Virus record (IMG/VR): IMGVR_UViG_3300029220_000010
DNA from: a virus
DNA length: 54,538 nucleotides
Direction: 5' to 3' (one strand)
Program-made: the position numbers and the translations under genes
Part shown: positions 1-54,538 of the stretch, in pieces
Layout: each line of letters starts with the position of its first letter
Numbering within the stretch: position 1 is the first letter of the stretch
The notes under the pieces: generated by a model
Databases searched by the model: none
The model's input: the letters and a program-made list of their open reading frames with translations, nothing else
Told to the model about the DNA's origin: nothing

Positions 1-362
1 GTGGGGCATCCAGTGCGACAGGCTACAAAGGGGCATCCAGTGCGACAGGCGACTACGGGGCATCCAGTGCGACAGGCAACTGTGGGGCATCCAGTGCGAC
101 AGGCTACAAAGGAAAGTCGGCAGCAGAAAACCAAAATAGCGTAGCGGTCGCTTGGGGACCAGAAGCAATGGCAAAAGGCGTAAAAGGATCCACACTTGTT
201 CTTGCGGAATGGAAACGGATTGATAATGATGCATGGTACTGGAAAGAGGAAACGTGGGATTTTATAGGATCGTTAATGGTTCGTGTGGATGGCGAAAAAG
301 TAAAAGAAAACACATGGTACACATTAAAGAACGGTGAACTTGTGGAGGTAGAAGATGAATAA
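1..362 (+). CDS. 3' part of the junction-spanning repeat protein (continuation of CDS 53897-54538)
   Basis: Frame 3 is open from the window edge. GASSATG(YK/DY/NC) units run to nt 110, followed by ...AVAWGPEAMAKGVKGSTLVLAEW...LVEVEDE and TAA at 360-362. Confidence 0.8.
   Translation, partial: GASSATGYKGASSATGDYGASSATGNCGASSATGYKGKSAAENQNSVAVAWGPEAMAKGVKGSTLVLAEWKRIDNDAWYWKEETWDFIGSLMVRVDGEKVKENTWYTLKNGELVEVEDE
3..110 (+). repeat. 27-bp in-frame tandem repeat, 4 units (same array as 54245-54538)
   Basis: GGGGCATCCAGTGCGACAGGC is invariant in every unit; only the last 6 nt of each unit vary. Confidence 0.95.
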
Positions 363-1482
363 AAAAGAAGTATTGGAAATCAGAAAACAATTCACACCGG
401 AAAATTGTGCGATTACCCGTATAGCCGGATGCTACGTGGATGGAGAAAAAGAGAAACGAATGGAAAGAGAAGAAGCGTTTCTTTCACTGCCGGAAGAACA
501 GGCATTTAAGTATTTTGATATTTTCAAGAAGACCTTATCCGGGAAAATCGGAAAGAACCTGTTGAACCTGGAATACAAGCTGAAAGAAAGTAGAAGCAGT
601 GACCCAGAGGGCGAAGAACATGAACTGTTGATGAATCTGAGAGAAAGCAAACTGAGAGACCCGGCATTGTTGGATGAATTCTACGAAAAGATTCTTACGT
701 CTTATGACTGCGCTGAGAATTACTACATTGTACTTATCCATGCAGTATATGACGTACCGGGAAAGACATCGGACGGAGAAGTGTTGGAAGATGCATCTGA
801 GGAAGTATACGATTTCATTCTTTGCTGCATATGCCCGGTGAAACTTTCAAAGCCGGGACTTACTTACAACGGAAAAGATGAACGGATGGAAGAGAGAACC
901 CGCGACTGGGTAGTAGATATGCCGGACAAAGGCTTCTTATTCCCGGCATTTAACGACCGGCAGACAGATGTACATAGCTTACTATATTACACCCGGAAGT
1001 CTGCCGAGGTACAAGAAGAAATGGTTCGAGAGCTACTCGGAATTGATTTGGTGGTATCTGCCGATGAAGAGAAAGATAAATTCGGTAAGTTGTTAGAGGA
1101 TGTACTTGGAGAAGATGCAGACAGCAAGACTGTGAAAGACATCTTTGAGGGCATATCCGAAGAGATGGAACGCCATGCAGAAGACCCGGAGCCGTACAAA
1201 ATTGATAGGAACGAACTGAAAAAGATATTCTGTAACAGCGGTGTACCAGATGAAAAGATGGAAATGTTTGAGGGTGCTTACCGGGAGAATATCGGGAATG
1301 TGCCTGTTATGGCAAGTAACATTTGCGACAACAAGATGGTTAATATCCAGGTTCCAGAGGGGAAGATAACTATCGATGCAGATTTCATCAGTAATATTGA
1401 AATCAAAGAAGTTGACGGAAGAAAATGCATGGTACTGCCAGTAGATTGTGTAGAAGTTAACGGAATTTCAACGAAAGCGTAG
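355..1482 (+). CDS. DUF4317-like protein
   Basis: ATG overlaps the upstream stop (ATGAATAA). The N-terminus MNKKEVLEIRKQFTPENCAITRIAGCYVDGEKEK...AFLSLPEE matches my recollection of the DUF4317 family. Confidence 0.55.
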   Translation: MNKKEVLEIRKQFTPENCAITRIAGCYVDGEKEKRMEREEAFLSLPEEQAFKYFDIFKKTLSGKIGKNLLNLEYKLKESRSSDPEGEEHELLMNLRESKLRDPALLDEFYEKILTSYDCAENYYIVLIHAVYDVPGKTSDGEVLEDASEEVYDFILCCICPVKLSKPGLTYNGKDERMEERTRDWVVDMPDKGFLFPAFNDRQTDVHSLLYYTRKSAEVQEEMVRELLGIDLVVSADEEKDKFGKLLEDVLGEDADSKTVKDIFEGISEEMERHAEDPEPYKIDRNELKKIFCNSGVPDEKMEMFEGAYRENIGNVPVMASNICDNKMVNIQVPEGKITIDADFISNIEIKEVDGRKCMVLPVDCVEVNGISTKA

Positions 1483-1491
1483 GTGTGATAG

Positions 1492-2079
1492 ATGAAATAT
1501 AAGGTTGGAGATAAGGTGAGAGTTATAAGCGGTCTAGTAGTTGATGGAGCATATGGGAATTGGGGATTTACAGAAAAAATGAAGAAATTCAAAGGCAAGT
1601 CAGTAACGATTTCGGAAGTTTGCCAAGATTATTATCGCATCAAAGAAGATGAAGAATATGGGTATTATACAGATGAAATGTTTGAATCTGTAGAAGAAAT
1701 GAGTGCGGAAGAAGCTATTAGGCTGTATGCAAAAGTGTGCAAAGACAGCAATTGCTATGCTTGTCCAGTCTATGAAAAAAGTGGAGAGTGTGGCTGTGAA
1801 GAATTTGCAATCAATCATCCAGAAGAGGTTATTGAATGTCTCAAACAGTGGAAAGCAGACCATGAGAAAAAGCCGATTGAGACGGAATTTATTTACATTG
1901 TCAGAATTATTGAAGACAAGCAATGCGTACATGAGGAAGAAATAGTCGGAGAATCAGAAGATGAAGCACAGGAAAGAGTGCTGAAAAAATATTGCGAAGA
2001 CCATGAAGGAAAGTTTTATGCAGTAGCAGAGAGAATCTGCCGGGTAAAGGGTAACCATGAACACAGGAGAAAAGATTGA
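1492..2079 (+). CDS. Hypothetical protein with a central Cys cluster
   Basis: 195-aa ORF with a GGTG SD-like element upstream; contains CKDSNCYACPVYEKSGECGCEE. Confidence 0.6.
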   Translation: MKYKVGDKVRVISGLVVDGAYGNWGFTEKMKKFKGKSVTISEVCQDYYRIKEDEEYGYYTDEMFESVEEMSAEEAIRLYAKVCKDSNCYACPVYEKSGECGCEEFAINHPEEVIECLKQWKADHEKKPIETEFIYIVRIIEDKQCVHEEEIVGESEDEAQERVLKKYCEDHEGKFYAVAERICRVKGNHEHRRKD

Positions 2080-2212
2080 TTACATGATTCAGTACTTGAA
2101 AGTGGCAAAAGCTGAGTATGATTACGAAGCTGAACGTTATGCACATGAATGTGCTGAGGATTACGAATGGCTTAATAAGCACCATATTACCAACAAAGCA
2201 CTGATTAGATAG
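2057..2212 (+). CDS. Small hypothetical protein (51 aa)
   Basis: ATG at 2057 to TAG at 2210-2212, read by hand; overlaps the previous ORF by 23 nt. Confidence 0.3.
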   Translation: MNTGEKIDYMIQYLKVAKAEYDYEAERYAHECAEDYEWLNKHHITNKALIR

Positions 2213-2265
2213 AATCTAAGGAATGTGGCAAGGATGGGATTCCAGATTGCGAATGAGGTGAAGTG

Positions 2266-2424
2266 ATGATGACAGTAAGAGAAGAACAGGTACTTTGCAA
2301 ACTGCATGAATTTATCGATGCAAACGATATTAATTGTGCGGAAGATGTGATGCAGAGAGATAGCATAAGTGAACAGTGCGTAGATCTTGTAGCAGAGTTG
2401 GTTGATACGCTTTGCTATAAATAA
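2266..2424 (+). CDS. Small hypothetical protein (52 aa)
   Basis: GAGGTG SD at 2255-2260, ATG at 2266, TAA at 2422-2424. Confidence 0.4.
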   Translation: MMTVREEQVLCKLHEFIDANDINCAEDVMQRDSISEQCVDLVAELVDTLCYK

Positions 2425-2490
2425 CATTAAATTACAGAAAGGAGTGCGGAGCTCCGGCCGGGCAAAGATATATCGGATCCTTTCGAGAAG

Positions 2491-2760
2491 ATGAAAAAAG
2501 AAGAATTCATAAAACTTGTACCGAAATGCGGATATGGCAGTGAAGACCGGGCAAGAGATTATACAGAGCGAAATCCCAAAATGCATTATAGCGTGGATGA
2601 TTTTATAAAACTCTACCATGAACCAACAGATTCTATGCACTGGAACGGCATACGCGCTACGAAAGGATTGTATGAAATGTACGGGATTAACGGAAGAACT
2701 ACTGCTAAGAGGAATGGAGTAGCCGGGAATGATAGTTCAAGACAGGATTGGGGGATGTGA
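2491..2760 (+). CDS. Hypothetical protein
   Basis: 89-aa ORF in the + strand gene train. Confidence 0.55.
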   Translation: MKKEEFIKLVPKCGYGSEDRARDYTERNPKMHYSVDDFIKLYHEPTDSMHWNGIRATKGLYEMYGINGRTTAKRNGVAGNDSSRQDWGM

Positions 2761-4407
2761 GAGTGAAATTTATAGATTGGTTCGCTGGAATAGGTGGTTT
2801 CCGCAGAGGAATGGAACTTGCCGGACATGAATGTGTTGGGTTTTGCGAATTTGATAAATTCGCAACTGCAAGTTACATATCCATGCATCTTCTGACGGAG
2901 GAACAGAGGAAGACGTTGGAAGAATTACCACTGAAAAAGCGACAAAAGGAGATTTTGAAAGATGAATACAGAAATGGAGAATGGTATGCAAATGACATTA
3001 GAAGAGTTTGTGCCGATGACATACCAAAAGCAGACTGTTGGTGCTTCGGATTCCCTTGCCAAGATATCTCAGTTGCCGGAAAACAACTTGGATTTCAAGG
3101 AAACCGTTCAAGCTTGTTTTTCAGAGTTATGTACCTTATCGGACAGCTCAAAGAAGAAGATAAACCCGCTTACCTTTTCATTGAGAACGTTAAGAATTTG
3201 CTTAGTGTTAATGGAGGATGGGATTTCGCCCGATTGCTCATTGAAATGGAGCAGGGGGGGGTATGATGCAGAATGGCAGGTGCTCAACTCCAAAGATTTC
3301 GGAGTGCCACAGAACAGAGAAAGGTGTTTCATTATCGGACATCTTAGAGGGAGAGGTTCTGCAAAAGTATTTCCTGTCAAAAGAGCAGACGGAGAAAATA
3401 GTGTTTCGTTAAATTTGTTCGGCTGTCTGAACGGGAGAAATTCACAGAGGGATAGAGTATATAGCAGCGAAGGATTAGCTCCGACTATAAGTACAAAACC
3501 TGGGGGGAATACAGAGCCAAAATATATTGGACAAGATGGAAAAGCGAGAGAGTATGAAGGAATATGTCCAACACTGACAAGCAGAGATTACAAAGAACCT
3601 AGAAGTGTTGGTGTTGTGTGCAATGTTAATCCATCAGGTAAAGGGATGAACGGAAATGTATACGATTCAAACGGTGTGAGTCCGAGCCTAACAACAAATA
3701 AAGGGGAGGGGAATAAGATCGCAATTCCTGTTCTTGCTCCTGATCGTGCTGAAAAAAGACAGAATGGACGGAGATTCAAAGAAGATGGTGAGCCGATGTT
3801 TACACTTACTGGACAGGATAGACATGGAGTAGGAATAGAGCCGCTCGGAGTGCTACGGAATGTTCGTAGTGATTACGGAAAAGAAATCCGCAAAGATTAT
3901 GATGCTGGAAACATCAAAATCTCCAGACATGAATTCCTCGAAAGTAAAGTCAGAGATGATGGAGTAGTGAACACATTATCAACAGTGCAAAAAGATAACC
4001 AGCGTGCAGTTAAGGTAGCCGAAGCAACAAAACAGGGTTATTCAGAGTGCAGAGTAGGTGTCGATAGCGTAAATTTATCTGTTCCGGGGAGCAAAACCAG
4101 AAGAGGAAGAGTAGGACATGACCTTGCGAATACGCTTGATACCAGTTGCAATCAAGGAATTTTTGTACAGGTATCCGAAGAACTGACTGTATATGCTGTC
4201 TGGTATGAAAAATATCAGTGCTACATAGCGATTCGAAGACTAACACCAAAAGAATGTTTCCGGCTACAAGGTTGGACGGACGATTATTTTGAAAAAGCAC
4301 AGTTCGTAAATTCGGATAGCCAGTTATACAAGCAAGCCGGAAATGGAGTCACTGTGAATGTGATTGAAGCAATTGCAGAAAAATTAAGATTTGCGTTAAA
4401 AAGGTGA
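2748..4407 (+). pseudogene. DNA (cytosine-5) methyltransferase split by a frameshift in a G8 tract, with a very long target-recognition region
   Basis: N-part has FAGIGG (motif I), GFPCQD (IV) and ENVKNL (VI). C-part, in the +1 frame from 3262, has GVPQNRERCFIIG (VIII), RRLTPKECFRLQGW (IX) and QAGNGVTVNV (X). The two frames join if the G8 tract were G7. Confidence 0.9.
3254..3261 (+). repeat. Homopolymeric G8 tract at the methyltransferase frameshift site
   Basis: Read directly: gagcaGGGGGGGGtatgatgca. Confidence 0.95.
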
Positions 4408-4412
4408 AAAAT

Positions 4413-4658
4413 ATGGCTAAAAGACCAGATGCAGTAGTAAATAAAATTCAATTCGATTCAAACGAGGTAGATATGGCACTTAGAAAACAAATTCCAGAAA
4501 AACCGATATTTCTACATAACAGGAGCGATACTTGTTCACTGTGGGAATGCCCGCAGTGCAAAAGAAGATTTACGACAACACATAAACCTGGAGTGCTTGA
4601 TGGGACAGATATATATTATTGCCCTAAATGTGGAAAAGCATTTGATTGGAGAGATTAA
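4413..4658 (+). CDS. Small zinc-ribbon protein
   Basis: AAGGTG SD 6 nt before ATG 4413; contains CPQCKRRF...YYCPKCGKAF. Confidence 0.6.
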   Translation: MAKRPDAVVNKIQFDSNEVDMALRKQIPEKPIFLHNRSDTCSLWECPQCKRRFTTTHKPGVLDGTDIYYCPKCGKAFDWRD

Positions 4659-4660
4659 TT

Positions 4661-5053
4661 ATGTACATTGAATTAAGAAAGATAGACAAAGACGCATTGA
4701 AAGTCGGGGATATGGTAGGAGTTGCAAGAGAGGTGAGCTGCGGATGGAAATCATCATTCCGACACCAGTTAATTACTCCGGCAAAAATTACAAGAATTAC
4801 TCCGAAAAGGACAAAGATTGAGACAGATCAATTCGGAGAACATGATAAGAATGAGATTTTTTATGAGTATGATGAAAATGCAAAAAAAGAAAATGAATTA
4901 GCTATCATGTTTAAACAATTTAAAGATGGAAGACGTGCGTTTGAGGACTTTGACAGGAAATACGGTCTTGGTTCGATTAAAGATGAAGATATCCAAAACA
5001 TGGCATATCATATGAAAGCAATTATGGAAATTATAGAGAAATACAAGGAGTAG
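4661..5053 (+). CDS. Hypothetical protein
   Basis: GGAGAG SD 7 nt before ATG 4661; 130 aa. Confidence 0.6.
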   Translation: MYIELRKIDKDALKVGDMVGVAREVSCGWKSSFRHQLITPAKITRITPKRTKIETDQFGEHDKNEIFYEYDENAKKENELAIMFKQFKDGRRAFEDFDRKYGLGSIKDEDIQNMAYHMKAIMEIIEKYKE

Positions 5054-5055
5054 CA

Positions 5056-5193
5056 ATGTTTGAAGAATTATATAAATTCATATCTAGATTGCATTACGGG
5101 ATAAAGTTCATGCCGGAAAAGGATTTTGACGAGCTTTTATCTCGGTGCGACTGGGAGCAAAAGATGTATGCATTGTGCTTTAGATATTTGTAA
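5056..5193 (+). CDS. Small hypothetical protein (45 aa)
   Basis: ATG at 5056 just after AAGGAG; TAA at 5191-5193. Confidence 0.3.
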   Translation: MFEELYKFISRLHYGIKFMPEKDFDELLSRCDWEQKMYALCFRYL

Positions 5194-5226
5194 ACGTGGA
5201 GAAAAATCATGAAAGTACCTTGACAA

Positions 5227-5255
5227 TTGAATATTGATGGTTGGAATGGTATAAT
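5227..5255 (+). promoter_or_regulatory. Sigma-70-type promoter with extended -10
   Basis: TTGAAT (5227-5232), 17-nt spacer, TGgTATAAT (-10 at 5250-5255). Confidence 0.5.
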
Positions 5256-5289
5256 TTCCGTATCAATTAAATGTATGGGAGGAAATATC

Positions 5290-5658
5290 ATGGATTATAT
5301 TGAAAAGCTTTTTAAACAACATCCTTTTATTTATTACATACATGGTAAGTATTATGCATTTGGAGTTAATACTTGTGCAGAGTGTGATAAGCGAAGCGTT
5401 CTTCTTGAGGATAGATACAGGGAATATGAAGATGGGACAAAAAGGAATCTGGAAGAAAGTACAGCATGGGAAATTTTCCACAAACTTTCCGTTGAAGCAA
5501 CATATTTCAAGGAAACAGATGAATCCCTAAGAGTGAAAGAGAAATTTGCTGAACTGAATTTTAGCGAAGAAGATAAACGTGAGTTGAGCAATCAGGTTAA
5601 AAGATATGTGGATTACTGGGGAAAATATAATTTGAGTCAATTCTATAACGAAAGATAG
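5290..5658 (+). CDS. Hypothetical protein
   Basis: GGGAGGA SD then ATG 5290 (MDYIEKLF...); downstream of the 5227 promoter. Confidence 0.6.
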   Translation: MDYIEKLFKQHPFIYYIHGKYYAFGVNTCAECDKRSVLLEDRYREYEDGTKRNLEESTAWEIFHKLSVEATYFKETDESLRVKEKFAELNFSEEDKRELSNQVKRYVDYWGKYNLSQFYNER

Positions 5659-5667
5659 AAAAGCTTA

Positions 5668-5701
5668 CCAACCATCAATATTCGGTGGTTGGTATTTTTT
5701 T
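5668..5701 (+). terminator. Rho-independent terminator
   Basis: CCAACCA (5668-5674) pairs with TGGTTGG (5686-5692), followed by a T-run. Confidence 0.7.
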
Positions 5702-5729
5702 ACGCTTTTTTAAGGAGAAGAGGGATAAA

Positions 5730-6182
5730 TTGAAGAAAATACTGGATGCTTGCTGCGGAAGTCGGATGTTTTGGTTTGACAGAACGAATCAAGATGTCCT
5801 ATTCGCAGACAATAGAGAGCTTGCGACAACATTGTGTGATGGACGAGCACTTCTAGTTAAGCCAGATATAAAAATGGACTTCCGGGAGATGCCATTTCCG
5901 GACAATACATTTAAGATTGTGGTGTTTGACCCACCTCATTTAAAACAAGCCGGCAGTGAATCATGGCTTGCTAAGAAATACGGGGTTCTACCGAAAGATT
6001 GGAAACCATATTTGAAAGCTGGATTTGATGAATGCATGAGAGTGTTGGAGCCGGACGGAATACTGGTTTTTAAGTGGAACGAGGAACAAATAAAACTGAA
6101 TGACGTGTTGAAAGAATTTGGAAAGAAACCACTTCTCGGAGATCAGAGAGGTAAGACACGTTGGATTTTGTTTATGAAATAG
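5730..6182 (+). CDS. Class I SAM-dependent methyltransferase, probable nucleic-acid base methyltransferase
   Basis: TTG start after an AAGGAG/GAGGG element. LDACCGS resembles motif I and VVFDPPH resembles the (D/N/S)PP(Y/F/H) motif IV. Confidence 0.6.
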   Translation: MKKILDACCGSRMFWFDRTNQDVLFADNRELATTLCDGRALLVKPDIKMDFREMPFPDNTFKIVVFDPPHLKQAGSESWLAKKYGVLPKDWKPYLKAGFDECMRVLEPDGILVFKWNEEQIKLNDVLKEFGKKPLLGDQRGKTRWILFMK

Positions 6183-6189
6183 GAGAAAT

Positions 6190-6543
6190 ATGAAGAAAAT
6201 ATTATGCTTAATTCTAATTTGCATTTTCTTGGTTGGTTGTTCCAAAGATGTTTCGGACAAAAGCAGTGAGCCACAAGAAGAAATCACATATTCTCACGAA
6301 GATGTGGACGCAACTATCACTTACATAGATATGCGGAAATGGTTTGCCATTTGTCCACGCTGGCAGTGGGAAATATCGGTTGAATATGATGGACTGACCT
6401 ATGAAAATGATGGTTATGCAAGTGGAGCAATGAATCGACCGAGTTTTGCAGACAGTCAAGAGGGTGATTTGATAAGAGTTGAAATAACCAATAAATACGT
6501 AAATGGGGAACTGGCAGACAGATATATATCGGAAATTAGATAG
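6190..6543 (+). CDS. Lipoprotein
   Basis: Signal peptide MKKILCLILICIFLVGC with an L-V-G-C lipobox. Confidence 0.7.
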   Translation: MKKILCLILICIFLVGCSKDVSDKSSEPQEEITYSHEDVDATITYIDMRKWFAICPRWQWEISVEYDGLTYENDGYASGAMNRPSFADSQEGDLIRVEITNKYVNGELADRYISEIR

Positions 6544-6567
6544 TAAGAAAGGAATGAAAAATATGGG

Positions 6568-6996
6568 GTGACAATAAACAGTAAAAATCACAGTATTGAC
6601 TTGAGTTATTCTGGATTCTACCGTCTTCGAAAAAAAGTAGCGGAATTAACTAAGCCGGACATCTATGAGCATTATAAAATGCTTAACGATGGGAGCTATG
6701 CATTAATAAAAATTAAAGGAAATGAAGATTTTTTCGCATGGTATGACAGAAAAATTGAAGAACTGGATAAAAAGTACGATGGAAAATATTCTGAGGTTCT
6801 CGATTTCTTATATACAAGTGATTGTGACGGAGAAGCAGATGCAGATCATTGCAAATCCGTATATGAAATCATAAAAGATTACGATGATGATATTTGCTAC
6901 GGGTATTGTGGACGCTCGGACTGCGCAATGTTCAAAGATTTTAAACAGTTGATAAAAGATGGTGCGGATACAGGAACTGGGATTGAATGGTATTAA
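6568..6996 (+). CDS. Hypothetical protein (start uncertain, GTG)
   Basis: 142-aa ORF; no clear SD. Confidence 0.5.
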   Translation: MTINSKNHSIDLSYSGFYRLRKKVAELTKPDIYEHYKMLNDGSYALIKIKGNEDFFAWYDRKIEELDKKYDGKYSEVLDFLYTSDCDGEADADHCKSVYEIIKDYDDDICYGYCGRSDCAMFKDFKQLIKDGADTGTGIEWY

Positions 6997-7010
6997 GAAA
7001 GGAGTAAATT

Positions 7011-7313
7011 GTGAAAACGGTATTTACTATTTGTGTGATTATTATGTTATGCGTCTATATAGCAGTGGAAGAAAGAAAAATAAAAGTAACAAAGGAAGAA
7101 TCATATTGGGAAGGATTTCGAAAAGCACTAATAGAATACGGAAAACTTCCGACACGACCGATTATCTTGGACGATTCTACGGGAGATATTGATTATAAAT
7201 GCTCGCACTGTGGAAAGGAATACATAGTGCCGAAAGATAACAAACCGAAATACTGTAGTGAATGCGGAAGATATATTGATTGGGATGAGGCGATACATGG
7301 GATGCAGAATTGA
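7011..7313 (+). CDS. Membrane-anchored zinc-ribbon protein
   Basis: AAAGGAG SD then GTG. N-terminal TM segment VFTICVIIMLCVYIAV; C-terminal CSHCGKEY...YCSECGRY. Confidence 0.6.
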   Translation: MKTVFTICVIIMLCVYIAVEERKIKVTKEESYWEGFRKALIEYGKLPTRPIILDDSTGDIDYKCSHCGKEYIVPKDNKPKYCSECGRYIDWDEAIHGMQN

Positions 7314-7464
7314 ATGTGTAGTAGATAAGAAGAATACCTGTTGTTGCCTGGAATGTGAGAAGTACGAAGAATGCACTATTCTGTGTGATGATTTAGACCA
7401 ATATGAATACATGGAAGAATGCCCGGATTATGTAAAGGAGGATGAAGACAATGAGAATAATTAG
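7297..7464 (+). CDS. Small Cys-rich acidic protein
   Basis: GAGG SD 6 nt before ATG 7297; contains CRIECVVDKKNTCCCLECEKYEEC. Confidence 0.45.
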   Translation: MGCRIECVVDKKNTCCCLECEKYEECTILCDDLDQYEYMEECPDYVKEDEDNENN

Positions 7465-7768
7465 TCAATATGGATGTTATGATATGCCTTATGAGCAAAC
7501 GATGTTAACGAATATAGGAACCAAAATATACGCAGATAACTTAGCAGTCAAAGAATTTCAGGTCGCTGAATATTCCACGGAAGAGAAAGCTGAAAAGGCT
7601 ATGGAAATGTGCAGAAAAAGGTACGCATGGTGCAAAATAAGAATCCACGGAATGAACTCACTCACTATGGCTATGAGTTTTCAGAAAACAGATGAAATAG
7701 AACAACTTTTAAAAACGTTTGCGGAGGAAAATATTTTTCAATTCCCGGCAGACGAAGAGGTGGAATAA
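7451..7768 (+). CDS. Hypothetical protein
   Basis: AAGGAGG SD 9 nt before ATG 7451. Confidence 0.55.
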   Translation: MRIISQYGCYDMPYEQTMLTNIGTKIYADNLAVKEFQVAEYSTEEKAEKAMEMCRKRYAWCKIRIHGMNSLTMAMSFQKTDEIEQLLKTFAEENIFQFPADEEVE

Positions 7769-8080
7769 ATGTACTGGGTAGACAGAAGCACTGGCGAGAT
7801 CGTATCTGAAAGAGACGAAAATAAACCTCTATGGGCATATTATGAATATTTAAGAGGTTATGGGAACGGAGTTATTATAGAGAGTTACATAATAGGAGAG
7901 AACCCGTTCTGCCGGATAGATTTTGCATATTGTGTCGGCGATAAGTATGTAAGCCTAAAAAGAGATTGCCATTTCAAAAATCACGGCGTGGATAGAAACA
8001 ATGTTAGATTGTGCGCCATAATCGTTCCAGCTAAAGAATATGACGAAAAGATAAAAGAGCTGAGCGAGAAAGGAGAATAG
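7769..8080 (+). CDS. Hypothetical protein
   Basis: 103-aa ORF abutting the previous stop (TAAATG). Confidence 0.6.
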   Translation: MYWVDRSTGEIVSERDENKPLWAYYEYLRGYGNGVIIESYIIGENPFCRIDFAYCVGDKYVSLKRDCHFKNHGVDRNNVRLCAIIVPAKEYDEKIKELSEKGE

Positions 8081-8081
8081 C

Positions 8082-8489
8082 ATGGATAATACATATGCAC
8101 CAACGGAAAATAAAGAACAGGAAAAGATAAAGGTAGAGAGCATTGATACCATAGTGACTATGCACGGAGACAAGCCATATTACGAAAATAAGTATAGAGA
8201 AGTGGGTGATAACTACTATCACATTGGATATAGCTCTTATCGTTTGGACGTTGCTCTTGAATATAGAGAAAAATATTTTGAATTAGTAGAAAGAGAAAGC
8301 GACTGGATTCCATGTAATGAAAGAAAGCCAAAAGGTACCGTACTTTGTTGCGATGATAGAGGAAATATGTTAGTTGGACTTCTGTGTAAAGACGAAGCTG
8401 GATATATGGCATATGGCGATGATGGACAAGAAATGTATAACTGTGTTGCATGGATGCCGTTGCCGGAACCGTACAGAGAGGGAGAATGA
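8082..8489 (+). CDS. DUF551-like phage protein
   Basis: C-terminal DWIPCNERKPKG...VAWMPLPEPY resembles the DUF551 signature. Confidence 0.5.
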   Translation: MDNTYAPTENKEQEKIKVESIDTIVTMHGDKPYYENKYREVGDNYYHIGYSSYRLDVALEYREKYFELVERESDWIPCNERKPKGTVLCCDDRGNMLVGLLCKDEAGYMAYGDDGQEMYNCVAWMPLPEPYREGE

Positions 8490-8490
8490 T

Positions 8491-8901
8491 ATGAGCAGAC
8501 TAATTGATGCGGATGCAGAAATCGCAAGAATTGAAGAAGAGATAATGAAATTGACAAAAGCAATAGTGAGATGGCAAGCGAGAAAATTTGAAGAAAGCAC
8601 ACTATATGATATAGATGCAAAAATTCAAGAATTACAAAATAACAGAACTAACTGTAGAGTTGAAATCCGAACATTAAGGAATTACAAAACAGCATTTGAT
8701 GTGGAGAAAGTTGTAAAAGAACTTGAAGATTTAAAGATGCGCTACTATTTCACAATAGCAAATACAGGTGATGCGGATAAAGATTGTGCTTATCTTAATA
8801 CTGCAAATGCTATTGACAGAGCCATTGAAATTGTTAAACGAGGTGGAAGAAATGAAAAACAAAGAGAAGTATGCAAAAGAGATTATGGAGGTTGCTTGTA
8901 G
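8491..8901 (+). CDS. Hypothetical coiled-coil protein
   Basis: GAGGGAG SD then ATG 8491 (MSRLIDADAEIARIEEE...). Confidence 0.55.
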   Translation: MSRLIDADAEIARIEEEIMKLTKAIVRWQARKFEESTLYDIDAKIQELQNNRTNCRVEIRTLRNYKTAFDVEKVVKELEDLKMRYYFTIANTGDADKDCAYLNTANAIDRAIEIVKRGGRNEKQREVCKRDYGGCL

Positions 8902-9304
8902 TAGAGACAGTATTGCAGTAACCAAAGGAAGTGAACGTATAGTAAAGTGCGGTAGTATTTCTTGCAGTGAATGCTTATTTGCACCTCCTAATTGTGTAAA
9001 GGAAATAAGAGAGTGGGTAGAGCAGGAGTACATTGAAAAGCCAGTGATTAGTAAGAGAGATAGAGCGTTTTTGGATTATATCAATGCGAATTGGCATTAT
9101 ATAGCAAGAGATTTGAACGACGATTTATATGTCTATATCAGAGAACCATTTAAGGTTATTGATTGTTGGGAAAGTGCTGGATGCGAAATAAACGAAAACT
9201 TGCAAATGGTTGACATCGACTTTCCGATGGTCAATTGGAAAGATGAAGAACCGTGGCTTATCGAGGACTTGAAGAAACTGGAGGTAGTTGACAGATATGA
9301 ATAG
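8852..9304 (+). CDS. Hypothetical protein
   Basis: GAGGTGG SD then ATG 8852; overlaps the previous gene end. Confidence 0.55.
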   Translation: MKNKEKYAKEIMEVACSRDSIAVTKGSERIVKCGSISCSECLFAPPNCVKEIREWVEQEYIEKPVISKRDRAFLDYINANWHYIARDLNDDLYVYIREPFKVIDCWESAGCEINENLQMVDIDFPMVNWKDEEPWLIEDLKKLEVVDRYE

Positions 9305-9443
9305 AGAAAAAAGCGTTAGAGGATGCACTTAATGATGAATGCGTTTGAAGAAAAAACAAAGGAAAATACGGTAAAAAGAAAGAAAAACTACTATTTGGTC
9401 AAAAGCGATGTATTGGGATATGCAAGAAGGAAGGGATTGATTA

Positions 9444-9827
9444 ATGGCCGGAGTAAGAGACAAATATCTGAGAGGGGCACATAAAGACATCTACTACATA
9501 AGCGAAGAAGATGAAAAAAAGATGTTGAACGAATGTCAGAGAATGCGCGGGAACGATCAACTTGAATTACTGAAATGGTGCCAAAATGCGAATAATGACT
9601 TGTCTGGTATATTGTTCTTCTCGCTTATAACAGGAATCGGATATGACTATATAAGCAAAAGATACTGGATACCGATTGCGAGAAAAGACTTCCAAGGCTA
9701 TCGGAGGAAAGTCTTGGATGAAATGTATAGGTGGATACTTTGGGGAGAACATGACGATGGAAAAATGGCAGAAAGGCTATTCGGAATAAAAAAGCACAAA
9801 CACGGGAATACTACCGAAAAGGAGTGA
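9444..9827 (+). CDS. Hypothetical protein
   Basis: 127-aa ORF; AAGGAAGGGA upstream. Confidence 0.55.
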   Translation: MAGVRDKYLRGAHKDIYYISEEDEKKMLNECQRMRGNDQLELLKWCQNANNDLSGILFFSLITGIGYDYISKRYWIPIARKDFQGYRRKVLDEMYRWILWGEHDDGKMAERLFGIKKHKHGNTTEKE

Positions 9828-9949
9828 TGCGGATGGTAAGAATCTTTGTGAACGGCAAACAGGTGACAAAAGAAGAACTTTCTAAATATGAAATCCATAA
9901 CAAGGCGGTAAAAAGGATTCTTTCAGAAAAGTTGACAAAAAATAAGTGA
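9827..9949 (+). CDS. Small hypothetical protein (40 aa)
   Basis: ATG overlaps the upstream TGA (GTGATG) after AAAGGAG; read by hand. Confidence 0.3.
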   Translation: MRMVRIFVNGKQVTKEELSKYEIHNKAVKRILSEKLTKNK

Positions 9950-9955
9950 TATTTT

Positions 9956-9994
9956 AGAATTGACCTTGATAGAATCTTGGTCAATTCTTTTTTT
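9956..9994 (+). terminator. Rho-independent terminator
   Basis: Perfect 10-bp stem, AGAATTGACC (9956-9965) with GGTCAATTCT (9979-9988), then a T-run. Confidence 0.65.
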
Positions 9995-10013
9995 AATTGA
10001 AAGGAGAATTGAC

Positions 10014-11369
10014 ATGAAAAAATTAAATGTAGGTTATATGAGAGTGTCTACAGAAGCACAGACCGAAAAGTATGGTCTTGATGTCCAAGAAGACAAAATA
10101 AATGAACTTGCCAAGAAAAGGGGCGTAAAGATAGCCAGATGGTATGTGGACGGGGGATATTCAGGGAGCAATATCCAAAGGCCGAACATACAGAAACTTC
10201 TGGAGGATGCAGAAGCCGGAGAAATACAGGCAGTATACATCTATAAGCTTGACAGAATGAGCCGTGATGTTGTAGATACTCTTACGCTTGTGAGTAAGCT
10301 TTTACCAAAATACAATGTAGAGGTAGTATCGGCTACAGAGGATCTGCGGAATGAGACACCGATGGATCGTGTAATGCTGGGCGTTAATGCGGTCATGGGG
10401 CAGTATGAGCGTGAGGTTATCTATATGCGTACAAGAGCCGGTATGGTGGAACGTGTAAAGCGTGGACTGTGGATGGGTGGCGGTACGATACCTTACGGAT
10501 ATAGGTACGACAGGAACGATGGGATATTACATATCATCCCAGAAGAATCGGAAAAGGTAAAAGCTATCTTTCAAATGTTCCGAGACGGATATTCGTGTGA
10601 TAGGATTCAAAAAATTCTTGGGATGCATTCGGAGAAACTTGTATCGAATATTATTCGGAGAATAACTTATGTAGGTAAGATACAGTACAAAGGAAGAGTA
10701 TACCAAGGTTTACACGAACCGATCATAGACGAAAAACTATTTTACGAAGTACAGGAAGAGATAAAAAAGAGGTCTACAAATGCTTACGTAAGCAACAAGC
10801 ATATGCTTACCGGGTTGTGCTACTGCGGAAAATGCGGTACTAAAATGCGGATGCAGAAGTGGGGAAAGTACACCAAGATAGTATGTTACTCACAGTACAA
10901 GGAAAAAGAACATATATCTAAGACAGGGAATCCTTGCAAGAATAAAAAGGTGCGGGCAGATGTGGTGGAAAAAGAAGTAGAGGACTGTTTTAAACGATTC
11001 ATCGTTAATGTCGAAGAAAAAGAGAATGAATCCGAGAGCACCAAGAAGATGATAGAGCGAGAGATATCACTCAGCGAATCAAAGCTGAAACGCCTATACA
11101 CATTGTATGCAATCGGTAACTCCGGTACAGATACGCTTTTTGGTGTTATTCAGGCAGAAGAAAAAACACTGAAAAATCTACAGGAAGAACTAAAGGCAGA
11201 AGATATCAAGGAGAAAGCCGGACGTGGAGAAAAGATAGAGAAAATAAAAGAGATGTCCAACGTGTGGGATACACTGACGGATTCCGAGAAAAACAAGGTG
11301 CTAAAAGAGTGTGTTGAAAAGGTTGTTATCGCGGGAGATGACATAGACATACATTTTAGCATATATTAA
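10014..11369 (+). CDS. Large serine recombinase (phage integrase)
   Basis: AAGGAG SD. Resolvase-type N-terminus VGYMRVSTEAQ...YKLDRMSRD, recombinase domain, zinc ribbon CYCGKCGTKM, C-terminal coiled coil. Confidence 0.9.
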   Translation: MKKLNVGYMRVSTEAQTEKYGLDVQEDKINELAKKRGVKIARWYVDGGYSGSNIQRPNIQKLLEDAEAGEIQAVYIYKLDRMSRDVVDTLTLVSKLLPKYNVEVVSATEDLRNETPMDRVMLGVNAVMGQYEREVIYMRTRAGMVERVKRGLWMGGGTIPYGYRYDRNDGILHIIPEESEKVKAIFQMFRDGYSCDRIQKILGMHSEKLVSNIIRRITYVGKIQYKGRVYQGLHEPIIDEKLFYEVQEEIKKRSTNAYVSNKHMLTGLCYCGKCGTKMRMQKWGKYTKIVCYSQYKEKEHISKTGNPCKNKKVRADVVEKEVEDCFKRFIVNVEEKENESESTKKMIEREISLSESKLKRLYTLYAIGNSGTDTLFGVIQAEEKTLKNLQEELKAEDIKEKAGRGEKIEKIKEMSNVWDTLTDSEKNKVLKECVEKVVIAGDDIDIHFSIY

Positions 11370-11545
11370 TAGGTACTTTCTCGTGTTCCAACCATCATCC
11401 CAACAGCGGTAGGAAGTGGAGAAAAGGAAGAAAAGACCAAGATTCTATTATATGATTAATATGATAAAGACAGGAGCTGAAAATATAAATATATAGATTA
11501 AGATAAAAAGATTTTGAAAATAATTGAAATCTCTTATTTTTTTAC

Positions 11546-11615
11546 TTGACTAGTGGACACCACTATGGTATAATAAAGACAGTTAAGAGAGGAACACATT
11601 ATAGGAGGTAAGAAC
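11546..11615 (+). promoter_or_regulatory. Promoter-operator-leader cassette, copy A
   Basis: TTGACT, 17-nt spacer containing the palindrome AGTGGACACCACT, TGgTATAAT, then a conserved leader ending AGGAGGTAAGAACATG. Confidence 0.7.
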
Positions 11616-11876
11616 ATGACAACAGGATATGCAAAAGTAAAAGAATGGGTTATTGATAAAATGCAAAACACCGCTGAAAGATATAACACATATATTGATA
11701 TCTATAGCAGAGACGAAAATAGAATGGTCTCATCAGAGAATGGATATGTTGTCGTAAAAGTTATTGATGTACTGAAAGAAAGTGAAAAGGCAGTAGAAGT
11801 TGTCCTTTCGACTGGTGATGTGGTAGGAAGTTATAAGGGATGGAAAGCATGGATCCCAAAATCAGCAATAGCATAA
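11616..11876 (+). CDS. Hypothetical protein
   Basis: First gene after cassette A; 86 aa. Confidence 0.6.
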   Translation: MTTGYAKVKEWVIDKMQNTAERYNTYIDIYSRDENRMVSSENGYVVVKVIDVLKESEKAVEVVLSTGDVVGSYKGWKAWIPKSAIA

Positions 11877-11891
11877 ATAAGGAGAAAAATA

Positions 11892-12089
11892 ATGGAGAAA
11901 GTGAGCAGAAACGTAATGATAAACAAAGCCGGGGGAACATCGGGCAAGAATACAAAGAACTACCGTATTTCTATTCCGGTAGGAATGATAAAGGCACTGG
12001 GCGTTACGGAAGAGGATAGAAGCGTTGTCCTAGAAGAAAAAGACGGAGTGATAACTATTAAGAAAGAAAAAATGAAAACCATTGGCTAG
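11892..12089 (+). CDS. AbrB/MazE/SpoVT-type DNA-binding protein
   Basis: YRISIPVGMIKALGVTEEDRSVVLEEKDGVITIKK fits the looped-hinge-helix pattern. Its 3' end overlaps the -35 of cassette B. Confidence 0.55.
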   Translation: MEKVSRNVMINKAGGTSGKNTKNYRISIPVGMIKALGVTEEDRSVVLEEKDGVITIKKEKMKTIG

Positions 12090-12153
12090 TGGACCCGCTA
12101 TGATATAATAAAGACAGTTAAAGAAGACAAATAAATTTAAGGAGGAAAAGAAG
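12082..12153 (+). promoter_or_regulatory. Promoter-operator-leader cassette, copy B (degenerate)
   Basis: TTGGCT, 16-nt spacer with AGTGGACCCGCT, TATAAT, then the AAAGACAGTTAAAGAAG leader. Confidence 0.55.
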
Positions 12154-12342
12154 ATGAAAAAATATGAATTTACAGGTACGAACGAATTAACGAAAAAAGC
12201 ATTTACTGTTTACAGTGATAGTAGTTTTACATTTTGGAAGGACGGTGACAGATTTTATTGTTCAGACAATCCGAACAGTGAAAAAGTAGAACTTGGAACC
12301 GTTGCGGACGTGATTGAATTTCTCGAACAATTCGCAGACTAG
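12154..12342 (+). CDS. Hypothetical protein
   Basis: AAGGAGGA SD; 62 aa. Confidence 0.55.
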   Translation: MKKYEFTGTNELTKKAFTVYSDSSFTFWKDGDRFYCSDNPNSEKVELGTVADVIEFLEQFAD

Positions 12343-12380
12343 ACAAAAACAAATATTCGATAATCAGAATCACAAGAAAA

Positions 12381-12421
12381 ACAGCACTGATGAATGTCTA
12401 TTCGTCAAGTGCTGTTTTTTG
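12381..12421 (+). terminator. Rho-independent terminator
   Basis: ACAGCACTGATGAA pairs with TTCGTCAAGTGCTGT, then TTTTTT. Confidence 0.75.
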
Positions 12422-12521
12422 GTAGTTAATGCCTAATTTGTACCATACTTTTACATCATTCTCAAGCATTACTTTCCAATAAGTATAATATCAAAAATAT
12501 GAAGAAAAGTCAATAAAATAC

Positions 12522-12592
12522 TTGACCAGTGGACACCACTATGCTATAATAAAGACAGTTAAGAGAGGAACACATTATAGGAGGTAAGAACA
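12522..12592 (+). promoter_or_regulatory. Promoter-operator-leader cassette, copy C
   Basis: TTGACC, 17-nt spacer with AGTGGACACCACT, TATAAT. Nearly identical to copy A through to the ATG. Confidence 0.7.
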
Positions 12593-12973
12593 ATGATGAA
12601 CGTAGAAAAAATCTTAAAAACAATTAAGGAAAATGATTATAGCGTGGTAGCAATTCGCCATTGTTGTCCGGATGAAGAATATAAAATTGGTGACATTTGC
12701 AGAAACAGCTTTGAGTGGAATGAAGAATATGAGTGTAGCTCATATGACACAGAAGAACCAGAGGAAATGGACGGCGTATGTGGATACGCAATGTTTGAAC
12801 TGATTGACACTGATGATGCAGAAGAAGCAAAAGAGATAATCGAAAGAGCTATTGAAGAATCATCTATCTACGATGGAAACAACATTGTAATAATCGGTGG
12901 GGACTCTTACTCTTATGGGAATGACGAAAACGAAGTAATTGTTGAAGAAGCAGAAGTAATTGAAATTGCATAA
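12593..12973 (+). CDS. Highly acidic small protein
   Basis: 126 aa rich in D/E (YDTEEPEEMD, DTDDAEEAKE, NDENEVIVEEAEVIE); first gene after cassette C. Confidence 0.6.
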   Translation: MMNVEKILKTIKENDYSVVAIRHCCPDEEYKIGDICRNSFEWNEEYECSSYDTEEPEEMDGVCGYAMFELIDTDDAEEAKEIIERAIEESSIYDGNNIVIIGGDSYSYGNDENEVIVEEAEVIEIA

Positions 12974-12983
12974 AGGGGAAAAA

Positions 12984-13835
12984 ATGAGCGAATGGAACGA
13001 AATATTAAAACAATATGAAATACTTGGAGTGGAAAGTGTTATTCCGATTGCACATATCAGAATAAGACCAGATGTCAGAGTTTTGGTAGATGCATATGGA
13101 AATTTCATTGGAGCAACAGCAACGAAGAACGAAAGGTGCTCCATCCCGTGTACGATCAATTCAGAAAGTAGGACATCTGGGATAGCGCCACACCCGATTC
13201 ACGACAATATGTCATATGTATGCGGAGACTATCCACAATATAAAAACCGTCATACAGCATATATGGAGCAGTTGAGGAAATATATAGAAAGCGTAGATGA
13301 CCCGGTAGCGAAGAGCACATATCAATACTTGAGCAAAAGAACTATACGCTATGATATCAAAGCAGTTTCTGAAAAGTTAGATACATCAGAGGAAAAACTT
13401 ATGATAATCTTTTCTACGTTAACCAAGGAAGAAACACATATGCTTTTTGATTCGCGATATAGAGAAAAAGTAGTCTATGCCGGATTAACGGATAGAGGAA
13501 CTATAAGCACACTGTGGAGAGATTATTATATTTCTACACTCGAAAAGAACGGAATTTGCGGGATTACTGGAGAGCCAGATTATATACCAGACAAGTACCC
13601 GAAGGGAATTCGCAATCCAGCAGATCAAGCGAAATTGTTTATCGCAACTCCAAAAAAAATGGATTGGATGCCAACAATAACACCGGGATACATTACGTCT
13701 CAGAAAATTATTCATACATTGCAATTTATGATTTACGAGGGGGATTCTTGGGCATATCAAATTTTAAAAAACCAAGAGAATCTACCGAAAGAGTATAAGA
13801 AATGGGTAAAAGAATATGAAAGAAAAAAGGCATAG
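12984..13835 (+). CDS. Truncated Cas8c/Csd1-like protein (N-terminal half only)
   Basis: 283 aa. The blocks IPCTINSESRTSGIAPHPIHDNMSYVCGDY, ICGITGEPDYIPDKYPKGIRNPADQAKLF and GYITSQKIIHTLQFMI resemble conserved Cas8c blocks as I recall them. Confidence 0.5.
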   Translation: MSEWNEILKQYEILGVESVIPIAHIRIRPDVRVLVDAYGNFIGATATKNERCSIPCTINSESRTSGIAPHPIHDNMSYVCGDYPQYKNRHTAYMEQLRKYIESVDDPVAKSTYQYLSKRTIRYDIKAVSEKLDTSEEKLMIIFSTLTKEETHMLFDSRYREKVVYAGLTDRGTISTLWRDYYISTLEKNGICGITGEPDYIPDKYPKGIRNPADQAKLFIATPKKMDWMPTITPGYITSQKIIHTLQFMIYEGDSWAYQILKNQENLPKEYKKWVKEYERKKA

Positions 13836-14047
13836 CTAAAAGCTATACCTAGATTCTGAATTTCTTCTTAAATTCTAACATCTTTCAACTCAACGTTCCA
13901 CCATTGACTGGAACGACACTCACGAAAATCATGGAACCGTGAGAAACAACAAAGATTGCTGATAGATATATATTAATCTTAAAAAGATAAAAAGTCAATA
14001 TGGAAAAAATAAAAGAGACAAAGAAATAAACATAGAACAACCAAACA

Positions 14048-14076
14048 TTGAAAAAATGTGCATTTTGTGGTAAAAT
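14048..14076 (+). promoter_or_regulatory. Promoter in front of the packaging/structural operon
   Basis: TTGAAA (14048-14053), 17-nt spacer, TGgTAAAAT (-10 at 14071-14076). Confidence 0.55.
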
Positions 14077-14119
14077 ATAAGTATCAAAACAGTAATAAAA
14101 CTAAATAACGGGGACAATG

Positions 14120-14170
14120 AAATAGCACTTCTGACGGTAAGATGTAATTATCGTGGGAGGTGCTATTTTT
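14120..14170 (+). promoter_or_regulatory. Leader hairpin with T-tract (possible attenuator or antitermination target)
   Basis: AAATAGCAC (14120-14128) pairs with GTGCTATTT (14160-14168), followed by TTTTG. An inner stem ACGGTAA/TTATCGT is also present. Confidence 0.35.
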
Positions 14171-14195
14171 GTATGCGGAAAAGGTAGGTGAGTGT

Positions 14196-14453
14196 ATGGC
14201 AAATCTAAATAGCATTGCTAAGAAGTTACAGAAAGCAATACTACAAAAAGGATTAGTTATTAAGATGGGGACAAGTCAGTTTTATTCTGTGGAGCAAAAT
14301 AGACTTATCACCATGCACATCCTATCTACTAGAGTGCTAGAGCGAAAGAAAAACGGGGAATGGAAATATTATGATTATGAAATTATCCGAACAGCATCAC
14401 AGATAGAGATCGTAAATTGTTTAAATAATATATGGAGGGCGGTGAAAGAATGA
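14196..14453 (+). CDS. Hypothetical protein
   Basis: ATG 14196 (MANLNSIAKK...); 85 aa. Confidence 0.55.
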   Translation: MANLNSIAKKLQKAILQKGLVIKMGTSQFYSVEQNRLITMHILSTRVLERKKNGEWKYYDYEIIRTASQIEIVNCLNNIWRAVKE

Positions 14454-14788
14454 TGGAAAACTATACAGAGATACCAGTAGAATTAAACAAACCAGACTCA
14501 CGTGATATGGAAGAAATGCAGAAGAAACTCATTGACATGATTACAAAGAATGAAAAGCTGAAAGAAAAGAATGAGTATCTGCAAAAAGAGGTAGAAGACG
14601 CAAAGGCTGTCGGAGAACGGGCACTGTGCGAAGTACAGGAACTTATTGCAAAGAATAAGAGACTGGTAGAAGAACACAACAGGCAGAATGGAACAATACA
14701 AGCACTCAACATTGCACTGGATGTCATTACAGACAGGTACAGCAATCTTAGAAAGAGAATATGTAGAACAGACAAGGGCGGTGAGTAG
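14450..14788 (+). CDS. Hypothetical coiled-coil protein
   Basis: GGAGGG SD; ATG overlaps the upstream TGA. Confidence 0.55.
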   Translation: MMENYTEIPVELNKPDSRDMEEMQKKLIDMITKNEKLKEKNEYLQKEVEDAKAVGERALCEVQELIAKNKRLVEEHNRQNGTIQALNIALDVITDRYSNLRKRICRTDKGGE

Positions 14789-14819
14789 CATGGATGGATA
14801 TATGGAAGAGGGTGGGTAG

Positions 14820-15245
14820 ATGTCGAAAGGGAAAGAACTCACTCCGAAACAGAAAGCGTTTTGCGATGAATATCTGACAGATCTGAACGGGGCAAGAGCT
14901 TATAAAGCAGTGTATAAAAGCATAAAAAACGATGCGACAGCTAGGGCGAACGCAAGCAGAGTGCTAACAAATGCTAACGTAAAAGCCTATATTGCTGAAC
15001 GAATGAAAGAGATCCAGAACGAGAAGACAGCCGACCTCGAAGAAGTGATCCGGTTCTTTTCTTCCGTCATGCGTGGAGAAGTAAAAGACCAGTTCGACCT
15101 CGACGCTACTATTTCCGACCGCCTGTCTGCCGGACGTGAACTCATGCGTTGGTATGAGAAAGCCGATGGAGAAGAAAAAGATACTGGTGGAATCACAATC
15201 ATAAATAACATTCCGAAACCGGAGGGCGCAGATGGGGGAGATTAA
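14820..15245 (+). CDS. terS: Terminase small subunit
   Basis: LTPKQKAFCDEYLTDLNGARAYKAVY...ANASRVLTNANVKAYI is the Terminase_2-type N-terminus; lies directly upstream of terL. Confidence 0.8.
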   Translation: MSKGKELTPKQKAFCDEYLTDLNGARAYKAVYKSIKNDATARANASRVLTNANVKAYIAERMKEIQNEKTADLEEVIRFFSSVMRGEVKDQFDLDATISDRLSAGRELMRWYEKADGEEKDTGGITIINNIPKPEGADGGD

Positions 15246-16482
15246 GCTTACAGATGTGATAGCTCCGGCTTTTTACGGCGTACATTGGGACATCATAGAT
15301 GGAAAACATACGTATTATGATTTGTCCGGTGGCCGAGGTTCGACTAAATCTTCGTTTGTCGGTACAGAGATACCACTTGGAATGATGCAAGACGCAGTTA
15401 ATGGCATACACTCAAATGCGGTTGTATTCCGAAAAGTCGGGAATACACTAAGAGAATCGGTGTTTGAACAGATCGCATGGGGAATAGATGCACTTGGAGC
15501 ATCAGACGAATGGACATCAAGCCTAAGTCCCATGCAATATGTGTATAAACCGACAGGACAGAAGATAATCTTCCGTGGATTGGATAAGGCGAAAAAGACA
15601 AAATCCATAAAGATTAGCAAAGGATATTTTAAATATCTGTGGTTTGAGGAATTGGACGAATTTGCCGGAATGGAAGAGGTACGAATGACACAACAGTCTG
15701 TTCTTCGTGGTGGAGAAAAATTCGTTGTTTTTAAATCGTTCAATCCACCGATCAGCAACAGCAACTGGGCGAATAAGTATGTAGCAGAGCCGAGAGCAGA
15801 CAGCTTAAGGCATAAGAGTGACTATAGATCTGTTCCGGTAGAATGGTTAGGACAACAATTCATTGATGATGCTGAGTATCTGAAAAAAACAAACCCGAGA
15901 GCTTATGAGCATGAGTATCTTGGAATCCCTGTAGGACTTGGAACAAATATTTTTGAACTCTTAGAGATCAGAGAAATCACTGATGAAGAGATAAGTAGGA
16001 TGCAATCTATCTACCAGGGTGAGGACTGGGGATGGTTCCCAGACCCGAAAGCATTTTTACGTGTTGCTTATGTTCCAAACCAACAGAAAGTATATGCACT
16101 GGATGAATTGGGTGGTTGCAAAATAAGGAACAGCGAGATGGCACGACAGATCAAAGAAAAGGGATATGATGATTTTGCTATCTACTGTGGAGTGGATGAG
16201 GAAGAGAGTATTGTTGACTTTAGAGATGCCGGACTTCCGGCACGTAAAGCAATCGTGACACCGGGTAGCCGGAAGTATACGTTTGAGTGGCTGCAATGCC
16301 GTACATTGGTGATTGACCCAAGACGGACACCAAGACTGTACAAAGAGGTTATAGAGTATGAACATGAGCGAGATGGCAATGGTGAAGTAATAGCAGATTA
16401 TCCAGACGGCAACGACCACTGGATTGATGCATTGAGATATGCTACTAGTCCGATATCTATGAGACGTGGACAGAGTGCGTAG
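15232..16482 (+). CDS. terL: Terminase large subunit (PBSX-type)
   Basis: Walker A-like SGGRGSTKS, WFEELDEF (Walker B-like), C-terminal nuclease region; overlaps terS. Confidence 0.9.
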   Translation: MGEIKLTDVIAPAFYGVHWDIIDGKHTYYDLSGGRGSTKSSFVGTEIPLGMMQDAVNGIHSNAVVFRKVGNTLRESVFEQIAWGIDALGASDEWTSSLSPMQYVYKPTGQKIIFRGLDKAKKTKSIKISKGYFKYLWFEELDEFAGMEEVRMTQQSVLRGGEKFVVFKSFNPPISNSNWANKYVAEPRADSLRHKSDYRSVPVEWLGQQFIDDAEYLKKTNPRAYEHEYLGIPVGLGTNIFELLEIREITDEEISRMQSIYQGEDWGWFPDPKAFLRVAYVPNQQKVYALDELGGCKIRNSEMARQIKEKGYDDFAIYCGVDEEESIVDFRDAGLPARKAIVTPGSRKYTFEWLQCRTLVIDPRRTPRLYKEVIEYEHERDGNGEVIADYPDGNDHWIDALRYATSPISMRRGQSA

Positions 16483-16496
16483 GAAAAGGTGAGCAG

Positions 16497-17885
16497 ATGG
16501 GAATTATAGACAAGATAAAGGCGGTGTGGGATAAAGTGTTTAGAGTAAACGATGCAAAAAAAATATTCGGAATAGAAACGGGACGGTCATCTGATATGGA
16601 TACGGCCTTAGAAAAGTACAAAAGTATGAGATCTGGTATTCCGTATTGGTGTACCGGTAGGATAAAGCCGACAAGGTTTTCGAACGTAATTTGCCGTGAG
16701 ATAGCGAACCTCACACTGTTCAATGCAGATATACAGATTACAGGGAATGATGAACTACAAAAGAGATTTGACAGCGTAATGAACACATTACAGGAGAAAC
16801 AAGAGGAAAGCTGTGCGACCTGTGGAATGATGGTCAAGAGCAATGGTGACGATGTGGAGTTTTTGGATCCGGATTACTTTCTGATTACAGACACCAACAC
16901 GGACGGGGATGCGTTAGCAGCTATCTTTTTCTCATACCTCAAAAAAAATGACAAATACTACACAAAAGCAGAGTACCACAGATTTGAGGATGTCGGACTG
17001 GAACGTGTATACCATATATCCAGTAAGGCTTTTAAATCAGATAACAAAGATATGATTGGTACAGAGATCACACTTGACAGGGTAGATGAATGGAAAGACA
17101 TTGAGCCGGAAGTGTACGTGCATGGACTGGAATATCCACTGTTTGTCTACTGGAGAAATCCTTACGCAAATGCAGTCGATAAAGAATCTTCGCTGACTGT
17201 CCCGGCATTTTCAGAATGCATCGAGGAATTGAGATGGCTCGACATTGCATTAAACATGATGGGGGATGAAACAGAAGATAGTAGGCATATTACTTACGTA
17301 CCGCAGACAGCTATTGAATATGCAGACAAACACTCTATTGAATTGCCAAGATTCATTCAGGGGATCGAAATGGGAGTAAACGAAGACGGCATCAAAGAGC
17401 ACGTTCCAACGTTATTAGTAACTGAGCGTGTGGCTGGGATAAACTTCATGCTGTCCATCATCGGGTATAAATGCGGATTCTCAAATGGATATTTCTCTTT
17501 CGATCAGAACCAAGGCATACAGACAGCAACCCAGGTAGAATCTGACGATAGACGTACACTGCATACTATCCAGTCATTCCGAAACATTTTGGACGGAAAG
17601 AACCATGATGGAGTACTTCACAGAATCATCTACATCCTGTATGCAGTCGGCACAGCAAACGGCACTATTCCGGTATCCAACTACCAAACTGCATGTGATT
17701 TTGAAGACCTAGTATACAACTTAGAAGATGATCGTGCACGGTGGTGGAACTATGTGGTACAGGGAAAGGTTCCGGCATGGATGTATTTTGTGAAATTCGA
17801 GGGAATGACCGAAAGCGAAGCGAAAGCAATGATTGAAGAAGCACAGGAACAGAATAAGCCGGACAGTGGATTGTACGAAGAATAG
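16497..17885 (+). CDS. Portal protein
   Basis: 462 aa immediately after terL; position and size are typical of a portal. Confidence 0.8.
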   Translation: MGIIDKIKAVWDKVFRVNDAKKIFGIETGRSSDMDTALEKYKSMRSGIPYWCTGRIKPTRFSNVICREIANLTLFNADIQITGNDELQKRFDSVMNTLQEKQEESCATCGMMVKSNGDDVEFLDPDYFLITDTNTDGDALAAIFFSYLKKNDKYYTKAEYHRFEDVGLERVYHISSKAFKSDNKDMIGTEITLDRVDEWKDIEPEVYVHGLEYPLFVYWRNPYANAVDKESSLTVPAFSECIEELRWLDIALNMMGDETEDSRHITYVPQTAIEYADKHSIELPRFIQGIEMGVNEDGIKEHVPTLLVTERVAGINFMLSIIGYKCGFSNGYFSFDQNQGIQTATQVESDDRRTLHTIQSFRNILDGKNHDGVLHRIIYILYAVGTANGTIPVSNYQTACDFEDLVYNLEDDRARWWNYVVQGKVPAWMYFVKFEGMTESEAKAMIEEAQEQNKPDSGLYEE

Positions 17886-17902
17886 GAAAGAGGTGAACCA
17901 AA

Positions 17903-19234
17903 ATGGAATATCTTATCATAGACCCATCAACAAGAAAAATTACAATCCCCAAAAGTGAACAACTTTTTGGAGTGTACGGAGAGGGCAATATAGAGAGAAA
18001 ACATTTCAAATGTCCGAAAATCGTAGGAGATAATGTCGACCTGTCTGACTGTTACATTTTCGTAAATTACTATACTGTAAAAGGATTGCCAGGGAAATAT
18101 ACCGTAAAAGATGTGAATGTAGACGGGGAGAATATCACTTTTTCGTGGGAGCTAAAGCAACACATCTTTGACGCAAACGAGGATACATCTATATATTTTG
18201 CGGTAGAAGCGAAAAGCAAAGATAAAGTAGAAGTGTTCAGAACCAGCCCGGCTACCGGAAAGACCAAAGAGACGATAGACACGGATAAAGAGATTGAAGA
18301 GACTCACGCCGATGTCATTCTTGACCTTATATCCAGAGTAGACACATTGGAGAAAGAACCTATTTCCGAGGAGAAGATTGAGAAATCTGTAAAAAGCTAT
18401 CTGGAAAAGAATCCTATAGAAGAAACGGATCCAACGGTACCAGCATGGGCAAAAGAGAAAGAAAAACCTACTTATACCGCAGAAGAAGTCGGAGCACTTC
18501 CGAGTACGACCGTGATTCCATCGAAACTTTCAGAACTGACAGCGGACGATGAACACGAAACTGTGACAAAGGAAGAGAAACAAGCTTGGAACGCAAAGAG
18601 TGACTTTTCAGGAGAATATAGAGATTTACAGGGAAAACCAGAACTTGCGGAATGGGCGTTGCAAAGCAAGAAGCCGACATATACAGCAAGCGAAGTAGGA
18701 GCACTGCCGGATACAACGGAAATTCCAAAAAATCTATCTGACCTAAAAGAAGATGCAGAACACAGAACCGTTACTGACACTGAGAAACAGAGTTGGAACA
18801 ATAAGAGTGATTTTTCCGGCAATTATGAAGACTTACAGGGAAAGCCAACAATCCCTACAGTACCAACCAAACTTCCCAACCCACAATCCTTAACAATCAC
18901 ATATGGCGGTAAAGAGTACACTTATGATGGCTCAGAAGCACTTGCCATCACAATCGAGACAGGTGGTATAGAGCGTATCGAGAAGCTGTCTACAGATACC
19001 ACAGTAACGCTCGAACCTAACAAGCTTTACGTATTTCCAGAAATGGAGTCACTTGCTTACACCATAAAGGGAACAGGAGAGGTGCATTTCATCTTTCGTT
19101 CTGGCTCTACAGCCACAAGGGTGGTACATCCATCCAATGTCAATATCGGCAATTTTTCGGTCGACGCGAACAAGGTATATGAGGTGTCAATTTTAGAGGG
19201 ATTACTTACATCCAAGAATTGGAGTGTGAGCTGA
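17903..19234 (+). CDS. Fibre-like structural protein with KPTYTA(E/S)EVGALP repeats
   Basis: Two 69-aa repeats contain the KPTYTAxEVGA motif common in phage tail fibres. Confidence 0.6.
   Translation: MEYLIIDPSTRKITIPKSEQLFGVYGEGNIERKHFKCPKIVGDNVDLSDCYIFVNYYTVKGLPGKYTVKDVNVDGENITFSWELKQHIFDANEDTSIYFAVEAKSKDKVEVFRTSPATGKTKETIDTDKEIEETHADVILDLISRVDTLEKEPISEEKIEKSVKSYLEKNPIEETDPTVPAWAKEKEKPTYTAEEVGALPSTTVIPSKLSELTADDEHETVTKEEKQAWNAKSDFSGEYRDLQGKPELAEWALQSKKPTYTASEVGALPDTTEIPKNLSDLKEDAEHRTVTDTEKQSWNNKSDFSGNYEDLQGKPTIPTVPTKLPNPQSLTITYGGKEYTYDGSEALAITIETGGIERIEKLSTDTTVTLEPNKLYVFPEMESLAYTIKGTGEVHFIFRSGSTATRVVHPSNVNIGNFSVDANKVYEVSILEGLLTSKNWSVS
18434..18847 (+). repeat. Tandem duplication of a 69-codon module inside CDS 17903-19234
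   Basis: TVPAWAKEKEKPTYTAEEVGALP...RDLQGKP aligns with ELAEWALQSKKPTYTASEVGALP...EDLQGKP. Confidence 0.8.
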
Positions 19235-19235
19235 T

Positions 19236-19625
19236 ATGTTAAGACGGAGAACATTAGGAAATAAAGAAGAAACAAGCGAATGGCTCTATGAAGCTTACCT
19301 TACCGATACCGGAGCTTGGTATGGTAAGCGGTGTCCGGCTATTGTATTCGATGTAAAACGAGGAGAACAGTATTATATCGAATGGAGTAATGTTAGGACG
19401 GTGAGTAAATATTTCTACGATATGCGCAAATGTGGCGGCTCGTATATGTTATACGGAACTAAAACAGGAGATGTAGAATTATCAGTAGCAACAGGAAGCT
19501 TAGAAATAACTATTCCTGCCGATGGAACATTGTATGTCGGGGTTGGAAGTAATAGTAACCTAAAACACGGAGAAATCAACGCACCATGCTTTGATGGAGA
19601 TTGGATAAAAGTTAGAAAGGAGTGA
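19236..19625 (+). CDS. Hypothetical protein
   Basis: 129-aa ORF; ATG overlaps the upstream TGA. Confidence 0.55.
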   Translation: MLRRRTLGNKEETSEWLYEAYLTDTGAWYGKRCPAIVFDVKRGEQYYIEWSNVRTVSKYFYDMRKCGGSYMLYGTKTGDVELSVATGSLEITIPADGTLYVGVGSNSNLKHGEINAPCFDGDWIKVRKE

Positions 19626-19631
19626 TAACAA

Positions 19632-19925
19632 ATGTACGCAAAATTAGAAAACGGATTCTTGCACAGTGCACCCAAGACGATAACACTGGATGGCAAGACA
19701 ATAAACAATCCACTGCCGGAAGAGTTAGAGCAGATAGGCTACAAGCCTGTAGTGTACGTAGATATGCCTACGGAAGTAACAGAGGGCAAACACTGGGAAT
19801 CCAGTTGGAAAGAGGAAGAGAATGCGATTAGGCAGGTATGGAAACTGGTAGATGATCCAGTCTATCCAGAGCCAGACTTAAGTGCAGAAGAAGCACTCAA
19901 TATTATAATGGGGGTGGTACAGTGA
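19632..19925 (+). CDS. Hypothetical protein
   Basis: 97-aa ORF; AAAGGAG upstream. Confidence 0.55.
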   Translation: MYAKLENGFLHSAPKTITLDGKTINNPLPEELEQIGYKPVVYVDMPTEVTEGKHWESSWKEEENAIRQVWKLVDDPVYPEPDLSAEEALNIIMGVVQ

Positions 19926-20314
19926 CGAGGGAACAAGCAGAACAGTTAAGAGGACTGCTAGAGAACCAGACAGCCACGATGACTGATGAACAGATTGTTA
20001 AGTATCCGGCGTTCGTGGAGAAATGGGAGTCTGGCAAGGCATATGTAGTTGGTAAGCGGTTGGAATACAATGGTACTATCTACAAGGTATTACAAGCCCA
20101 TACAAGCCAAGAGACATGGACACCGCCGGATGCGCCGTCTTTGTTCGCCAAGGTACTTATTCCGGATGAAAATGTTATCCCGGAGTGGGAACAACCAGGC
20201 AGCACGAATCCATATGCCAAGGGCGACAAGGTTACGCACAACGGCAAGACATGGCAGAGCACCACGGATAACAACGTCTGGGAACCAGGCGTGTATGGAT
20301 GGGAAGAGATATAA
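19922..20314 (+). CDS. Protein with two CBM5/12-like carbohydrate-binding repeats
   Basis: YVVGKRLEYNGTIYKVLQAHTSQETWTP and YAKGDKVTHNGKTWQSTTDNNVWEPG. Confidence 0.55.
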   Translation: MTREQAEQLRGLLENQTATMTDEQIVKYPAFVEKWESGKAYVVGKRLEYNGTIYKVLQAHTSQETWTPPDAPSLFAKVLIPDENVIPEWEQPGSTNPYAKGDKVTHNGKTWQSTTDNNVWEPGVYGWEEI

Positions 20315-20369
20315 GGGGACACGTCAATCGGAAAGATAAATGATAATGTCTGTAAAGGAGGACTAAAAA

Positions 20370-20663
20370 ATGGAACAGATTATAAATTATGTAAAACCAG
20401 AATTGGTGGTAGTATCTATTGCGCTGTATTTTATCGGTATGTGGTTAAAGAATTCACAGAGGATTAAGGATAAGGACATCCCGCTGATTCTTGGCAGTAT
20501 TGGAATTACCATTTGCGGAATGTATGTGATTGCAACTTGTGATCTGTCTGGAATGCAGAATATTTTTATGGCACTGTTTACGGCTATCGTACAGGGAATT
20601 CTTGTAGCCGGACTTAGTACATACGTCAATCAGATTATTAAGCAGATTGGAAAGGATGAATAA
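20370..20663 (+). CDS. Holin-like protein, three TM segments
   Basis: INYVKPELVVVSIALYFIGMWLKNSQRIKDKDIPLILG resembles Hol44/phage_holin_5-type holins; AAGGAGGA SD. Confidence 0.6.
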   Translation: MEQIINYVKPELVVVSIALYFIGMWLKNSQRIKDKDIPLILGSIGITICGMYVIATCDLSGMQNIFMALFTAIVQGILVAGLSTYVNQIIKQIGKDE

Positions 20664-20665
20664 GC

Positions 20666-20749
20666 ATGGCAACAAGTACTATTAATATTATTGTTATTTG
20701 CGTTTTTCTGCTTCTGATAACGAAGATTCCAAACAGAAAGGATAAATAA
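20666..20749 (+). CDS. Micro-ORF encoding a 27-aa hydrophobic peptide
   Basis: MATSTINIIVICVFLLLITKIPNRKDK; its stop overlaps the next ATG (TAATG). Confidence 0.35.
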   Translation: MATSTINIIVICVFLLLITKIPNRKDK

Positions 20750-21981
20750 TGCTTACACCGGAATATCTCTTTCGTGTGACCGAGGGGGCTGAAAAGATAT
20801 CTTCTGATATGCATCGGAACATCATGGACATGATCGTTGAGCGCATAATGGTACGTATAGGACGTGGGGAAGATTATCTCCTTACGGCTACAGACAGGTG
20901 GCAGATACAGGTGTTACAGGAATCCGGCTACTTATTGGAAGACATACAAAAAGAGATTGCTGACAAAACGAAGAAGCAAGAGCGAGAACTTAAAAGCGCA
21001 TTTGAAGAAGCCGGAATAAAAGCTATCGAGAGAGACGATGCGATATATAGGGCGGTAGGACTATCACCTACGCCCTTATTGCAATCTCCGGCATTGCTCA
21101 GGATACTGGAAAGAGATTATAACGCTACGTGTGGAGAATGGAGAAACCTTACACGAACAACGGCAGATGAAGCACAGAAGTTGTTTCTGAAAGAGGTCGA
21201 CACCGCTTACCGCATGGCATCAAGCGGTGCTGTATCATATACACAAGCCGTCAGAAATGCTGTTGACAGGATGATAAAGCAAGGTGTTAAAGTGTCGTAT
21301 CCGTCCGGTAGAGAAATGAGCATAGAATCAGCCACAATGATGACTGTCCGCACAGGGATAAGCCAGTGCGCCGGAGCAATCGCACTAAAACGAATGGAAG
21401 AATTAGAATGGGATACCATCTTAGTATCTGCACATGTGGGCGCACGAATTGGTGATGGTGGCAACAATCCAACGAACCACTTTTGGTGGCAAGGAAAATT
21501 CTATTCCCGGACAGGCAAAGACAAAAGATTTTCGGACTTCCGAACATCAACAGGATACGGAACGGTGACAGGGTTGTGTGGCGTGAACTGTCGACACTCT
21601 TTCGGATCCGGTGACGGTGAAAACAATCCGTATGCAGATATCAATCTGTCGAGTGAAGAAAATATCAAAGCGGAAGAGCGTGCGAAAAAGCAACGGCTTA
21701 TGGAAAGACGCATTCGCAACAGCAAGAGAGAGATTCAGAATTTGCAGACTGCTATAGATGCAAGCGGAGATGATAAGCTTAAATTCGAATTGCAACAGAT
21801 GTACGACCGAAAATCAGCGGTGCTGAGACGGCAGAACAAGCAATACCGTGAGTTCTGCAAAGATAATAACCTTAAAGAATATTCGGAACGTTTACGGGTA
21901 GCACAGTGGGATAGGTCACAGGCTGTGAGATCAGCAAAAGCAGCACAGAGATATCTTAATGCGAAAGGTGATGTAAAATGA
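20749..21981 (+). CDS. Minor capsid / head morphogenesis protein (SPP1 gp7-like)
   Basis: N-terminus MLTPEYLFRVTEGAEKISSDMHRNIMDMIVERI and ...GLCGVNCRHSF are typical of phage minor capsid protein 2 / Mu F-like families. Confidence 0.75.
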   Translation: MLTPEYLFRVTEGAEKISSDMHRNIMDMIVERIMVRIGRGEDYLLTATDRWQIQVLQESGYLLEDIQKEIADKTKKQERELKSAFEEAGIKAIERDDAIYRAVGLSPTPLLQSPALLRILERDYNATCGEWRNLTRTTADEAQKLFLKEVDTAYRMASSGAVSYTQAVRNAVDRMIKQGVKVSYPSGREMSIESATMMTVRTGISQCAGAIALKRMEELEWDTILVSAHVGARIGDGGNNPTNHFWWQGKFYSRTGKDKRFSDFRTSTGYGTVTGLCGVNCRHSFGSGDGENNPYADINLSSEENIKAEERAKKQRLMERRIRNSKREIQNLQTAIDASGDDKLKFELQQMYDRKSAVLRRQNKQYREFCKDNNLKEYSERLRVAQWDRSQAVRSAKAAQRYLNAKGDVK

Positions 21982-22250
21982 GTGGATTGACAAGAATGGC
22001 AAAAATGTGCAGAGAGTGTCCGTTTAAGGACAAGTGCAAGAATAAGCGGTTACAGAAAGAAGCGTATCTTACGCCTAATATCTCACCAATTATTGAAGAT
22101 ATGGCATCACCTGTATTAAATGCTCATGATTACAGAAATGTAAAGGTTGCAGAAAACACGACAATCACTATTGATGTAGAGGAACTGAAAGAGAGAATGC
22201 GAAAAGAGATATACAGGCAAGCCGGAATCGGATTGAATTATGGAGCGTAA
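21978..22250 (+). CDS. Hypothetical protein
   Basis: 90-aa ORF with an ATGA overlap to the upstream gene. Confidence 0.5.
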   Translation: MSGLTRMAKMCRECPFKDKCKNKRLQKEAYLTPNISPIIEDMASPVLNAHDYRNVKVAENTTITIDVEELKERMRKEIYRQAGIGLNYGA

Positions 22251-22253
22251 CAC

Positions 22254-22613
22254 ATGGAACTAATAACACAGATACTTGCTATATGCGGTGCTATATCGGT
22301 TGTCGGCGGTGCTATTGCGGTGCTTTCCGGGTGGTACAAATCATGGAAAGCACCAAAAGAAAAACAGGACAACCGTATAGAACAGATTGAAAAGCGAATA
22401 ACGAATATTGAAACATCTATCACAGGGATTAATCAGAAACTTGATAACGATTATAAGAACATAAGGAATACGAGGGATGATATGAATCTATTAATGAGAA
22501 GTATGTTTAATTTGATCGAAAACAAAATCACAGGAAATAACATTGAGGGTTTAAAAAAAACTCGGGAAGAGCTTGTAAATGCTATGACGGACAAGAAACC
22601 AAAGGAATTATGA
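22254..22613 (+). CDS. N-terminally anchored membrane coiled-coil protein
   Basis: TM segment ILAICGAISVVGGAIAVLSGW followed by heptad-like sequence. Confidence 0.55.
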   Translation: MELITQILAICGAISVVGGAIAVLSGWYKSWKAPKEKQDNRIEQIEKRITNIETSITGINQKLDNDYKNIRNTRDDMNLLMRSMFNLIENKITGNNIEGLKKTREELVNAMTDKKPKEL

Positions 22614-22810
22614 AAATATACTCTTTTACACGACCAGAACTTGACTATTTTGAGTTAGAATGCAACTTCACATCGGATGAATTGAAACTGTTCCGGCTCC
22701 GTGCTAAAGCTATGCCTTTAGAGGACTGTGCGGAAGAAATGAATGTGAGTGTGTCTACGGTCAAAAGATTGAGTAGAAGAGTAAATGATAAGATTGAAAG
22801 GGTGGTATAG
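22610..22810 (+). CDS. Small sigma-70 region-4-like HTH protein
   Basis: DELKLFRLRAKAMPLEDCAEEMNVSVSTVKRLSRRVNDKI. Confidence 0.5.
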   Translation: MKIYSFTRPELDYFELECNFTSDELKLFRLRAKAMPLEDCAEEMNVSVSTVKRLSRRVNDKIERVV

Positions 22811-22812
22811 GT

Positions 22813-23151
22813 ATGTGGCTTGAAGATGTAAAACCTTGTAAAGCGTACATCGAAGCAACTGGTCAAGAAGTATCGGGCGTACTTGGGTTTGGTGAAATAA
22901 GTTTTAACGCTGGTTGGATTATTGACGAAAAAGGAAGAAAGAAATATAAGTATGGACATATAGTGTATATTCCTGTTTTTGAAACTGCTGAATTTGTAAA
23001 ACCTTTTGTGGATTTTTCGAATGTCCATACAGAAAAAATAGATTTCCAAGCACATTACGGATCAAGTTCTGGAACTAATACATTTCGTTTAGTTGGAACA
23101 AAACAAATATCTGAAGAAGAGCACAATAAAATAACAGGTGCAAAGAGGTGA
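22813..23151 (+). CDS. Hypothetical protein
   Basis: 112-aa ORF. Confidence 0.5.
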   Translation: MWLEDVKPCKAYIEATGQEVSGVLGFGEISFNAGWIIDEKGRKKYKYGHIVYIPVFETAEFVKPFVDFSNVHTEKIDFQAHYGSSSGTNTFRLVGTKQISEEEHNKITGAKR

Positions 23152-23155
23152 TTAT

Positions 23156-23617
23156 ATGATTCCTAAGATTTTTAAAATAAGTGGATATCTCATAGACCCG
23201 ACAGGCAGACTTGAACCACACCACATTAAGGCGAAAATGCTTTATGGCTGTGGATTTCCGCTTGTAGGACAGCACATTCACGTACAGAAAGCAGAGATTA
23301 AGAAGCTGGACGAAAAGCATCCGCTTATGAGAGAGAACTGTGATTTGGCAGAATGCGAGAAGTATTTCACTGACGAACCGCCGACAGTGAGCAATAGAAA
23401 AGTTGAACCCGGACAGGTGTACAGACACTTCAAGGGCGAAACAGTGAAAGTCCTGTATATTGCACAGGATAGCGAAATGCCGGGACAGTTCAAGGTAGTT
23501 TATGAATGCTCTAATGGCGTGTGGTGCAGACCTTACGGAATGTTTGTTAGCGAGGTAGACAGGAAGAAATACCCGGATGTGAAGCAGAAGTACAGATTTG
23601 AGTTAGTGGAGGAATAA
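23156..23617 (+). CDS. Protein with C-terminal DUF1653-like domain
   Basis: GAGGTG SD; contains GQVYRHFKGETVKVLYIAQDSE...VVYECSNGVWCRPYGMF. Confidence 0.55.
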   Translation: MIPKIFKISGYLIDPTGRLEPHHIKAKMLYGCGFPLVGQHIHVQKAEIKKLDEKHPLMRENCDLAECEKYFTDEPPTVSNRKVEPGQVYRHFKGETVKVLYIAQDSEMPGQFKVVYECSNGVWCRPYGMFVSEVDRKKYPDVKQKYRFELVEE

Positions 23618-23619
23618 TT

Positions 23620-24282
23620 ATGATTTTTAAAGAAGCGTTTGAATTAATGAAACAGGGTGCGAAAGTAAAATTGCCTGGATGGAATGGTTACTGGTGTTGG
23701 GATAATGATAAGCAGACGATTATGATTCATTGCAGACCAAAGGATTCCGACAAAGGACAGGGAGAAATTCTTGATATCCGTGAAACGCAGAGAGTGGAAT
23801 ATACTTTCATGCACACACAGAGAGACGATTGGATGGTTGCTGATGAAGAAAATTGCGGTATTCTCGGTGGTCAGTCAACATTTGGATTCGGTGATGCTAT
23901 CCGTTATCTGAAAAGAGGGCTTAAAGTGGCTCGTAAAGGTTGGAATGGTAAAGGAATCTATCTGGAAATGTATTCGCCAGAAGTCAATCTTGAAACTATT
24001 GCAGAAGCAGTGCATAACGCATGGTGGGAAGAAAAGAAAAAACAGGGAGTTACAGATCACCCGGATATGATTCCGTATTCTGAACTGAGTGAAGAAGTGA
24101 AAGAATACGACAGAGTTACAGCAAGAACAACTATTGAAGCATTCAATTATATGACGCATTCGTTCATATATATCAACACTACTGGATTACAGACAGAAAA
24201 TCCTTATGCGCCTAAAAATAAAGTGCCGTGGACACCGTCTCAGACTGATATGCTTGCAGAAGATTGGATGTTTGTGGAATAG
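23620..24282 (+). CDS. Tandem DUF2829 (Tad2-family) protein with an RyR-domain insertion in the second copy
   Basis: Copy 1: MIFKEAFELMKQGAKVKLPGWNGYW...RDDWMV. Copy 2: FGDAIRYLKRGLKVARKGWNGKGIYLEM...WTPSQTDMLAEDWMFVE. Insert: AEAVHNAWWEEKKKQGVTDHPDMIPYSELSEEVKEYDR. Confidence 0.6.
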   Translation: MIFKEAFELMKQGAKVKLPGWNGYWCWDNDKQTIMIHCRPKDSDKGQGEILDIRETQRVEYTFMHTQRDDWMVADEENCGILGGQSTFGFGDAIRYLKRGLKVARKGWNGKGIYLEMYSPEVNLETIAEAVHNAWWEEKKKQGVTDHPDMIPYSELSEEVKEYDRVTARTTIEAFNYMTHSFIYINTTGLQTENPYAPKNKVPWTPSQTDMLAEDWMFVE

Positions 24283-24293
24283 GAGGATTAATC

Positions 24294-24584
24294 ATGATTA
24301 TCACAGGAATGAATCACTTTCAGAGCGTATGTAAAAAGAAACTTGTTGAATGGTACAACAAGAGCGACAAACCTCACAAGGGACCTAATGATGTTCAAAC
24401 AATTGACTTAAGCAATGTATTTATTGTATGGAGTTGCAAAACTTTACAGAACTATAAATGCCTTGCTTCAACTGACATCAGTGGTGACGGAATCTATGCA
24501 GAGTACACATACAACGGGGATAAACAGGAGTTGTACGAAGATGTGTACGGAAAGATTACGAACACCCGTTATACAGAAGAATAA
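24294..24584 (+). CDS. Conserved phage hypothetical protein
   Basis: AGGAGGA SD then ATG 24294; contains VFIVWSCKTLQNYKCLASTD...YTYNGDKQELYEDVY. Confidence 0.55.
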   Translation: MIITGMNHFQSVCKKKLVEWYNKSDKPHKGPNDVQTIDLSNVFIVWSCKTLQNYKCLASTDISGDGIYAEYTYNGDKQELYEDVYGKITNTRYTEE

Positions 24585-24596
24585 GTGATACTTTTT

Positions 24597-24631
24597 AGAG
24601 ACTTTAACGAACTGTTAAGGTCTCTTTTTTA
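24597..24631 (+). terminator. Rho-independent terminator
   Basis: AGAGACTTTAAC pairs with GTTAAGGTCTCT, then TTTTTT. Confidence 0.75.
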
Positions 24632-24686
24632 TGCGTAAAATAAAAGCATAGAGAACAAGAAATACTAATTTACAGGAGGTATGAGT

Positions 24687-25112
24687 ATGAATCCATATAT
24701 GCCATATACACCGTACATGCCACAGGATGCTTATATGCAAGACCAGATGGCATTACGACAACGGATAGACAACTTATCACAGGCTCAACAGCAATACAAG
24801 GCACAGCCACAGCCGAACGTGAACTGGATACAGGTAGCCGGAATTGATGGGGCAAGAAATCAGATTGTACAGCCTGGAACAACGGCTTGGATGATGGATA
24901 ACAATGCACCGTACTTCTATGTGAAATCTGTAGACGGTGTGGGAAGTGTGACGTTTAAGGCTTTTGAATTCCACGAGGTACAGGCGAACAATCCACAACC
25001 TGTAGCGGAAAACATGGACGCTAAGTACGTGACAAGAGAAGAATTCAATAAATTACTGGATACATTGAAACCTCAGCCGGAAGAACAGAAAGGGGAGCTG
25101 ACGCATGAGTAA
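24687..25112 (+). CDS. P/Y/M/Q-rich N-terminus protein, unknown function
   Basis: AGGAGGT SD 6 nt before ATG 24687; MNPYMPYTPYMPQDAYMQDQM...QAQQQYKAQPQP followed by a globular part. Confidence 0.55.
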   Translation: MNPYMPYTPYMPQDAYMQDQMALRQRIDNLSQAQQQYKAQPQPNVNWIQVAGIDGARNQIVQPGTTAWMMDNNAPYFYVKSVDGVGSVTFKAFEFHEVQANNPQPVAENMDAKYVTREEFNKLLDTLKPQPEEQKGELTHE

Positions 25113-25359
25113 TCCGTTAATGGGAATGATGGGCGGTATGCCGGGTGGCAACAGTCCATTCGGAATGATTCAAAGAATGATGGGGATGATGCAAAATACG
25201 CAGAATCCCGGAGCAATGTTGCAGAATATGGCGCAGAGCAACCCGAACATAAAAAAGGCTATGGATATGTGCCAAGGAAGAAACCCGAAAGATGTATTTA
25301 TGGAGATGTGCCAACAAAATGGCATGAATCCAAACGACATTATTAATAAAATAAAGTGA
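25105..25359 (+). CDS. Met/Gly/Gln/Asn-rich small protein
   Basis: MSNPLMGMMGGMPGGNSPFGMIQRMMGMMQNTQNPGAMLQNMAQSNPN... Confidence 0.55.
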   Translation: MSNPLMGMMGGMPGGNSPFGMIQRMMGMMQNTQNPGAMLQNMAQSNPNIKKAMDMCQGRNPKDVFMEMCQQNGMNPNDIINKIK

Positions 25360-25411
25360 TATCCGGACGGAGTGCACACGTCTTGATAAATAAAAGAAAA
25401 GGAGAACCAAC

Positions 25412-26080
25412 ATGAACGAGGGATTAAACACACTTAGTGCTGCAGATGTAGCAGCAGTCACAAGAAACAACGATGGAAACATGTGGGGTGACGGTGGATG
25501 GTTCTGGATTATCATTCTTGCTTTCCTATTTTGCGGTAACGGATGGGGAAACAACAATGGAGCACAGGACGCTTTTATCTCTGACGAATTCGTGAAAAGA
25601 GATATCTTTAACACAAATCAGAATGTGTCTAACACAGCTTGCGAGACACAGAGAGACGTATTAGAGAACCGCTATAACACACAGCTCGGCTTGCAGAACT
25701 TACAGGCTCAGCAGTCTCAGTGTTGCTGCAACACACAGAAAGAGATTTTACAGAGTAGATATGATGCAGCATTACAGGCACAGAACATGCAGGCACAGAT
25801 GGCACAGTGTTGCTGTGATATCAAAGAAAGCATCTTAGCAGATGGACAGGCTACACGCCAGTTAATCCAGGATAACACGATTCAGAACTTGAGAGACAAG
25901 CTTGCTGATCGTGACAGAGATTTGCAGACAGCATACTGGCAGATTTCACAGGTATCACAGACCAATAACATTATTGATGCAGTGAGACCGACACCAAAAC
26001 CGGCTTATATGTCTTGCAGTCCATACTTTGCATATAACGCATTTGGTAATGGTTGCTGTGCAAGTGGGAATGTGATGTAA
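25412..26080 (+). CDS. Membrane-anchored Gln-rich protein with repeated CCC motifs
   Basis: TM segment WFWIIILAFLFCGNGWG. Internal ~29-aa repeats end in QAQQSQCCC and QAQMAQCCC. C-terminal GNGCCASG. Confidence 0.6.
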   Translation: MNEGLNTLSAADVAAVTRNNDGNMWGDGGWFWIIILAFLFCGNGWGNNNGAQDAFISDEFVKRDIFNTNQNVSNTACETQRDVLENRYNTQLGLQNLQAQQSQCCCNTQKEILQSRYDAALQAQNMQAQMAQCCCDIKESILADGQATRQLIQDNTIQNLRDKLADRDRDLQTAYWQISQVSQTNNIIDAVRPTPKPAYMSCSPYFAYNAFGNGCCASGNVM

Positions 26081-26287
26081 GTGAACGATATATCACTACT
26101 TGACTTTCTGACGGTGTACGGAGTTGCTTTACAGATAGCGAATTTTAACAGTAATCTATCACAGGCAAGTAATTCTGACATCGAAAAACACTTGCACGAA
26201 CAAGACAGTAAGTATTTTTTGAAAATAATTGAAAACCAAAACAAAATCATAAGCATGTTGGAAGAATCCATATCTACGAAAAAGTAG
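26081..26287 (+). CDS. Hypothetical protein (GTG start, no clear SD)
   Basis: 68-aa ORF abutting the previous stop. Confidence 0.35.
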   Translation: MNDISLLDFLTVYGVALQIANFNSNLSQASNSDIEKHLHEQDSKYFLKIIENQNKIISMLEESISTKK

Positions 26288-26300
26288 TCTTGCGAACATC

Positions 26301-26334
26301 AAAGAGAGTAGGCATGCGCTTGCTCTCTTTTTTT
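26301..26334 (+). terminator. Rho-independent terminator
   Basis: AAAGAGAG pairs with CTCTCTTT around a GC-rich core, then a T-run. Confidence 0.6.
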
Positions 26335-26351
26335 AAGAAAGGAGAAAAAAT

Positions 26352-26780
26352 ATGTTAAATTCTATTGCTAAAAACGCTCAGACAGTAGCAACAAATCAGA
26401 ATGTATTATTTACGGAAACAAGAGTGAAAAGCCGTAGATGCGCTTGTAACACAGGGTGGCTTGCACATGACAACGGCAGTGGACTTTTTGAAATCACAAA
26501 CCGCGGAAATCTGCCGATGGCAGTCGAAGTTGAGTTTAACGGAAACGTTACGGCATCTGCAATAGGAGCGGTAGCGTTATCTATCAAACAGAACGGGGAA
26601 CCGGTTTCTGGTACGGAAATGGATTATACAGTAGCAACGGCAAATGTGTATCAGAATGTCAGTGCAGCTACATTGATTGCAGTTCCGGCCGGAAGTAGCG
26701 TCACTGTATCGGTTGGCAACGTTGGCACAGTCGAAACATTGGTTAAGGATGCGAATATCATCATTAAAAAGCTCTCATAG
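26352..26780 (+). CDS. Small beta-rich protein, possibly a C1q/TNF/BclA-C-terminal-like jelly roll
   Basis: Alternating pattern ...LFEITNRGNLPMAVEVEFNGNVTAS...LSIKQNGEPVSGT...VTVSVGNVG...ANIIIKKL. Confidence 0.4.
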   Translation: MLNSIAKNAQTVATNQNVLFTETRVKSRRCACNTGWLAHDNGSGLFEITNRGNLPMAVEVEFNGNVTASAIGAVALSIKQNGEPVSGTEMDYTVATANVYQNVSAATLIAVPAGSSVTVSVGNVGTVETLVKDANIIIKKLS

Positions 26781-26797
26781 AAAAGGGGTGAGTTTCT

Positions 26798-27388
26798 ATG
26801 ATTGATTTTAAAAGCAACCTAGATGTCAAAACTCCGAAAGAAATCTTTGCCGAAATCAATAAACGGTTTATCGGAGCGGTCATGATGCACGGACAGTTTG
26901 CGGACTACTTTGATTTCCTTGGCTTAAAAGGCTTTAAGCGGATGCATGAGTACCAGCACATTGCGGAAAGTTTGGAACGTAGGAAAGTGTGCCAATATTT
27001 TATAAGCCATCACAATCAGCTTATTGATGATGAATTTGATGGAAAAGTAAATGTTATCCCGGATGCGTGGCGAACGGCCAAACGGTTAAGCGTTGGGAAA
27101 AGCACAAAGCAGAAAGCCGTAGAAGATGGATTTGTTGAGTATCACAATTGGGAATCCGAAACAAAGGAAGTGTACGAACAGTACGCACACACGCTAAGAG
27201 AAAACGGTCATGTGGCTGATGCTATGTTCGTGGAATGTTTGGTAGAGGATGTAAGCGAAGAATTAAAAACTGTAGAATGTATGATTAACGACCTCATATC
27301 TACAGGATACGACATGGTATATATCACAGAAATTCAGTCGGAGATTCACGACAAATACAAAAAGAAAACGAAAGGAATCGAGGTGTGA
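26798..27388 (+). CDS. Ferritin-like four-helix-bundle protein
   Basis: By eye, HGQFADYFDFLGLKGFKRMHEYQHIAESLERRK and MFVECLVEDVSEELKTVECMINDL align to ferritin helices A/B and D. Confidence 0.45.
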   Translation: MIDFKSNLDVKTPKEIFAEINKRFIGAVMMHGQFADYFDFLGLKGFKRMHEYQHIAESLERRKVCQYFISHHNQLIDDEFDGKVNVIPDAWRTAKRLSVGKSTKQKAVEDGFVEYHNWESETKEVYEQYAHTLRENGHVADAMFVECLVEDVSEELKTVECMINDLISTGYDMVYITEIQSEIHDKYKKKTKGIEV

Positions 27389-27391
27389 TAA

Positions 27392-27814
27392 ATGAGCGAG
27401 ATCAAAAAGATTTTGGAAGACCAGCTTGAACGCGAAAAAGCATCTGCAAAGAAAGACTTGAATATGTCTAACTTACAGGCAATGTACATGATTACATCTA
27501 CATTATGCAATATGAAATCTTTGGAATGTGAAAGCGTACCGGGGATGATTGCGGATGCATCGGAAAACCTTATCAAGAAATACAGTAACGGAAAGTACGA
27601 TAAAAACATTGATGCGCTATACGACCAGTACATTATGGCGAAAGAGATGTATCAACAGAACGGAGATCAAGCGCACAGAGACAAACTGATGGAAAGTGTC
27701 GGGAAACTTATGGTAGAAGTGTACGACATGCTTTCCTCTATGGTGATGGATTCAGATTTTGCAGAAGAACGGAAAGAGATTCAAAGGCAAATCAAGAAGC
27801 TTGCGGAAATGTAA
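27392..27814 (+). CDS. Hypothetical helical protein
   Basis: GAGGTG SD; 140 aa. Confidence 0.55.
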   Translation: MSEIKKILEDQLEREKASAKKDLNMSNLQAMYMITSTLCNMKSLECESVPGMIADASENLIKKYSNGKYDKNIDALYDQYIMAKEMYQQNGDQAHRDKLMESVGKLMVEVYDMLSSMVMDSDFAEERKEIQRQIKKLAEM

Positions 27815-28193
27815 AAACATGGGTACGGAGTACTATATATATTAATGTTACGATATATACGGTGAATCACATAGGACATTTTCTTTTCTTACTTGATACA
27901 CCTCCTTTCAATAAAGCCTAATAGCGGAATGCTGATTAAAGGGCGGTCAAACGCCCGTTAGGCTTTCCCCTAAGGTTGCGGACTTGGGGAATCGTCATCT
28001 TATGTTACCTCCTAAAAATATAAAATGATAAATTTTTATCCGCAAAGGATAGTGCACAGTATGGTGCATGGATTCATTTCCGACTATCCTTTTTCTGTAT
28101 AGAGTTAGTTACGGAATAATATACAGATTGACCGTCAAATAGCCGTAACAGTGGTTGGAACTGTATAGAGGGAACACTTACACCAACCACTAA

Positions 28194-28280
28194 CGGGATA
28201 TAGTTCAATGGTAGAACAAAAGTCACAATCATCTCTTTAAAAAAAGACTTATGTCCACGGTTCGATTCCGTGTATCCCGA
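28194..28280 (+). tRNA. tRNA-like gene with canonical acceptor, D and T arms but a 21-nt anticodon loop
   Basis: Acceptor CGGGATA/TATCCCG; D arm GTTC-AATGGTA-GAAC; T arm CACGG-TTCGATT-CCGTG; anticodon stem AAGTC/GACTT encloses ACAATCATCTCTTTAAAAAAA. Confidence 0.5.
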
Positions 28281-28287
28281 TTACCCC

Positions 28288-28331
28288 GACAGAGGTTCAT
28301 CTGTCTGAATCCCTACCGCAGACGAAGCGGT
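28288..28331 (+). promoter_or_regulatory. Two-hairpin intergenic element (loose copy) upstream of the scaffold gene
   Basis: GACAGA-ggttca-TCTGTC, then ACCGC-agacgaa-GCGGT. Confidence 0.4.
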
Positions 28332-28361
28332 TAATAAGAGACGTTGAGGAGGATATGCAAC

Positions 28362-28970
28362 ATGAAAAATATTATTCAGATTATCAAGGATGCTGGTCTT
28401 GAAATTACAGATGAGCAGAAAAAGACAATCGAAGATGCAGTGAAAGAGAATTACAAGAGCGTATCTGACTATGATAAGCAGACACGAAAAGTAGAAACTC
28501 TGACACAGGAACGTGACAACTTTAAAACGCAGTATGAAACAGCGAAAGAGACTTTGGACGGGTTCGAGGGAAAAGACTTCGATGCAATCACAAGAGAACG
28601 TGATGAGTGGAAGACGAAAGCCGAGAACGCAGAAAAAGAATGGAAAGACAAGTTTGAAGCCAGCGAAAAAGAGTACAACCAGAAGATTGAAGAAAGAGAC
28701 TTCAATGACGTTCTGACAAAGGCTCTTGCAGGCGAGAAATTCAGTTCTGATTTTGCAAAAACAGGAATCATCAACATGATTAAGGATAAAGGTCTGAAAC
28801 GTGAGGGCGAAAAGATTCTTGGTCTTGATGATTACATGAAAGAGCTGAAAGAATCTCAGAAAGATGCTTTCGTGACGGATGGTAAGACACCACCGGTATT
28901 CACAACACCTACGGAAAAAGGTGGAAGTGAACAGAAAGCAGAGCCGTTTGTTCCTGGAACTGTTTGGTAA
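28362..28970 (+). CDS. Scaffolding protein
   Basis: GAGGAGG SD. 202 aa, charged and helical (KDAGLEITDEQKKTIEDAVKENYKSVSDYDKQ...), directly upstream of the capsid gene. Confidence 0.75.
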   Translation: MKNIIQIIKDAGLEITDEQKKTIEDAVKENYKSVSDYDKQTRKVETLTQERDNFKTQYETAKETLDGFEGKDFDAITRERDEWKTKAENAEKEWKDKFEASEKEYNQKIEERDFNDVLTKALAGEKFSSDFAKTGIINMIKDKGLKREGEKILGLDDYMKELKESQKDAFVTDGKTPPVFTTPTEKGGSEQKAEPFVPGTVW

Positions 28971-28984
28971 AACCATACTGTTAG

Positions 28985-29014
28985 CCGGCTATCGATAGAA
29001 GATAGTCGTTGACC
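28985..29014 (+). promoter_or_regulatory. Conserved hairpin-YTGACC element upstream of the major capsid gene
   Basis: CGGCTATC-gatagaa-GATAGTCG, then TTGACC. Confidence 0.5.
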
Positions 29015-29038
29015 TTAAAAAAATAAAGGAGAACAAAA

Positions 29039-29890
29039 ATGGCAGAAACAACAAGAATTACATCGTTAAACATGTTACTTGACCCAACCGGAAAAATGCT
29101 TCTTGCAGAAGAGTATGGAAAGGTCATTGAAAACGTCCAGAAGAACACTATTTCTGGGAAAATGAAGAATACCGAACTTTCCGGTGATCCGTCAGCCGGA
29201 ACCGTAGAAGCAAAAAGATTTGCAAATGCGACATCTAAGAATTACGGAACAGCCAGAGGTGCAGCTAAAGGCGATGGAGTAAAAGGAAAGCCGGTTACGA
29301 TTCCAATTGATGTAGATAAGGAAATCGTAGAAGAGGTTGAACAGAAAGACGTATCTCTTCTCGGAGTAGAGGGACTTATCGCTAAAAGAACAGCGAACCA
29401 TGCACTTAGAATGATTGCAGAACTCGACACTGAGTTCTTCAAAGTTGCCGGAACAGATGCGACAGAAGTTGATCTGACAGGTATTACAGCTATTGAGGAA
29501 CAGGCTGAAACCATGATTCAGCAGTGCGAAACTACCAAGAATGAATATGTGGACGGAGTACCACGTTCTATGATGAACATGATCTGTACACCAAAATTCT
29601 ACGGAAAAATCCGCACATATCTGGACAAAGTTACAGTGCCGGGTGTTGGCGTGGCTGACGAAGAGTTCTATGCTTATCATGGCGTAAAAACATTCTCATG
29701 CGTGCACATGCCGACAGACGTTGACGTGATCGTGATGGTGGATGGAGCTATCGCACAGCCTGTTAAATCCACACCATACAGTGCTGAGAAGATTCCTCTT
29801 TCAGAAGCATATGGCATCGAACTCTTTTACCACTACGGAACAAAATCTGTAATGCCTGACCTTATCTTCAAAAACAAGAAAGGTGAGTAA
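29039..29890 (+). CDS. Major capsid protein
   Basis: 283 aa after the scaffold gene; AAAGGAG SD; position and composition are typical. Confidence 0.75.
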   Translation: MAETTRITSLNMLLDPTGKMLLAEEYGKVIENVQKNTISGKMKNTELSGDPSAGTVEAKRFANATSKNYGTARGAAKGDGVKGKPVTIPIDVDKEIVEEVEQKDVSLLGVEGLIAKRTANHALRMIAELDTEFFKVAGTDATEVDLTGITAIEEQAETMIQQCETTKNEYVDGVPRSMMNMICTPKFYGKIRTYLDKVTVPGVGVADEEFYAYHGVKTFSCVHMPTDVDVIVMVDGAIAQPVKSTPYSAEKIPLSEAYGIELFYHYGTKSVMPDLIFKNKKGE

Positions 29891-29892
29891 AC

Positions 29893-30036
29893 ATGAGACG
29901 GTTTGAAGACTTGGAAACAGGAAGAATCTTATCAACCGAGCATGAAACGAGTGCTCAGTTGATGGAAAACAATCCACAAAAATATAAAGAAGTCAGTGAC
30001 GTAAAGCCAAAGACGAGATCGAATCCAAGAAAGTAG
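29893..30036 (+). CDS. Small hypothetical protein (47 aa)
   Basis: ATG 29893 after AGGTGAG; TAG at 30034-30036. Confidence 0.35.
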   Translation: MRRFEDLETGRILSTEHETSAQLMENNPQKYKEVSDVKPKTRSNPRK

Positions 30037-30055
30037 GAAAATTAGGTGAAACACT

Positions 30056-30526
30056 ATGGCGTACACAGATTATAAGTTTTATACAAAAAAATTTTTCGGA
30101 AAAACAATTCCAGAAAGCGAATTTCGTGAATATGTAGAACGAGCCAGTGACTGCGTAGACAACTACACGATGGAGCGCCTTGTTGATGGGCTTCCAGAAA
30201 ATGAGCGAGCAGAAACAAAAGTTCAAAAAGCTGTATGTGCAGTAGCTGATGAAATGTACAAGATAGAGCAAGCTAAAAAAGCTTCTATGGATGCCATAGG
30301 AACCATACAGAGAGAAGATGGGACGGTCGTAAATAAGACCGTCTCTTCTGTTTCTTCTGGAAATGAAAGCATATCTTACGCTAACGGGAACAGCCAGAGC
30401 AATCGGTATACCGTAGCAGCTACCAATGTGCAAGAAGAGAAAAGAATACTTCTCGAAGCAGCGGTTAGCTATCTTTTTAACGTTACCGATGATAACGGAG
30501 TGTACTTGCTATATAGAGGAATTTGA
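30056..30526 (+). CDS. Head-tail connector (gp6-like)
   Basis: MAYTDYKFYTKKFFGKTIPESEFREYVERASDCVDNYT resembles gp6-like head-tail connector N-termini. Confidence 0.6.
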   Translation: MAYTDYKFYTKKFFGKTIPESEFREYVERASDCVDNYTMERLVDGLPENERAETKVQKAVCAVADEMYKIEQAKKASMDAIGTIQREDGTVVNKTVSSVSSGNESISYANGNSQSNRYTVAATNVQEEKRILLEAAVSYLFNVTDDNGVYLLYRGI

Positions 30527-30529
30527 ACA

Positions 30530-30667
30530 ATGGGAATTATTAAAAGATTATTTTGCAAACACAAAAAGAAAATCCATGCCGGAACGTATCTGGAAGATAT
30601 CGGAAACGGGATAAAAGAAACAAGACACATATGGAAGTGTGAAAAATGCGGTAAGAAGTTTTATTAA
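30530..30667 (+). CDS. Small Cys-containing protein (45 aa)
   Basis: MGIIKRLFCKHKKK...WKCEKCGKKFY, read by hand. Confidence 0.35.
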   Translation: MGIIKRLFCKHKKKIHAGTYLEDIGNGIKETRHIWKCEKCGKKFY

Positions 30668-30682
30668 CGAGAGGTGGTACCA

Positions 30683-31135
30683 ATGTATGACAAAACCATA
30701 ACTGTATTCAACAAATATGTGAATCAAAAGGATGAAATATTTTGGTATCCGACCGTAATTAAAGGTGTTCAACTCATTGTTGATAAATCCGCAAACATCG
30801 AAAAGACAGGACTTGATACGGCTGACACGGCAACGCTCCATGTTCTGTATCGCATGGTATCCGCTGAAAAAGTAGTATCTGGCAAAAAGTATCTTGAGCC
30901 TAAAAAATGGGCGAAACAAATTAACGATACGCTTGTACATACCGTCACATTTGCAAGCGGTGACTTTTTCATTGAGGGCGAACATGATGAAAAGATGATA
31001 GCAGACGAAGACTATCAGAGCCGGAGAGACGGTGGCTTTTATGATTATATGAACAAAAATTACGACAATGTATTCTTAATCACCAATGTCGGAACATACA
31101 CACTTATCCCACATTTTGAGATAGGGGGAAAGTAA
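30683..31135 (+). CDS. Head-tail joining / head closure protein
   Basis: GAGGTGG SD then ATG 30683; assignment by position in the head-tail module. Confidence 0.5.
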   Translation: MYDKTITVFNKYVNQKDEIFWYPTVIKGVQLIVDKSANIEKTGLDTADTATLHVLYRMVSAEKVVSGKKYLEPKKWAKQINDTLVHTVTFASGDFFIEGEHDEKMIADEDYQSRRDGGFYDYMNKNYDNVFLITNVGTYTLIPHFEIGGK

Positions 31136-31594
31136 ATGGCACGTAGCAGAATGTTCCATTTTCCAAACATCTCGATAGTTGAAGCTGACATCAAAGTGAA
31201 TGTGAATCTTGAACGATTCGAAAAACAATTCCAAGATGCTCAACTTTGGTTAGATGAACAGGTATGGACAGGCACAAAAAAGTATATTCCACAAAGAGAC
31301 GGGATGTTGATTGATACTACTAGTGTGCAGAATGAATCCATGAAAGGTAGCGGGAAAGTATATGCCGGATATGGACCTTACGCAAGATTTCTGTACATGG
31401 GAAAAGTTATGGTAGATCCGGAAACTGGTTCGCCGTGGGCAAGACCGGGGGCGAAAAAGGTGGTAACAGACCGTGATATCCAGTTTTCGAAAGTGCCAAA
31501 TCCTTTTGCAACAGACCATTGGTTTGATGCTGCTAAAGATGAATTTGGTGATACATGGGTAAAAGGAGTGAAGAAACGTGCAGGCGGTGGATAG
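31136..31594 (+). CDS. Minor capsid / tail-completion family protein
   Basis: YGPYARFLYMGKVMVDPETGSPWARPGAKK...DHWFDAAK resembles minor capsid (HK97 gp10-like) families. Confidence 0.55.
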   Translation: MARSRMFHFPNISIVEADIKVNVNLERFEKQFQDAQLWLDEQVWTGTKKYIPQRDGMLIDTTSVQNESMKGSGKVYAGYGPYARFLYMGKVMVDPETGSPWARPGAKKVVTDRDIQFSKVPNPFATDHWFDAAKDEFGDTWVKGVKKRAGGG

Positions 31595-32096
31595 TAAAAA
31601 AACAGTGAAATACGATGTTGACGGATACGACATTGTAACAAATGCACTTAAAGATTTGCTGAATCAGTATCCTGGATTGGAAACCGGAGAAGTGTTTAAA
31701 TTCTCCACTCTGAAAGAAGATGATGGAATGGCGTTCTATCCGGTATCCGGTGCGGTGATTGCACAGGAGAAAAAATCGGTAACAGGCAAGGTGAATCAGC
31801 TTTGCAACTACCCATTTTATATCATATATAGGACATCCCGTGATTCTCCGAACACGAAAGCGGATATAAAGGAATTTCTTGATAGTGTAGGTAAATGGCT
31901 GGAACGACAAACAGTCGTGATTGATGGCAAAAAGCATAGGCTTACATCTTACCCAACACTTACAGAGGAACGAAAAATAGAAGAGATTACAAGAATCACA
32001 CCATCATACCTTGACAAAATTTACGAAAACAATGTTCAAGACTGGGTGATTAGTATGTCTCTTAAATACAGAAATGTATTCATAAGAACTAATTAA
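31578..32096 (+). CDS. Tail terminator-position protein
   Basis: GTG start after AAAGGAG; assignment by position just before the major tail gene. Confidence 0.45.
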   Translation: MQAVDSKKTVKYDVDGYDIVTNALKDLLNQYPGLETGEVFKFSTLKEDDGMAFYPVSGAVIAQEKKSVTGKVNQLCNYPFYIIYRTSRDSPNTKADIKEFLDSVGKWLERQTVVIDGKKHRLTSYPTLTEERKIEEITRITPSYLDKIYENNVQDWVISMSLKYRNVFIRTN

Positions 32097-32142
32097 CCGG
32101 ACATCAATTGAAGATGTTCGCTGACCGTAAAAAGCTAACGGT
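32097..32142 (+). promoter_or_regulatory. Conserved two-hairpin element upstream of the major tail gene
   Basis: CGGACATC-aattgaa-GATGTTCG, CTGACC, ACCGT-aaaaagcta-ACGGT, then TAGAAAGGAC. Confidence 0.55.
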
Positions 32143-32157
32143 AGAAAGGACTATAAT

Positions 32158-32694
32158 ATGGGAAATCTTAGTAGAGAAGCACTTGCACATTATTTGGACT
32201 ATAGCTTCAAACAGACAGTAGCAAGTGCTACGTGGGAAATCCTTGGTGATGACATCGACGATATGTCGGTTGATCTGAACCCGGATACAGAGACGAAGAA
32301 GAACATTCTTGGTCAGACAAAAACGACAGACAATGGATATGAACCGTCTATGGATGCAGATACATACTATGCAAACCCGGACAAAAAGCTGTATCCGAAG
32401 ATTAGGGATATTGCAATGAAACGATTAAAAGGAGCGGACTGTAAAACACTTATGCTGGAAGTCCTTGTGGAAGATACAAGTGCAGAAAACCACCTTGCGT
32501 ATGTCGAAGAGGTTATGGTAAAACCTCAGTCTTATGGTGGAGATACATCTGGTGTAAACATTCCGTTCAAGGTGTCTTCCGATGGAAAGAGGACAGAGGG
32601 ATATGTAAGTGCCACTTCGCTCGCTTCTGGAAACCCAGAATTTACAGCCGGAACAATCCCACATAGTCTTTCTACAGGAAAAGAAGTACTGTAA
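32158..32694 (+). CDS. Major tail protein
   Basis: 178 aa; position upstream of the chaperones and tape measure gene. Confidence 0.7.
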   Translation: MGNLSREALAHYLDYSFKQTVASATWEILGDDIDDMSVDLNPDTETKKNILGQTKTTDNGYEPSMDADTYYANPDKKLYPKIRDIAMKRLKGADCKTLMLEVLVEDTSAENHLAYVEEVMVKPQSYGGDTSGVNIPFKVSSDGKRTEGYVSATSLASGNPEFTAGTIPHSLSTGKEVL

Positions 32695-32718
32695 CGCTTT
32701 ATTAACAGGAGGAATAAT

Positions 32719-33162
32719 ATGAGCAACAAGTTACCAAAAAAAAGAAATGATAGCGAACTGGTTATTAAGATAAATGATGGCCGAGTCAAAATTCCGATCA
32801 AAAACCAGTTTGGTGAAACTCTTGGAAGTATAGTGTTCGCACCGACTGACACTAACATTGTTGACAGATACGAAGAAGTCGTTCGATTTTGGAAAAATTA
32901 CAAGATGCCGGAAGATGACAGCATTGAAGCTGCCAGAAAAGCAGAAAAAGAAATTTCAGAGAAAATGTCTTATCTGATTAATGGAGATGCAGAAAAAGCA
33001 TTTTTCCAGGTTCTCGGACCGTTTTCGCCAATGGATGATGGAAGAATTTTCCTCGAAATTGTAATTGACAGTGTTGCAAAAGTCATTGAAACAAAACTGA
33101 ACACAAACGTAACAAAGGTACAGCGCCGTGTAAATAAGTACGTGGCCAAGTACCATAACTAA
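32719..33162 (+). CDS. Tail assembly chaperone
   Basis: Assignment by position between the major tail and tape measure genes. Confidence 0.55.
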   Translation: MSNKLPKKRNDSELVIKINDGRVKIPIKNQFGETLGSIVFAPTDTNIVDRYEEVVRFWKNYKMPEDDSIEAARKAEKEISEKMSYLINGDAEKAFFQVLGPFSPMDDGRIFLEIVIDSVAKVIETKLNTNVTKVQRRVNKYVAKYHN

Positions 33163-33752
33163 TGGATGTCTGGAAACTTCCGAAATCCGTTAACGTAAAC
33201 GGCAAAGAATATCGAATACGCTCAGATTACAGAGCCGTGTTAGACATTCTTTGTGCTATTAATGATCCCGATATAGTAGCCGGAATGTCAGAGGAAGAAA
33301 AAAACTTGGAGATATACACAACGATTCTGGCTATATTCTACGAAGACTTTGATAATCTTCCAACGGAAGACTGGGAAGAAGCTTTAAAGACGGCGAAAGA
33401 GTTTATCGACTGCGGATTTAAGGGAGATAAGAAAAAACCACAACTTATGGATTGGAAAAAAGATGCAAAGATTCTGATTCCGGCCATTAATAAAGTGGCA
33501 CATGAGGATATTCGTGAGAAAGAGTACTTGCATTGGTGGACGTTTATGGGACTTTTCATGGAGATTGGAGAATCTCTGTTCAGCACTATCACTAACATTC
33601 GCGAAAAAGTCTCGAAAGGGAAGAAATTGGATAGTTGGGAAAAAGAATTCTATTCTAGCAATAAGGAACTTGTTGACCTTAAAGCGACACCAGAGCGAAG
33701 CAAAGAAGAAAAAGAAGAATTAAGAAGAGTATTCGGGCTCGCAAATAATTAA
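33162..33752 (+). CDS. Gp15-family tail assembly protein
   Basis: MDVWKLPKSVNVNGKEYRIRSDYRAVLDIL resembles the Phage_Gp15 family; start overlaps the upstream stop (TAATG). Confidence 0.6.
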   Translation: MDVWKLPKSVNVNGKEYRIRSDYRAVLDILCAINDPDIVAGMSEEEKNLEIYTTILAIFYEDFDNLPTEDWEEALKTAKEFIDCGFKGDKKKPQLMDWKKDAKILIPAINKVAHEDIREKEYLHWWTFMGLFMEIGESLFSTITNIREKVSKGKKLDSWEKEFYSSNKELVDLKATPERSKEEKEELRRVFGLANN

Positions 33753-33798
33753 CCGGGTATTATACGGAGATACCCGCTGACCGCAAATATTTAGCGGT
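33753..33798 (+). promoter_or_regulatory. Conserved two-hairpin element upstream of the tape measure gene
   Basis: CGGGTAT-tatacggag-ATACCCG, CTGACC, ACCGC-aaatattta-GCGGT, then TAGAAAGGAC. Confidence 0.55.
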
Positions 33799-33812
33799 AG
33801 AAAGGACAATAC

Positions 33813-36569
33813 ATGACAGAAGATGGAAGTATTGTTATTAACACAAAAATCAGAACTGATGGCGTAAAGGCGGGCGCACAAGAAATTGAAGCCGGATTGC
33901 GAAGAGCAGCAGACAGGGTGGATAATTTGGGAACGTCTGCGAAAAACGCCATCAACAAGCAAATAGATGCTTTTGCAAAACTGAATAACGAATACAGCGC
34001 ACAAGAACAAAAGGTAGAATCGTTACGGCAAAAGGTAGCATCCTATGCAAATCAGCGTATCCCAACTACTGAATACAAGGAAATATCCGACCAAATTTCA
34101 AAAGCAGAAGCAAAACTCAATCAGCTTATGTCATCACAGGAACGTTTTGTAGCAAACGGAGGGGAAAAGAACACTTCGACTTATAAAAAAATGCAGTATG
34201 ACATAGATGAACTTGCGAACACTATTAAATACGCAAGGTCGGAGCTTATTGATCTGGAAGTTTCTGGAAAAGCTTTTTCGACTGGTGTGAACACCAAAGA
34301 AGCACAGGCAGACATGGAAAGACTTGCGACCGCAGAAAGAAAACTTGCAGATATGCAGAACCGATTAAATACATCGTATTCTGGTATTAAAAACAAACTT
34401 GCAAGTTATGGTACAGGTTTAGTGTCTTTGAAAGAAAAACTTTTTGGCGTAAACAGTGCAAATAATAAGACGGCAAATTCCAATTCGAAATTAAGCAGAT
34501 CCTTTAAAGACGCTGGCAAATCAGCCGGATCAGCAAGAATGAGCATTGGAAGAATGCTTACGATGTCTGTTTTATTTAGTAGCGTTTTTCGACTTATCAG
34601 CATTCTTACGCAAGGAATAATAGGTGGATTCAATAATCTTGCTCAATACTCCAAAACCACAAACGCAAATATATCTACTTTGTGGGGGAGCCTTATCAGA
34701 TTGCAAAATGCATTTGCTACAGCTTTCAGTCCGATACTAACCGTTATCACACCGATACTGTCACGATTCATTGACCTTATCAGCACAGCCATAACCTATG
34801 TAGGAATGTTTTTCGGGTATCTTGCCGGGAATAAGACGTACACAAAGGCATTAGCAGTGCAAAAAGATTATGCTGCCAGTCTGGATAAGACCGCCAAGTC
34901 TACGAAGAAAGCCACAAAAGCAGCGAAAGACTACCTGTCACCATTGGATGAAATTAATCGGTATACGACAAATAAGGATACCGACACAACACCGTCTGGA
35001 TCCGGTGCAAACGGAACACCGATCAGCAAAATGTTTGAAGAAGTTCCAATAGATGCACCGCCGATTTTTGAAAAAATCAAGGATGTACTGGGACAGATAT
35101 TCCAACCGTTCAAAGAAGCGTGGGAGCGTGAGGGGAAAAACACGATTGATGCGGCCAAGTATGCATTATCGGAGCTTGGAACACTGGCAAAGAGTGTCGG
35201 CAGTAGTATGTTGGAAGTCTGGACGAATGGTACAGGTACACAGATACTGTCTACCATGTTACAGATTGCACAGGGACTGCTTACAACGATTGGAAACATC
35301 GCAAGGCAATTAGATATAGCTTGGAATAAAAACGCAGTAGGAACGGCCATTATACAGGCTATAGCAGATGCTTTCCAAAAGGTACTTGATATCATCAATC
35401 GTCTTGTGTGGGATACGGCTCAGTGGGCGGGATCATTGAACTTTTACCCGTTACTTAATTCGATTAAGAATCTGTTTGAATCTATGTCACCACTGATAGA
35501 AGCTATTGGAAGTTTCTTAGAAAGATTGTATACGAACATTATATTGCCGATGCTTACATGGCTGATAGAGAGCGGTCTTCCGGCACTTATTAATGTACTT
35601 GCTGGCTTGTTTAATTTCCTCGGTGAACATCAGTGGATTGTTGATGCCATTGGGACAGCATTAGTTACAGCGTTTGCTACATCAAAAATAGTTCCTTTAA
35701 TTGCAACTATATCAAGCGCAGTTCTTGGATTTGCTGGACACATAGGAACATTAATTGACATTTTAAAAGGTGGCGGTGGATTAATTGGCGTTATCGGTCA
35801 AGTAGTTTCTACGTTTGGCATTGTTCCTATTGCAATAGCAGCAGCAATAGCAGCAATCATATTAATAGCTACTCACTGGGATCAGCTTAAAGTCGTAATG
35901 TCAAATCTTATGGACTGGATAAAAGGAGTATTTGCCACTGACTGGCACGCTCAATTCGGAGTATTTGGAGATGTAGTGGAAGTTTTTCTTAACAGCTTTA
36001 AAGGGATTTTTAACAGCATTAAACAGATATGCTCTGGGTTTGTCACATTTTTAAAAGGAGTATTTACAGGGAATGTAGATATGGCGCTAAAAGGAATACT
36101 AAAAATACTCCGTGGAGCTGCTAATTTAATCTACTCAATTTTTAAAGCACCTGTAAATATGGTTATCGCCCTATTTAATGGATTGAATCAAGCAATTATT
36201 AATGCAATTAATGGATTGGTAGACGGACTGAATCACATTAAAGTACCGGATTGGGTTCCAGGTATCGGCGGTAAGGGAATTAATCTTTCCCATGCAAATT
36301 ACACCAGAATTCCATATCTTGCACAAGGGGCAGTTATTCCGGCCGGAAATCCGTTTTTAGCGGTTCTTGGTGACCAGACAAAAGGAAACAACTTGGAGAT
36401 GCCGGAAAATCTGTTAAGAAAAATCGTAAGTGAAGAAAGCGGTAAAGGTACAGGAATGATAAAACTTGTGGTAAATCTGGACAGCAGAACGGTGCTTGAA
36501 CAGCTTATTAATACAGCAAAAGAAATGCAGATGTCCAACGGACAGAATGTATTCGAACTCGGGAGGTAG
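33813..36569 (+). CDS. Tail tape measure protein
   Basis: 918 aa, coiled-coil N-terminal part, hydrophobic Gly/Ala/Ile-rich central segments; canonical position. Confidence 0.9.
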   Translation: MTEDGSIVINTKIRTDGVKAGAQEIEAGLRRAADRVDNLGTSAKNAINKQIDAFAKLNNEYSAQEQKVESLRQKVASYANQRIPTTEYKEISDQISKAEAKLNQLMSSQERFVANGGEKNTSTYKKMQYDIDELANTIKYARSELIDLEVSGKAFSTGVNTKEAQADMERLATAERKLADMQNRLNTSYSGIKNKLASYGTGLVSLKEKLFGVNSANNKTANSNSKLSRSFKDAGKSAGSARMSIGRMLTMSVLFSSVFRLISILTQGIIGGFNNLAQYSKTTNANISTLWGSLIRLQNAFATAFSPILTVITPILSRFIDLISTAITYVGMFFGYLAGNKTYTKALAVQKDYAASLDKTAKSTKKATKAAKDYLSPLDEINRYTTNKDTDTTPSGSGANGTPISKMFEEVPIDAPPIFEKIKDVLGQIFQPFKEAWEREGKNTIDAAKYALSELGTLAKSVGSSMLEVWTNGTGTQILSTMLQIAQGLLTTIGNIARQLDIAWNKNAVGTAIIQAIADAFQKVLDIINRLVWDTAQWAGSLNFYPLLNSIKNLFESMSPLIEAIGSFLERLYTNIILPMLTWLIESGLPALINVLAGLFNFLGEHQWIVDAIGTALVTAFATSKIVPLIATISSAVLGFAGHIGTLIDILKGGGGLIGVIGQVVSTFGIVPIAIAAAIAAIILIATHWDQLKVVMSNLMDWIKGVFATDWHAQFGVFGDVVEVFLNSFKGIFNSIKQICSGFVTFLKGVFTGNVDMALKGILKILRGAANLIYSIFKAPVNMVIALFNGLNQAIINAINGLVDGLNHIKVPDWVPGIGGKGINLSHANYTRIPYLAQGAVIPAGNPFLAVLGDQTKGNNLEMPENLLRKIVSEESGKGTGMIKLVVNLDSRTVLEQLINTAKEMQMSNGQNVFELGR

Positions 36570-36574
36570 GTAAA

Positions 36575-36949
36575 ATGGCACAGCAAGTGATTAAGATTAA
36601 TGGTCGGACTATTCATCAGCCAGACACATTCAAATTCAGCTTTGCCACTACCTCTACAGAGGGAACAGAGCGATTAATGAGTGGCGTTATGTGCAATGAA
36701 CCGATGTTCACGGTAGAATCTTACGCTTATGAGGGAAGTGACATAAGTATATCGGAAATGGCAAACCTTTTGCAGATGATTGTAAATCAGAGACAGGTGC
36801 AACTATATTATTTTTCCGTGTATTACGGAAGATGGAGAGAAGCACCGTTTTACGTCACACAAGGAAGTGTAGATATCGGGACATTAAAAGAGGGAGAAGA
36901 AAAGTACAAATCCCTTAGTTTTAACATAATCGGGGTGAATCCAATATGA
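36575..36949 (+). CDS. Tail component (distal-tail position, unusually small)
   Basis: 124 aa directly after the tape measure gene. Confidence 0.5.
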   Translation: MAQQVIKINGRTIHQPDTFKFSFATTSTEGTERLMSGVMCNEPMFTVESYAYEGSDISISEMANLLQMIVNQRQVQLYYFSVYYGRWREAPFYVTQGSVDIGTLKEGEEKYKSLSFNIIGVNPI

Positions 36950-39231
36950 TACACATTAGCAATGCATATAAGAAAGCTATATACGGACGTAGTGACTGGT
37001 ATCCATCTGCAAGGGTTACTTTCTTAGATGGCACAGTGTTAAATCTTGGCCGATCCGAATTTTTAATATCTGGCAACAACATTGTTGATGGAGCTGGTAC
37101 ACAAAGCTTGCCACTCGGTAATGTTGTGTCCAGAAAAATTACAGTAAAGCTGTATAACGCAGATGACAGATATAGAGTTCATAGCTTTCTCGGTGCCAAG
37201 ATAACATTGTACAAGTCAATTAGCACAGATATGGGTGATCTGACTATAAAAAGTGGCACTTATACCGTAATTGACCCGGAAAGCTATGGGGATACCGTAA
37301 GCTTTTCGGCTTATGACGATGCATACAAACTTGACAGAGATTATACCACACATTTAACGTATCCACTCAGCTTAAAGGATATTCTGAAAGATTCTTGCAG
37401 AACGTGTGGTGTGCAGATGGATGTTACCTCGTTTTCTGATGATAACATCATGGTAAAGGAAAAACCTACAAATACCACTCACAGACAGGTGATCGGATGG
37501 ATTGCAATGATTGCTGGCGGGAATGCGTGGATGAATGCAGATAACCATTTACAGATTTCACAGTATGATATGTCTCTTTTTGATAATATTGCGGACATTG
37601 ACGGTGGATGGTTTGACGATCCGAGACAGAATTATGACGGTGGTCAGTTCGAAACAGACATGATATCAGAAAAGTATTCAACTTATGCGGAGATGTCTGG
37701 CGGTACATTCTCAGAAGACATTAGCGAGTATTACTACGATGACTTGGATTGGAGTTCCGAAAAATATTCAAGCGGTTCGAATGTTGACGGTGGATGGTTT
37801 GATGATGGGTTGGAACTTCTTACAGATGATTCTTATGGAATTATGTACAGGTCCGTTGAAAGAAAACAAAAAAACGCATATCAGTTGATCGGGAAAAAAG
37901 ATAATTTGTTCTTGCTTAAAAATGGAAATGTGCTTGGAGTACATTCCGTGGATGTGGAAGAAGCAAGTGGATACATTCTGACGGATGCCACGAACGTGTA
38001 TACAAGCGGTGACATTTTGGATGATGGTAATTTCAAATTGGTTGATAATTTCCACTTTTTAACCCAGTGGAAGACTGGGCTGACAACAGGAGTAGAGCCT
38101 ATAGTTATCACAGGAATCCAAACTACAGAGAATGAAAAAACGTACACATATGGTTCTGAGGGATACATATTGAGTATAGAGAATTCACTAATCAAAGATA
38201 AGAGCTTACTGGTTAATACAGTCGGAGCAAAACTTACGGGCGTATCATTTATGAATTTTTCCGGCGAACATCTTTCTTATCCTCTTGCAGACTTTATGGA
38301 TCTTGCCTATGTTATTGACAGGAACGGAAAAGTAAACAAAACCATCTTGACTGATATTACTTTTAACTTCCTCGGGTTTACTTCGCTGAAATGTTCGGCC
38401 GAAAATGCAATCAGAAATAGCAGTAAGTACGTGACTTCTGAAACGAAAGCAATACAAAAGGCCTCTGCAATGGCTGACAAAAAAATCAGCAAATACGATG
38501 AAGCTGTTCAATCTCTTACGGCATTAATGACACAAGGGATGGGATTTTTCAAGACGGAAAAGATACAGGATGATAAATCCATTGTATTTTATCTCCACAA
38601 CAAAGAAAAACTGGAAGATTCGAACATTATCTGGAAAATGGTCGGGGATGCTTTTGCGGTATCTACAGATGGTGGCAAAACATGGAATGCCGGACTTGAT
38701 TCTAATGGAAACGCAGTAGTTAATGTACTTTCTGCCGTAGGTATTAACTGCGATTGGATACACTCTGGAACACTTACGCTTGGCGGTTATAACAACCAAA
38801 ATGGTGTACTTTCGATGCAAGATTCGGCCGGAAATGAAATAGGGAGATGGAATAATCAAGGTGTGTATGCAAGAGGACATTATGTATCCGAAGATTCTAG
38901 CGGAAGAAAACTAGACATCCATAACGCAATGATAGATATGTATTCATCCGGAGGAGAATATGAAGGGCACGTTTCTTCGGCAAGCGGAGGAATAGAAGTA
39001 AGAGATGGATATGGAGATTATGTAAGAGTAAATGGTGGATATGCGCAACTTCATGGGGCCAATGGAACACAAATAGGTACAGATGGTACACTTCTTATTT
39101 CTGCAAAAAAAATAACCATTAACGGTGATACGGCAAAAACTGGAACGGCCGTATTCAGTGATGGAAGTTATTTGAAATTTAAAAATGGAAACTTGATTGG
39201 TGGAAGAACAGCAAGCGGTACGACATTTTAA
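36946..39231 (+). CDS. Tail-associated / baseplate protein (Tal-position)
   Basis: 761 aa; N-terminus MIHISNAYKKAIYGRSDWYPSARVTFLDGT resembles prophage tail endopeptidase-family proteins. Confidence 0.65.
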   Translation: MIHISNAYKKAIYGRSDWYPSARVTFLDGTVLNLGRSEFLISGNNIVDGAGTQSLPLGNVVSRKITVKLYNADDRYRVHSFLGAKITLYKSISTDMGDLTIKSGTYTVIDPESYGDTVSFSAYDDAYKLDRDYTTHLTYPLSLKDILKDSCRTCGVQMDVTSFSDDNIMVKEKPTNTTHRQVIGWIAMIAGGNAWMNADNHLQISQYDMSLFDNIADIDGGWFDDPRQNYDGGQFETDMISEKYSTYAEMSGGTFSEDISEYYYDDLDWSSEKYSSGSNVDGGWFDDGLELLTDDSYGIMYRSVERKQKNAYQLIGKKDNLFLLKNGNVLGVHSVDVEEASGYILTDATNVYTSGDILDDGNFKLVDNFHFLTQWKTGLTTGVEPIVITGIQTTENEKTYTYGSEGYILSIENSLIKDKSLLVNTVGAKLTGVSFMNFSGEHLSYPLADFMDLAYVIDRNGKVNKTILTDITFNFLGFTSLKCSAENAIRNSSKYVTSETKAIQKASAMADKKISKYDEAVQSLTALMTQGMGFFKTEKIQDDKSIVFYLHNKEKLEDSNIIWKMVGDAFAVSTDGGKTWNAGLDSNGNAVVNVLSAVGINCDWIHSGTLTLGGYNNQNGVLSMQDSAGNEIGRWNNQGVYARGHYVSEDSSGRKLDIHNAMIDMYSSGGEYEGHVSSASGGIEVRDGYGDYVRVNGGYAQLHGANGTQIGTDGTLLISAKKITINGDTAKTGTAVFSDGSYLKFKNGNLIGGRTASGTTF

Positions 39232-39243
39232 GGAGATAGGTAT

Positions 39244-39759
39244 ATGACAAAAACAGAAAGTGCGGTTCAATGGGCTATCAGAATAGCCAACGACAACAGG
39301 CATGGCTACAGCCAAGCGAATCGTTGGGGGAATCCAGATTATGATTGCTCATCACTCGTAATATCTGCATGGCAGCAAGCCGGAGTTCCAGTAAAATCAA
39401 ATGGAGCTACTTATACGGGAAATATGTACAATGTTTTTCGTGCTTGCGGATTCACGGATGTAACGGCAATCTGCAACAGAGCCACTGGTGCTGGAATGCA
39501 AAGAGGGGATGTACTACTAAATGTTAAATATCACACTGCAATGTACATCGGTGGTGGTCAGATGGTGCAAGCATCATCTACAAGAGGACATCCAGAAGCC
39601 GGGGATCAGACGGGAACAGAGATATGGGTGTGCAGATATTATAATTATTCGAGAGGATGGGATTACGTTTTACGGTATACAAAAGGCGGTTCTGCTGGCG
39701 GTGGAGGGACACCGACACAACCATCTGGTGTTTCTCTTGTAAGATGGATCCCTGGATAG
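39244..39759 (+). CDS. NlpC/P60-type cell-wall hydrolase (virion-associated lysin)
   Basis: PDYDCSSLVISAWQQAG (catalytic Cys context) and YHTAMYIGGGQMVQAS (His context). Confidence 0.75.
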   Translation: MTKTESAVQWAIRIANDNRHGYSQANRWGNPDYDCSSLVISAWQQAGVPVKSNGATYTGNMYNVFRACGFTDVTAICNRATGAGMQRGDVLLNVKYHTAMYIGGGQMVQASSTRGHPEAGDQTGTEIWVCRYYNYSRGWDYVLRYTKGGSAGGGGTPTQPSGVSLVRWIPG

Positions 39760-39771
39760 AAAGGAGAAAAT

Positions 39772-40191
39772 ATGGCTATACAGATGCGTAGGGGACTACT
39801 TGCAGATTTTGACGCAAGTAAGATGCTCCCCGGTGAATTTGCGGTAACTATAGACGAAGTGGCCGAAAACCAAAAAGTATTTATCTGTTTTTCAGCCGGA
39901 ACATTTAAGACGTTGGCTACAAGAGAAGATTTTGAGCAAGACTTGGCGAATATCCAACAGGCTATCGAAGACGCAAGAGAAGCGTCAAAGACAGCGAATG
40001 CAGCTATCGACAAGGCTAACCAAATTATAGCCGGAAAGGTCGGAATCGATGATACACAGTTGAGTGGATCTACAGTGTATTCTTCGGAAAAGACAGATCA
40101 GCTGTATGTTAAAAAAACAGAATACGACAAACTTGTTGAAAAAGTAAACTCTTTGGTAAGCGATTTGTCGAATGCTCTAGTAAGTAGGTGA
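39772..40191 (+). CDS. Tail fibre N-terminal-type protein
   Basis: MAIQMRRGLLADFDASKMLPGEFAVTIDE is a common fibre/tropism-determinant N-terminus. Confidence 0.5.
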   Translation: MAIQMRRGLLADFDASKMLPGEFAVTIDEVAENQKVFICFSAGTFKTLATREDFEQDLANIQQAIEDAREASKTANAAIDKANQIIAGKVGIDDTQLSGSTVYSSEKTDQLYVKKTEYDKLVEKVNSLVSDLSNALVSR

Positions 40192-40195
40192 TAGT

Positions 40196-40927
40196 ATGGG
40201 CCAGATATACATTGAAGCGTTGAACGAAGCAAAAACATTGTCGGATAGTGATTACTTGCTCATAGAAACAAGCACAGAAGATCTAAAGATTTCTATCGGG
40301 ACTTTAAAACAACTGCTTTCCGTTGCTACAGCGGATAAATTAACAAATCCGTTTGAACTAACTCTTTCCGGCGATGCTACAGGGACAACAACTATAGACG
40401 GCAGTGAATCTGTTGATATTGATGTATCTCAAATCAAAGCAACTTCGCTGAAAAACGATATTAAAATCAATGGTACACCGTTTGATGGGCAGGACGGAAT
40501 AGTGACTGATCAATGGGGGAAAGAAAGACAGATTACTATCGGCGGATGTGTAAGAAGCGTAAATGGCGAATCTGATATTGAATTCCCGGCAAACGAAGTC
40601 TTTTCAGGATCTGGACAGCCTTACGTCCCGACCGCTGGTGGAGCTATGACAGGAGATTTAAAAAGGAACATTAATGATGCTGATTATACTGTTTACAGTG
40701 CTACTACAGAAACGACAGAATCTGGAACGTCTGTAACTATTAAATTTGGAGATGTTAATGCAAATCCAGTCATACTCGGATTAAGCCAGCCAATTTGGAA
40801 CAATGGCGTAAATGTAAAAAAACTGCTTACAGAAGATGACCTGTACGAGTTAGAAAGACGTATTAGTGAATTAGAAAGTATGGCTACACAAACATCATCT
40901 ATTAAGGAGGAAGATATAAATGGCTAA
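40196..40927 (+). CDS. Tail fibre / receptor-binding candidate
   Basis: 243 aa within the fibre cluster. Confidence 0.45.
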   Translation: MGQIYIEALNEAKTLSDSDYLLIETSTEDLKISIGTLKQLLSVATADKLTNPFELTLSGDATGTTTIDGSESVDIDVSQIKATSLKNDIKINGTPFDGQDGIVTDQWGKERQITIGGCVRSVNGESDIEFPANEVFSGSGQPYVPTAGGAMTGDLKRNINDADYTVYSATTETTESGTSVTIKFGDVNANPVILGLSQPIWNNGVNVKKLLTEDDLYELERRISELESMATQTSSIKEEDING

Positions 40928-41402
40928 TGAAAAAGCGCAGAAAATCTATGGGAAATATATAAAAGACCTTCCACAAGTTACAGAAGTAAATGATACAGAT
41001 GATATCATCGTGGAAGATTCTACACCGATTACAAATCGAGCAAAACTTGGTGTTATTTTCGATACGATTAAAAGTAGAATTGCATCTACGTGGAAGTTTT
41101 CAGAATTAGGGAACAAAACAATTCTGACGTATATTACGGAATTAAAAGCAAAAGCCCCAGTATTTGGCACAACGTCTCTTATCGAAACACCTGCAAATAC
41201 TTACAAAGATACTACTGTAAAATTCGGAAAAACTTTTTCAAAGGCTCCGACTGTATTTGTATCTCTTTCCGGTGGATCGCAAAATACAAAATCGTTCGGA
41301 GTAGAGGTTTTAAGTACGACCACCAGTAGTTGCGTTATTCGTACTGTTAACGGACACAATTCAAGCGTGTCTATGTTTGTTAACTGGTGCGCATTAACCT
41401 AA
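40920..41402 (+). CDS. Tail fibre-associated protein
   Basis: 160 aa; overlaps the previous gene. Confidence 0.45.
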   Translation: MANEKAQKIYGKYIKDLPQVTEVNDTDDIIVEDSTPITNRAKLGVIFDTIKSRIASTWKFSELGNKTILTYITELKAKAPVFGTTSLIETPANTYKDTTVKFGKTFSKAPTVFVSLSGGSQNTKSFGVEVLSTTTSSCVIRTVNGHNSSVSMFVNWCALT

Positions 41403-41472
41403 AAATGTGGGGAACATTGACAGTCGAAAAATATGAGATGATTTCCTTATCAAACAGGAAAGGAGAAAAAAT

Positions 41473-41658
41473 ATGGCAGCTATGAGCGAAGAAACCACTT
41501 GTGAAGTAATCAAAAGCTGTGCCTACGGTTATACTGTAGACGAATTGGCAGAACACTACGGCATGGAAAAAGCAGATGCAGAAAAGTTTGTGAAAGAGCA
41601 TGCAACTGAGATTGCGGAAACGAAAGAACATTTAAAACAGGAGGGATATATTGAATAG
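41473..41658 (+). CDS. Small soluble acidic protein (not a holin)
   Basis: 61 aa with no hydrophobic segment; AAAGGAGA SD. Confidence 0.45.
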   Translation: MAAMSEETTCEVIKSCAYGYTVDELAEHYGMEKADAEKFVKEHATEIAETKEHLKQEGYIE

Positions 41659-42640
41659 GGTAGTCGATGTTTCTGAACATAACGGGAACATCGACTGGAC
41701 TAAAGTAAAAGCATCTGGCATTGTAGGTGCTATCCTTAGATGCGGATATGGGCAAGATCAGACAGGACAGGATGATAAAAAATGGCTGAGAAATGTATCT
41801 GAATGTGAGCGTCTTGGCATCCCTTACGGTGTGTACCTGTATTCTTACGCAAAGACTACAGGTGCAGTACAGGGAGAGGTCAACCACACATTAAGACTTC
41901 TAAAAGGACATTCTCCGGCATGGCCTGTATATTTTGACAGCGAACAGCCGGGAACACAGGGTGTTGCAAAAGCCAATGCAAAAGCATTTTGTGATGCAAT
42001 GGTAGCACATGGCTATAAAGCCGGAATCTATGCATCTACATCTTGGTATAAGAACTATATCGGCCAGACATGGGGATATTCTCTGTGGATTGCATCTTAC
42101 GGCTCTAAATCTGCCGGAGTAGACGGAATTGATATGTGGCAGTACACATCGAAAGGCTCTATTCCTGGAATCCCTGGAAATGTAGATGTAAACTATCTCT
42201 ATAAGGACCTGGGCGGTACGGTAACTCAGGTACAGAAACCGACTGTAGCACCGGCACCTAAACCGGTAGATGAATCTTGGAAAGGTGACAAGCGGTATTA
42301 CCTGGAAAACACCCGTGTAGGGTCATGGCAGAAAGCTATGAATATAGGATTTGACACTAAAGAATTATCTGAGGATAACAAATTCGGTGTCGGCTCACAG
42401 AATTTTGCTAAAACGCATATCTTATGGTCCGGTCAGACACACAACTGCATCACAGCTATCAGATGGCTGAGACGTACCCTCAGAGACGTATATGGCTTTA
42501 CGAAGCTGTCTTACAACGAGGGGTGGACAGACTACCTCGGGAAGTGCGTAGAGGTATTCCAGAGGAACAGAGGACTTACACCGGATAGAAAAGTAGGACT
42601 TGACACAACCTACTGGCTCTTATCCGGCGTTGTAAAATAA
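41651..42640 (+). CDS. Endolysin: GH25 muramidase plus C-terminal peptidoglycan-binding domain
   Basis: TTG start after AGGAGGGA. VVDVSEHNGNIDWTKVKASGIVGAILRCGYG...GVYLYSYA (GH25), Pro-rich linker, PG_binding_1-like C-terminus. Confidence 0.85.
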   Translation: MNRVVDVSEHNGNIDWTKVKASGIVGAILRCGYGQDQTGQDDKKWLRNVSECERLGIPYGVYLYSYAKTTGAVQGEVNHTLRLLKGHSPAWPVYFDSEQPGTQGVAKANAKAFCDAMVAHGYKAGIYASTSWYKNYIGQTWGYSLWIASYGSKSAGVDGIDMWQYTSKGSIPGIPGNVDVNYLYKDLGGTVTQVQKPTVAPAPKPVDESWKGDKRYYLENTRVGSWQKAMNIGFDTKELSEDNKFGVGSQNFAKTHILWSGQTHNCITAIRWLRRTLRDVYGFTKLSYNEGWTDYLGKCVEVFQRNRGLTPDRKVGLDTTYWLLSGVVK

Positions 42641-42671
42641 TATAAGAGCATTACACTTTGCATACAATACT

Positions 42672-42716
42672 AAAAATCCCCACTGCTGATTACTTGCCAG
42701 TAGTGGGATTTTTTTC
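42672..42716. terminator. Bidirectional terminator between convergent lysin and lysogeny genes
   Basis: AAAAATCCCCACTGCTG pairs with CAGTAGTGGGATTTTT, with A- and T-runs on either side. Confidence 0.75.
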
Positions 42717-44081
42717 TTTTTCTATAAAATGATAGATTGGAAGCAGAATTCCGATATATCCTTTTTTGTACATGACATTCATTAGTGATTTCATTCCAAT
42801 TGCGCTTTCGATAGATCTTTGAATGGAAATTACGTCATTTATCCTGGTCCCATGCATCGGTTTTAATTTTAGAACAACATATTGATTCGTGCATAATGAA
42901 CCATCTATCATAACCATTAATCCAACTTCGCTGTACATATGCAATATTTTATCAGAAACTTCTTTGATTTTTTCATCTGATATTATTTGACTTATGACAG
43001 AATCGTTTGTAAGATTATCAAATCGTTTTTCGTTATATTTTACGTTTCCTCCAGTAACATCGTCTGTATAATTTTGCTCTTTGTCCAGTTCACAATTTGC
43101 AACACACAGAGAAGCGAAAGCATCGGAAAAATCCTTTATGCGTTCATTCTCTTCTCTTTTAACTTTCTCTTCTGTGGAAAATGTTCGGAAAGTTGTATTT
43201 GAAAAAGCTACATCTATATCTTCTGGTGATGCAAGAACTTCTCTTGGATGTGTCCCGAACTCAGAACTGACAATTCCCATTTTTTCAAGCTGTTTCAAAA
43301 TGCGATCCGCACGATAAAAACCAATTTTATAAGTTCTTTGTAACATTCCAACAGAAGCTTTCCCGTTTTTGATAAATAGTTCTGATGCTTCTTTTAAGTA
43401 AGGATCTGGATTTTCAACAACTGCATATTTGAGCTCAAAATGATTTTTGGGAATTGATGTTTTTTGAACATCATTCTGATTCTTCCTTTTGTTAATTCGT
43501 TCAGTTGGAATCTCTATATTATCTATCTTAATTTCTTTTTCTGAAACAGTTTTTCTTTCGACATCCAATTTGTTTAAGTCTTCGACAAGAGTTTTGTACT
43601 CATGTTCAAGAACAGCATTGGCACGATCGGTTAGAGATTTTTCTTTAGTAACAAGACGATATGCGCTATCATCAAATTGCAAAGTGTCAGTGTCTTTTTT
43701 CTTGTCTTCTTTTATCAAATATGAGAACAGATATGTTAACCCACCCAAAATTGCTATGTTTAGTATGAATAAGAATATAGTACCAATTATACCATTTTCT
43801 TTCACATACTTTGTCCAGTTTGCAAAAAAATTAATCGTCTGAAAGAGCGTTAATATTCCAAATAAAATTTCCGCCAATACAAGCAATGTAATTTTAAAAC
43901 CAGGAGAATCATGTTGGCCAGAAGATTTCTCTAAATTCTTTTGAAAAGTATAGAGCTTTTTTCGCCTGTTTTTCTTCCTAAGTTCTTTCTTGCGCTTTTT
44001 AGCACGTTTCTTCTGCATTTTTCGGTTGTACGCAGTTCTTGTTACAGCACGTTTTATGTAATGATATTGGCTCGGACGCAT
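42690..44081 (-). CDS. FtsK-like membrane protein lacking the ATPase motor (TM, coiled coil, gamma domain, alpha-like domain)
   Basis: DPYLKEASELFIKNGKASVGMLQRTYKIGFYRADRILKQLEKMGIVS...PREVL matches the FtsK gamma domain. Two TM segments are present. I found no Walker A motif. Confidence 0.65.
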   Translation of the reverse strand: MRPSQYHYIKRAVTRTAYNRKMQKKRAKKRKKELRKKNRRKKLYTFQKNLEKSSGQHDSPGFKITLLVLAEILFGILTLFQTINFFANWTKYVKENGIIGTIFLFILNIAILGGLTYLFSYLIKEDKKKDTDTLQFDDSAYRLVTKEKSLTDRANAVLEHEYKTLVEDLNKLDVERKTVSEKEIKIDNIEIPTERINKRKNQNDVQKTSIPKNHFELKYAVVENPDPYLKEASELFIKNGKASVGMLQRTYKIGFYRADRILKQLEKMGIVSSEFGTHPREVLASPEDIDVAFSNTTFRTFSTEEKVKREENERIKDFSDAFASLCVANCELDKEQNYTDDVTGGNVKYNEKRFDNLTNDSVISQIISDEKIKEVSDKILHMYSEVGLMVMIDGSLCTNQYVVLKLKPMHGTRINDVISIQRSIESAIGMKSLMNVMYKKGYIGILLPIYHFIEKEKNPTTGK

Positions 44082-44129
44082 TTCAACAGCTCCTTATTAT
44101 CTTTTTAAGAAGTATATAGTATGCTATGA

Positions 44130-44615
44130 TTATATTCTATTAAGTATTTTTCTTTTCTTTTCTTCGAATTCTTTCTTATTGATTGCTCCACAGTCAAGAA
44201 GTTCTTTTAATGCTTTTAGCTGATTTAGATCATTTGCAACTTCTGCGGTAGATTCTGGTTTGTCGCTTATCTTTTTGTTTAGAAAATCCATAAATTCTTT
44301 ATATCTTTTTTTGTAATCTTTTCCTATAACCGAAAGAAGTAAAGAATTTGGATCATTTTTAACCGTCTTCTTCCAGCCTTTGTCCATCCATTTTATTTTC
44401 TTGGCCTGTTCTCCCGGAATTATAAATTGTATATATCCAGGTCCACACCAAACACTTGGTTCCTTGCATGTTATACCGCTAATGTTTTGATAATAGAATT
44501 TTCTCCCTTGTTTTCGAGAATCTGTTACATACATAGGAATAATCTCTACATATTCATCATAAGCAACAAGTTTCCCGAAAAAGCTATCTAATTCCAAGAC
44601 CTTTTTATTCTGCAT
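44130..44615 (-). CDS. PH-like (DUF4429-type) plus SHOCT domain protein
   Basis: GGAGGT SD. C-terminal LKELLDCGAINKKEFEEKKRKIL is a SHOCT motif. Confidence 0.6.
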   Translation of the reverse strand: MQNKKVLELDSFFGKLVAYDEYVEIIPMYVTDSRKQGRKFYYQNISGITCKEPSVWCGPGYIQFIIPGEQAKKIKWMDKGWKKTVKNDPNSLLLSVIGKDYKKRYKEFMDFLNKKISDKPESTAEVANDLNQLKALKELLDCGAINKKEFEEKKRKILNRI

Positions 44616-44641
44616 ATAAGTACCTCCGCATACATAGTATG

Positions 44642-45376
44642 CTATCTTCTTAATACCGCAATCACAACTCCAAACCTTACCCATTGTTCCATGTCTTCAA
44701 AACTATTTGGATCAACTTCTATGACATCACCGAAGCCGTTGATCGGGACTAACTTTATCTTACCTCTCTGCACATACCGCCTTATATACGCACGTCCTGT
44801 TTCTTTATGTATAATAATCACGGTATCACCGTTTCTTGGCACTCTTTTGGATATGCAGATGATATCACCCTTTACATATACAGGGAGCAAGTGGTTGCTC
44901 GTTATCTTTATGCCACAATGTAATGTCTCACCGTACTTTTTTATGTATTCCGGGCAGTATATCCGTTCTTCGTGTGAAGAATCCAATATCATACCGTCAG
45001 CCATCTCACCAGTGGGGCATAGAACATCCAACATGTTTTCGGGATCCGTTTCCAATACTTTCATAGAGATTTCATAATCCATCTTACCAAGAATATACGC
45101 ACGTTGTCTGTCGGTCAATTGCCTGTACTTTCCCAATACCTCGTATTCCTTAGAAGAATACCCTAAGAGATCAGGGATAGATTTATGAGTTAGTTCCGAC
45201 AACCTTAGTGCTAAGAAAACGTCAAGATTATTAGTCTTCCGCGAAACGATATTTTTGTATGTGGACACAGAAACACCCAGCATCTTGGAGAAGAGAACTT
45301 GCGTAAAATCAAGGCTTTTCCGCTCTTCTTCGATGTTATGTGCAAAGTTATCCAGCATTTCATTTTTCGTTAGCAT
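44642..45376 (-). CDS. CI/LexA-like phage repressor (XRE HTH plus S24-like C-terminal domain)
   Basis: HTH at FTQVLFSKMLGVSVSTYKNIV. C-terminal GDIICISKRVPRNGDTVII...IRRYV resembles the S24 fold. Confidence 0.8.
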   Translation of the reverse strand: MLTKNEMLDNFAHNIEEERKSLDFTQVLFSKMLGVSVSTYKNIVSRKTNNLDVFLALRLSELTHKSIPDLLGYSSKEYEVLGKYRQLTDRQRAYILGKMDYEISMKVLETDPENMLDVLCPTGEMADGMILDSSHEERIYCPEYIKKYGETLHCGIKITSNHLLPVYVKGDIICISKRVPRNGDTVIIIHKETGRAYIRRYVQRGKIKLVPINGFGDVIEVDPNSFEDMEQWVRFGVVIAVLRR

Positions 45377-45401
45377 TATGTCACATCCTGTCGAAAAGGC
45401 T

Positions 45402-45461
45402 AATATCTTGGCTATTCTTCATTATTTTTATAAGAAAAATATGATATTTTAGCCAACATCT
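45402..45461. promoter_or_regulatory. Divergent regulatory region with inverted half-sites
   Basis: ATATCTTGGCTAT (45402-45414) and TTAGCCAACATCT (45449-45461) form an imperfect inverted repeat. Confidence 0.35.
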
Positions 45462-45557
45462 TGACTATAGTTTCGAGTTATAATTTATTTAAGTATTACA
45501 ATGTATCATTATAAAACAAAAATGGCACTTGTCAAGCCATTGATAGGAGGTAATCTA

Positions 45558-45716
45558 ATGGGAAAGGACGAAATGAACAGCAAGAGCAACAAAACATGGA
45601 CTGATACTTATGAAAACGAAATCAAGCGGATGATAAAAGGAATCCGTGACCCACGCTTAATGCGTTACATCTATCTTGTGGTAAAAGATGCTATCAGCGA
45701 AAACATTGACAGATAG
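45558..45716 (+). CDS. Small early protein (52 aa), paralogue 1
   Basis: AGGAGGT SD then ATG 45558; contains TYENEIKRMIKGIRDPRLMRYIYLVVK. Confidence 0.5.
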   Translation: MGKDEMNSKSNKTWTDTYENEIKRMIKGIRDPRLMRYIYLVVKDAISENIDR

Positions 45717-45735
45717 CAAACATATGTTCTATAAT
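45706..45735 (+). promoter_or_regulatory. Sigma-70-type promoter
   Basis: TTGACA, 18-nt spacer, TATAAT. Confidence 0.55.
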
Positions 45736-45783
45736 GTAAGTAATCGCTACTGGAATGACGTGTCGGATATTGGAGGGATTTAT

Positions 45784-45903
45784 GTGGACGAAAAGAAAAC
45801 CATAGAAACGTATCAAGATGAAGTTATAAAATTAATAAAAAAAGTAAAAAATCCAAAATGGTTAACTTACATATATGCTTATGTAAAAAAATTCATTGAA
45901 TAA
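45784..45903 (+). CDS. Small early protein (39 aa), paralogue 2
   Basis: GGAGGG SD 6 nt before GTG 45784; contains TYQDEVIKLIKKVKNPKWLTYIYAYVK. Confidence 0.45.
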   Translation: MDEKKTIETYQDEVIKLIKKVKNPKWLTYIYAYVKKFIE

Positions 45904-45913
45904 TTAGCAAAAA

Positions 45914-45950
45914 AGAAAGACAAGGACTTGCGCATTGCCCTTGTCTTTCT
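45914..45950. terminator. Bidirectional terminator
   Basis: Perfect 12-bp stem AGAAAGACAAGG/CCTTGTCTTTCT, flanked by A-runs and T-runs. Confidence 0.8.
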
Positions 45951-45952
45951 TT

Positions 45953-46330
45953 TTATTTTTCTTTTTCAGAAATCATGTCCACTAAATGTTCTAAACTTTC
46001 CCAACCTTTTTCATCCAATCTTGCCAAAGCTGAAATAAGTCGGCATTTAAAATCATTTTCGTCTGCTTTTTGAAGATCTGATAATAAATTAGAAATCTCA
46101 ATTGCTTTTGGATTATCTATCAGCATATCTCCGTCACCAGTTCTCAGCCATAATTCATTTATTCCATATTCCTTACAAATTAATGCGATTGCCGCATCAC
46201 TTGGAATGCTGCGCCCCATTTCATAAGTTGCCACTGTGTTTCGCTTCACTTTAATTCTGTCTGCAAATTCTTGCTGAGTAACATGAAAATAATTCCTGAC
46301 TTCTTTTATTCTGTCTTTCGTGTTGTTCAC
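45953..46330 (-). CDS. XRE-family HTH transcriptional regulator
   Basis: VTQQEFADRIKVKRNTVATYEMGRSIPSDAAI. GTG start with an unusually close SD, so the start is uncertain. Confidence 0.8.
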   Translation of the reverse strand: MNNTKDRIKEVRNYFHVTQQEFADRIKVKRNTVATYEMGRSIPSDAAIALICKEYGINELWLRTGDGDMLIDNPKAIEISNLLSDLQKADENDFKCRLISALARLDEKGWESLEHLVDMISEKEK

Positions 46331-46359
46331 CTCCTGTCTGTAAATCTAATATAACACAA

Positions 46360-46380
46360 AATGTTGAAAAAATCAACATT
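46360..46380. promoter_or_regulatory. Perfect palindromic operator
   Basis: AATGTTGA-AAAAA-TCAACATT. Extra half-sites AATGTT (46392) and ATCAACA (46423) flank the promoter. Confidence 0.6.
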
Positions 46381-46385
46381 AACTA

Positions 46386-46414
46386 TTGACAAATGTTTTA
46401 TACCGACATATAAT
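46386..46414 (+). promoter_or_regulatory. Consensus sigma-70 promoter (rightward early)
   Basis: TTGACA, 17-nt spacer, TATAAT. Confidence 0.7.
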
Positions 46415-46447
46415 TGTTTTAGAATCAACAAGGAGGTGATAGCAAAG

Positions 46448-46585
46448 ATGAAAAATAAAATTATTGAATTATCAATAATGGCGGTATTCATTATCGTTAT
46501 TTCAAGGAAATTTGACGATATAGATAAAAAGCTTATGCAGATTAAAGAAAGTTACAACATTACTGGGAAAAAGCTTACTTATTAA
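46448..46585 (+). CDS. Small membrane protein (45 aa)
   Basis: AAGGAGGTG SD; TM segment IIELSIMAVFIIVI. Confidence 0.5.
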   Translation: MKNKIIELSIMAVFIIVISRKFDDIDKKLMQIKESYNITGKKLTY

Positions 46586-46646
46586 GTTCAATAATTTCTT
46601 TTACTAAATACTCAACAAGAATCGGGATTGATTCGTTTATTGCTCT

Positions 46647-46772
46647 TTACATTGCAATATCAGCACCGTATTTATCCAGATATTTTTCGTAGCAATCAGA
46701 ATAAGATTTTTTGTAAAGCTTGATTGCCGAATCTGATATCATCTGTGCAAGTTTTTTAGAATCGATTTCCAT
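46647..46772 (-). CDS. Small hypothetical protein (41 aa)
   Basis: AAGGAGGTG SD on the minus strand, ATG, MEIDSKKLAQMISDSAIKLYKK... Confidence 0.45.
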   Translation of the reverse strand: MEIDSKKLAQMISDSAIKLYKKSYSDCYEKYLDKYGADIAM

Positions 46773-46831
46773 TATAAGAGCACCTCCTTTGTATTGATAC
46801 AAGGAGTATAGCACAGAAAGGAAGTGAGTGC

Positions 46832-46981
46832 ATGAGCGAGAAAGAAAAAAAGATAGTTGAGAAGATAAAAAAGGCAATGCCGAACTTATCAGAATTTGAC
46901 AAAGGTTATTTTCTCGGCAAAGTAGAAAGTCTGGCAGATGAAGCAGAAAAGAAGCCGGACACTCCGGCGAAAAAAACCTAA
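46832..46981 (+). CDS. Small hypothetical protein (49 aa)
   Basis: GAAAGGAAGTG then ATG 46832; MSEKEKKIVEKIKKAMPNLSEFDKGYFLGK... Confidence 0.4.
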   Translation: MSEKEKKIVEKIKKAMPNLSEFDKGYFLGKVESLADEAEKKPDTPAKKT

Positions 46982-47382
46982 TGGATGCCGGAACCATAAC
47001 AATTGAATACAGGTAGGTGACGATACGGAAAGGAAAAGAAAAGTATTGAACTGAAATGCAATGGAAGAGCCAAGAGTTGATATGGAGCTGAAATGTCAAG
47101 CACTGAATGTAACTGAGATGGAAGCGAATGGCAGAGATGTGAAAAGAAATGATATGGCTTTGTGACGCTTAGCACGGATTTGAAAAGTAGCAGATCAGCA
47201 TGAACAGACACGAAAAGATAAGGAATTGAAGAGAGAAGCTCTGAAACGGAATAGCATGGAATAGCCTTGAAAAGGAAAGGAGATGCTTTGAATTGGAAAA
47301 GCTGAGCACAGTTTTGACAAGGAAGCGAAGAGCGTAGAGTGGTAAAGCAACCAGAACAAATTGAAAAGGAGAAAACAGTATC
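46982..47382 (+). other. About 400-nt purine-dominated, ORF-free leader region
   Basis: All + strand frames are closed after short runs. The sequence is dominated by G/A words (GGAA, GAAA, ATGGAAG). Confidence 0.6.
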
Positions 47383-48054
47383 ATGAAAGAACTGAAAGTA
47401 AGAATTACGTTCACTGAGGAAGTATTAGGTTCACAGTGTGCGGATAAGGAGATTCACCGGACTTATATTGCATCAAAAGCACCGGATGCACCGTCCCGTG
47501 AGGACGAAGTAGCAACATTGGGTGTAGATGCAGTGGAAGAGAAATCAATGACGATTTTCCACAAATACGAAGACGGAAAGCCGTTCGTATATGACTACCA
47601 GGTAAAAGGCATGTTCAAAGATTCATGCGGAATGCTCCGTAAGGTTAAAGGTAGTGAATCATCAAAAATCAAGGCGTACAAAAAGGAGATTGACGGTCTT
47701 ATTTTTGTGAAAGAACGCAAAATACCTCTGATTTTTGACGGGGATATGGGAACGTGTCAGAGACCGCTCCGGGCAAATACACCACAGGGAGAAAGGATAT
47801 CCCTTGCATGTTCAGAGACCGTTCCGGTTGGCACAACAATGGAATTTACCGTTCAGTGTATGCTAGATAGCCATGTAAAACTCATAAAAGAATGGCTTAA
47901 CTACGGAGAATTGAGAGGTTTTTCACAGTGGCGAAACTCAGGCAAAGGGCGCTATGTTTGGGACGAACTGGACAAAAACGGGAACATCATTGGCGGTAAT
48001 AACGTACATAAAAAGGTGAAAAAAACAGGTACGAAAGGCAGTAAAAAAGCCTAA
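47383..48054 (+). CDS. Conserved phage early protein of unknown function with a Lys-rich tail
   Basis: 223 aa; AAAGGAGAAAA SD; contains RPLRANTPQGERISLACSE and GELRGFSQWRNSGKGRYVW. Confidence 0.6.
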   Translation: MKELKVRITFTEEVLGSQCADKEIHRTYIASKAPDAPSREDEVATLGVDAVEEKSMTIFHKYEDGKPFVYDYQVKGMFKDSCGMLRKVKGSESSKIKAYKKEIDGLIFVKERKIPLIFDGDMGTCQRPLRANTPQGERISLACSETVPVGTTMEFTVQCMLDSHVKLIKEWLNYGELRGFSQWRNSGKGRYVWDELDKNGNIIGGNNVHKKVKKTGTKGSKKA

Positions 48055-48124
48055 AAATATTTATTTTTCAATGTATTCAAATTATTGGAAAGGTAAATGC
48101 GAAAATGGCAGTTGATTTTTGGTC

Positions 48125-48400
48125 AAATCGCAAGCCACTTAGCAAGCCACAACCCTTGAAAAATAAGGGCAAAACGGTAACTGGTCGCAAGCCAAACGAC
48201 ACTCAGATAACAATCAATTGACGAGCCAAAATTAAAGAAATTTTCAAAAAATCGAAAATTTTGACAAGCCAGTTGACAAGCAAATGACAAGCTAAAACCC
48301 TTGAAAAATAAGGCAAAACTGCTTGTCAAGTTAAAACGGTTAGCAAGCCACATAACAATCAATTAACAATCAATTCGCAAGCCAGTTGACAACAATAGAA
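48125..48400. repeat. Iteron array, probable origin of replication
   Basis: GCAAGCCA occurs at 48130, 48142, 48187, 48343 and 48377, plus ACAAGC(C/A/T)A variants. ACCCTTGAAAAATAAGG(G)CAAAAC occurs twice and AACAATCAATT three times. An AT-rich block follows. Confidence 0.65.
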
Positions 48401-48609
48401 GAATATAAAGAAGAATAAGAATAAAAAGAATATAGATATATGTCAGACACAATCGGTCTGACGATAAAAGGGACATAAAAAGTGCCCCGCTGGTACCGAC
48501 ATACCAGACAGGGCGGTGTACCGCTAACGAACACTTAGCGAATACAGGTTTATATTATAACACATTCTCCTGTAATTCGCAAATCTGAGGAACAGGAGGA
48601 AAAACACGT

Positions 48610-48717
48610 ATGACAATGGCAACAGAGATCATCCGCAAGTTGAAAAGAAAACTAATCTTTTGGCGTTGCTTATGGTTTGTCACATTCATTGCAATGCTGA
48701 CACTTATGATCGGGTAG
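48610..48717 (+). CDS. Micro-ORF, 35-aa hydrophobic peptide
   Basis: AGGAGGA SD; MTMATEIIRKLKRKLIFWRCLWFVTFIAMLTLMIG. Confidence 0.4.
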   Translation: MTMATEIIRKLKRKLIFWRCLWFVTFIAMLTLMIG

Positions 48718-48729
48718 GAGGTATAGCGC

Positions 48730-48813
48730 ATGGAAGACAAGCTTAACTACTACAGGATAGCACTTGTGATAACACTATACGCATTGGCGGTTATGATAGC
48801 CGGATGTGTATAA
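48730..48813 (+). CDS. Micro-ORF, 27-aa hydrophobic peptide
   Basis: TAGGAGGT SD; MEDKLNYYRIALVITLYALAVMIAGCV. Confidence 0.35.
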   Translation: MEDKLNYYRIALVITLYALAVMIAGCV

Positions 48814-48894
48814 AAAAGAGTGCCGATGGAAAATCCAGTCAAGCACTCAGAAAAACATTCAAAAAAATTATAACACATGAAAGGAGATTTGAAC

Positions 48895-49107
48895 ATGGGG
48901 GAAGAGAAAAAAGAAAACGATACAAGGGCAATGATGCAGGCGTATATAGAACTTGGTAAAAAACTGAACACGGAAAAAGTGATGGAATCATACGCTTATA
49001 TGCATGGACAGTTAGAAGTTTTAAGGAGATATGTAATGAACCGCGAATACATAGACAGCAAAGATATAATCGCAATGATGGGATGGGATGAAGATGGAGA
49101 ACATTGA
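48895..49107 (+). CDS. Hypothetical protein
   Basis: AAAGGAGA SD then ATG 48895; 70 aa. Confidence 0.5.
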   Translation: MGEEKKENDTRAMMQAYIELGKKLNTEKVMESYAYMHGQLEVLRRYVMNREYIDSKDIIAMMGWDEDGEH

Positions 49108-49267
49108 AGGATATGACCATTGGAAGACCATACCGCCGGAGCCGGAACCAGTAACTTACTGTAGCTCATGCGGTGTGCCGATGTATGAGGGTGAATATCT
49201 ATACACGGTAGACGGTGAGAAGCTATGCGAAGATTGCTTGAATGACATGTATAGGAGGATGTTATAA
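49088..49267 (+). CDS. Small zinc-ribbon protein (59 aa)
   Basis: Read by hand: ...YCSSCGVPMYEGEYLYTVDGEKLCEDCLNDMY. Its stop abuts the next ATG. Confidence 0.45.
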   Translation: MKMENIEGYDHWKTIPPEPEPVTYCSSCGVPMYEGEYLYTVDGEKLCEDCLNDMYRRML

Positions 49268-49891
49268 ATGGCACTTAAAAGCTACGAGGAATTAGTGAAA
49301 GTCGATGTAAGCCAGTATTGCGAAAAGCGAGATGGATTCACGTATTTGAACTGGGCGAAATGTATTGAACTGCTGAGACAGAATGGTGCTACCGAGGTGT
49401 ATTGGGAGCCAATTCCTGATCCACAAACCGGAAGCAGCCTTAGAAAAACAGACATCGAGTTTAAGGACAAGAACAATAATACAAATCGTTGTTATGAAAC
49501 ACGAATAAAAGTTGTGATTGACGATAAAGAGTATGAGATGCAGACGCCAGTAATGAACGGCGCAAATCCAGTAAAGGACAACTCCATGAGCCAACAGAGA
49601 GTATGGAACAGCATGTGCAGAGCGTTTGTGAAGTGCGTGGCTATTCATACTGGACTTGGATTTAACTTATGGTTGAAAGAAGAATACAACAAACTGGAAG
49701 CACAGATTCCTGGAACTGGAGAGAATCTTGCATCAGAAGCAAAAAAGAAAACGCTTAAAACGCAGTGTACGGCACACGGCATTGATTTAGAAGCTTGGGT
49801 ATGCGGAAATGGAAAGACGGTGGACACACTTACAGAAACAGAATGCGCAATGATGCTGAATGCGATTAAGAAAAAGTATGGTGATGATTAA
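49268..49891 (+). CDS. Rad52-like single-strand annealing protein (Sak/DUF1071 type)
   Basis: FTYLNWAKCIELLRQNG...PVMNGANPVKDNSMSQQRVWNSMCRAFVKCVAIHTGLGFNLW. Confidence 0.7.
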   Translation: MALKSYEELVKVDVSQYCEKRDGFTYLNWAKCIELLRQNGATEVYWEPIPDPQTGSSLRKTDIEFKDKNNNTNRCYETRIKVVIDDKEYEMQTPVMNGANPVKDNSMSQQRVWNSMCRAFVKCVAIHTGLGFNLWLKEEYNKLEAQIPGTGENLASEAKKKTLKTQCTAHGIDLEAWVCGNGKTVDTLTETECAMMLNAIKKKYGDD

Positions 49892-50451
49892 TGGACTATA
49901 CAGGGACTTTTGATAGCTTAGCGGTGGATTTTGCCACCAATAAGCAAAAAGCCAGTCTGACGCTAAATGAAGACGCAAGACAGGCATTTGAGAACCTTAG
50001 AGGTAAGCAGATTACAATAACGATTAAGGCATACAAGAAAAAAAGAAGTCTCGATGCAAACTCTTACTTTCATGTACTGGTTGGAAAGATTGCAGATGCG
50101 ACCGGGAACAGCAAGGTATACATAAAGAATAAGCTAATAGCGGAATACGGACAGTACGAAACCATTAACGGTGCATTAGTTCCGCTCCCATTGGACGATG
50201 ATATAGACGCATACAATGTGGAATTTGTTCATCTGCAACCTACATCTAGGACAACCACCAATCAGAAAGGAAAAGTATTCCGGGTGAATCTGGTAATGCG
50301 AGGTTCACATACTTACGATACCGATGAAATGTCAAAGCTGATTGACGGGACTGTGTACGAAGCGAAAGAACTTGGCATAGAGACTATGACACCGAACCAG
50401 ATAAGCGAAATGAAAGAAAGATGGGGTGTGAAGATTGGCGAAAAGACTTAA
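49891..50451 (+). CDS. NinB/Orf-like recombination mediator
   Basis: By eye, ITITIKAYKKKRSLDANSYFHVLVGKIAD aligns to lambda NinB IVVTIQERNRSLDQNRKLWACLGDVS. Confidence 0.5.
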   Translation: MDYTGTFDSLAVDFATNKQKASLTLNEDARQAFENLRGKQITITIKAYKKKRSLDANSYFHVLVGKIADATGNSKVYIKNKLIAEYGQYETINGALVPLPLDDDIDAYNVEFVHLQPTSRTTTNQKGKVFRVNLVMRGSHTYDTDEMSKLIDGTVYEAKELGIETMTPNQISEMKERWGVKIGEKT

Positions 50452-50731
50452 AAGTGTATTCACTGACGATATGGAGCACTGCTACTTTACGGGAAGTCCA
50501 AACTGTCACAGACACCACATTTTCTATGGTCCGTACAGAAAAAAATCGGAAGAATACGGATTTGTGATACCGTTAGCACCACATTTACACGAATTTGCGC
50601 CAGAAAGCGTACACGGGAACCCAAACAGTGGGTTGGACTTAGAACTCAAGCAGATGGCACAGAGATATTTTGAAGAACACTATGGAACAAGAGAAGGGTT
50701 CATACAGGTGTTCGGAAAGAACAGGTTGTAA
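50435..50731 (+). CDS. His/Cys-rich conserved phage protein
   Basis: TTG start; contains HCYFTGSPNCHRHHIFYG...PLAPHLHEFAPESVHGNP. Confidence 0.5.
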   Translation: MAKRLKSVFTDDMEHCYFTGSPNCHRHHIFYGPYRKKSEEYGFVIPLAPHLHEFAPESVHGNPNSGLDLELKQMAQRYFEEHYGTREGFIQVFGKNRL

Positions 50732-50872
50732 CCAAATAAATATAGATTCATGTGGCAAAAATGGAACTATTAACAGGTTCTAACGCATATCATCTCACCC
50801 ATTCGATATGCACAGCACAAGATATTGTATCACGGCCGGAGAAGCCACACTCCGGCAGAAAGGAGAAAAGCG

Positions 50873-51226
50873 GTGGGAAAGAATAGAGAGACGGCAGAAA
50901 GCTATTTTATTCGAATACCGGATGGACATAGAAACGCAATACAACGTCCGTACGACATGAATGTTGATAGAATCTTTCGAAGAATGATAGAGCATGCGAA
51001 TAACAATGGTGACTGTATTGTGAATAATGGAGATGGCGTATTCAGACCAATTCCGGGTGATCCGGTAGATGAAAAAGCATTCCATGAATACATTGGGAAA
51101 GAATTACATAGAGCCAGAGCAATCCAGTATAAACGGCTCTGCATGAAGCAGACGTTTGAAAGTTGGAAAAAGATAGGTAGGGATTACAATGCATTACATT
51201 TTGATGGTGAAAGGCAAGCTGAATAA
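50873..51226 (+). CDS. Hypothetical protein
   Basis: AAAGGAGAAAAG SD then GTG 50873. Confidence 0.45.
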   Translation: MGKNRETAESYFIRIPDGHRNAIQRPYDMNVDRIFRRMIEHANNNGDCIVNNGDGVFRPIPGDPVDEKAFHEYIGKELHRARAIQYKRLCMKQTFESWKKIGRDYNALHFDGERQAE

Positions 51227-51560
51227 CATGAATGATTATATCCGAGCGCTGAATACAAACAGGTACAAGGGTGCGGATATGAAGAAAGATAATGAATCCC
51301 GTGTGATGCAAGCTATATATGAGCAATTCGGAAGATTGCGAATAACAAGAAAGGTACGGATGCACTACCGATGGTATGAGCCGGATAAGAGACGTGACTT
51401 GGATAATGTAAGCGCATTTGGGCGAAAGTGCATCCAAGACGCATTAGTAGATACCAAAGTCTTGCAGGACGATGGATGGAAAAACATAGTGGGATTCACG
51501 GATGAATTCTATGTTGATAAGAAAAATCCGAGAATTGAGGTGGATATTGAAGAGGTGTGA
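51189..51560 (+). CDS. rusA: RusA-family Holliday junction resolvase
   Basis: RRDLDNVSAFGRKCIQDALVDTKVLQDDGW...NPRIEVDIEE. Confidence 0.6.
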   Translation: MHYILMVKGKLNNMNDYIRALNTNRYKGADMKKDNESRVMQAIYEQFGRLRITRKVRMHYRWYEPDKRRDLDNVSAFGRKCIQDALVDTKVLQDDGWKNIVGFTDEFYVDKKNPRIEVDIEEV

Positions 51561-52279
51561 GCGAGAATTACATAAAACTTAGCAGAAAGATACTGGAATG
51601 GGACTGGTATCCAGATATAAAGACGTGTCGGTTGTTCTTACACATGTTGTTAAAAGCCAACTGGAAAGATGCAAGCTTCCGTGGAGAAGAGATCAAAAGA
51701 GGATCATTTGTCTCTTCGACATCCGTTCTTTCGAAAGAAACAGGGTTGTCTGAGAGCGAATTAAGGACAGCACTTTCGCATCTTAGAAAAACAGGTGAGA
51801 TTACATGTAAAACCACAAACCGATATACCGTATATACGGTGAATAACTATGCAAGATACCAGACTGAACAGAAGAATGAAAAAAAAGAAAAGCCGACCAG
51901 ACAGGAAGAAAAACCGGAGAAAGACAATGGATCCGTTGAAGCTGTCATAAAAGCCTGGAACGATTTGGAAAGATACGGGATAAAACCTGTAAAGAAGATA
52001 GAAAAGACTTCCAAGAGATATCAGAATTTGCAAGCAAGGTTAGAAAGCAACGGATTGGATGATGTCTTGAAAGCAGTGGACAATGTGAAGAAAAGCAAGT
52101 ACTTACAAGGAAAAGTGAAAAACTGGAAGATAACATTCGACTGGTTTGTACTCCCGAACAACTTCACAAAAGTGTCTGAGGGACAGTACGAGGATAGCGG
52201 ACAAGAGAAAAAAGGATTCAATAATTTCGATGGCCGGAACTATGACATGAATGATCTGGCTAGAAAACTTATTACATAG
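51557..52279 (+). CDS. Phage replisome organiser (DnaD-like N-terminal domain)
   Basis: NYIKLSRKILEWDWYPDIKTCRLFLHMLLKANW...GSFVSSTSVLSKETGLSESELRTALSHL. Confidence 0.7.
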   Translation: MSENYIKLSRKILEWDWYPDIKTCRLFLHMLLKANWKDASFRGEEIKRGSFVSSTSVLSKETGLSESELRTALSHLRKTGEITCKTTNRYTVYTVNNYARYQTEQKNEKKEKPTRQEEKPEKDNGSVEAVIKAWNDLERYGIKPVKKIEKTSKRYQNLQARLESNGLDDVLKAVDNVKKSKYLQGKVKNWKITFDWFVLPNNFTKVSEGQYEDSGQEKKGFNNFDGRNYDMNDLARKLIT

Positions 52280-52289
52280 GAGGAAAAAC

Positions 52290-52442
52290 ATGGAAAAACC
52301 GGATGGATGCACTTATCCAAACTGTTTTATCTGTCCTTTGGCAGACTGTAGTTGGGCGAGTGCTAAAGCGGAATTACCTGGAGAAACAAAGAAAAAGCGG
52401 AGAATAGTAAGACGTAGCAAAAAGAACGCTGTTCGGATGTGA
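52290..52442 (+). CDS. Small Cys-containing basic protein (50 aa)
   Basis: TAGGAGGA SD; contains GCTYPNCFICPLADC followed by KKKRRIVRRSKK. Confidence 0.45.
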   Translation: MEKPDGCTYPNCFICPLADCSWASAKAELPGETKKKRRIVRRSKKNAVRM

Positions 52443-52543
52443 CTTTGTGACAAGACAGGAACAGGCTATTGAGGAGTTTAAACGGAAATCACATTATGCG
52501 GATCCGTATGAATATTGGAAAAAGAAACAGGAGGAAAGTAAAA

Positions 52544-53155
52544 ATGAGAAAAAGTAATGTATTGGAATTAGCTAAGAAATTAGTAGCAGCTATCGAGAAA
52601 GAAGACCAGACAAACAAAGTGATGCTGAAAGATATCCCGGTTGGTGGGAAGTTTGATACTGGAATTGGACGATTTATTGTGCTGGAACAGAAAGAAGATT
52701 CCACTGCAGTTATTACAGAAGACTTATATCGTGAAGATGTGAAATTTGATGATGATTGTACGGAATACAGGAAATCATCATTAAGAGAACTGTGCGAGTG
52801 CGAAATTCTCAATGAGTTTTCTGATGAATTCGGAGAAGAAAATATTTGTACAAATGAAGCCGGATTAGTAACAGTTGATGGACAGGAAGTATTTGGAAAA
52901 CTCTTGACCAAAGTAAGACCTCTGACATTTGACGAAGCACGTGAATACAATGATCTGCTTGTAAACAAAGACCTACCGGATTGGTACTGGACTTGCACAT
53001 CTTGGAGCACGAAAGAAAGAGGATGGGAGTATTCAGTAGCGGTTGTTTCTCCGTCTGGTGACATCAACCGCAATTGTTACTACAACAGTCGCGGGGTGCG
53101 CCCATTTTGTATCTTAAAATCTAATATCTTTGTATCCAAAGTTGAGGAGGAGTAA
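52544..53155 (+). CDS. DUF6273-like protein, paralogue 1
   Basis: GGAGGAAAG SD; contains WYWTCTSW...AVVSPSGDINRNCYYNSRGVRPFCIL. Confidence 0.55.
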   Translation: MRKSNVLELAKKLVAAIEKEDQTNKVMLKDIPVGGKFDTGIGRFIVLEQKEDSTAVITEDLYREDVKFDDDCTEYRKSSLRELCECEILNEFSDEFGEENICTNEAGLVTVDGQEVFGKLLTKVRPLTFDEAREYNDLLVNKDLPDWYWTCTSWSTKERGWEYSVAVVSPSGDINRNCYYNSRGVRPFCILKSNIFVSKVEEE

Positions 53156-53158
53156 ATC

Positions 53159-53740
53159 ATGATGACGTTAAAAGAATTCGGAGAAAACCTTAAAAATCTT
53201 AATGAAGTTTTTGAACAGTTAAGAAAAAAATACCAGAAGCCGGAAATCGGAAAGACAATTGAAGTTGCCGGTATTAACTGGCTGGTGTTGGACAAGCTTG
53301 AAAAAGGATATTTTGCAATTTCGGAAGATTTTTACGGAAGAGACAGAGAGTTTGATGATAATTGCAACGACTGGAAAAGCAGTGATTTGAGAAATGAGCT
53401 CAACACAGATCTTCGCAAAAAGATTGAGAATGAGTTGGGAGTGGATTCACTGGTTGAATTTGAGCGCGATTTACTTTCGTTAGATGGTCAGACGGAATAT
53501 GGAACTTACAGAGATTATGTTTCACTTATTTCCGTGGATGAATACCGGAAGTATAGAAAGTTCCTGCCGAATAGGGGTAAATGGTGGTGGACACTTACAC
53601 CAAACAGCACGGCTTGTAATAATAATGACACCTATGTATCGGTTGTTTCTCCGTCCGGTAACATCATCGGCAATTCCTACAACTTAAGTAACGGGGTGCG
53701 CCCAGTTTGTATCTTTTCCTCTTCAATCTTTGAATGTTGA
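53159..53740 (+). CDS. DUF6273-like protein, paralogue 2
   Basis: WWWTLTPN...SVVSPSGNIIGNSYNLSNGVRPVCIF; the 3' region is also similar to paralogue 1 at the nucleotide level. Confidence 0.55.
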   Translation: MMTLKEFGENLKNLNEVFEQLRKKYQKPEIGKTIEVAGINWLVLDKLEKGYFAISEDFYGRDREFDDNCNDWKSSDLRNELNTDLRKKIENELGVDSLVEFERDLLSLDGQTEYGTYRDYVSLISVDEYRKYRKFLPNRGKWWWTLTPNSTACNNNDTYVSVVSPSGNIIGNSYNLSNGVRPVCIFSSSIFEC

Positions 53741-53751
53741 AAGCGACCAGC

Positions 53752-53922
53752 ATGGATTTATATAGAAAAATTAATGAAAGAGGTAATGAATTGACAAGAC
53801 AGGAACTGGAAGACAAAGAGCAAGAGGAATATCTTGCGGAGTGGTTAAGAAAAAAGAAAGAGAAAAAGAAGAAATTTAATTTTAGGAGGAACAAAAGTGG
53901 GAGAAGTAATAAAAGCTTATAA
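53752..53922 (+). CDS. Small Lys-rich protein
   Basis: 56 aa; ...EWLRKKKEKKKKFNFRRNK. Confidence 0.4.
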   Translation: MDLYRKINERGNELTRQELEDKEQEEYLAEWLRKKKEKKKKFNFRRNKSGRSNKSL

Positions 53923-54538
53923 AGGATTCAACAAAGGCATGACTTGCAGAGATTTCCAATATGAAGAGGGGAAAGAATACGAAGAAGAAAGAGCCGAAGC
54001 GTGCAACTGTGGATTTCATGCATGCGAGCATCCGTTAGATTGCCTTGGATATTATGATCCGGCACACAGTGTATATCATGAAGTCGAACAGAGTGGAGAG
54101 ATATCGAAAAGATCTGATGATACGAAAGTAGCATCTACGAAGATTAAGATCGGGGCAAGAGTGAACATTGCCGGATTGGTACAGGCTGCTATCGAATATA
54201 CGAAAGAAAGAGTTAAGCCAGAAGCAGAAGCTAATGAGGACTACGGGGCATCCAGTGCGACAGGCTACAAAGGGGCATCCAGTGCGACAGGCGACTGTGG
54301 GGCATCCAGTGCGACAGGCGACTGTGGGGCATCCAGTGCGACAGGCGACTACGGGGCATCCAGTGCGACAGGCAACTGTGGGGCATCCAGTGCGACAGGC
54401 AACTGTGGGGCATCCAGTGCGACAGGCGACTGTGGGGCATCCAGTGCGACAGGCTACAAAGGGGCATCCAGTGCGACAGGCAACTGTGGGGCATCCAGTG
54501 CGACAGGCAACTGTGGGGCATCCAGTGCGACAGGCTAC
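53897..54538 (+). CDS. 5' part of the junction-spanning repeat protein (DUF7666-like N-terminal domain plus GASSATGxx repeats)
   Basis: AGGAGGA SD then GTG 53897. IKAYKGFNKGMTCRDFQYEEGKEYEE...CGFHACEHPLDCLGYY. The frame is open to the window end. Confidence 0.8.
   Translation, partial: MGEVIKAYKGFNKGMTCRDFQYEEGKEYEEERAEACNCGFHACEHPLDCLGYYDPAHSVYHEVEQSGEISKRSDDTKVASTKIKIGARVNIAGLVQAAIEYTKERVKPEAEANEDYGASSATGYKGASSATGDCGASSATGDCGASSATGDYGASSATGNCGASSATGNCGASSATGDCGASSATGYKGASSATGNCGASSATGNCGASSATGY
54245..54538 (+). repeat. 27-bp in-frame tandem repeat, about 11 units at the window end
   Basis: Units GASSATG + YK/DC/DC/DY/NC/NC/DC/YK/NC/NC/Y..., with 21 of 27 nt invariant. Confidence 0.95.

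Follow-up and report, generated by a model that had tools for sequence, protein, structure and literature searches.

The window analysed here, a 54,538-nucleotide stretch of viral DNA (IMG/VR record IMGVR_UViG_3300029220_000010), carries a gene for a protein of 283 aa that resembles the N-terminal domain, or NTD, of Cas8c, the large subunit of the type I-C Cascade. We refer to this protein as Cas8cN. The surrounding genes are phage genes, and no cas3-cas5c-cas8c-cas7c operon was found among the ORFs tested. At and upstream of the gene we identified the following features:

11546..11574, plus strand: promoter P0, nearly identical to the P2 cassette, 5'UTR and RBS included, reading into ORF 11616-11876 and an AbrB/MazE-like ORF
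11552-11564: palindrome of P0
11892..12089, plus strand: SpoVT/AbrB (MazE_antitoxin-type) DNA-binding protein, 65 aa, basic, assigned by family match
12082..12109, plus strand: promoter P1, a diverged version of this cassette with the degenerate operator AGTGGACCCGCT, reading into the ORF at 12154-12342
12154..12342, plus strand: acidic ORF of 62 aa (pI 4.5), transcribed from P1 and followed by a hairpin terminator
12382..12420, plus strand: terminator-like hairpin, CAGCACT...AGTGCTG then TTTTTT, between the P1 unit and P2, read directly
12522..12550, plus strand: promoter P2, TTGACC-17 nt-TATAAT with a TG extended -10, reading into the partner gene and Cas8cN
12528-12540: palindrome AGTGGACACCACT, 13 nt, candidate operator inside the P2 spacer
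12593..12973, plus strand: partner gene, a very acidic protein of 126 aa (pI 4.05, net charge -28), upstream of and co-transcribed with Cas8cN
12984..13835, plus strand: Cas8cN gene, Cas8c N-terminal-domain-like protein of 283 aa, by ORF, profile and fold evidence
13828..13850, no strand assigned: 10-bp terminator-like hairpin across the Cas8cN stop codon, its T-run good on the minus and weak on the plus strand

The Cas8cN ORF starts with ATG at 12984 and stops with TAG at 13833-13835, exactly as a sequence-only reading of this DNA had placed it, and AGGGGA stands 7 nt 5' of the start. The partner gene is separated from this ATG by 10 nt. The two-gene operon behind an acidic protein, which that reading had described, was therefore found in the window, but elsewhere the acidic partner is frequent and not obligate. 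The same reading had seen a strong duplicated promoter with a palindromic operator; promoter and palindrome proved real, but the cassette is present threefold, not twofold. No further copy of the palindromic operator was found in the rest of the window, the surroundings of the CI-like repressor included. The hairpin at 12382..12420 was missed by the hairpin scan because its loop is longer than 8 nt. A family search with the 62-aa acidic ORF gave no match.

The neighbours of Cas8cN in the window are the acidic protein and the AbrB-like gene. For the acidic partner, structure prediction gave a confident alpha/beta fold. A fold search with this model returned no significant PDB match, whether to a known anti-CRISPR protein (Acr), a DNA mimic or anything else, and in PHROGs the protein weakly matched one family of unknown function. 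The transcription unit of Cas8cN has no HTH gene; the AbrB-type gene belongs to the adjacent unit, which has the same promoter cassette. We infer that the 65-aa product of the AbrB-type gene may regulate the triplicated promoter, in place of an Aca. We know of no AbrB-type proteins among the described Aca families.

Profile searches connected Cas8cN with Cas8c. Pfam PF09709 (Cas_Csd1) was matched with an E-value of 1.5e-19 and 70.6 bits (cutoff 27), residues 11-218 aligning to positions 5-213 of the 559 profile positions. TIGR01863 was matched with an E-value of 8.9e-11 and 41 bits, which is below its equivalog cutoff of 218.65. In the reverse direction, the profile of the Cas8cN family matched full-length Cas8c proteins with E-values of about 1e-33 to 1e-24, and these alignments were restricted to the first ~290 residues. 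The partial N-terminal match and the C-terminal truncation expected from the sequence-only reading were both confirmed in this way. The AF2 model of Cas8cN had a pLDDT of 77 and a pTM of 0.75. Foldseek returned five significant PDB matches for it, all of them Cas8c chains of type I-C Cascades (E 4e-7 to 3e-4), and the sixth-ranked match had an E-value of 3.6. Single-sequence searches of the PDB sequences, with Cas8cN or with a full-length Cas8c as intermediate, gave no match; the Cas8c link to PDB sequences is detectable with profiles, not with single sequences. No match was found when deposited phage genomes were searched with Cas8cN at the DNA level and by tblastn, and the PHROGs search returned no family for it. 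We concluded that Cas8cN is truly homologous to the first ~290 residues of Cas8c/Csd1.

A complete Cas8c/Csd1 it is not, as it stays under the TIGR01863 equivalog cutoff, does not cover the full PF09709 profile and does not have the four-part architecture. Homologues of Cas8cN carry the label 'Cas8c/Csd1' in the NCBI and JGI pipelines. When the window was searched for CRISPR elements, neither an array nor an Rfam CRISPR-DR family nor an I-C repeat terminus turned up, and no other cas gene was matched among the window ORFs tested. The description of a solitary cas-derived gene was upheld.

Comparison with full-length Cas8c (about 595-660 aa) revealed which parts of the NTD are kept. The three Cas8c-like blocks cited in the sequence-only reading all occur in bona fide full-length Cas8c proteins of 595-640 aa, with examples reading SRTSGI.PHPLHDK..Y.AGDY, C.ITGE...HPSKIR..DKAKLIS and IGY..SQK.HNALRWLI. 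The PAM-interaction loop is retained (S60, R63-T64-S65-G66, P69, H70, D74 and Y78), and its S60, R63, P69, H70, D74 and Y78 are the same residues as in the full-length Cas8c consensus. Of the positions conserved at the N-termini of full-length Cas8c proteins, 72 in all, Cas8cN keeps 44, the entire PAM-interaction loop among them. The wedge-loop region is also present (R210, D214, A216 and K217). At other positions, residues invariant in Cas8c are replaced by different residues that are invariant in Cas8cN (H by Y205, I by F219, R by Q247 and W by Y100), and the S.ND..GFTFRGRF motif of Cas8c is deleted. The helical tail at about 250-283 is specific to the family. Because the PAM loop is kept while invariant residues are switched and the GRF motif is gone, the sequence points to an altered function of Cas8cN.

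The solved Cas8c chains (PDB 8DEJ, 8DFS, 8G9T, 8G9U and 8GAF; PF09709, TIGR01863) have the NTD fold and motifs, including the wedge-loop region, in common with Cas8cN. The PAM-interaction loop is R69-S70-G71-S72 in Nla and G71-N72-G73 in Dvu, at the place of R63-T64-S65-G66 in Cas8cN. On the domain map of NTD, wedge, adaptor and Cas11-like CTD, for which the roles of the parts have been described (Hu et al., bioRxiv 10.1101/2023.08.05.552134), about 55% of Cas8c is missing from Cas8cN: the remainder of the wedge domain, which holds the Cas3 recruit loop, as well as the adaptor and the Cas11-like CTD together with the internal cas11c ORF.

At least 87 phage contigs of IMG/VR, and Enterocloster prophages too, encode relatives of Cas8cN, proteins of 235-330 aa. 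In a scan of GTDB species representatives, Cas8cN loci were detected in two only, Enterocloster aldenensis and E. lavalensis. In an NJ tree (no bootstrap) the short proteins formed one clade apart from full-length Cas8c, and the family-profile scores showed a gap between the two groups. The clade is conserved down to 40% identity, its ORF being intact and stable in length, and a dN/dS of 0.13 indicated purifying selection. Since Cas8cN forms a single conserved clade with a stable, intact ORF under purifying selection, we concluded that it is a functional, maintained gene and no remnant.

Orphan viral cas8c genes have been catalogued before as candidate Acrs by Katz et al. ('Diverse viral cas genes antagonize CRISPR immunity', bioRxiv 10.1101/2023.06.24.545427). 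The idea is thus not new, and the novelty implied by the sequence-only reading had to be given up. Six entries in Table S3 of that IMG/VR survey belong to the Cas8cN family: UViGs 3300029101_000235 (L100), 3300029660_000034 (L108), 3300029729_000184 (L056), 3300029739_000022 (L054), 3300030432_000005 (L101) and 3300045988_008992 (L049). The hosts predicted for these six are Fusicatenibacter, Enterocloster, Blautia_A and Lachnospiraceae (bioRxiv 10.1101/2023.06.24.545427). The six entries are listed there as tblastn matches of 25-29% identity, without domain, clade or operon analysis.

Gene neighbourhoods were compared in 80 related viral loci, many of them near-duplicates, and the counts are not independent. 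An AcrIC5 homologue, Cas8cN and a small XRE HTH gene follow each other on one strand in 14/80 loci, the AcrIC5 homologues scoring 37.9-40.2 bits (cutoff 27). The XRE HTH family was found as a separate downstream gene, fused to the N-terminus of Cas8cN (P0016, 29.3 bits) or fused to its C-terminus (P0101). The acidic partner accompanies Cas8cN in 38/80 loci, usually upstream and once downstream, and 29/80 have none of the four companion families searched for. An obligate association was rejected, as the partner occurs without Cas8cN in L020-25 and Cas8cN without the partner in L016, L018, L019 and many IMG/VR loci. The unannotated neighbours of the lone partners, of 259 and 275 aa, were considered as divergent Cas8cN or other Cas proteins and gave no family match. 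A basic multi-zinc-ribbon gene is a recurrent neighbour of Cas8cN. The Cas8cN gene often lies just 5' of terminase genes (in the window and in L001-5, L012, L016 and L018), and in L012 it is at the prophage edge. Many related phages have no Cas8cN although both the zinc-ribbon gene and the partner are retained in them; Cas8cN is therefore an accessory gene.

The order of AcrIC5 homologue, Cas8cN and XRE HTH resembles that of acr-aca operons (Leon et al., bioRxiv 10.1101/2020.06.15.151498; AcrIC5, PDB 7YHR), and it supports the anti-defence-like character that the sequence-only reading had given the locus. The HTH fusions are similar to known Acr-Aca fusions, and the candidate operator in the promoter spacer would also be acr-aca-like. 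The window differs from this layout in that neither an AcrIC5 homologue nor an HTH gene adjoins Cas8cN, and the sole nearby DNA-binding candidate is of AbrB type.

Acrs derived from Cas proteins form an established class (Katz et al., bioRxiv 10.1101/2023.06.24.545427). Both AcrIB3, a Cas5 homologue, and AcrIB4, a homologue of the Cas8b CTD, are type I-B inhibitors encoded on Listeria mobile elements (reviewed in PMC13131331), and orphan viral cas genes are located in anti-defence loci (bioRxiv 10.1101/2023.06.24.545427). Features of such Cas-homologue Acrs are seen in Cas8cN, namely a viral gene away from any CRISPR-cas locus whose product is homologous to a Cas effector subunit, and a clade of its own. 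Like AcrIB3 and AcrIB4, it is derived from a type I Cascade subunit, lies on phages and prophages outside cas operons, in some relatives in acr-like loci, is separate in the tree from true Cas proteins and is proposed to act by subunit mimicry. AcrIB4, however, corresponds to the last 90 residues of Cas8b, the Cas11-like CTD, whereas Cas8cN is the opposite end, the PAM-recognition NTD of ~260 residues of Cas8c; AcrIB3 is a whole Cas5, and Cas8cN is a partial large subunit of type I-C. AcrIB3 and AcrIB4 have been tested experimentally, whereas the Cas8cN family is known from sequence and context. Within the literature searched we found no characterised Acr made of a Cas8c fragment, in agreement with the sequence-only reading.

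That reading had proposed an anti-CRISPR against type I-C, and an anti-type-I-C function is the best reading of Cas8cN, drawn from genomic association in the operons and HTH fusions of its relatives. The AcrIC5/HTH operons, the HTH fusions and the palindrome-bearing promoter form its supporting context; counting against it, the AcrIC5/HTH association is seen in relatives alone and is absent beside the gene of this window, and 29 of the 80 loci, many of them near-duplicates, have none of the four companion families. We infer that Cas8cN inhibits type I-C and competes for a partner of the native subunit. In the mechanism that we favour, with a probability of roughly 0.55, the host type I-C system would be disabled by subunit mimicry, Cas8cN competing with the native Cas8c NTD for its partners. 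The NTD would have been captured once, long ago, and since then maintained by selection in temperate phages of Lachnospiraceae-type Firmicutes. Cas8cN would be made early or during lysogeny from the strong operator-controlled promoter, and would rival the native NTD for Cas5c, Cas7 and the crRNA 5' handle at the PAM-proximal foot of Cascade. A complex holding Cas8cN would be expected neither to unwind DNA, nor to lock the R-loop, nor to recruit Cas3, because it would be without the wedge domain with its recruit loop, the adaptor and the Cas11-like CTD.

Two considerations qualify the competition mechanism. In apo Dvu Cascade and in AcrIC8-bound Nla Cascade, the NTD of Cas8c shows flexibility or is not resolved, and it is mostly through its middle and C-terminal portions that Cas8c is anchored in Cascade. 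For this reason a free NTD may be a poor competitor of the tethered native NTD. Further, the Cas-derived AcrVIA2 acts on a CRISPR type other than that of its origin, so homology leaves the target of Cas8cN unfixed.

Since the Cas8c NTD is mobile and docks Cas3 in the solved I-C structures, titration of Cas3 is a live alternative to the occupation of Cas5/crRNA or PAM DNA that the sequence-only reading had suggested, although we consider it unlikely. Free Cas8cN would then mimic the Cas3-docking face of R-loop-engaged Cas8c, perhaps in complex with an acidic DNA mimic. Such a Cas3 trap would still be anti-I-C, by another route. In I-C structures the NTD is the docking site for the Cas3 helicase and the anchor loop, and the Cas3 helicase domain touches the Cas8 NTD in the Nla I-C Cascade-Cas3 structure. 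The anchor-loop groove is normally exposed only once the R-loop is complete, and a free NTD that is not the main anchor in Cascade would show it permanently. A very acidic small protein is usually encoded beside Cas8cN (the partner in 38/80 loci, an AcrIC5 homologue in 14/80), and the acidic Acrs AcrIF2, AcrIC4 and AcrIC9, as well as AcrIC5 by prediction, bind the PAM cleft of the Cas8c NTD. AcrIF3, a Cas8f-domain mimic that binds Cas2-3, provides a precedent as a viral protein that copies a portion of a type I large subunit. No sequence homology between AcrIF3 and Cas8f can be detected, and what AcrIF3 mimics is the C-terminal helical bundle, whereas Cas8cN is a clear homologue of the N-terminal domain. 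Against titration, the recruit loop of the wedge domain, the other half of the Cas3 interface, is missing from Cas8cN, and the partner is also found without Cas8cN. We would also put forward, as a similarly unlikely possibility, that Cas8cN and an acidic DNA mimic (the 126-aa partner here, AcrIC5 homologues elsewhere) form a two-protein decoy resembling a PAM-engaged Cas8c NTD, which might capture Cas3 through the constitutively shown anchor-loop groove or enter Cascade already PAM-blocked.

A function outside anti-CRISPR is improbable in our view. The phage could have recruited the PAM-binding fold for a DNA-binding accessory or regulatory role, such as late-gene or packaging control together with the HTH and zinc-ribbon neighbours. 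The position directly 5' of terminase genes, the recurrent HTH fusions and the recurrent zinc-ribbon gene would suit such a role. The specific, repeated operon with AcrIC5 homologues argues against it, as does the loss of Cas8cN from many related phages that retain the partner and the zinc-ribbon gene; moreover, its own strong sigma70-type promoter with candidate operator and the prophage-edge site in L012 look like those of a moron or anti-defence gene and not of a core gene.

Even less credible is a binder of acidic PAM mimics, acting as a sponge for the Acrs of rival phages (an anti-anti-CRISPR shielding the lysogen) or else carrying or buffering the acidic Acr that the phage itself encodes. 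The wholly kept PAM-interaction loop, whose cleft is the site of AcrIF2, AcrIC4, AcrIC9 and, as predicted, AcrIC5, is consistent with this function, as are the adjacent genes for acidic proteins, while the prophage-edge place and the own promoter fit expression in lysogens. However, a sponge in one operon with an Acr would cancel the phage's own Acr, the family is on phages and not beside host CRISPR loci, and we know of no precedent for an Acr sponge made of a Cas fragment. Finally, that Cas8cN is a decaying piece of a captured cas8c or part of a phage-borne CRISPR-Cas system, as its shortness and the pipeline name of its homologues might suggest, is effectively ruled out by the selection at dN/dS 0.13, by the conserved clade with its intact ORF of stable length, and by the CRISPR searches, which found no array or repeat in the window and no other cas gene among the ORFs tested.

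Type I-C is among the commonest CRISPR types and is under development for large-deletion genome editing, and to our knowledge few off-switches for it exist. The differences between Cas8cN and real Cas8c, with the PAM loop kept, GFTFRGRF gone and four invariant residues switched, form a natural mutational map that points to the partner-binding surfaces of the NTD. The acidic partner, with its confident but novel predicted fold, is a separate anti-defence candidate, and if the two-protein decoy were true, the pair would be a composite anti-CRISPR of a stolen Cas domain and a DNA mimic. Should Cas8cN inhibit type I-C, it would be the first Acr to come from a large subunit's PAM-recognition domain, and the idea that Acrs evolve from cas genes would be extended from I-B to I-C. 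The family would then also be a widespread anti-CRISPR marker for human-gut Lachnospiraceae prophages, of use in phage-host matching and microbiome engineering.

The open reading frame proposed by the sequence-only reading was present as described, encoding a 283-aa product that we call Cas8cN, a name also used for its short family. As had been claimed, it lies behind a gene for a very acidic protein (the partner), starting 10 nt past its stop, and both are driven by one promoter. The features of the region are:

11546-11615: P0, promoter cassette driving an 86-aa ORF and a 65-aa AbrB/MazE-type protein
12082-12153: P1, degenerate cassette copy driving a 62-aa acidic ORF, followed by a hairpin terminator
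12522-12592: P2, promoter cassette driving the partner and Cas8cN
12593-12973, plus strand: partner, 126 aa
12984-13835, plus strand: Cas8cN, ATG at 12984, TAG at 13833-13835, AGGGGA 7 nt 5' of the start

The suggested kinship with Cas8c/Csd1, and the truncation, held in profile and structure searches. Pfam PF09709 (Cas_Csd1) matched Cas8cN with E 1.5e-19 and 70.6 bits (curated cutoff 27), limited to residues 11-218, which correspond to profile positions 5-213 of 559. NCBIfam TIGR01863 gave E 8.9e-11 and 41 bits, below its equivalog cutoff of 218.65; thus Cas8cN is related to Cas8c and is not a Cas8c equivalog. When a family profile was run against 1.84 billion representatives, the top matches were some 30 short-protein clusters (235-310 aa, E 1e-118 to 1e-41), followed beyond a score gap by hundreds of Cas8c proteins of 595-660 aa (E 1e-33 to 1e-24), always aligned over their first ~290 residues only. 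The three sequence blocks quoted earlier were visibly common to Cas8cN and full-length Cas8c, and some family members bear the database names 'Cas8c/Csd1' or 'Cas system-associated protein'. An AlphaFold2 model (pLDDT 77.4, pTM 0.75) had five significant PDB matches, all of them chains of Cas8c in type I-C Cascades (8GAF_G, 8G9U_H, 8G9T_K, 8DFS_I, 8DEJ_I; E 4e-7 to 3e-4, TM 0.41-0.54); the next match had an E of 3.6.

Cas8c of Neisseria lactamica consists of four parts, an N-terminal domain (NTD, 1-259) with the PAM-interaction loop R69-S70-G71-S72, a wedge domain (260-348) holding the Cas3 'recruit loop', an adaptor domain (349-457) and a Cas11-like CTD (458-582) (Hu et al., bioRxiv 10.1101/2023.08.05.552134). 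In D. vulgaris Cas8c the PAM is recognized by the G71-N72-G73 loop and Q212 (O'Brien et al., bioRxiv 10.1101/2022.06.15.496202). By profile alignment the most conserved motif of the Cas8cN family, SESRTSG.APHPIHDN, corresponds to D. vulgaris residues 67-82, the PAM loop, and Q212 falls in a loop that Cas8cN has kept (R210..D214.A216-K217). Against 72 columns at least 75% conserved among 16 full-length Cas8c N-termini, the short family was identical at 39, similar at 5 and changed at 21, and lacked 7, including G-R-F of the S.ND..GFTFRGRF motif. At several changed columns the short family has fixed a different residue (H->Y205, I->F219, R->Q247, W->Y100), and past about residue 250 Cas8cN has a helical tail of its own. 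We concluded that Cas8cN is the PAM-recognition domain alone, remodelled.

A word-indexed search returned 48 clusters; with a single exception in each case, they were 236-330 aa in length and carried PF09709. In a neighbour-joining tree without bootstrap the short proteins formed a single clade apart from full-length Cas8c. Comparison of the window with a prophage copy of 94% identity (locus L012) gave a dN/dS of 0.13 for Cas8cN and 0.03 for the partner. A decaying fragment was excluded by the family profile results, the separate short clade and the dN/dS of 0.13. Adjoining the short clade is a branch with another type of shortened Cas8c-like protein (P0122, 308 aa; P0168, 316 aa; P0128, 380 aa), in which part of the middle domain (GR[MI][ST]V...Y motif) is attached to the NTD.

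Family members occurred on at least 87 viral contigs of IMG/VR. On 17 of these, many of them about 50-55 kb like the window, the member shares at least 88% identity with the window's Cas8cN. Species-representative genomes with a member in prophages were two, Enterocloster aldenensis and E. lavalensis. In L012 the window's phage type is integrated in the chromosome of a sporulating Firmicute beside ftsZ-spoIIGA-sigE, with the Cas8cN module ~1.5 kb from the prophage edge. At its boundary this prophage meets a 114-aa gene fragment with a Sigma70_r2 domain only, which lies beside spoIIGA-sigE (L012 8191-8535; window 9960-11369). The phage may split a gene for a sporulation sigma factor in the manner of a skin-type element and be excised by its own large serine recombinase.

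The claim that the window holds no array or repeat was borne out: scans for a CRISPR array and for Rfam CRISPR-DR families were negative, and type I-C repeat termini did not exceed chance. The other large ORFs scanned were ordinary temperate-phage genes (serine recombinase, CI-like repressor, C5 methylase, terminase, portal, GH25 lysin). The C-5 cytosine DNA methylase gene lies at 2962-4407 and the one tRNA at 28194-28280 (Rfam 53.2 bits). A 27-bp tandem repeat, GGGGCATCCAGTGCGACAGGCAACTGT, is found at both window ends (3-112, 4 copies; 54245-54535, 11 copies), thus the contig wraps around, and the genome is either circular or terminally redundant. Probably the repeat belongs to a gene that the window ends cut.

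The cassette of ~75 bp comprises promoter and 5'UTR/RBS, with TTGAC[CT], 17 nt and TG.TATAAT, and the palindrome AGTGGACACCACT inside the spacer. The promoter and palindrome noted in the sequence-only reading were thus present, in three copies rather than the two it had counted. P0 and P2 differ little; P1 is a divergent copy with a degenerate palindrome. The three head small transcription units whose proteins are mostly acidic. The partner (pI 4.05, net charge -28) gave a confident model (pLDDT 93), for which no significant match was found in the PDB and only two in BFVD, both uncharacterised phage proteins.

Among related loci (L numbers), HMM searches placed the partner immediately 5' of Cas8cN in the L001-5, L006-9, L010-11, L012-15 and L026-28 types, downstream in L017, and without Cas8cN in L020-25; it was not found in L016, L018 and L019. 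Within ±3 kb of Cas8cN in 80 IMG/VR loci, many of them near-duplicates, we found the acidic partner at 38, an XRE-type HTH at 20, a basic multi-zinc-ribbon protein at 16 and a 65-aa AcrIC5-like protein at 14, with none of the four at 29. The zinc-ribbon protein (DZR_2 / DUF2116; 100-215 aa, several zinc ribbons) lies downstream of Cas8cN or the partner in L001-L005, L010, L016, L020, L023 and L026 and is absent from the window; three copies measured had net charges of +18 to +27, and those of L001 and L010 are 48% identical.

Each of the 14 AcrIC5-like loci has its 65-aa gene immediately upstream of Cas8cN and in the same orientation, and all except one have an XRE HTH gene downstream of Cas8cN. 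The 65-aa proteins scored 37.9-40.2 bits against the Pfam AcrIC5 model (cutoff 27). Broad-spectrum inhibition of type I-C by AcrIC5 has been verified, and homologues of this Acr are known in Firmicutes (Leon et al., bioRxiv 10.1101/2020.06.15.151498); it is a predicted binder of the Cas8c PAM site (EVADES preprint). An HTH of the family seen in these loci is fused to the Cas8cN N-terminus in the related protein P0016 (HTH_3, 29.3 bits against 23) and to the C-terminus in P0101, and L017 (39.5 bits) and L019 encode it as a separate overlapping gene downstream. These loci and fusions are an acr-aca pattern. In another phage, L021 holds, ~2 kb from a lone partner copy, an orphan gene (42-746, minus strand) for a 234-aa Cas5d (Cas5c)-like protein (PF09704, 30.9 bits, cutoff 23, only residues 8-55 matching), a second type I-C Cas-derived gene among these phages. 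Precomputed Pfam matches to Tad4 and Tad2-like (anti-Thoeris) proteins in L001-L005 (e.g. L001 2037-2381 and 16816-end) and L012 (20318-20852) indicate that those related phages carry several anti-defence genes.

The phage thus keeps a remodelled Cas8c PAM-recognition domain under selection, behind a strong and probably regulated promoter. All the parts with which Cas8c would unwind DNA, lock the R-loop and recruit Cas3 are missing, and some relatives lie within operons of the type I-C acr-aca kind. Most likely, we infer, Cas8cN inhibits type I-C by mimicry. In the version we prefer, it would act as a defective subunit, by analogy with AcrIB3 (a Cas5 homologue) and AcrIB4 (a Cas8b CTD homologue), type I-B Acrs of Listeria mobile elements. 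This model is weakened by structural work: apo D. vulgaris Cascade shows no resolved Cas8c NTD (O'Brien et al., bioRxiv 10.1101/2022.06.15.496202), the NTD of N. lactamica Cascade becomes mobile once AcrIC8 is bound, and it is the CTD that nucleates the belly of I-C Cascade. Docking of the Cas3 helicase domain and anchor loop on the NTD takes place only when the R-loop is fully formed (Hu et al., bioRxiv 10.1101/2023.08.05.552134), so a free NTD could act as a Cas3 trap. Acidic Acrs are known in the Cas8c PAM cleft, and very acidic proteins are regular companions of Cas8cN, which suggests that it may work complexed with a DNA mimic. We give lower weight to a non-CRISPR DNA-binding role, with which the position upstream of terminase and the HTH and zinc-ribbon neighbours agree, and to an Acr-binding 'sponge'.

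Katz et al. (bioRxiv 10.1101/2023.06.24.545427) had described both Acrs derived from Cas proteins and anti-defence loci that contain orphan viral cas genes, and their Table S3 lists orphan viral cas8c matches in Lachnospiraceae phages; six of these UViGs are members of the Cas8cN family, and therefore family and Acr hypothesis are already on record, as a candidate. Like the sequence-only reading, which knew of none, our literature search found no Cas8c-derived Acr characterised in any paper. In contrast to AcrIB4, Cas8cN represents the opposite, N-terminal end of the large subunit. Added here are the single remodelled clade, the recurrent AcrIC5 / Cas8cN / HTH operon, the HTH fusions and an acidic companion with a predicted novel fold. 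Cas8cN is not a surprise; it is a good and directly testable Acr candidate.

Follow-up and report, generated by a model that had tools for sequence, protein, structure and literature searches.

A seven-gene island among the head genes of a temperate siphophage represents a conserved and mobile accessory cassette carried by tailed phages

The window analyzed here is a 54,538-nucleotide stretch of viral DNA (IMG/VR record IMGVR_UViG_3300029220_000010) from a temperate siphophage of an SPP1-like lineage. Between its minor capsid and scaffold genes lies an island of seven co-directional genes (g1 to g7); the major capsid protein (MCP) gene also lies on the far side of the island. The features are as follows.

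20749-21981, minor capsid gene (PF06152)
24597-24631, + strand, intrinsic terminator closing an upstream accessory block (DUF1653, Tad2-like, and DUF6275 genes)
24632-24680, + strand, short leader with a possible extended -10 promoter (TGCGTAAAAT, 24633-24642) and a ribosome-binding site (RBS), AGGAGG, at 24672-24677
24681/24687-27814, + strand, the island, g1 to g7
24681-25112, + strand, g1, with a Gln/Pro/Tyr/Met-rich disordered N terminus, a beta-alpha-beta3 domain of ~50 aa, a C-terminal helix, and a charged tail
25105-25359, + strand, g2, an 84-aa Met/Asn/Gln/Gly-rich small protein
25412-26080, + strand, g3, with an acidic N-tail of ~30 aa, a hydrophobic anchor, a Gln/Asn-rich helical region, and a Cys-rich C terminus
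26081-26287, + strand, g4, 68 aa, comprising a hydrophobic N-terminal helix and an amphipathic one
26302-26336, + strand, internal intrinsic terminator/attenuator, splitting g1-g4 from g5-g7
26352-26780, + strand, g5, a predicted stand-alone TNF/C1q-type jelly roll resembling the BclA C-terminal domain (CTD) and ExsFA
26798-27388, + strand, g6, a ferritin-like helical protein with a degenerate di-iron site
27392-27814, + strand, g7, a 140-aa Met-rich protein, presumed helical, a short form of family gE
28344-28970, scaffold gene (PF06810)

The first-pass annotation, made from the sequence alone, had described the island as bounded by terminators. This held at the upstream edge, where positions 24597-24625 and the following T-run form a hairpin with a 12- to 13-bp stem and T6 (-15 kcal/mol, z = -5.2); relatives L004, L005, L006, L025, and L027 carry a terminator at the equivalent place before g1. 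It did not hold at the other edge: no terminator-like hairpin was found 3' of g7, and the island ends there at a 530-nt spacer with a tRNA-like element. The terminator reported after g4 was recovered (26302-26329 plus T7, 12- to 13-bp stem, -19.5 kcal/mol). Among 71 distinct relatives, 50 have a hairpin and T-run at the g4/g5 junction, and their stem sequences differ: what is conserved before g5 is the structure, not the sequence. Past the upstream terminator, a TGnNAWAAT motif lies within 12 nt of the T-run in 23 of the 81 distinct upstream regions compared from relatives. The window's own extended -10-like motif is off consensus, its TG being offset by one base, and a sigma-70 scan called no promoter in the leader. 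Judged by RBS spacing, g1 more likely starts at ATG 24687 than at 24681. The other genes in the gap between the minor capsid and scaffold genes are accessory and differ between relatives (Tad2-like PF11195, DUF1653, and DUF6275).

All seven open reading frames (ORFs) were present on the + strand, and comparison with the 49 other ORFs of the window bore out the odd composition claimed for g1 and g2. Glutamine makes up 11.9% of g1 and 10.8% of g3 (background mean, 3.0%; maximum, 6.5%), and methionine makes up 20.2% of g2 (background maximum, 8.3%) and 10% of g7; g3 is also 5.0% cysteine. GC3 of the island genes was 0.39 to 0.53, compared with 0.386 ± 0.054. The genes are under purifying selection, with dN/dS of ~0.10 to 0.24 where dS was unsaturated. 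Amino acid identity was 77 to 80% for g3, compared with 60% for the minor capsid protein.

The signature gene of the set is g3. Its hydrophobic anchor (WFWIIILAFLFCG) is flanked on either side by Gly-rich stretches, and its helical region bears two CCC motifs, as had been noticed earlier; a PxPxPAY motif is also present. Invariant in the family are CCC, P195, P197, P204, and C215-C216, and the tail is CxCxxxCxC-like. Conserved Cys clusters in a reducing cytoplasm need a reason, for example, metal binding. The hydrophobic core is short (~13 residues plus the Gly flanks; KD17, 1.58). Across 120 homologues, the N-tail is ~30 aa long with a net charge of -3.25 and fewer than one basic residue, and the C-side flank of the anchor has 2.25 basic residues; we counted this asymmetry as a hint of topology. 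The protein matches phrog_16490 and phrog_9288 and has no relative in Pfam or PDB. At 90% identity its family splits into more than 8,000 clusters, and at 50% there are still 2,431. No gene fusions joining cassette components were found, and the best 150 g3 relatives are all stand-alone proteins of ~90 to 370 aa.

The other products of the first half are small. g1 matches phrog_21718 (8e-17) and belongs to a family of 4,866 clusters at 90% identity, every one of them unnamed; its AF2 model has a pLDDT above 90 across the core (residues 48 to 97) and matched no PDB fold with an E value below 0.2. g2 always sits between g1 and g3 in Clostridia phages, and its family was found by HMM in nearly all loci compared below, with no match in Pfam, PHROG, or PDB. 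g4 is an optional member, found in L002, L004, L009, L010, and Clostridium perfringens phages, with no family match in PHROG or Pfam. We considered g3 and g4 as holin or lysis proteins and rejected the idea: neither has a holin match in Pfam or PHROG, and the window encodes its holin (Hol44, 20370-20663) and endolysin (41651-42640) at other sites, not adjoining g3/g4.

For g5, the suggested resemblance to C1q and the BclA C terminus was upheld. The AF2 model (pLDDT 84, pTM 0.82) has nine strands. A Foldseek search of PDB placed BclA, F-BclA, BxpB, and ExsFA on top, followed by EDA, C1q, and TNF-family ligands (EDA and 4-1BBL), with probability 1.00; E values for BclA/ExsFA structures were 4e-6 to 6e-5, with TM scores of 0.5 to 0.67 at 12 to 21% sequence identity. 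Pfam BclA_C (PF18573) matched at 1.1e-6 and 28.9 bits, which is under its 38-bit gathering cutoff; precomputed PF18573 matches exist for some close homologues. The distant g5 subfamily to which the window's protein does not belong, with L005 as a member, gives no BclA_C match at all. The model thus predicts a TNF/C1q-like jelly-roll fold. In BFVD, the matches at a TM score of 0.8 are unnamed gut-phage proteins of ~135 aa. At 142 aa (family range, 128 to 155 aa), g5 is a stand-alone protein like the Bacillus exosporium proteins ExsFA/BxpB (~140 to 150 aa), which together with BclA-CTD give its best PDB superpositions. Unlike BclA, it has no GXX collagen-like repeats, no collagen-like stalk, and no exosporium context; instead, it is phage encoded, including in phages of hosts not known to sporulate.

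The ferritin likeness of g6 was also supported: its family profile matched archaeal and bacterial ferritins (5ls9, 3kx9, and 1s3q) at E values of 2.9e-5 to 1.7e-4, the best being about 3e-5, over helices A and B, where a GLKGF motif is shared. The second half matches weakly. In g6 the first Glu ligand (helix A) is Arg, and EExxH reads AExxE in the window, so that most ferroxidase ligands are missing; a copy in C. perfringens phage cassettes (7e-10) keeps EDxxH. The protein is His enriched. It occurs in some cassettes only and is missing from most, lying in the early region in L025 and L026 and far from capsid genes in C. perfringens phages; it is a lineage-specific add-on. g7 matches phrog_28802 (5e-7) and is presumed helical from its membership in gE. 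The gE profile found g7 at 1.3e-8 in an hmmsearch against two g7 sequences only, with an hhalign probability of only 61%. Members of gE elsewhere have a disordered middle rich in Arg, Tyr, Gly, and Asp.

Do these genes occur together elsewhere? The first-pass annotation had raised this question and would have dropped its idea of a set had they not and had each gene a mundane homologue. We compared 104 loci (8 phage, 16 genome, and 80 IMG/VR loci), picked by g5 similarity alone. The order g1-g2-g3-(g4)-g5-g7/gE was kept in nearly all of them, and this synteny marks the seven genes as a coherent co-located set; because the set is found in many other phages, that ground for dropping it falls away. 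The claimed insertion in the head region stands for the window's lineage only. The cassette occupies the minor capsid-scaffold gap in the window, L004 to L007, and L027 to L029, and this gap is, by its gene content, apparently an accessory hot spot. Elsewhere the cassette follows the lysin (Butyrivibrio phage Ceridwen), adjoins an integrase (Dulem viruses 33 and 39), or lies in the early region between the antirepressor and Gam/recombinase genes (C. perfringens phages). L018, a small integrative element, pairs an integrase with g5 and a gE/DUF7841 protein and lacks g1-g3, and the 5 kb examined showed no capsid genes; the second half of the cassette can therefore stand alone. Adjoining g5 and gE/DUF7841 there is a 396-aa ORF that we read by eye as a putative P-loop (AAA-type) ATPase.

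Homologues of g3 extend beyond Clostridia phages to Crassvirales (in crAss-like cr116_1, between terS and the MCP gene), the cultured Bacteroides phage C3_41T2LP (Bacteroides uniformis), and viruses assigned to Methanomassiliicoccales. Outside Clostridia, homology could be demonstrated only for g3, DUF7841 (the second component common to Clostridia and Bacteroides cassettes), and, weakly, a metallopeptidase; the adjoining beta-rich and coiled-coil proteins are alike in size and composition only. This small metallopeptidase (gZ; weak Pfam matches to ImmA/IrrE, DUF6782, and SprT-like) is carried by some cassettes but not by the window's, and its Bacteroides phage counterpart is annotated as "PolyVal metallopeptidase superfamily." Apparently virulent phages carry the cassette as well, one of them on Butyrivibrio (PMC7372960). 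The named hosts of carrier phages (C. perfringens, Butyrivibrio, Bacteroides, and Methanomassiliicoccales) are all strict anaerobes, and among 50,697 phage records there were no matches in phages of aerobes or facultative bacteria. The matches are biased toward gut metagenomes, which may by itself look like such an anaerobe signal.

The island is one instance of a mobile accessory cassette that is conserved in tailed phages and divided into two sub-operons, g1-g2-g3(-g4) and g5-g7/gE(-g6, gF, DUF7841, or the small metallopeptidase), with a conserved hairpin terminator between them. The first-pass annotation had seen no standard virion or replication function in the seven products and could match the set to no described system; our family searches gave no such match, and we likewise found no described system that fits. 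The optional gZ aside, the cassette has no recognizable catalytic enzyme, NTPase, or DNA-binding domain. Its parts look like self-assembling proteins: a helical, Cys-rich g3 with a hydrophobic anchor, a jelly-roll g5, g1 and gE/g7 combining helix with low complexity, and a Met-rich g2.

We tentatively favor, at a probability of roughly 0.35, a self-regulated accessory cassette whose products would assemble, while the phage infects, into a membrane-anchored structure on the cytoplasmic side. In this proposal, g3 would insert into the host cytoplasmic membrane so that the short acidic N-tail faces outward and the helical Cys-cluster domain lies within the cell, and g5 (presumed to be a trimer) and g7/gE would dock on that domain; no signal peptide was found in the partner proteins of g3. 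g1 and g2 might act as assembly or insertion factors, and the attenuator would fix the ratio of the first to the second sub-operon. The outcome would be a protein assembly, made during infection, that is anchored at the cytoplasmic face of the membrane. The membrane insertion and topology of g3, the oligomeric state, and the protein contacts are all predictions. Because g3 is common to phages of Gram-positive, Gram-negative, and (by assignment) archaeal anaerobes, such a role would be independent of the type of cell envelope. Possible roles are organizing phage processes at the membrane, excluding other phages, and redox sensing through the Cys clusters. A known phage protein of comparable design is phi29 p16.7, which has an N-terminal membrane anchor and a coiled coil and organizes phage DNA replication at the membrane. 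Its layout of a short N-tail, a single hydrophobic anchor, and a helical/coiled-coil cytoplasmic part is also the one predicted for g3, and several cassettes lie beside replication and recombination genes. However, the two proteins have no sequence relation, no DNA-binding domain was detected, and g3 differs in its Cys clusters and in having at least four partner genes. A broader proposal, which we regard as speculative and rather doubtful, is that of an unrecognized supramolecular device that viruses of strictly anaerobic bacteria and archaea would share, from Clostridia and Bacteroidota phages to those of methanogens, in which a membrane-anchored g3 stalk, a TNF-like g5 trimer, and disordered adaptors would respond to oxygen or redox state or organize infection.

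Could the cassette instead encode part of the virion? g3 might form a coiled-coil shaft and g5 a TNF-like knob, as a head fiber, decoration, or ejection protein, with chaperones encoded by the other genes. Its place among head genes in the SPP1-like lineage and between terS and MCP in cr116_1 fits this idea; TNF-like heads often terminate collagen-like phage fibers in BFVD, and ejection proteins can have hydrophobic Gly-rich segments. Annotators have labeled Crassvirales g3 homologues "spike protein" or "outer capsid protein/viral fiber," but these are bare annotations of a protein without a PDB relative. In the remaining lineages that we examined, the cassette also lies outside the structural module; it has terminators and a candidate promoter of its own and shares its gap with clearly nonstructural genes such as the Tad2-like one, and g5 with gE resides on the L018 element. 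We consider a virion role unlikely. The cassette adjoins capsid genes in several unrelated lineages, and this would fit a virion role too. Similarly low odds apply to a moron-type conflict cassette serving superinfection exclusion, defense, or antidefense at the membrane. Lambdoid morons are autonomous promoter-gene-terminator units within late operons, and the cassette resembles them in its upstream terminator, in the promoter-like motif that follows in relatives, and in its accessory hot-spot site in the late cluster, variable in position among phages. It adjoins a Tad2-like anti-Thoeris gene, one component is predicted to be membrane anchored, some cassettes carry the small metallopeptidase, and in L018 the putative ATPase is a neighbor. 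However, morons have one or two genes and the cassette has five to seven of structural type, unusually many for exclusion; it also differs in its internal attenuator and in its retention by apparently virulent phages. None of the seven proteins had a PADLOC match at E ≤ 0.1, and conservation that in g3 exceeds that of the capsid protein is atypical of fast-evolving conflict genes.

A redox or metal device of strict anaerobes, in which the Cys clusters of g3, the Met-rich proteins g2 and g7, and g6 would serve as binding sites for metals or Fe-S or as oxygen sensors, seems improbable to us. The host range, the invariant CCC and Cys-rich tail of g3, the Met content of g2 and g7, and the His enrichment and ferritin fold of g6 all agree with it. 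However, g6 has lost most ferroxidase ligands and is usually missing, the seven proteins matched no metal-binding family, the argument from composition is indirect, and sampling of gut metagenomes may account for the hosts. The least probable reading is the one the first-pass annotation had suggested, namely, spore coat- or exosporium-like proteins modifying the host spore, or an encapsulin-like cargo system using g6. Cys-rich, Tyr/Gln-rich, and Arg/Tyr-rich compositions recall spore coat proteins, and g5 finds its closest structures among exosporium proteins. The host distribution largely refutes the spore idea: the cassette or g3 occurs in phages of Butyrivibrio fibrisolvens and Bacteroides uniformis, in Crassvirales, and in Methanomassiliicoccales viruses, whose hosts (archaeal ones by assignment) are not known to sporulate, and in apparently virulent phages; g5 has no stalk, and no protein matched the coat-protein families in Pfam or NCBIfam. 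As for cargo, g6 and g7 lie directly upstream of the scaffold and MCP genes in the window, but g6 is optional and degenerate at its metal site, and its linkage to the capsid genes is not conserved, so that an encapsulin-type system is not supported.

Thousands of phages that infect strictly anaerobic gut microbes carry the cassette, and g3 spans Clostridia siphophages, Crassvirales, other Bacteroides phages, and viruses assigned to methanogenic archaea, whose hosts differ in envelope. Where a host is named, the cassette seems restricted to strict anaerobes. An exact g3 homologue (P0180, 73% identical to the window's g3) was present in 460 blocks of the contig index; together with the more than 2,400 g3 clusters at 50% identity, this makes the cassette one of the more frequent gut-virome gene sets that still lack an explanation. 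Its function, once found, would annotate thousands of "hypothetical" genes together and might reveal something particular to viral infection under anoxia. Because cultured phages carry it (Ceridwen, several C. perfringens phages, and Bacteroides phage C3_41T2LP), the cassette is directly testable.

The window is the genome of a temperate siphophage, which encodes a large serine recombinase, a terminase, a portal protein, a tail module and an endolysin, with a repressor on the minus strand. Non-structural genes fill the 5.8 kb from the minor capsid gene to the scaffold (PF06810) and capsid genes. The first half of this stretch holds small accessory genes (weak sigma-70 region-4-like, DUF1653, Tad2-like and DUF6275), followed by a terminator and by the seven plus-strand genes g1 to g7. 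The Tad2-like gene lies in this accessory gap directly ahead of the terminator, and a RyR domain match falls inside its product.

9960-11369: large serine recombinase
20749-21981: minor capsid gene (PF06152)
23620-24282, plus strand: Tad2-like (Thoeris anti-defence 2) domain protein, 220 aa (PF11195, 3.6e-21)
24597-24631: intrinsic terminator, after the accessory genes and before the seven cassette genes
41651-42640: endolysin

The seven ORFs match their description in the first-pass annotation, including their odd composition: the proteins are far outside the range of the 49 other ORFs of the window. Do these genes form a unit? When the seven proteins were compared by tblastn with eight phage records chosen through g5 alone, g3 and g5 had matches in every record and g1 in four; one record had all seven genes. 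Per-family HMMs were then applied to all ORFs in two sets of loci, 16 in GTDB genomes and 80 in IMG/VR, again selected solely by g5 similarity. The order g1-g2-g3-(g4)-g5, then g6-g7 or gE, was seen in essentially all loci not cut by a contig end. The protein gE shares its helical ends with g7, its short form, and has an Arg/Tyr/Gly/Asp-rich disordered middle; the gE profile matched g7 at 1.3e-8 by hmmsearch, with only 61% probability by hhalign. Optional members are g4, g6, gF (a small helical protein), a DUF7841 protein and gZ (a ∼105-aa HExxH metallopeptidase). Because this gene order recurs in loci picked by g5 only, the seven genes are a real cassette, and the earlier proposal of a co-located set holds, the genes co-occurring elsewhere. 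Where measurable (orthologues 50 to 80% identical), dN/dS was ∼0.1 to 0.24, and g3 is more conserved than the minor capsid protein.

A terminator also stands ahead of g1 in several diverged relatives. An extended -10-like motif, TGnNAWAAT, was present in 23 of 81 distinct upstream regions of relatives, beginning at most 12 nt, and mostly 1 nt, from the terminator T-run. Because the window reads TGCGTAAAAT at this position, one base off the motif, its promoter upstream of g1 is no more than a candidate. The internal terminator reported after g4 proved to be a second good terminator. A hairpin with a T-run between g3/g4 and g5 was found in 50 of 71 distinct relatives. Its retention despite quite different stem sequences makes it a conserved structural feature, which divides the cassette into two sub-operons (g1-g4 and g5 onward). 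Most simply, it would be an attenuator that sets the ratio between them. Downstream of g7 the window has no terminator; the next 530 nt are a spacer that contains a tRNA-like element.

The cassette is mobile and not a head gene set. Its placement within the head region, as first described, is correct for the lineage of the window, which has an SPP1-like gene order and always carries the cassette in the gap between the minor capsid and scaffold genes. The other genes of this gap differ between phages, with the Tad2-like gene in some relatives only. The placement does not extend to other lineages. In Butyrivibrio phage Ceridwen, for which only lytic growth was observed and which is considered virulent (PMC7372960), the cassette follows the lysin; in Dulem viruses 33 and 39 it adjoins the integrase. 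In Clostridium perfringens phages HMD-PC1 and vB_CpeS-17DYC, the order is g1-g2-g3-X-g4-gF-g6, in an early/recombination region between the antirepressor and Gam/recombinase genes. A small integrative element in an uncultured Clostridia MAG (CAJUNT010000034; locus L018, 5758-10705) has the second sub-operon without g1-g3. It encodes an XRE regulator, an excisionase-like HTH protein, a tyrosine integrase, a g5 homologue and a gE/DUF7841 fusion protein (PF25223, 6e-26), next to which lies a 396-aa ORF judged P-loop (AAA-type) ATPase-like by eye alone. The C. perfringens phages have, at the g5 position, a beta-rich protein of 119 aa that looks unrelated and contains several Cys, with CxxC at the N-terminus (5494-5853 in HMD-PC1, locus L025). 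It had no family match and may be a displaced g5 analogue.

Searches of Pfam, PHROGs, NCBIfam and PADLOC with the seven proteins and distant homologues returned only unnamed PHROGs, a subthreshold BclA_C match and noise. Sequence and profile searches of the PDB gave nothing significant for g5, g1, g3 or g2 and a ferritin match for g6 alone. The AlphaFold2 model of g5, built from a shallow alignment, is all-beta and confident (pLDDT 84, pTM 0.82). Its closest PDB matches were the BclA C-terminal domain, F-BclA, BxpB and ExsFA, followed by EDA and other TNF-family ligands, C1q, cerebellin and Pgp3, in agreement with the C1q/BclA-like jelly roll first suggested. Thus, g5 has the fold of the BclA_C/TNF superfamily, but its match to Pfam BclA_C (1e-6) is under the cut-off and, unlike BclA, it has no collagen stalk. 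Its top BFVD matches (TM 0.8) were unnamed gut siphophage proteins of ∼135 aa; lower matches were the heads at the C-terminus of collagen-like phage and giant-virus proteins. The ferritin-like assignment of g6 was likewise borne out, its family profile matching ferritins at 3e-5 across helices A-B, although most ferroxidase ligands are replaced in the window copy.

The g3 protein, the signature of the cassette, begins with an acidic tail of ∼30 residues, followed by a hydrophobic anchor that Gly-rich stretches flank on both sides. A helical Gln/Asn-rich region carries a CCC motif that is invariant and, in the window copy, present twice, and the protein ends with a PxPxPAY motif and a Cys-rich terminus. 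No Pfam or PDB relative of g3 was found. Its homologues form >8,000 clusters at 90% identity and 2,431 at 50%; among the top 150 of the 2,431 representatives, g3 is a stand-alone protein with no Rosetta-stone fusion to cassette proteins. Across 120 homologues, the N-tail has a net charge of -3.25 and nearly no basic residues, and the C-side flank has ∼2 basic residues. These flank charges, together with partner proteins that lack signal peptides, suggest an N-out/C-in orientation. In g1, a disordered Gln/Pro/Tyr-rich head precedes a beta-alpha-beta3 domain of ∼50 residues, predicted confidently in the structure model, a helix and a charged tail. The g1 core had no PDB fold match at E < 0.2, and matches to SH2 and tailspike folds were noise. 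The mini-protein g2 is 20% Met and has no relatives outside the cassette; the notion of an STI1/SGTA-like "Met-bristle" chaperone is speculation unsupported by Pfam and PDB profile searches.

Using tblastn and HMM searches for g3 outside Clostridia, we found clear homologues in many Crassvirales, with the anchor, CCC, PxPxPAY and Cys tail all present; cr116_1 gp022, annotated "spike protein/glycoprotein," matched the g3 HMM at 1e-39. Another clear homologue, with these same features, lies amid recombination genes of the cultured Bacteroides uniformis phage C3_41T2LP. A weaker match (1e-10) in viruses assigned to Methanomassiliicoccales keeps CCC and has lost the Cys tail. Downstream of g3, the Bacteroides and crAss phages likewise encode a beta-rich protein that contains Cys, a coiled-coil protein, an Arg/Asp/Tyr-rich mini-protein, a DUF7841 protein and a small metallopeptidase. 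Besides g3, only DUF7841 is demonstrably homologous between these cassettes and those of Clostridia. The metallopeptidase motif gave a weak hhalign match (P = 2e-4), and for g5, g1, gE and gF of Clostridia hhalign detected no homology to the proteins at the equivalent positions. Matches within the 50,697 phage records were confined to gut or rumen metagenomes and phages of strict anaerobes, with C. perfringens, Butyrivibrio and Bacteroides as named hosts in addition to the methanogen viruses. Phages of Bacillus, staphylococci, streptococci, lactococci, enterobacteria and actinobacteria gave no match. A restriction to anaerobe hosts would fit these records, the sampling of which is biased.

Taken as a whole, the cassette corresponds to nothing in PADLOC, Pfam or NCBIfam, and no description of it was found in the literature on BclA/C1q in prophages, C. 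perfringens phage virion proteomics, F-ENA appendages or methanogen viruses. Although individual folds are known (TNF/C1q-like g5 and ferritin-like g6), the cassette as a system appears new, and its function could fall in a known class. Its anatomy, folds and distribution are shown; beyond them, we infer, tentatively (probability roughly 0.35), that this autonomously regulated accessory cassette would encode a membrane-anchored multiprotein assembly made during infection. The anchor protein, with its helical Cys-cluster domain, would sit in the host membrane, where the TNF-like jelly roll (normally trimeric) and the helix-plus-disorder adaptors would join it on the cytoplasmic face, and the assembly would act independently of envelope type. 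This reading is based on parts that are structure-forming kinds of proteins, with no recognizable enzyme in the window copy of the cassette and only an occasional small peptidase in other copies.

A virion fibre or ejection complex is a less probable alternative. The neighbourhood of head genes in two unrelated lineages argues for it, as does the usual service of TNF-like heads in phage fibres, but the cassette changes position between genomes, has transcription signals of its own and occurs as g5-gE alone on one element, all of which speaks against its being an obligatory part of the capsid. An exclusion, defence or anti-defence cassette seems comparably unlikely, and a redox or metal-handling device linked to anaerobic life more doubtful still. 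The spore-coat, exosporium or cargo ideas of the first-pass annotation have very little left in their favor; the host range of the carrier phages excludes a spore-specific role. Since cultured carrier phages exist, the membrane-assembly proposal and its alternatives concern a cassette that is directly testable.

Several other features of the window were recorded. A membrane-anchored coiled-coil protein with weak XhlA/DUF7365 matches (22254-22613, plus strand) and a 66-aa sigma-70 region-4-like HTH protein (22610-22810, plus strand) may together be a local regulator; on visual inspection, loci L004 and L005 have similar pairs ahead of the cassette, and L006 has the HTH protein only. Genes for a CBM_5_12 carbohydrate-binding protein (19922-20314, plus strand) and a Hol44-family holin (20370-20663, plus strand; PF16079, 8.5e-28) lie between those for the portal and the minor capsid protein, with the endolysin 21 kb away. 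The extreme end of the window (54245-54535) is a tandem repeat of 27 bp (10.8 copies, 93% matches).

The tRNA-like element (28194-28280, plus strand) lies in the spacer at 27815-28343, just upstream of the scaffold gene. It matched the full Rfam tRNA model (53.2 bits, E = 1e-9) over 87 nt with an insert of ∼16 nt; ARAGORN found no tRNA anywhere in the window. The region 27900-28000 appears structured, with no scoring match. In relatives, RAGATH-21 RNA (RF03097) and tRNAs in the cassette-scaffold spacers, and a skipping-rope RNA (RF02924) in that of L009, scored above gathering score.

RNA elements in the spacers of relatives
L004: 5745-5831
L005: 9097-9181
L007: 2364-2439
L009: 9555-9644 and 9789-9872
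L010: 2489-2557

In two further loci, L027 and L058, a tRNA also lies just upstream of g1.
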